Assembly: GCF_035594765.1 (NCBI RefSeq)
Contig: NW_026943818.1
Coordinates: 31,307,559 to 31,371,558, forward strand
Direction of reading: 5' to 3'
DNA length: 64,000 nucleotides
Source: Anolis carolinensis
Lineage: Eukaryota
The notes beneath the pieces were generated by a model that saw only the letters and a list, made by a program, of their open reading frames with translations, did not search any database and was not told the DNA's origin. The translations under genes were made by a program, and so were the position numbers. This document shows positions 1 through 64,000 of the stretch, piece after piece (the first letter of the stretch is position 1; the number at the start of each line of letters is the position of its first letter).

Positions 1-32
1 AATAATAATAATATAATATATAATATATAACA

Positions 33-494
33 TCTCTATATATAAAAGAGTGATGGCATCACGGCGACCCACAAAACAACAAAACTACAGGCCCCCCAAC
101 CTCGAAATTTGACAACACAACCCATCATCCATGCCTCTAGGTTGATACAACAAAAAGAAAAGAAAAATAAAGTCCTAATTAGAGAGAGAGGAATAATTGC
201 TTTTATCCGATTGCTGCCAGTTAGAAGGCTAAGCTCCTCCAACTTGGTCTCCTAGCAACCCAATAAAAAATAATAAAAAAACACTAAAAATAATTTAAAA
301 ACACTAAAAATTAATACAAGAAAATACTATAATAACAGAAAATAGCTAAAAATAATACAAGAAAATAATAAAATATAATAAATAAAAAGATAACTTACAA
401 TAAAATTAATAAAAAAAATACAAATAACGTCAAATAAAAATTACACAACAATTTTTAACCAATAGCACCACCACTTTGCCACAGCAACGCGTGG
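33..494 (+). mobile_element. Non-autonomous Helitron-like element (cut by gap)
   Basis: Same family as 3975-4430; 5' TC, with the subterminal GCCACAGCAACGCGTGG running into the Ns. Confidence 0.7.
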
Positions 495-631
495 NNNNNN
501 NNNNNNNNNNNNNNNNNNNNNNNNNNNNNNNNNNNNNNNNNNNNNNNNNNNNNNNNNNNNNNNNNNNNNNNNNNNNNNNNNNNNNNNNNNNNNNNNNNNN
601 NNNNNNNNNNNNNNNNNNNNNNNNNNNNNNN

Positions 632-900
632 GGGACAGAGGACTCTTACAAGTCAAACAAGCAGTCAAAGAAGAAGAACATGCCCTGGCAGAAGATGGAA
701 AGCAAAGTGAAGAACCTGCCTTGATTGAAGTCACAAATCAGAAACTCCTCAAAGCACAGCAGACAAAAAACCAGTACAAGAAAACCACACTACAAACTAG
801 AGCTGACAACTGGCACAACAAAACATGGCATGGAAAGTTCCTTGACAAAATTGAAGGAAAAGCAGATAAGGAGAAGACCTGGCTGTGGCTCACAAATGGG
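632..900 (+). mobile_element. Internal Dong/R4-like retrotransposon fragment
   Basis: Translation ..WHNKTWHGKF..KTWLWLTNG resembles the segment between RT and CCHC knuckle in RLE elements; bounded by a gap and a MITE remnant. Confidence 0.55.
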
Positions 901-1285
901 AATGTAGTCAATGTTTTCAATATATTGTGATATTTTGGTGCTAAATTCGTAAATACAGTAGTTACAACATAACATTACTGCGTATTGAACTACTTTTTCT
1001 GTCAAATTTGTAGTATAACATGATGTTTTGGTGCTTCATTTGTAAAATCATAAACTAATTTGATGTTTAATAGGCTTTTCCTTAATCCCTCCTTATTATC
1101 CAAGATATTCGCTTATCCAAGCTTCTGCTGGCCTGTTTAGCTTGGATTAGTGAGACTCTACTGTAGTAATAATGATAATAATTATTTAATTATATATATA
1201 TTAAAATCATGTAAACAACAGTCCATGTAAACAACGCATCAATAATAAACATGAAACACCATAATGTCAACAGTTAATAGAGGGA

Positions 1286-2737
1286 TCTGCATAAAAGGGG
1301 GCGTGTCCTTGAGGAGTGTTGGGGATAGGAGGAACAGAGGCATTTGCATAAAAGGGGGCGTGTCCCTGAGAAGTGCCAGGGGATGGGAGGAGGAGATAGA
1401 GAGATTTGCATAAAAGGGGGCGTGTCCCTGAGAAGTGCCAGGGCATTGGAGAAGAGAATGGAGAGGCATTTGCATAAAAGGGGGCGTGTCCCTGAGAAGT
1501 GCCAGGGGATGGGAGGAGGAGATAGAGATTTGCATAAAAGGGGGCGTGTCCCTGAGAAGTGCCAGGGGATGGGAGGAGGAGATAGAGACATTTGCATAAA
1601 AGGGGGCGTGTCCCTGAGAAGTGCCAGGGGATGGGAGGAGGAGATAGAGACATTTGCATAAAAGGGGGCGTGTCCCTGAGAAGTGCCAGGGGATGGGAGG
1701 AGGAGATAGAGACATTTGCATAAAAGGGGGCGTGTCCCTGAGAAGTGCCAGGGGATGGGAGGAGGAGATAGAGACATTTGCATAAAAGGGGGCGTGTCCC
1801 TGAGAAGTGCCAGGGGATGGGAGGAGGAGATAGAGACATTTGCATAAAAGGGGGCGTGTCCCTGAGAAGTGCCAGGGCATTGGAGAAGAGAATGGAGAGG
1901 CATTTGCATAAAAGGGGGCGTGTCCCTGAGAAGTGCCAGGGCATTGGAGAAGAGAATGGAGAGGCATTTGCATAAAAGAGGGTGTGTCCCTGAGAAGTGC
2001 CAGGGCATTGGAGAAGAGAATGGAGAGGCATTTGCATAAAAGGGGGCGTGTCCCTGAGAAGTGCCAGGGCATTGGAGAAGAGAATGGAGAGGCATTTGCA
2101 TAAAAGGGGGCGTGTCCCTGAGAAGTGCCAGGGCATTGGAGAAGAGAATGGAGAGGCATTTGCATAAAAGAGGGCGTGTCCCTGAGAAGTGCCAGGGCAT
2201 TGGAGAAGAGAATGGAGAGGCATTTGCATAAAAGGGGGCGTGTCCCTGAGAAGTGCCAGGGCATTGGAGAAGAGAATGGAGAGGCATTTGCATAAAAGGG
2301 GGCGTGTCCCTGAGAAGTGCCAGGGCATTGGAGAAGAGAATGGAGAGGCATTTGCATAAAAGGGGGTGTGTCCCTGAGAAGTGCCAGGGCATTGGAGAAG
2401 AGAATGGAGAGGCATTTGCATAAAAGGGGGCGTGTCCCTGAGAAGTGCCAGGGGATGGGAGGAGGAGATAGAGAGATTTGCATAAAAGGGGGCGTGTCCC
2501 TGAGAAGTGCCAGGGCATTGGAGAAGAGAATGGAGAGGCATTTGCATAAAAGGGGGCGTGTCCCTGAGAAGTGCCAGGGCATTGGAGAAGAGAATGGAGA
2601 GGCATTTGCATAAAAGAGGGTGTGTCTCTGCAGAGTGTCAGGGGATAAGACAGAATAGAGATGCATTTGCATAAAAGGGGGTGTGTCCCTGAGGAGGAGG
2701 AGGGGCCTGAGAGGGATTAGCATAAAAGGGGGCGTGG
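1286..2737. repeat. Minisatellite, 62/64-bp units, about 23 copies
   Basis: Core ATTTGCATAAAAGGGGGCGTGTCCCTGAGAAGTGCCAGGG; abuts the RFX donor at 2745. Confidence 0.95.
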
Positions 2738-2745
2738 TGTTTTAC

Positions 2746-5700
2746 CTGTAGAAGGACCACTGGAGCAGGAAGTGCCGTGCGGCGGAGGGGAGCCGTGGTT
2801 TGCCCAGGTGTGGGCGGAGGGCATGTGACAGTGCGCTCTCCATCCATTGGGCCCACTGCTCCAGGGAGCTCTGCCGGCCCAGGGCGCGCTTGAAGCCCCG
2901 CTCCAGCCGACGCACCAGGCCGGCATCTTCCTCGGCCGCCGCCTCCTCGTCCTCCTGGGGGCCCCACCGGCAGACCCAGGCGGCCTGCTCCTGCACGCGC
3001 GCAAAGTCCACCCGGTTGAGGTCGCGCAGCATCTGGCCGGTCTGGGACGGGCTCTGGAGGACGGCCCGCGCCGCCTGCGCCAAGTGGTTCAGGGAGGTCT
3101 GCCGCCGCAGCGCACGCCCAAAGGCACTCACCGACCCCAGCTGCACCCAAGAAAATAATCATAATAATCATAATAGAATCCTAGATTTGGAGGGGCTCCC
3201 AAAGACCATCCAGCCCACCCACTGATTCTTTCTACCATTATGCAGAAAATTATAGACGTAATAATAATAATAGAATCCCAAAGGCCATCCAGCCCACCAC
3301 CTCCTTCTTTCTGCCATTATGCAGAAAAAGAAATAATAATAATAATAATAATAATATATTACAATAATAATAATATTTTTTCCGGTGCCTTACTTTGGCC
3401 TGGAGGATTTGTTGCGGGAAGCCGGTCATGGCGCTGGCCAGCCACCCCTCGAGGCCCTTGGCGAAGGTGCGGATGGACTGCGTCAGCGTCCCTGCAAAGA
3501 AGAGGATGGAGAGCCATGTGCCAAGGCCACGAGCTCAGGGGATCCTAGAGGTCATCCATCCGGACCCCCTTGTTCCTTCCCGCCTCTTCCTCCTCCTCCT
3601 CCTCACCGGGGACGGGTCGCAGGACGTCCGGGACGAGGGTCTCCAGGAGGGTCTGGAAGAGGAGCCGGTCACAGCTCTGCATCCAGGACACAACCGGGCT
3701 CAGGCCACACAGGGCGGTCAGTCTGGACCGAGGGAGGAAGAGCCGGACGCTGGCAAGAAAGGGACAAAGGAGGCGTTAAAAGGGAGACATGCAGACCCCC
3801 TCCCCACTTGTTTACTTGCTTATTTATTTGTTTACCTGTCGGTGTTGTTGTCATCGCTGGACAGGGCCTCGGAATTCCAAAAAGAATGCCAGAGCGTCTC
3901 GATGTAGGCGAACTCAAGGCTCTTGACCACCTCCACATTGGCCTGAGAGAGAAACGGGCAAGAGCATATAGATATCTATATATATAAAAGAGTGATGGAA
4001 TCCTGGCGACCAACAAAACAGAAAAACTAAACACCCCACAACCTCGAAAATTGACAGCACAACCCATCATCCATGCCTCTAGGTTGATACAACAAAAAGA
4101 AAAGAAAAATAAAGTCCTAATTAGAGAGGGAGAGGAATAATTGCTTTTATACAATTGCTGCCAGTTAGAAGGCTAAGCTCCTCCAACTTGGTCTCCTAGC
4201 AACCCAATAAAAATAATAAAAAACACTAAAAAAAATTGATACAATAAAATACTATAATAACAGAAAATAAATAAAAATAATACAAGAAAATAATAAAATA
4301 TAATAAATAAAAAGATAACTTACAATAAAATTAATAAAAAAAATGCAAACAACGTCAAATAAAAATTCCACAACTTTTAACCAATACCACCACCACTTTG
4401 CCACAGCAACGCGTGGCCGGGCACAGCTAGTGTACATATAATACAGTAGTCTCACTTATCCAACATAAACGGGCCGGCAGAATGTTGGATGAGCGAATAT
4501 GTTGGATGATAAGGAGGGATTAAGGAAAAGCCTATTAAACATCAAATTAGGTTATGATTTTACAAATGAAGCACCAAAACATCATGTTAGACAACAAATT
4601 TGGCAGAAAAAGTAGTTCAATACGCAGTAATGCTATGTAGTAATGACTGTATTTATGAATTTAGCACCAAAATATCACGATATATTGAAAACATTGACTA
4701 CAAAAATGCGTTGGATAATCCAGAACGTTGGATAAGCGAGTGTTGGATAAGTGAGACTCTACTGTATATATATAAAAGAGTGATGGAATCCTGGCGACCA
4801 ACAAAACAGAAAAACTAAACACCCCACAACCTCGAAAATTGACAGCACAACCCATCATCCACGCCTCTAGGTTGATACAACAAAAAGAAAAGAAAAATAA
4901 AGTCCTAATTAGAGGGAGAGGAATAATTGTTTTTATCCAATTGCTGCCAGTTAGAAGGCTAAGCTCCGCCCACTTGGTCTCCTAGCAACCCACTCACCCA
5001 GGGGACAGGCAGGGTTAGGCCTCACTTAGGCCTCTTCTACACTGCCTATAAAATACAAATTATCAGATTTTAACTAGATTAGATGGCATTGTAGACTCAA
5101 GGCCCTTCCACACAGCTATATAACCCATTTATAATCTTATATTATCTGCTTTAACTGGATTATCTGGACTCCACACCTTGACCCTTGACCTTAACTACCA
5201 CCAATTTCTCAATACTTTATTTCCCATACCACCAGACTTCGCCACAGCAACGCGTGGCCGGGCACAGCTAGTAATATCTATATAGAGAGAGATTATTGCT
5301 ATATACAATGATCGTATCCATATAATGAAATAAAATGATGAACCCTAATAATAAGGCTCTAAAATAATAATGATAAAACTATTATAATAGTAGTAGTAGT
5401 AGTAATAATAATAAAACTGATATAATAGTAACATTAATAATAATCATCATAATAATAAAACTGATGTAATAATATTATTAGTAATAAACTGATATAATAG
5501 TAACATTAATAATAATCATCATAATAATAAAACTGATGTAATAATATTATTAGTAATAAACTGATATAATAGTAACATTAATAATAATAATAATAATAAT
5601 AAAACTGATGTAATAATATTATTAGTAATAAACTGATATAATAGTAACATTAATAATAATAATAATAAAACTGATGTAATAATATTATTAATAATAAACT

Positions 5701-8700
5701 GATATAATAGTAACATTAATAATAATCATAATAATAATAATTAAACTGATATAATATTAATAGTAATAAACTGATATAATAGTAACATTAATAATAATCA
5801 TAATAATAAAACTGATAATACTAATAATAATAAAACTGATATAATAATATAAATAATAAACTGATATCATAGTAATATTATTAATAATAATAAAACTGAT
5901 ATAATAATAATAATAATATGATATAATAGTAACATTAATAATAATCATAATAATAACAAAACTGATATAATAATATTAATAACAATAAACTGATATAATA
6001 ATATTAATAGTAATAAACTGATATAATAGCAACATTCATAATAATAGTAAAAATAAAATGATATAATAGTAACATTAGTAATCATAATCATAATAATAAA
6101 ACTGATATACAGTAGAGTCTCACTTATCCAACATAGTTATATTGTTATTCTATTATAATAAATAAAATATAATAAGTATATGTATATACAGTAATAATAA
6201 TAATAATAAACTGATATATTAATATTAATCATAATAAAATTAATATAATAGCAACATTCATAATAATAGTAAAAATAATAAACTGATATAATGGTAACAT
6301 TAATAATAATAATAATAATAAAACTGATATATTATTAATAATAATAATCTGATATAATATTAATAATAATCCTAATAATAATAAAACTGATATAATAGCA
6401 ACATTAATAATAGTAAAAATAATAAACTGATAATAGTAATACTATTAATCATCATAATAATAATAAACTGATATAATAGTAACATTAATAGTCATAGTAG
6501 TAATAATAAACTGATATGATAATATTACTAACAATAATAATAATTGATATAATAGTAATAGTATTAATAATAAACAGATATATTAATATTAATAATATTA
6601 ATATTAATAATAATGATAGGTGCCCACTGGCCTCGCAGTGCCGTCGGTAGAGGATCTGCAAGGTTTTGGCCTCGTTCGACTGCACCGCGTTGCTCAGCGC
6701 AAGTCCTTCCAGGCCAAGGGTCGGGAATTCAGGAAGGACGCGGGTCACGTCTGCATTGAGGAAGCAAGCATTCATTAACATGGCCACCAAGTGCTCTATA
6801 AGTAATATAATATAATATAATATAATATTCTCACCTATGAACTGCTGGTGATGCTGGCTCTGGGAAGCCGCAACCTCCTCCGTGTCTGGCTTTTGGGCGA
6901 TAATCCTAACAATATAATAATAATAATAATAATAATAATATAAATAATATAAATAATATAAATAATCCTAATATCATACTAATAATGGGATATAATGATG
7001 CTGTATAATAACAACATACTTTGGGTGCTGCTTGTGCTGCTGCTGCTGGGGCTCCTTTGTTTCCTCTTCCTCTTCCACTTCCGCTTCCTCTTCCTCTTCC
7101 AGGCGGCGGCTGAGCGGGGAGCCGGGCTTGAGGCGGATGCCGTAGTAATGGTACTTGGAGTTGCCCCTGCAAGAAGATGGTGGTGGGATATAAATAACGT
7201 ATTACTATTATTATTGATTCATTTATATTTATGTATGTTATATATATATAATTCACTATACTTATTTATTATATTATATTCATTATTAACTATATTTATT
7301 TACTATTATATTTATTATTCATTATATGTATTATATTTTACTTATTATTCACTATATTTATTTATTATAGTATATTCATTATTCACTATATTTATTTACT
7401 ATATTATATTTATTCATTATATTATATTTATTATATTATATTCATTATTCAATATCTTTATTTATTATATTATATTTATTCATTATATTTATTATATTAT
7501 ATTCATTATTCACTATTTTTATTTACTATATTATATTTATTCATTATATTTATTTACTATATTATATTTATTCATTATATGGTATTTATTATTCATTATA
7601 TTTATTATATTTAATATTCATTTTATTTATTTATTATATTTAGTATTCATTATACTTATTTACTATATTATATTTATTCATTATATTTATTATTCATTAT
7701 ATTTATTTACTATATTATATTTATTCATTATATGGTATTTATTATTCATTATATTTATTATATTTAATATTCATTCATTTATTATATTTAGTATTCATTA
7801 TATTTATTTACTATATTATATTTATTCAATTTATTTATTATACTTATTAATTATCCACTATATTTATTTATGACATTTATTATTCAGTATATTTATTTAT
7901 TTACCTTATTTATATATTTTTATTTATTTGCCTTATTTGTTATTGTTATGCGTGCGTGGCCCTTACCGTGTGCCGAGCCTGCGTGTGCGGATCCCGAGGA
8001 AGACGGACCGGAGGAGCTTCCCGAAGGAGGCGGCGTTGAGGGGCTCCATGGCGGTGGCAGTTGGCGCCCGCTGGCCCTGACAGTGGCGCAGGTAGTGTCC
8101 GTAGAGAGCGCTGCGGGGCACGCTCACCCCTTCCGCCGCCTCGTAGTTCTCCAGCAGCCACGACAGCTGCAAAAAGGATTGGTGAACTGAACTGAAAATA
8201 AGCAACTAGGCCTAGCTTCTCACTCTCACACAGCGTTGCCTGAACTAAACTCAAGGTAAGGAACTAGGCCTAGCTTCTCACTCTCACACAGCGTTGCCTG
8301 AACTAAACTCAAGGTAAGGAACTAGGCCTAGCTTCTCACTCTCATGCAGTGTTGCCTGAACTAAACTCAAGGTAAGGAACTAGGCCTAGCTTCTCACTCT
8401 CATGCAGTGTTGCCTGAACTAAACTCAAGGTAAGGAACTAGGCCTAGCTTCTCACTCTCATGCAGTGTTGCCTGAACTAAACTCAAGGTAAGGAACTAGG
8501 CCTAGCTTCTCACTCTCATGCAGTGTTGCCTGAACTAAACTCAAGGTAAGCAACTAGGCCTAGCTTCTCACTCTCATGCAGTGTTGCCTGAACTAAACTC
8601 AAGGTAAGGAACTAGGCCTAGCTTCTCACTCTCATGCAGTGTTGCCTGAACTAAACTCAAGGTAAGGAACTAGGCCTAGCTTCTCACTCTCATGCAGTGT

Positions 8701-11215
8701 TGCCTGAACTAAACTCAAGGTAAGGAACTAGGCCTAGCTTCTCACTCTCATGCAGTGTTGCCTGAACTAAACTCAAGGTAAGGAACTAGGCCTAGCTTCT
8801 CACTCTCATGCAGTGTTGCCTGAACTAAACTCAAGGTAAGCAACTAGGCCTAGCTTCTCACTCTCATGCAGTGTTGCCTGAACTAAACTCAAGGTAAGGA
8901 ACTAGGCCTAGCTTCTCACTCTCATGCAGTGTTGCCTGAACTAAACTCAAGGTAAGGAACTAGGCCTAGCTTCTCACTCTCATGCAGTGTTGCCTGAACT
9001 AAACTCAAGGTAAGGAACTAGGCCTAGCTTCTCACTCTCATGCAGTGTTGCCTGAACTAAACTCAAGGTAAGGAACTAGGCCTAGCTTCTCACTCTCATG
9101 CAGTGTTGCCTGAACTAAACTCAAGGTAAGGAACTAGGCCTAGCTTCTCACTCTCATGCAGTGTTGCCTGAACTAAACTCAAGGTAAGGAACTAGGCCTA
9201 GCTTCTCACTCTCATGCAGTGTTGCCTGAACTAAACTCAAGGTAAGGAACTAGGCCTAGCTTCTCACTCTCATGCAGTGTTGCCTGAACTAAACTCAAGG
9301 TAAGGAACTAGGCCTAGCTTCTCACTCTCATGCAGTGTTGCCTGAACTAAACTCAAGGTAAGGAACTAGGCCTAGCTTCTCACTCTCATGCAGTGTTGCC
9401 TGAACTAAACTCAAGGTAAGGAACTAGGCCTAGCTTCTCACTCTCATGCAGTGTTGCCTGAACTAAACTCAAGGTAAGGAACTAGGCCTAGCTTCTCACT
9501 CTCGTGCAGTGTTGCCTGAACTAAACTCAAGGTAAGGAACTAGGCCTAGCTTCTCACTCTCATGCAGTGTTGCCTGAACTAAACTCAAGGTAAGGAACTA
9601 GGCCTAGCTTCTCACTCTCGTGCAGTGTTGCCTGAACTGAACCCACATCATCTCCCTGAACGACGCAATCTATTTTCGGTAAAAAACGCCACGGCAAGGC
9701 ACACTCACGTGGCTGTTCAGAACGACGTTTTTCCGGGGGCCCGGGCTCTTCTGCAGCCTCTCCGTGGCCGTCTCCAGCTGGGAAGCAGAAAAGACAGCTT
9801 TAGGATGCTGTGGTTGTATTATGATTTATTTATTATGAAGCAGAGGGCACGATGGCCATCTGTCGGGAGGGATCGAATGGTGCTTTTCCCGCTCGACTTG
9901 ATCAGGGCGGGACTGGATGGCCCAACAGCATCTCAACTCTTATNNNNNNNNNNNNNNNNNNNNNNNNNNNNNNNNNNNNNNNNNNNNNNNNNNNNNNNNN
10001 NNNNNNNNNNNNNNNNNNNNNNNNNNNNNNNNNNNNNNNNNNNNNNNNNNNNNNNNNNNNNNNNNNNNNNNNNNNNNNNNNNNNNNNNNNNNNNNNNNNN
10101 NNNNNNNNNNNNNNNNNNNNNNNNNNNNNNTTCATTATTTATATATTTAATTATATTTATTTATTATCTTTATTATATTTACTATCTTTTTATATATTTA
10201 TATTTGTTTTCTTATCTTTATTATTATATTTATTTATTCACCTCATTTATACATTTATTTACATTTGAGTATTATCTTTATTATTACATTTATTTATTCG
10301 CCTCATTTATACATTTATTTACATTTGAGTATTATCTTTATTTATTTACCTTATTTACCTATTTATTTTTATATATTTATTTATCTACCCCTAAGGGGAC
10401 TCAGTACGGCTCAAAAAAGGCAATGAATTCAATGCCTTAACATACAAAATAAGATTGAATCATATTAATTAAAATTCATACCTACCTATCTATCTCTATT
10501 CTATCTATGGCGGGATGGCCATCTGTCGGGAGGGATTGGATTGTTCCTTCCCCATTGATATGTTATAGGGTTGGTCTCGGTGGTCTTTGGGGTCCCATCT
10601 CGGAGAGACGATGATATGCCAATCACACACACACACCTGGGTCTCACCTGCAAAGGAGGGGGCTGGAAGAAGGGGGCGGAGCCAGGATGCTGAGGGGGCG
10701 GGGCAAAGGCAGTAGATTGACAGGTGACGGACATTGTCCCATTGGGATAAAGGGCCGCCTCTCCCCCTTCGAGGAAATGGATCTGCACCGGGAAGCGATG
10801 ATGATGATGATGATGGACCTAGAGATAAAGCAGAGGGAACGCTAGGAATATTGGGAAGGGCACCCCAAAGGTCATCCAGACCAGACCACAAAGAGAGAAA
10901 GATAGAGAAGGAGATAGGAACATAGAAATATTGAAATTTTGGATATATTAAATCCAAAATCAAAGCTTGTCAGGAACCAGAAACAAAAGAATTCAGGCCT
11001 AGCTTCTCACTCTCACGCAGCGTTGCCTGAACTGAAATCAAGGTAAGCAACTAGGCCTAGCTTCTCACTCTCATGCGGAATAAACCAACAAATAAATAGA
11101 AACATGTATTGACCTGTTGGGAGGCGGGGACCGGCTGCACCACCGGGGCCTGGACCGAGGATGACCGCAGGGAGACAATGGCCGACCGGCCGGAGACACC
11201 TTCGGACGCCTGCAT
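2746..11215 (-). CDS. RFX2: RFX-family transcription factor, most similar to RFX2 (divergent; 3'-partial)
   Basis: Phase-consistent exons (minus): 11215-11114 (MQASEG..), 10818-10648, 9777-9709 (LETATERLQK..LNSH), 8166-7967 and 7166-7020 (winged-helix DBD ..AASFGKLLRSVFLGIRTRRLGTR/GNSKYHYYGIR), 6905-6835 (QSQHHQQFI), 6750-6632 (..YRRHCE), 3942-3836, 3749-3607 (..PDVLRPVP), 3491-3394, 3140-2746 (TSLNHLAQAARAVLQ..WSFY). YRRHCE, FWNS, TLTQ, FPQQ and the N-terminus favour RFX2 over RFX1/3. The C-terminal exons were not found in the window, and one exon may lie in gap 9944-10130. Family is certain; orthology is inferred. Confidence 0.8.
3975..4430 (+). mobile_element. Non-autonomous Helitron-like element
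   Basis: A|TC..CTAG|T ends, no TSD, subterminal GC-rich hairpin GCCAC..GTGGC; about 10 related copies in the window. Confidence 0.8.
4444..4764. mobile_element. Tc1/mariner-type MITE
   Basis: Same TIRs and TA flanks; partial copies at about 901-1163 and 6110-6133. Confidence 0.8.
4765..5271 (+). mobile_element. Helitron-like element, variant interior
   Basis: Shared 5' block and ..GGCACAGCTAG|T end; abuts a MITE. Confidence 0.7.
5400..6600. repeat. AT-rich degenerate tandem repeat
   Basis: Recurrent AAACTGATATAATAGTAACATTAAT with (TAA)n spacers. Confidence 0.85.
8205..9640. repeat. Minisatellite, 58-bp unit, about 25 near-identical copies
   Basis: CCTAGCTTCTCACTCTCATGCAGTGTTGCCTGAACTAAACTCAAGGTAAGGAACTAGG; about 1.4 further copies at 10996-11076. 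Confidence 0.95.
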
Positions 11216-11261
11216 CCTCTTCCCTGGGGTGGATCGATTCATAGGAAGGCATTGATTATGA

Positions 11262-11299
<38 letters not shown>

Positions 11300-12024
11300 C
11301 AACACAACGTCGTTGTATGGCACAGCAAACAAGATGGATATGCTGGATTTCGTTTCACAAAACCACAAGTCGAACACTTCCCAAGTGTCTAGGACTGTGT
11401 GATGTATTTTCTGATGATGTGTGCAGATCCCAGTAGGGTGGCCTTTTGCAGTTGGCAGATGGTGATTTTGTCAATGTCTATTGTTTCCAAATGCCGGCTG
11501 AGATCTTTTGGCACAGCACCCAGTGTGCCCATCACCACCGGGACCACCTGCACTGGTTTCTGCCAGAGTCTTTGAAGTTCAATCTTGAGGTCCTGAGAGC
11601 GGCTGAGTTTTTCCTGTTGTTTTTCTTCAATGCGACTGTCACCTGGGATGGCGACATCAATGATCCAAACCTTTTTCCTTTCCACAACTGTGATGTCTGG
11701 TGTGTTGTGTTCCAGAACTTTGTCAGTCTGGATTCGGAAGTCCCACAGTATCTTTGCGTGCTCATTTTCCAATACTTTTGCAGGTTTGTGATCCCACCAG
11801 TTCTTTGCTGCTGGGAGGTGGGACTTGAGGCATAAGTTCCAATGGATCATTTGGGCCACACAGTTATGCCTCTGTTTGTAGTCTGTCTGTGCGATTTTCT
11901 TACAGCAGCTGAGGATATGATCAATGGTTTCGTCGGTTTCCTTGCACAGTCTGCATTTTGGGTCATCAGCTGATTTTTCAATCTTGGCCTTAATTGCATT
12001 TGTTCTGATGGCTTGCTCCTGGGC
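11262..12024 (-). mobile_element. 3' end of a Dong/R4-clade (RLE-type) non-LTR retrotransposon
   Basis: ORF 11389-12024 has a CCHC knuckle (CRLCKETDETIDHILSCC), RHN, and restriction-like endonuclease motifs (TPDI..IIDVAIP..K), then a 3' UTR and a (TAA)n tail. Confidence 0.85.
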
Positions 12025-12026
12025 CT

Positions 12027-12377
12027 CAGGTGCCACCTTGCCCCCCCCCGCAGGTGCCACCTTGACGTGGTGGGGGGGCTTAGCTGCTCCAATGATGACT
12101 GAGGGCTGTGCTGGCGGTAGTGTAACTACCGGCAGGTCCAACCAAGCCAGAGAGGCCTCAGCTGAGGAGCACAACCAAGAGCACCTAACCCATTAGCATT
12201 ATGGAGAATCAAACCCAAACGAAGTCTATACTGGCTCGGTCGTCGCCCAGGATAAAAAGGACCGCGGTGGATGCGGCTGATTCTGGACATCCATCGACAA
12301 GTGGGCTACGGAATCATCAAAACCCAAATGAACAGTCACAGAAGCGGCAGAAATATACAATGCCAGAAAACCGCACA

Positions 12378-49614: not shown

Positions 49615-52600
49615 TTAATTGACCCCGAGAGACGGCTCCGCTTCCTCCGACGTCTGGACCTCTTGGACTCTGGTTTCCATCATCCCCAACACGGAGACGT
49701 CGTCTGCGGCAGAAAGACAAGGAAAAACCGTCAAAAAACCGTCAAAAAACCGTCAAAACAAGGAAAAACCGTCCAGCTAAAAATTTGAATTTTTTTCTTT
49801 TCGGTGACAAATTTTTACAAGTCAATTTGATCCCTCCCCATTTTTTCCTAATTTTTTCCAATTTTATTTTTTTTCAAATGTTTTCGTTTTATTAGATATT
49901 TCTTTCGTTTTCTTTGTCAAATATTTCCAAGTTGTTTTGATTTTCCTCCGTTTTCTTTCCAAAATTTTCTCACGTGTTTCCCTTATATTATTCGTTTCCA
50001 AATTTTTCAATTTTTTTCATTTACCCCTCCCAATTTTTCTTTTACTTGACGAATTTTTACAAGTCGTTTCAATTCCCGATTTTTTTTTATTTTTTTGCCA
50101 ATTGTTTTAATTTTATTTTTCAAATGTTTTCATTTTATTCCAGTTTTTTATCCCAGTTGTCAAGTGTTTTCGATTCCACCCCACATTTTTTCAATTTTTA
50201 TTTCCAAATTTTCTCCAGCGTTTCCATTATATTATTTTATTTTTCATTTTCTTTGTCAAATATTTCCAAGTTGTTTTGATTTTCCTCCGTTTTCTTTCCA
50301 AAATTTTCTCACGTGTTTCCCTTATATTATTAGTTTCCAAAATTTTCAATTTTTTTCATTTACCCCTCCCAATTTTTCTTTTACTTGACGAATTTTTACA
50401 AGTCGTTTCAATTCCCGATTTTTTTTATTTTTTTTCCAATTGTTTTAATTTTATTTTTCAAATGTTTTCATTTTATTCCAGTTTTTTATCCCAGTTGTCA
50501 AGTGTTTTCGATTCCCCTCCACATTTTTTCAATTTTTATTTCCAAATTTTCTCCAGCGTTTCCGTTATATTATTTTATTTTTCTTTGTCAAATTTTTCCA
50601 AGTTGTTTTGATTTTCCTCCATTTTCTTTCCAAAATTTTCTCAAGTGTTTCCGTTATATTAGTTTCCACATTTTTCAATTTTTTTCATCCCCTCCCCACA
50701 ATTTTTCTTTTTCTTGACAAACTTTTACAAGTCGTTTTAATTTCTCCTAATTTTATTTCCCTACATTTTTTCCTAATTTTTTCAATTGTTTTAATTTTAT
50801 ATTTTTCAAATGTTTTCACTTCTTAAATTTTTTTAAAAAATTTCTTGGCAAATATTTCCAAGAGGTTTTGATTTTTCCCCCCAATTTTTTAAAATTTCTA
50901 CATTTTTTAAAAAAATTAATTAAAGTTTTACCTTATAAGATAGATGACAACTGCTGCGAGAATAGTTTATGCATTCAGATTTTTTATATATATATATAAA
51001 TACGGACATTTTAGCTTTGTTTTTGGCTTTTTTTTTCTCTCTCTCCCTTTTTGATCTTTTTTTAATCGCAGTTTTCCTACTTTCTATACAATCAAATGTT
51101 CTCACTCTTTTGATGTTAATTTACTCTATCTTATAAGGTAAAACTTCAATAAAAATATATTTTTTAAAAAAGGAAAATGTAGAAATTTTATAAAAATGGG
51201 GGGGGGGTCAAAACCTCTTGGAAATATTTGCCAAGAAAATTTAATTTTTTTAAAATATATATATATATAAAGAGAGAGAGAGAGAAAAGGAGTGAGAACA
51301 TTTGGTGGTATAGAAAGTAGGAAAACTGCGATTAAAAAACAGTTGGAAAATATAATAATAATAACAATAATAATAATAATTTCTACATTTTCTTAACTTT
51401 TTGCAAAGTCTAAAAAAATTAGAAAAAAAAATTGAAAATTCTTTGGTAGGAACGTTGTGTTCGATCAAGGATGGGAACGATAGGGTTGACTCCCCGCTTC
51501 CGTCCCAACCGCCCCGCTTTTCCCCACGGAAATCGGACTCACGAAACCGGAGGCGAATCGGCCAGATCATGATGCAGCAAAGGAAGAGCGTTGCCACGAC
51601 CGCGATGCCCCCCGTGACGGCCACCATCACCCAGTGATAGAAGTTCACGCAACCGGGGCAGCACGAGAGCAACCTGGGTTCGAAAGAAGGAAAGAACTAC
51701 GTTATCCCACCCGTGGACGGATTTGTCGACGACACACGGGAACGCAACACGCCTGACACTTACGGGCAAGGATGCATGTTCTGGATGAGCATCACTCCCA
51801 CCCCGTTGGCCACTTTGTCCGTGAAGCTCATGGCCCCGTAGACGAAGGCCCCGCTGTGCTGAAGGAGGAACGGGGAGAACGAAATAAGAATCCCTCGATA
51901 TATCTATATATTAGACATGTCCAAAAAATCGCTTTGAATCGTATATCGGAATTATTTTGGATTGTTCTCGCTTTTTGATACGCATTCCGAGACATTGTCT
52001 CACAGCGCCACCAGCAATGTAATTCGAACCATTGTTGGCCCATTCCCTAATTGTCTCTTAATGTTTCGTTAATTCCCCCCCCCCAAAAATTTTTTTAAAT
52101 ATTTTTTAAAAATTTGTTTCTGCAACCTACCTTGAATGGGAGCTTAGCGCAGCCTAACATGGCTGCCGCTCCCCGGCCAATCAGAAGCTTTCACGATGGA
52201 CGCAAAGGTGGGGGCTAACGTCCTCTGCGTCCACATGGAAGATTGCCATACAAGCCCAGTGTGTAGCGATTGCACATGCGCGTCCGCCATTTTAGAAACA
52301 TTTAGAATCATTACGAATTTTCGGAAATATCCGAAATTTTTGGGTGAAAAAATTGGAAATACTTTCTATAACAAAGCGCCAGCGCCCCCTACTTTAGAAA
52401 CGAGAATTGAAACATTTTTTTCATCGATCGGACATGCCTACTATATATATAAAAATGTAATGTGCGTTTTTCCCACGGAGTAAACAACAAAACCGCTGAA
52501 CCAAATCGCATCAAATTTGGCCACAAAAGACATAGTCATCCCATCTACATCTTTCAATTAAAAAAACCCTAGAAAAATAAAGTCCAAATTTCAATAATGT

Positions 52601-55600
52601 GTGTTTTTCCCATGGAGTAAACAACAAAACTGCTGAACCAAACCACACCAAATTTGGCCACAAAAGACGTAGTCATCCCTTCTATGTCTTTCAATAAAAA
52701 ACCCTAGAAAAAAAGTCCAAATTTCAATAATGTGCGTTTTTACCATGGAGTAAACAACAAAACCGCTGAACCAAATCGCACCAAATTTGGCCACAAAAGA
52801 CATAGTCATCCCATCTACGTCTTTCAATAAAAAAACATAGAAAAATAAAGTCCAAATTTCAATAATGTGCGTTTTTCCCATGGGGTAAACAACAAAACTG
52901 CTGAACCAAATCACACCAAATTTGGCCACAAAAGACATAGTCATCCCTTCTATGTCTTTCAATAAAATAATATATATATATAGGATTCGTGTCTCCTCTC
53001 TATTTCTTCCTTTTGCTCCCTTCTGGTATACCATAATGTGATGTAATATCTATATATATAAAAGGGTAATGGCGTTTCGGCCTAGGACGAAACAACAAAA
53101 CTACACATCCCCGAAACACTAAACTTGGCAGCACAACCCCTCATCCATGCCTCTAGGTTCATACAACAAAAAGCTCCAGCTACTCCAGAAAACGGCCAGG
53201 CTTTGAGACTGCAAGGCTATTCACTGCTATTCCCATAAGCCACAGCAACGCGTGGCCGGGCAAAGCTAGTAATTTAATATAATGGTATACTGCGGTATTG
53301 AATATCGTCGTGCTATAATTTATTATGATATATTATAATGTAATGGGAAATATTGTAATCTACAAGAATATAAATATACAATTATACCGTTAGCCAAATG
53401 TAATATGCATAATATACAATAACAACACACCACGATGCAACATACCGTAATGTGATATAATATAATGCTCCACGTACCGTGTTGGAGCCAATGAGATCCG
53501 CCGTCATGGAGAGAGAGGTCACCAAGATGGTGGCCGACCCGGCCCCGAGGAGGACGGCCGCCCCGTAGATCTCCACCCCGATCCGGTCGGCCAGGGTCAA
53601 CCAGGACGCAAAGGCCAAAATGACCAGCAGACCCAGGAAGTAGGTGAGCTGGAACAGGACGAGAGGGTAGAATTATTATTGTTGTTATTGTTGTTGTTAT
53701 TATTACTATTGTTGTTATTATCGGGAAGCCGGTTGGGCGGACTCACGTTCCGGCCGATGAGCCGGTTCACCGTCTTCATCAAGAACGAGGAGAGGAAGCC
53801 GCTGATGTACATGACCAAGGGGATCGTGGCGATGAATCTCTGCGGGAAGAACGAGGAGGAGGAGGAGAGGGATCAGATGTTCCCGGAACCCGAGCCGATC
53901 CCCGCCCGGATCTCCTCCGACTCTTTCCCAAAACCCAAGCTGGATCTCCATCCAGATCTCCTCCAACTCTTTCCCAAAACCCGTGTTGGATCCCCGCCCG
54001 GATCTCCATGAAACTCGGGTTGGATCTCCGTCCAGATCTCCTCCAACTCTTTCCCAAAACCCGTGTTGGATCCCCGCCCGGATCTCCATGAAACTCGGGT
54101 TGGATCTCCATCCAGATCTCCTCCAACTCTTTCCCAAAACCCGTGTTGGATCCCCGCCCGGATCTCCATGAAACTCGGGTTGGATCTCCATCCAGATCTC
54201 CTCCAACTCTTTCCCAAAACTTGGGTCAGATCTCTGCCCAGATCTCCTCTGACTCTTTCCCGAAACTCGAGCTGGATCTCCGTCCAGATCTCCTCTGACT
54301 CTTTCCCAAAACCCGGGTTGGATCTCCGCCTGGATCTCCATGAAACTCGGGTTGGATCTCCGTCCAGATCTCCTCCAACTCTTTCCCAAAACCTGGGTTG
54401 GATCCCCGCTCGGATCTCCATGAAACTCGGGTTGGATCTCCGTCCAGATCTCCTCCAACTCTTTCCCAAAACCTGGGTTGGATCCCCGCTCGGATCTCCA
54501 TGAAACTCGGGTTGGATCTCCGTCCAGATCTCCTCCAACTCTTTCCCAAAACCCGTGTTGGATCCCCGCCCGGATCTCCATGAAACTTGGGTCAGATCTC
54601 TGCCCGGATCTCCTCCAACTCTTTCCTAAAACCAGAGCCGGATCTCCGTCCAGATCTCCTCTGACTCTTTCCCAAAACCTGAACTGGATTTCCGTCCAGA
54701 TCTCCTCCGACTCTTTCCTAAAACCAGAGCCAGATCTCCGTCCAGATCTCCTCTGACTCTTTCCCAAAACCTGAACTGGATTTCCGTCCAGATCTCCTCC
54801 GACTCTTTCCCAAAACCAGAGCCAGATCTCCGTCCAGATCTCCTCTGACTCTTTCCTAAAACCAGAGCCAGATCTCCGTCCAGATCTCCTCTGACTCTTT
54901 CCCAAAACCAGAGCCAGATCTCCGTCCAGATCTCCTCCGACTCTTTCCTAAAACCAGAGCCGGATCTCCGTCCAGATCTCCTCTGACTCTTTCCCAAAAC
55001 CTGAACTGGATTTCCGTCCAGATCTCCTCCGACTCTTTCCCAAAACCAGAGCCGGATCTCCGTCCAGATCTCCTCTGACTCTTTCCCAAAACCTGAACTG
55101 GATTTCCGTCCAGATCTCCTCCGACTCTTTCCCAAAACCAGAGCCAGATCTCCGTCCAGATCTCTTCTGACTCTTTCCCAAAACCTGAACTGGATCTCCG
55201 ACCAGATCTCCTCCGACTCTTTCCCAAAACCAGAGCCAGATCCCTGCCCAGATCTCCTCCTACTCTTTCCCAAAACCCGATCTGGATTTCCGTCTAGATC
55301 TCCTCCGACTCTTTCCTAAAACCAGAGCCAGATCTCCGTCCAGATCTCCTCTGACTCTTTCCCAAAACCTGAACTGGATTTCCGTCCAGATCTCCTCCGA
55401 CTCTTTCCCAAAACCAGAGCCGGATCTCCGTCCAGATCTCCTCTGACTCTTTCCCAAAACCTGAACTGGATTTCCGTCCAGATCTCCTCCGACTCTTTCC
55501 CAAAACCAGAGCCAGATCTCCGTCCAGATCTCTTCTGACTCTTTCCCAAAACCTGAACTGGATCTCCGACCAGATCTCCTCCGACTCTTTCCCAAAACCA

Positions 55601-58465
55601 GAGCCAGATCCCTGCCCAGATCTCCTCCTACTCTTTCCCAAAACCCGATCTGGATTTCCGTCTAGATCTCCTCCGACTCTTTCCTAAAACCAGAGCCAGA
55701 TCTCCGTCCAGATCTCCTCTGACTCTTTCCCAAAACCTGAACTGGATTTCCGTCCAGATCTCCTCCGACTCTTTCCCAAAACCAGAGCCGGATCTCCGTC
55801 CAGATCTCCTCTGACTCTTTCCCAAAACCTGAACTGGATTTCCGTCCAGATCTCCTCCGACTCTTTCCTAAAACCAGAGCCGGATCTCCGTCCAGATCTC
55901 CTCTGACTCTTTCCCAAAACCTGAACTGGATTTCCGTCCAGATCTCCTCCGACTCTTTCCCAAAACCAGAGCCGGATCTCCGTCCAGATCTCCTCTGACT
56001 CTTTCCCAAAACCTGAACTGGATTTCCGTCCAGATCTCCTCCGACTCTTTCCCAAAACCAGAGCCAGATCTCCGTCCAGATCTCTTCTGACTCTTTCCCA
56101 AAACCTGAACTGGATCTCCGACCAGATCTCCTCCGACTCTTTCCCAAAACCAGAGCCAGATCCCTGCCCAGATCTCCTCCTACTCTTTCCCAAAACCCGA
56201 TCTGGATTTCCGTCTAGATCTCCTCCGACTCTTTCCTAAAACCAGAGCCAGATCTCCGTCCAGATCTCCTCTGACTCTTTCCCAAAACCTGAACTGGATT
56301 TCCGTCCAGATCTCCTCCGACTCTTTCCCAAAACCAGAGCCGGATCTCCGTCCAGATCTCCTCTGACTCTTTCCCAAAACCTGAACTGGATTTCCGTCCA
56401 GATCTCCTCCGACTCTTTCCCAAAACCAGAGCCAGATCTCCGTCCAGATCTCTTCTGACTCTTTCCCAAAACCTGAACTGGATCTCCGACCAGATCTCCT
56501 CCGACTCTTTCCCAAAACCAGAGCCAGATCCCTGCCCAGATCTCCTCCTACTCTTTCCCAAAACCCGATCTGGATTTCCGTCTAGATCTCCTCCGACTCT
56601 TTCCCGAAACCCGGGCCAGATCCCTGCCCAGGAAAGACTCACCTTTGGGAGCCGCAGCGAGTTGGTGACGTACATGGCGATGTAGGTTTGCGAGAGGTTC
56701 ACGATGAGCCGGGTGGCCATGTACAGCATCGCCACCTGCGAGGAGAGCGGCGTTAGGGAGAGAAGGACAGACTAGATGACCTCGAGGGTCCCTCTCTCCA
56801 TATATATATAGTGGACTCGCCTGGTAGAAAGCGGGCTCCAAGAGCCAGTGTTTCCAAAGCAGGACCCGGCGGAGAGGCGGCCTCCGATCCGGCGGCAACA
56901 GCGGCGTCTCTTCCTCCGGATCCGGGTGCGGTTGGATCGGGTGGGTTTTCTCTTTGGTCCCGACGTGGAAGAGGAAGGAGAAGATGGCGCCCACGCCGAC
57001 CACGATCAGAGAGAGGTTCTGGGGTGGAGGGAAAGAGGGAAACGTAGAGCTTACAATGCCAAAAAAAGCGGACCTCGTCCATCCGGGACTCTCCTCGGTA
57101 GATTTAATTCCTAGGATTTTTCTTGTAATAATCGGAGTCTTGTGCCTACGACAACCTGTCCCCCTACCCCGTCGTTCATTCCGTGCTTCTCTTTCCTTAT
57201 TTCCATTCATTGGATTTTTCTCGTAATAATCGGAGTCTTGTGCCTACGACAACCTGTCCCCCTACCCCGTCGTTCATTCCGTGCTTCTCTTTCCTTATTT
57301 CCATTCATTGGATTTTTCTCGTAATAATCGGAGTCTTGTGCCTACGACAACCTGTTCATTCTGTGTTTCTCTTTCCTTATTTCCATTCGTCGGATTTCTT
57401 TCATAATAATAGGAGTCTTGTGCCTACGACAACCTGTTCATTCTGTGTTTCTCTTTCCTTATTTCCATTCATTGGATTTTTCTCGTAATAATCGGAGTCT
57501 TGTGCCTACGACAACCTGTCCCCATATCCCGTCGTTCATTCTGTATTTCTCTTTCCTTATTTCCATTCATTGGATTTTTCTCATAATAATCGGAGTCTTG
57601 TGCCTACGACAACCAGTCCCCCTACCCCGTCTTTCATTCTGTGCTTCTCTTTCCTTATTTCCATTCGTTGGATTTTTCTCGTAATAATCGGAGTCTTGTG
57701 CCTACGACAACCTGTCCCCCAACCCGTCTTTCATTCCGTGTTCTCTTTCCTTATTTCCATTCGTCGGATTTCTTTCATAATAATAGGAGTCTTGTGCCTA
57801 CGACAACCTGTTCATTCTGTGTTTCTCTTTCCTTATTTCCATTCATTGGATTTTTCTCGTAATAATCGGAGTCTTGTGCCTACGACAACCTGTCCCCATA
57901 TCCTGTCGTTCATTCTGTATTTCTCTTTCCTTATTTCCATTTGTCTGATTTTTCTCGTAATAATCGGAGTCTTGTGCCTACGACAACCTGTCCCCATATC
58001 CCGTCGTTCATTCTGTATTTCTCTTTCCTTATTTCCATTTGGATTTCTCTCATAATAATCGGAGTCTTGTGCCTACGACAACCAGTCCCCCTACCCCGTC
58101 TTTCATTCTGTGCTTCTCTTTCCTTATTTCCATTCGTCGGATTTTTCTCGTAATAATCGGAGTCTTGTTTCAATGGCGAGTCTTTTTTCAATGGTGAGGG
58201 TGTCATACAATTCCGTACTTTCCGAACAACTCTTGAGATCGTTGCGATTTTTTAATTCTTCTTGAAATTAGCAACTCTTAATTCAATCGATCAATTTATT
58301 AATTCTCCGACCGACAGTCATATGCGTTTCAGAAACAACGTACAACAAACAAATGTACAAAACACCGCAAAATATTAATTATGCTTTTTCGTTTTTTATC
58401 GGCGACTTCCTCTTGTTGTATATGCCTGTATTTCTGTATACAGGCATAAATTAATATTTTAATAT

Positions 58466-58499
<34 letters not shown>

Positions 58500-59573
58500 T
58501 ACTAGCTGTGCCCGGCCACGCGTTGCTGTGGCAAAGTGGTGGTGGTATTGGTTAAAAAATGTTGTGTAATTTTTATTTGATGTTATTTGTATTTTTTAAA
58601 TTAATTTTATTGTAAGTTATCTTTTTATTTATTATATTTTATTATTTTCTTGTATCATTTTTAGTTATTTTCTGTTATTATAGTATTTTATTGTATTAAT
58701 TTTTAGTGTTTTAAATTATTTTTTAGTGTTTTTAATTATTTTTTATTGGGTTGCTAGGAGACCAAGTTGGAGGAGCTTAGCCTTCTAACTGGCAGCAATT
58801 GGATAAAAGCAATTATTCCTCTCTCTCTAATTAGGACTTTATTTTTCTTTTCTTTTTGTTGTATCAACCTAGAGGCGTGGATGATGGGTTGTGTTGTCAA
58901 ATGTCGAGGTTGGGGGGCCTGTAGTTTTGTTGTTTTGTGGGTCGCCGTGATGCCATCACTCTTTTATATATATAGATAATATTTTATTAAATATTATAAT
59001 ATTTAATATAATATTATAGTTTTTTGTATTATTTGTGCTGATAATAATACAAAAATATTATTTATTTATTATTAATATTAGTATTATTCGTGCTGGTTAC
59101 TATACACGGTCTGAGGCGGTGCTATAAACTCTGCCAACGGTGTGACCAAGACTCTGCAACTTTTTAGGGGATCTGGATTCACTCTGCCAACGGTGTGACC
59201 AAGACTCTGCAGCATGACTTACCCGGAACACAGGGATATCGTGGTGGCCGAGGTCCTCGACGTGGTCCGAGTGTCCGGCCTGGAAGTGCAGGAGGAGCCA
59301 GGCCACCCCGTAGACGGTGATGTTCGCCATGACGGTGAAGGCGTATCTGGAGACAACCGACGTGGAATGATTGGCCTCAGGGAAAGAACAACACTCCGCC
59401 CGCAAGGAGTTTAATTCCAAGACTCATAATTAATTACATTTAATTACGGGGCTCCCCCAAATTAAAAAGTCAAATTTATTTTCCCGTTTAATTTTCAGGA
59501 CTAGTTGAGTTCAGGACATTTTTTCACAAAGTCATGCTGCCCTCTAGTGGCAGGTTAATATATTTTTTGCAAT

Positions 59574-59617
<44 letters not shown>

Positions 59618-59729
59618 TATTAATCACTTATCCGACAATATTGGGATCCAAACTTGCGATTTTAAATAATAATAATAACAATAATAATAATACTAATAAT
59701 AATGGAAGCCAAAGCAACCTGCAATTTTA

Positions 59730-59776
<47 letters not shown>

Positions 59777-59981
59777 TAATAATAGAGGTAATGCTGCCCT
59801 CTAGTGGCAGGTTAATATATTTTTTGCAATAGTATTATTATTATTATTATTATTATTAATCACTTATCCGACAATATTGGGATCCAAACTTGCGATTTTA
59901 AATAATAATAATAACAATAATAATAATACTAATAATAATGGAAGCCAAAGCAACCTCCAATTTTAAATAATAATAATAATG

Positions 59982-60020
<39 letters not shown>

Positions 60021-60204
60021 GAGGTAATGCTGCCCTCTAGTGGCAGGTTAATATATTTTTTGCAATAGTATTATTATTATTATTATTACTATTATTAATC
60101 ACTTATCCGACAATATTGGGATCCAAACTTGCGATTTTAAATAATAATAATAACAATAATAATAATACTAATAATAATGGAAGCCAAAGCAACCTGCAAT
60201 TTTA

Positions 60205-60247
<43 letters not shown>

Positions 60248-60570
60248 GAGGTAATGCTGCCCTCTAGTGGCAGGTTAATATATTTTTTGCAATAGTATTA
60301 TTATTATTATTATTAATCACTTCTCCAACAATATTTGGATCCATAGCAATTCAAATTTTTAAATAATAGTAATAATAATAATGATAGAGGTAATGCTGCC
60401 CTCTAGTGGCATGTTAATATATTGTTTGCAATAGTATTATTATTATTATTATTACTATTATTAATCACTTATCCGACAATATTGGGATCCAAACTTGCGA
60501 TTTTAAATAATAATAATAACAATAATAATAATACTAATAATAATGGAAGCCAAAGCAACCTGCAATTTTA

Positions 60571-60604
<34 letters not shown>

Positions 60605-61174
60605 GAGGTAATGCTGCCCTCTAGTGGCATGTTAATATATTTCTGCCATAGTATTATTATTATTATTAATCACTTCTCCAACAATATTTGGATCCAAAGC
60701 AATTCAAATTTTTAAATAATAGTAATAATAATAATGATAGAGGTAATGCTGCCCTCTAGTGGCTTGTTAATATATTTCTGCATTATTATTATTATTATTA
60801 TTATTCTCCGACAATATTGGGATTCAAAGAAACTCGCGATTTTAAATAACAACAACAACAACAAGTACTATTATTATCCAGTTCTCCGACAATATTGGGA
60901 TCCAGAGCAACNNNNNNNNNNNNNNNNNNNNNNNNNNNNNNNNNNNNNNNNNNNNNNNNNNNNNNNNNNNNNNNNNNNNNNNNNNNNNNNNNNNNNNNNN
61001 NNNNNNNNNNNNNNNNNNNNNNNNNNNNNNNNNNNNNNNNNNCTTCCACAATATTGGGATCCAAAGCAATTCACAATTTTAAATAATAATAATAATAATA
61101 ATAACAACTACTATTATTATCCACTTTTCCCACAATTTTGGGATCCAAAGCAACTTGTGATTTTAAATAAAATA

Positions 61175-61208
<34 letters not shown>

Positions 61209-61252
61209 GAGGTAATGCTGCCCTCTAGTGGCATGTTAATATATTTCTGTCA

Positions 61253-61291
<39 letters not shown>

Positions 61292-61329
61292 CCACTTCTA
61301 CAATATTGGGACCCAAAGCAATTCAAAAT

Positions 61330-61360
<31 letters not shown>

Positions 61361-61409
61361 TAATGGAGGTAATGCTGCCCTCTAGTGGCATGTTAATATA
61401 TTTCTGCCA

Positions 61410-61442
<33 letters not shown>

Positions 61443-61554
61443 CCACTTCTACAATATTGGGACCCAAAGCAATTCAAAATTTTAAATAAATAATAATAAT
61501 AATAATAATGGAGGTAATGTTGCCCTCTAGTGGCATGTTAATATATTTCTGCCA

Positions 61555-61602
<48 letters not shown>

Positions 61603-61860
61603 CCACTTCTACAATATTGGGACCCAAAGCAATTCAAAATTTTAAATAAATAAATAATAATAATAATAATAATAATAATGGAGGTAATGCTGCCCTCTAG
61701 TGGCATGTTAATATATTTCTGCCATATTATTATTATTATTATTATTATCCACTTCTACAATATTGGGACCCAAAGCAATTCAAAATTTTAAATAAATAAT
61801 AATAATAATAATAATGGAGGTAATGTTGCCCTCTAGTGGCATGTTAATATATTTCTGCCA

Positions 61861-61896
<36 letters not shown>

Positions 61897-62478
61897 CCAC
61901 TTCTACAATATTGGGACCCAAAGCAATTCAAAATTTTAAATAAATAAATAATAATAATAATAATAATAATAATGGAGGTAATGCTGCCCTCTAGTGGCAT
62001 GTTAATATATTTCTGCCATATTATTATTATTATTATTATTATCCACTTCTACAATATTGGGACCCAAAGCAATTCAAAATTTTAAATAAATAATAATAAT
62101 AATAATAATGGTAATACTAATGCATATATATAGTTTGGATGAAAACCAAGTCCAGGCTGGTCAGTTAATCTCTGCCAACAACGGGACCAAGACTCTGTGC
62201 GATGCATAGGGTGAATTTCGCAAGGGAGGGGGGAACTACAAATCCCGGGGGGGGGGGGGGTCCGTACCGGAAGGCGGTGAGCTCGACCTTCTCGTGCTGG
62301 TCGGAGGCGAGTTCGGGGATGAGCGAGAGGTGGGCGATCTGGGTGGCGGCCCAGCCGAACTGGAAGACGACCACGAAGGGCAGGTAGTAGACCAGGGCCG
62401 CCCACTCGGGGGTCTTCTCGGAGCAGCCGGCACACGGGTTGAAGATGAACGGGAAGGAGAGCAGCACACACACCGTCC
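49615..62478 (-). CDS. MFSD12: MFS transporter MFSD12 (lysosomal/melanosomal cysteine importer), 5'-partial
   Basis: Exons 62478-62268, 59346-59223, 57018-56821, 56735-56643, 53839-53747, 53648-53478, 51858-51764, 51673-51543, 49703-49615, in phase. Motifs [39 protein letters not shown], dileucine signal [39 protein letters not shown]. Minus-strand AATAAA at 49346-49351. Exon 1 lies beyond the right edge. Confidence 0.94.
49780..50900. repeat. T-rich tandem repeat, about 335-bp unit x 3
   Basis: TTTGTCAAATATTTCCAAGTTGTTTTGATTTTCCTCC recurs near 49913, 50252 and 50584. Confidence 0.8.
51912..52440. mobile_element. Non-autonomous hAT-like element
   Basis: TIRs TAGACATGTCC / GGACATGCCTA with 8-bp TSD CTATATAT; a copy of the left end at about 47475-47570. 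Confidence 0.7.
52455..52965. repeat. About 132-bp unit x 4, probably TE-derived
   Basis: AATGTGCGTTTTTCCCATGGAGTAAACAACAAAAC..AAATTTGGCCACAAAAGAC. Confidence 0.8.
53049..53269 (+). mobile_element. Short Helitron-like variant
   Basis: A|TC start and ..GGCAAAGCTAG|T end. Confidence 0.65.
53895..56630. repeat. Compound satellite: 80-bp block followed by 46-bp monomers in 368/552-bp higher-order units
   Basis: CCAGATCTCCTC[C/T]GACTCTTTCCCAAAACC core; marker variants recur at 55260, 55628, 56180 and 56548. Confidence 0.95.
57115..58168. repeat. Minisatellite, 82-100-bp unit, about 12 copies
   Basis: TAATAATCGGAGTCTTGTGCCTACGACAACC..TTCCTTATTTCCATTC. Confidence 0.9.
58502..58976 (-). mobile_element. 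Helitron-like element
   Basis: Same family, both termini present. Confidence 0.75.
59530..62110. repeat. Tandem array with a CTCF-consensus motif in each unit (13 visible)
   Basis: TG[C/T]TGCCCTCTAGTGGC, i.e. minus-strand GCCACTAGAGGGCA[G/A]CA, separated by (TAA)n and CAATATTGGGA[T/C]CCAAA. Confidence 0.9.
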
Positions 62479-62522
62479 CTGCAGGGCGGGCACAAAGGGG
62501 AGCTGGAGGTCGCCCGTAGGCA

Positions 62523-64000
62523 GAGGACACCCAACCCCACCAATGGTGGATCTGGACCAACATGGCCAACATGACTCAACAACATGGCCAACTGGGAGTT
62601 ATAGTTCACCTGTATTCTGAGAACATTGAACCCCACCAATGATGGATCTGGACCAACATGACCCAACATGGCCAACTGGGAGTTATAGTTCACCCGTATT
62701 CAGAGGACACTGAACCCCACCAATGATGGATCTGGACCAACATGACCCAACATGGCCAACTGGGAGTTATAGTTCACCCGTATTCAGAGGACACTGAACT
62801 CCACCAATGATGGATCTGGACCAACATGACCCAACATGACCCAACATGACCCAACATGGCCAACTGGGAGTTATAGTTCACCCGTATTCAGAGGACACTG
62901 AACCCCACCAATGATGGATCTGGACCAACATGACCCAACATGGCCAACTGGGAGTTATAGTTCACCCGTATTCAGAGGACACTGAACTCCACCAATGATG
63001 GATCTGGACCAACATGACCCAACATGACCCAACATGACCCAACATGGCCAACTGGGAGTTATAGTTCACCCGTATTCAGAGGACACTGAACTCCACCAAT
63101 GATGGATCTGGACCAACATGACCCAACATGACCCAACATGACCCAACATGGCCAACTGGGAGTTATAGTTCACCCGTATTCAGAGGACACTGAACTCCAC
63201 CAATGATGGATCTGGACCAACATGACCCAACATGACCCAACATGACCCAACATGGCCAACTGGGAGTTATAGTTCACCCGTATTCAGAGGACACTGAACC
63301 CCACCAATGATGGATCTGGACCAACATGACCCAACATGGCCAACTGGGAGTTATAGTTCACCCGTATTCAGAGGACACTGAACTCCACCAATGATGGATC
63401 TGGACCAACATGACCCAACATGACCCAACATGACCCAACATGGCCAACTGGGAGTTATAGTTCACCCGTATTCAGAGGACACTGAACCCCACCAATGATG
63501 GATCTGGACCAACATGACCCAACATGGCCAACTGGGAGTTATAGTTCACCCGTATTCAGAGGACACTGAACTCCACCAATGATGGATCTGGACCAACATG
63601 ACCCAACATGACCCAACATGACCCAACATGGCCAACTGGGAGTTATAGTTCACCCGTATTCTGAGAACATTGAACCCCACCAATGATGGATCTGGACCAA
63701 CATGACCCAACATGGCCAACTGGGAGTTATAGTTCACCCGTATTCAGAAGACACTGAACTCCACCAATGATGGATCTGGACCAACATGACCCAACATGAC
63801 CCAACATGACCCAACATGGCCAACTGGGAGTTATAGTTCACCCGTATTCTGAGAACATTGAACCCCACCAATGATGGATCTGGACCAACATGACCCAACA
63901 TGGCCAACTGGGAGTTATAGTTCACCCGTATTCAGAAGACACTGAACTCCACCAATGATGGATCTGGACCAACATGACCCAACATGACCCAACATGACCC
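62523..64000. repeat. Minisatellite, 84/104-bp units, running off the window
   Basis: CAACTGGGAGTTATAGTTCACCCGTATTC..GGATCTGGACCAACAT(GACCCAACAT)n. Confidence 0.95.

Follow-up and report, generated by a model that had tools for sequence, protein, structure and literature searches.

A k-turn in the 5' leader of an Anolis retrotransposon is predicted to be a side arm of an HDV-like nested pseudoknot that starts at the first base of the element

The 5' leader of a retrotransposon copy in Anolis carolinensis carries letters resembling the terminus of a box C/D snoRNA, and the question arises what such a structure does in front of a reading frame. The window analyzed is a stretch of 64,000 nucleotides (contig NW_026943818.1). 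Within it, a terminal stem TGCTCC (12085–12090)/GGAGCA (12166–12171) adjoins a bulge AAT (12091–12093), box C ATGATGA (12092–12098), and box D CTGA (12162–12165). Further inside are the stems CTGAGG (12099–12104)/CCTCAG (12156–12161) and CTGG (12111–12114)/CCAG (12147–12150) and a hairpin at 12115–12131; CCACC (12057–12061) and GGTGG (12069–12073) lie upstream, and the ATG of the element is at 12201. All stems, boxes, and hairpins named in an earlier sequence-only reading were found in place, as was the bulge, beyond what is expected by chance: boxes C and D with a closing stem of at least 6 bp are found once in the 64-kb window and in 1 of 100 block shuffles. The isolated segment 12083–12173 folds into the claimed stems (z −2.25).

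According to the comparisons described below, the k-turn is one side arm (P4) of an HDV-like nested pseudoknot deduced at 12043–12186, starting at base 1 of the element. From 12043, the order of the parts is P1 (C7), the 5' strand of P2, P3, a 7-base loop, P3, P1 (G7), two P1.1 partners, P4, J4/2, and the 3' strand of P2 (Table 1). In a model blind to pseudoknots, the 148-base fold is not unusually stable (z −1.04). The energy model prefers a 5-bp CCACC/GGTGG hairpin, which competes with the pseudoknot reading. This hairpin had been proposed from the letters, which are indeed present, but its conserved part is the 3-bp P3, and the rest belongs to P2 and P1; the 5-bp extension of P3 is broken in some relatives (the L301 cluster and L184).

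Table 1. Features of the retrotransposon copy and of the predicted fold (window positions).
Feature	Positions	Strand	Basis
TAA microsatellite, element 3' junction (target and tail)	11267..11298	-	L094 likewise ends in TAA repeats
Element 3' 726 bases (L094 2937–3662): zinc knuckle, presumed restriction-like endonuclease, 3' UTR	11299..12024	-	blastn 97.7%; translation
Inversion junction: 14-base duplicate of 12051–12064 and two extra C	12027..12042	+	sequence reading
P1 5' strand (C7); element base 1; predicted cut 5' of C12043	12043..12049	+	copy alignments; covariation
P2 5' strand, pairs with 12179 and 12181–12186	12052..12058	+	compensatory changes across clusters
P3 12059–12061/12069–12071; L3 12062–12068 = U20, U21, G22, A23, C24, G25, U26 (HDV numbering)	12059..12071	+	outer P3 pair covaries A-U/G-C; loop letters preset by search patterns
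P1 3' strand (G7)	12072..12078	+	covariation, folding
Putative P1.1 partners: C12079 with G12064, U12080 opposite U12063	12079..12080	+	preset by pattern in most sets; phage L495 has A22-U38
P4 arm: C stem 12085–12090/12166–12171, bulge 12091–12093, G.A, A.G, U.U, G-C, distal junction and hairpin	12085..12171	+	reading, clusters, folding
J4/2: C12175 at HDV C75 place, A12178 at A78 place	12174..12178	+	phage members, unselected: C 52/57, A 55/57
P2 3' strand, one bulged base A12180	12179..12186	+	compensatory changes across clusters
First 60 codons of element ORF, cut off by inversion	12201..12380	+	ORF vs. full-length copies
TTA microsatellite, other junction	12383..12433	+	direct reading

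The element was characterized in the 1.85-Gb genome, where the stretch 12040–12375 gave 2,097 first-look candidates; the 40 that were scored are at least 99% alike. The full-length copy L094 (3662 bases) is flanked on both sides by TAA repeats and matches an Anolis carolinensis entry at 99% identity. It contains a single ORF starting at the same ATG (1137 aa in full-length copies), which encodes a reverse transcriptase (RT), a C-terminal zinc knuckle, and an endonuclease, presumably of the restriction-like type, as its motif was recognized by eye. The nearest solved protein structures are R2 proteins, and no named R4 or Dong reference was among the matches obtained. With one ORF, RT and C-terminal restriction-like endonuclease domains, and a TAA target, the element has the make-up of the R4/Dong clade, and it is classified here as R4/Dong-type by anatomy, target, and motifs.

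As for the copy in the window, its last 726 bases lie on the minus strand (Table 1) ahead of bases 1–340 at 12043–12382 on the plus strand. It is a twin-primed, 5'-inverted, dead copy, which cannot make the protein; the inversion cuts off the ORF, and the letters of the fold are intact. Inversion is frequent in the family: among 47 copies that keep the 5' end, 19 are 5'-inverted (8 of 18 in the unranked subset). The 5' piece stops at about base 340 in 16 of the 19 inverted copies, at an internal AATTAT stretch matching the TAA target, and element base ~340 is likely a twin-priming hot spot. According to one review, inversions were reported only for LINE-1, SVA, and processed pseudogenes (PMC4859970), and no paper on inversion in Dong was found in a literature search. 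The window also contains five more fragments of the element (632–901, 17354–17391, 17868–17953, 19557–19651, and 27792–27887), four of them short 3'-end pieces, and, at 32448–35654, a 1068-codon open frame with a LEM domain near its end.

The first base of the element was assessed using the 47 parsed family copies, namely, 29 of 30 loci from the similarity search (one missed the pattern) and 18 of 19 family loci from the pattern search (one was a duplicate). The alignment starts at base 1 (12043), behind TAA repeats, in 27 of the 28 non-inverted copies and at base 2 in the remaining copy. The element and the fold therefore begin 8 bases before position 12051, where the sequence-only reading had placed the start; the fold ends at 12186, 14 bases before the ATG instead of the 30 proposed. 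The C-led pyrimidine run has exactly 7 bases in 21 of these copies, 6 in one, and 8–13 in six. The leader is also covered by contigs from four presumed-RNA runs, and in two of them TAA repeats precede 12043; a contig gives no information on where a transcript begins. From the AUG of box C, a frame of 34 codons (window 12092–12196) runs to a stop 4 bases before the main ATG; the corresponding frames in 24 loci range from 3 to 84 codons with no common frame or length, and a conserved upstream ORF was rejected on this ground.

Relatives of the fold were searched for by patterns. In the Anolis genome, the tight pattern was found at 1,105 places and the core-only pattern at no fewer than 1,380, against 0 for the control in both cases. 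The matches comprise the R4/Dong-type family, a family followed by an AP-type endonuclease, which we take to be BovB-like, and a non-coding repeat of about 390 bases. In this repeat, likely a non-autonomous element, the fold again stands at the start, and the k-turn is of the A.G type (L068, L069, L071, L077, L081–L083, L087–L090, L107, and L108); in its copy L097 an endonuclease fragment lies about 560 bases downstream. A metagenome scan added at least 116 loci; most are animal-type repeats, and behind some of them lie pieces of an endonuclease or RT. The whole fold could be parsed in 119 of 160 unique matches. At a threshold of 78% identity, these group into 18 clusters, of which about four seem to be damaged members of other clusters.

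The strands of P1 and P2 vary between these animal clusters, including the BovB/RTE leaders, and their pairing is kept. Covariation, which the sequence-only reading had named as a check, was observed for P1 and P2; full boxes C and D together are confined to this lizard family among the 18 clusters. When C-stem strands were swapped between clusters, pairing was 5.31 of 7 instead of 6.06 (maximum 5.89 in 1000); the effect is small since the stems are related, and covariation support for this stem is weak. The copies become alike from the first base of P1 onward: among the 33 copies of an unrelated cluster of invertebrate type, the majority base accounts for 30–39% at −8 to −1 and for 94–100% at +1 to +7, and in the Anolis R4 family for 31–62% upstream and 94–100% at +1 to +7. 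In addition, the Anolis R4 leader shares 80–102 identical columns of about 147, distal P4 included, with six other leaders, which suggests that the leader has been exchanged between RTE and R4 lineages. The resemblance to the 5' block of RTE-clade elements that had been proposed earlier holds in that the leader is common to RTE-type elements, but the host element here is R4/Dong-type, not RTE. RTE 5' UTRs are described as sharing sequence with a coral R4, in a block further inside the UTR (PMC5786205).

The standard HDV-like descriptor consists of G1, a CC/GG P1.1, U20, C24, and G25 in L3, and C-N-R-A in J4/2 (PMC6326823). The Anolis leader shows the order P1-P2-P3-L3-P3-P1-P1.1-P4-J4/2-P2 with covarying P1 and P2 and a P1 of 6–7 bp whose first base coincides with the RNA 5' end, as judged from the non-inverted copies (27/28) and the boundary profiles. 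U20, C24, and G25 correspond to U12062, C12066, and G12067, letters preset by the patterns in relatives, and J4/2 has the C and the constrained A just before P2, in agreement with C-N-R-A. The core itself is reversed: C1-G37 takes the place of a +1 G paired with a pyrimidine, and G22-C38 with a U.U takes the place of the C-G pairs of P1.1. An Rfam search, named as a check by the sequence-only reading, gave no match in the window at gathering scores. Around the site, nothing credible emerged when E-values of up to 10 were allowed, and no HDV-type model matched. A C. briggsae HDV variant with U-1, C1, and a P1.1 of U:A and C:U has a cleavage rate of 9.3 per min, which the C57U change abolishes, and active HDV variants carry P1.1 U:A plus U:U or C:U (PMC13635239); G at +1 is therefore not required of the wider HDV-like family.

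The core pattern was also found in viral contigs, initially at 4 and then at more than 120 loci, where the k-turn pattern gave 1 match. Among 97 unique phage matches, 73 have all seven P1 pairs; when the partners were swapped, the number was 6.1 (at most 16 over 500 rounds). Fifty-seven phage members combine a 7/7 P1 with a P2 of at least 6 bp; C occupies the C75 place in 52 of them and A the A78 place in 55, and the five bases before P2 were not used in the phage pattern or in scoring. Their base −1 is U in 30, A in 23, C in 4, and G in 0. In 24 equally spaced members, chosen for having at least 6/7 P1 pairs, pairing holds in 97.9% of cells and 58 double changes occur, above all 500 shuffles and slid registers, with double changes in six of the seven P1 pairs. 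In 21 of 26 phage clusters, only 2–5 bases separate P1.1 from J4/2, which means no P4 and no k-turn. A 7/7 P1 was also present in 8 of 17 GTDB matches. The Rfam HDV family gave no match for 24 phage loci at the gathering and E-value thresholds.

The P1.1 pair 22–38 shows a double change in one phage member (A22-U38, L495) among the matches listed; where other P1.1 pairs were sought in C+1 members, the matches listed were largely theta-like with a 6-bp P1. Two matches with U22-A38 were obtained, and both were rejected as lacking the fold. Sisters with G+1, a pyrimidine at 37, and the same loop start no more than 5 bases from a tRNA 3' end in 14 of 15 loci, which represent about two independent cases, and theta ribozymes of phages likewise adjoin tRNA 3' ends (PMC10879173). 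None of the 88 C+1 phage members lies at a tRNA end. A large theta-like group (L468–L588) has a 6-bp P1 and U.U in P1.1, with many members directly behind tRNAs. The minimal phage member L114:1-339 follows a RAGATH-15 RNA (Rfam) at a distance of about 27 bases, and L120, L128, L144, and L178 look alike. A minimal C+1 member (L443) was noted in the assembly of a Jordarchaeia archaeon, with a terminator-like stretch on one side and a start codon on the other.

As for the k-turn, the arm has a C stem, a 3-base bulge, G.A at 1b.1n, A.G (or A.U) at 2b.2n, and an NC stem. The bulged strand was preset in the pattern, so its invariance is no evidence. On the strand outside the pattern, 1n is A in 16 of the 18 animal clusters, and the 1b.1n G.A thus bears out the k-turn identity proposed earlier; 2b.2n is A.G in 12 and A.U in 4, 3b.3n is U.U in 5, C.A in 4, C-G in 4, A.G in 3, and other in 2, and 4b-4n is C-G in 13 and G-C in 2. 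A loose k-turn pattern gave mostly noise in the genome. Full boxes C and D together occur in 1 of the 18 clusters, that of the Anolis R4/Dong-type family alone. Judging from these comparisons, the k-turn is what is conserved, not a snoRNA terminus. The combination of U:U and G:C impairs ion-induced k-turn folding even with a −1 C:G, and a 4b:4n C:G favours folding (PMC5689011; PMC5061560). By these rules, the k-turn of the Anolis R4 family should depend on an L7Ae-type protein, and those of most sisters less so; binding of SNU13 to it is plausible.

In another view, in line with the first option of the sequence-only reading, the leader imitates the terminus of a box C/D snoRNA and would thereby recruit SNU13, NOP56/58, and fibrillarin for stability or nucleolar localisation. 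Box C is present in 46 of 47 family copies and box D in 45 of 47, which says little, as the copies are about 99% alike; the U:U with G:C of this family also matches the human box C/D signature (PMC5689011). Against this, both boxes are confined to one cluster, so that mimicry fails as a general reading, and 3b.3n and 4b-4n vary. The k-turn stem is internal, starting 42 bases after the RNA 5' end, the window has no Rfam snoRNA match above threshold, and the phage core does without P4 or k-turn. Mimicry as the point of the structure is consequently very unlikely. The other option of the sequence-only reading, a 5'-processing ribozyme, fared better: the fold covaries and stands at element ends, and the k-turn sits in an arm of what is probably such a ribozyme.

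Self-cleavage of the HDV-like fold at base 1, which would free the retrotransposon RNA from a read-through transcript, is considered likely on the basis of these sequence comparisons. Transcripts running through the microsatellite would fold the pseudoknot and be cut 5' of C12043, with C12175 as the putative general acid. The product would be an RNA with an uncapped 5'-OH end that the fold protects, and translation could proceed cap-free from the AUG 14 bases behind P2. The RT would copy to the C+1 end and sometimes slip on the C run, and the k-turn would bend P4 and may bind SNU13. A host protein of the L7Ae family (SNU13/15.5K) may bind the k-turn, help P4 to kink, and tune folding, stability, or translation; this could go either way. 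Such a protein would not be needed for the chemistry, to judge from the phage members, whose core exists without P4 or k-turn.

For cleavage count the G+1 sisters at tRNA ends, the fast C1 variant, and the retained C at the catalytic position. On the other side, G1 and a CC/GG P1.1 are missing, and G22-C38 and the loop were preset by the patterns. An internal promoter, too, can produce precise 5' ends. The same fold might act without cutting, as a barrier to 5' exonucleases or as a platform for translation or packaging, with the 5' end produced by an internal promoter or by trimming to P1. The departure of C+1 and G22-C38 from the standard core and the absence of C+1 members from tRNA ends speak for this. 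It is also kept alive by R2, in which HDV-type folds protect the 5' end of the template RNA and activity varies widely among ribozymes (PMC11331408). However, the catalytic-position C is kept in 52 of 57 phage members and in all parsed animal clusters (whose parse required it), a C1 variant cleaves fast (PMC13635239), and the G+1 sisters sit where only cleavage makes sense, which leaves the non-cutting fold unlikely. Still another reading is that the block is conserved as DNA, as an internal promoter or factor site, and that the RNA pairings are incidental. A DNA-level role of conserved RTE 5' UTR sequence has been suggested (PMC5786205), and the central 12 letters are nearly fixed; but P1 and P2 change their sequences freely while keeping long-range pairing, and the same core occurs in phage and prokaryote genomes, so this reading is most improbable.

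If self-cleavage by the fold is correct, it would account for how RTE/BovB and Anolis R4 elements form their 5' ends with no promoter, and for the failure of the standard G1, CC/GG search motif to detect their leaders. A broader proposal, viewed as rather doubtful, is that a reversed-core delta-type ribozyme is a mobile module of phages and of R4/Dong and RTE/BovB leaders, whose animal k-turn lets an L7Ae-family protein gate cleavage or cap-free translation; this would make it a protein-switched natural ribozyme and the protein a host factor for BovB-type elements. RTE elements are under development as gene-insertion tools (PMC13708176), for which the 5' module matters. The conserved P4 k-turn offers a direct test of control of a retrotransposon ribozyme by a host RNA-binding protein, with the P4-less phage members as the control.

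Ribozymes at retrotransposon 5' ends are already known and have been published for R2, R4, Dong, and RTE (PMC6765202, PMC5786205, PMC3774820). In a literature search, no k-turn was found in an HDV-like fold, nor in BovB or Anolis elements, and two studies may hold members: Ruminski 2011, said to describe HDV-like ribozymes at non-LTR 5' ends, and Weinberg et al. 2015, reportedly the source of the C. briggsae and Ackermannviridae HDV variants. The HDV-like ribozymes of non-LTR elements (Dong, R4, R2, RTE, and L1Tc) resemble the Anolis fold in the exact 5' junction, 7-bp P1, 3-bp P3, 7-base L3, J4/2 C, and variable P4 (PMC3774820). The closest case is Bombyx mori Dong, of the same clade and TAA target, which self-cleaves at its TAA junction, the 5' end; it starts with G after the TAA repeats, whereas the Anolis element has C+1 and G22-C38 with U.U in P1.1 (PMC3774820).

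The box C/D snoRNA and U4 snRNA k-turns have in common with this arm the 3-base bulge and G.A and A.G pairs, beside which U:U and G:C lie in the Anolis family (PMC5061560, PMC5689011). Unlike in a box C/D snoRNA, the k-turn here is an internal arm of a larger fold, without guide or C'/D' boxes, and the box identity is lost in the sisters. Theta ribozymes have the same size and layout as the minimal phage members, and the G+1 members found here also abut tRNA 3' ends; the theta rows have G1 and CC/GG, in contrast to the C+1 members, which are not at tRNAs (PMC10879173). Among the theta sequences in supplementary file 6 of that paper, none has this L3, and the L3 7-mer occurs once, in P2. Finally, the HDV variants of C. 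briggsae and Ackermannviridae, compared by description, share with the Anolis leader a P1.1 of one Watson–Crick pair plus a pyrimidine mismatch and a varied P4, and C. briggsae also C+1 and U-1; their P1.1 pair is U:A and their P4 motif an E-loop, whereas the Anolis leader has G:C and a k-turn (PMC13635239).
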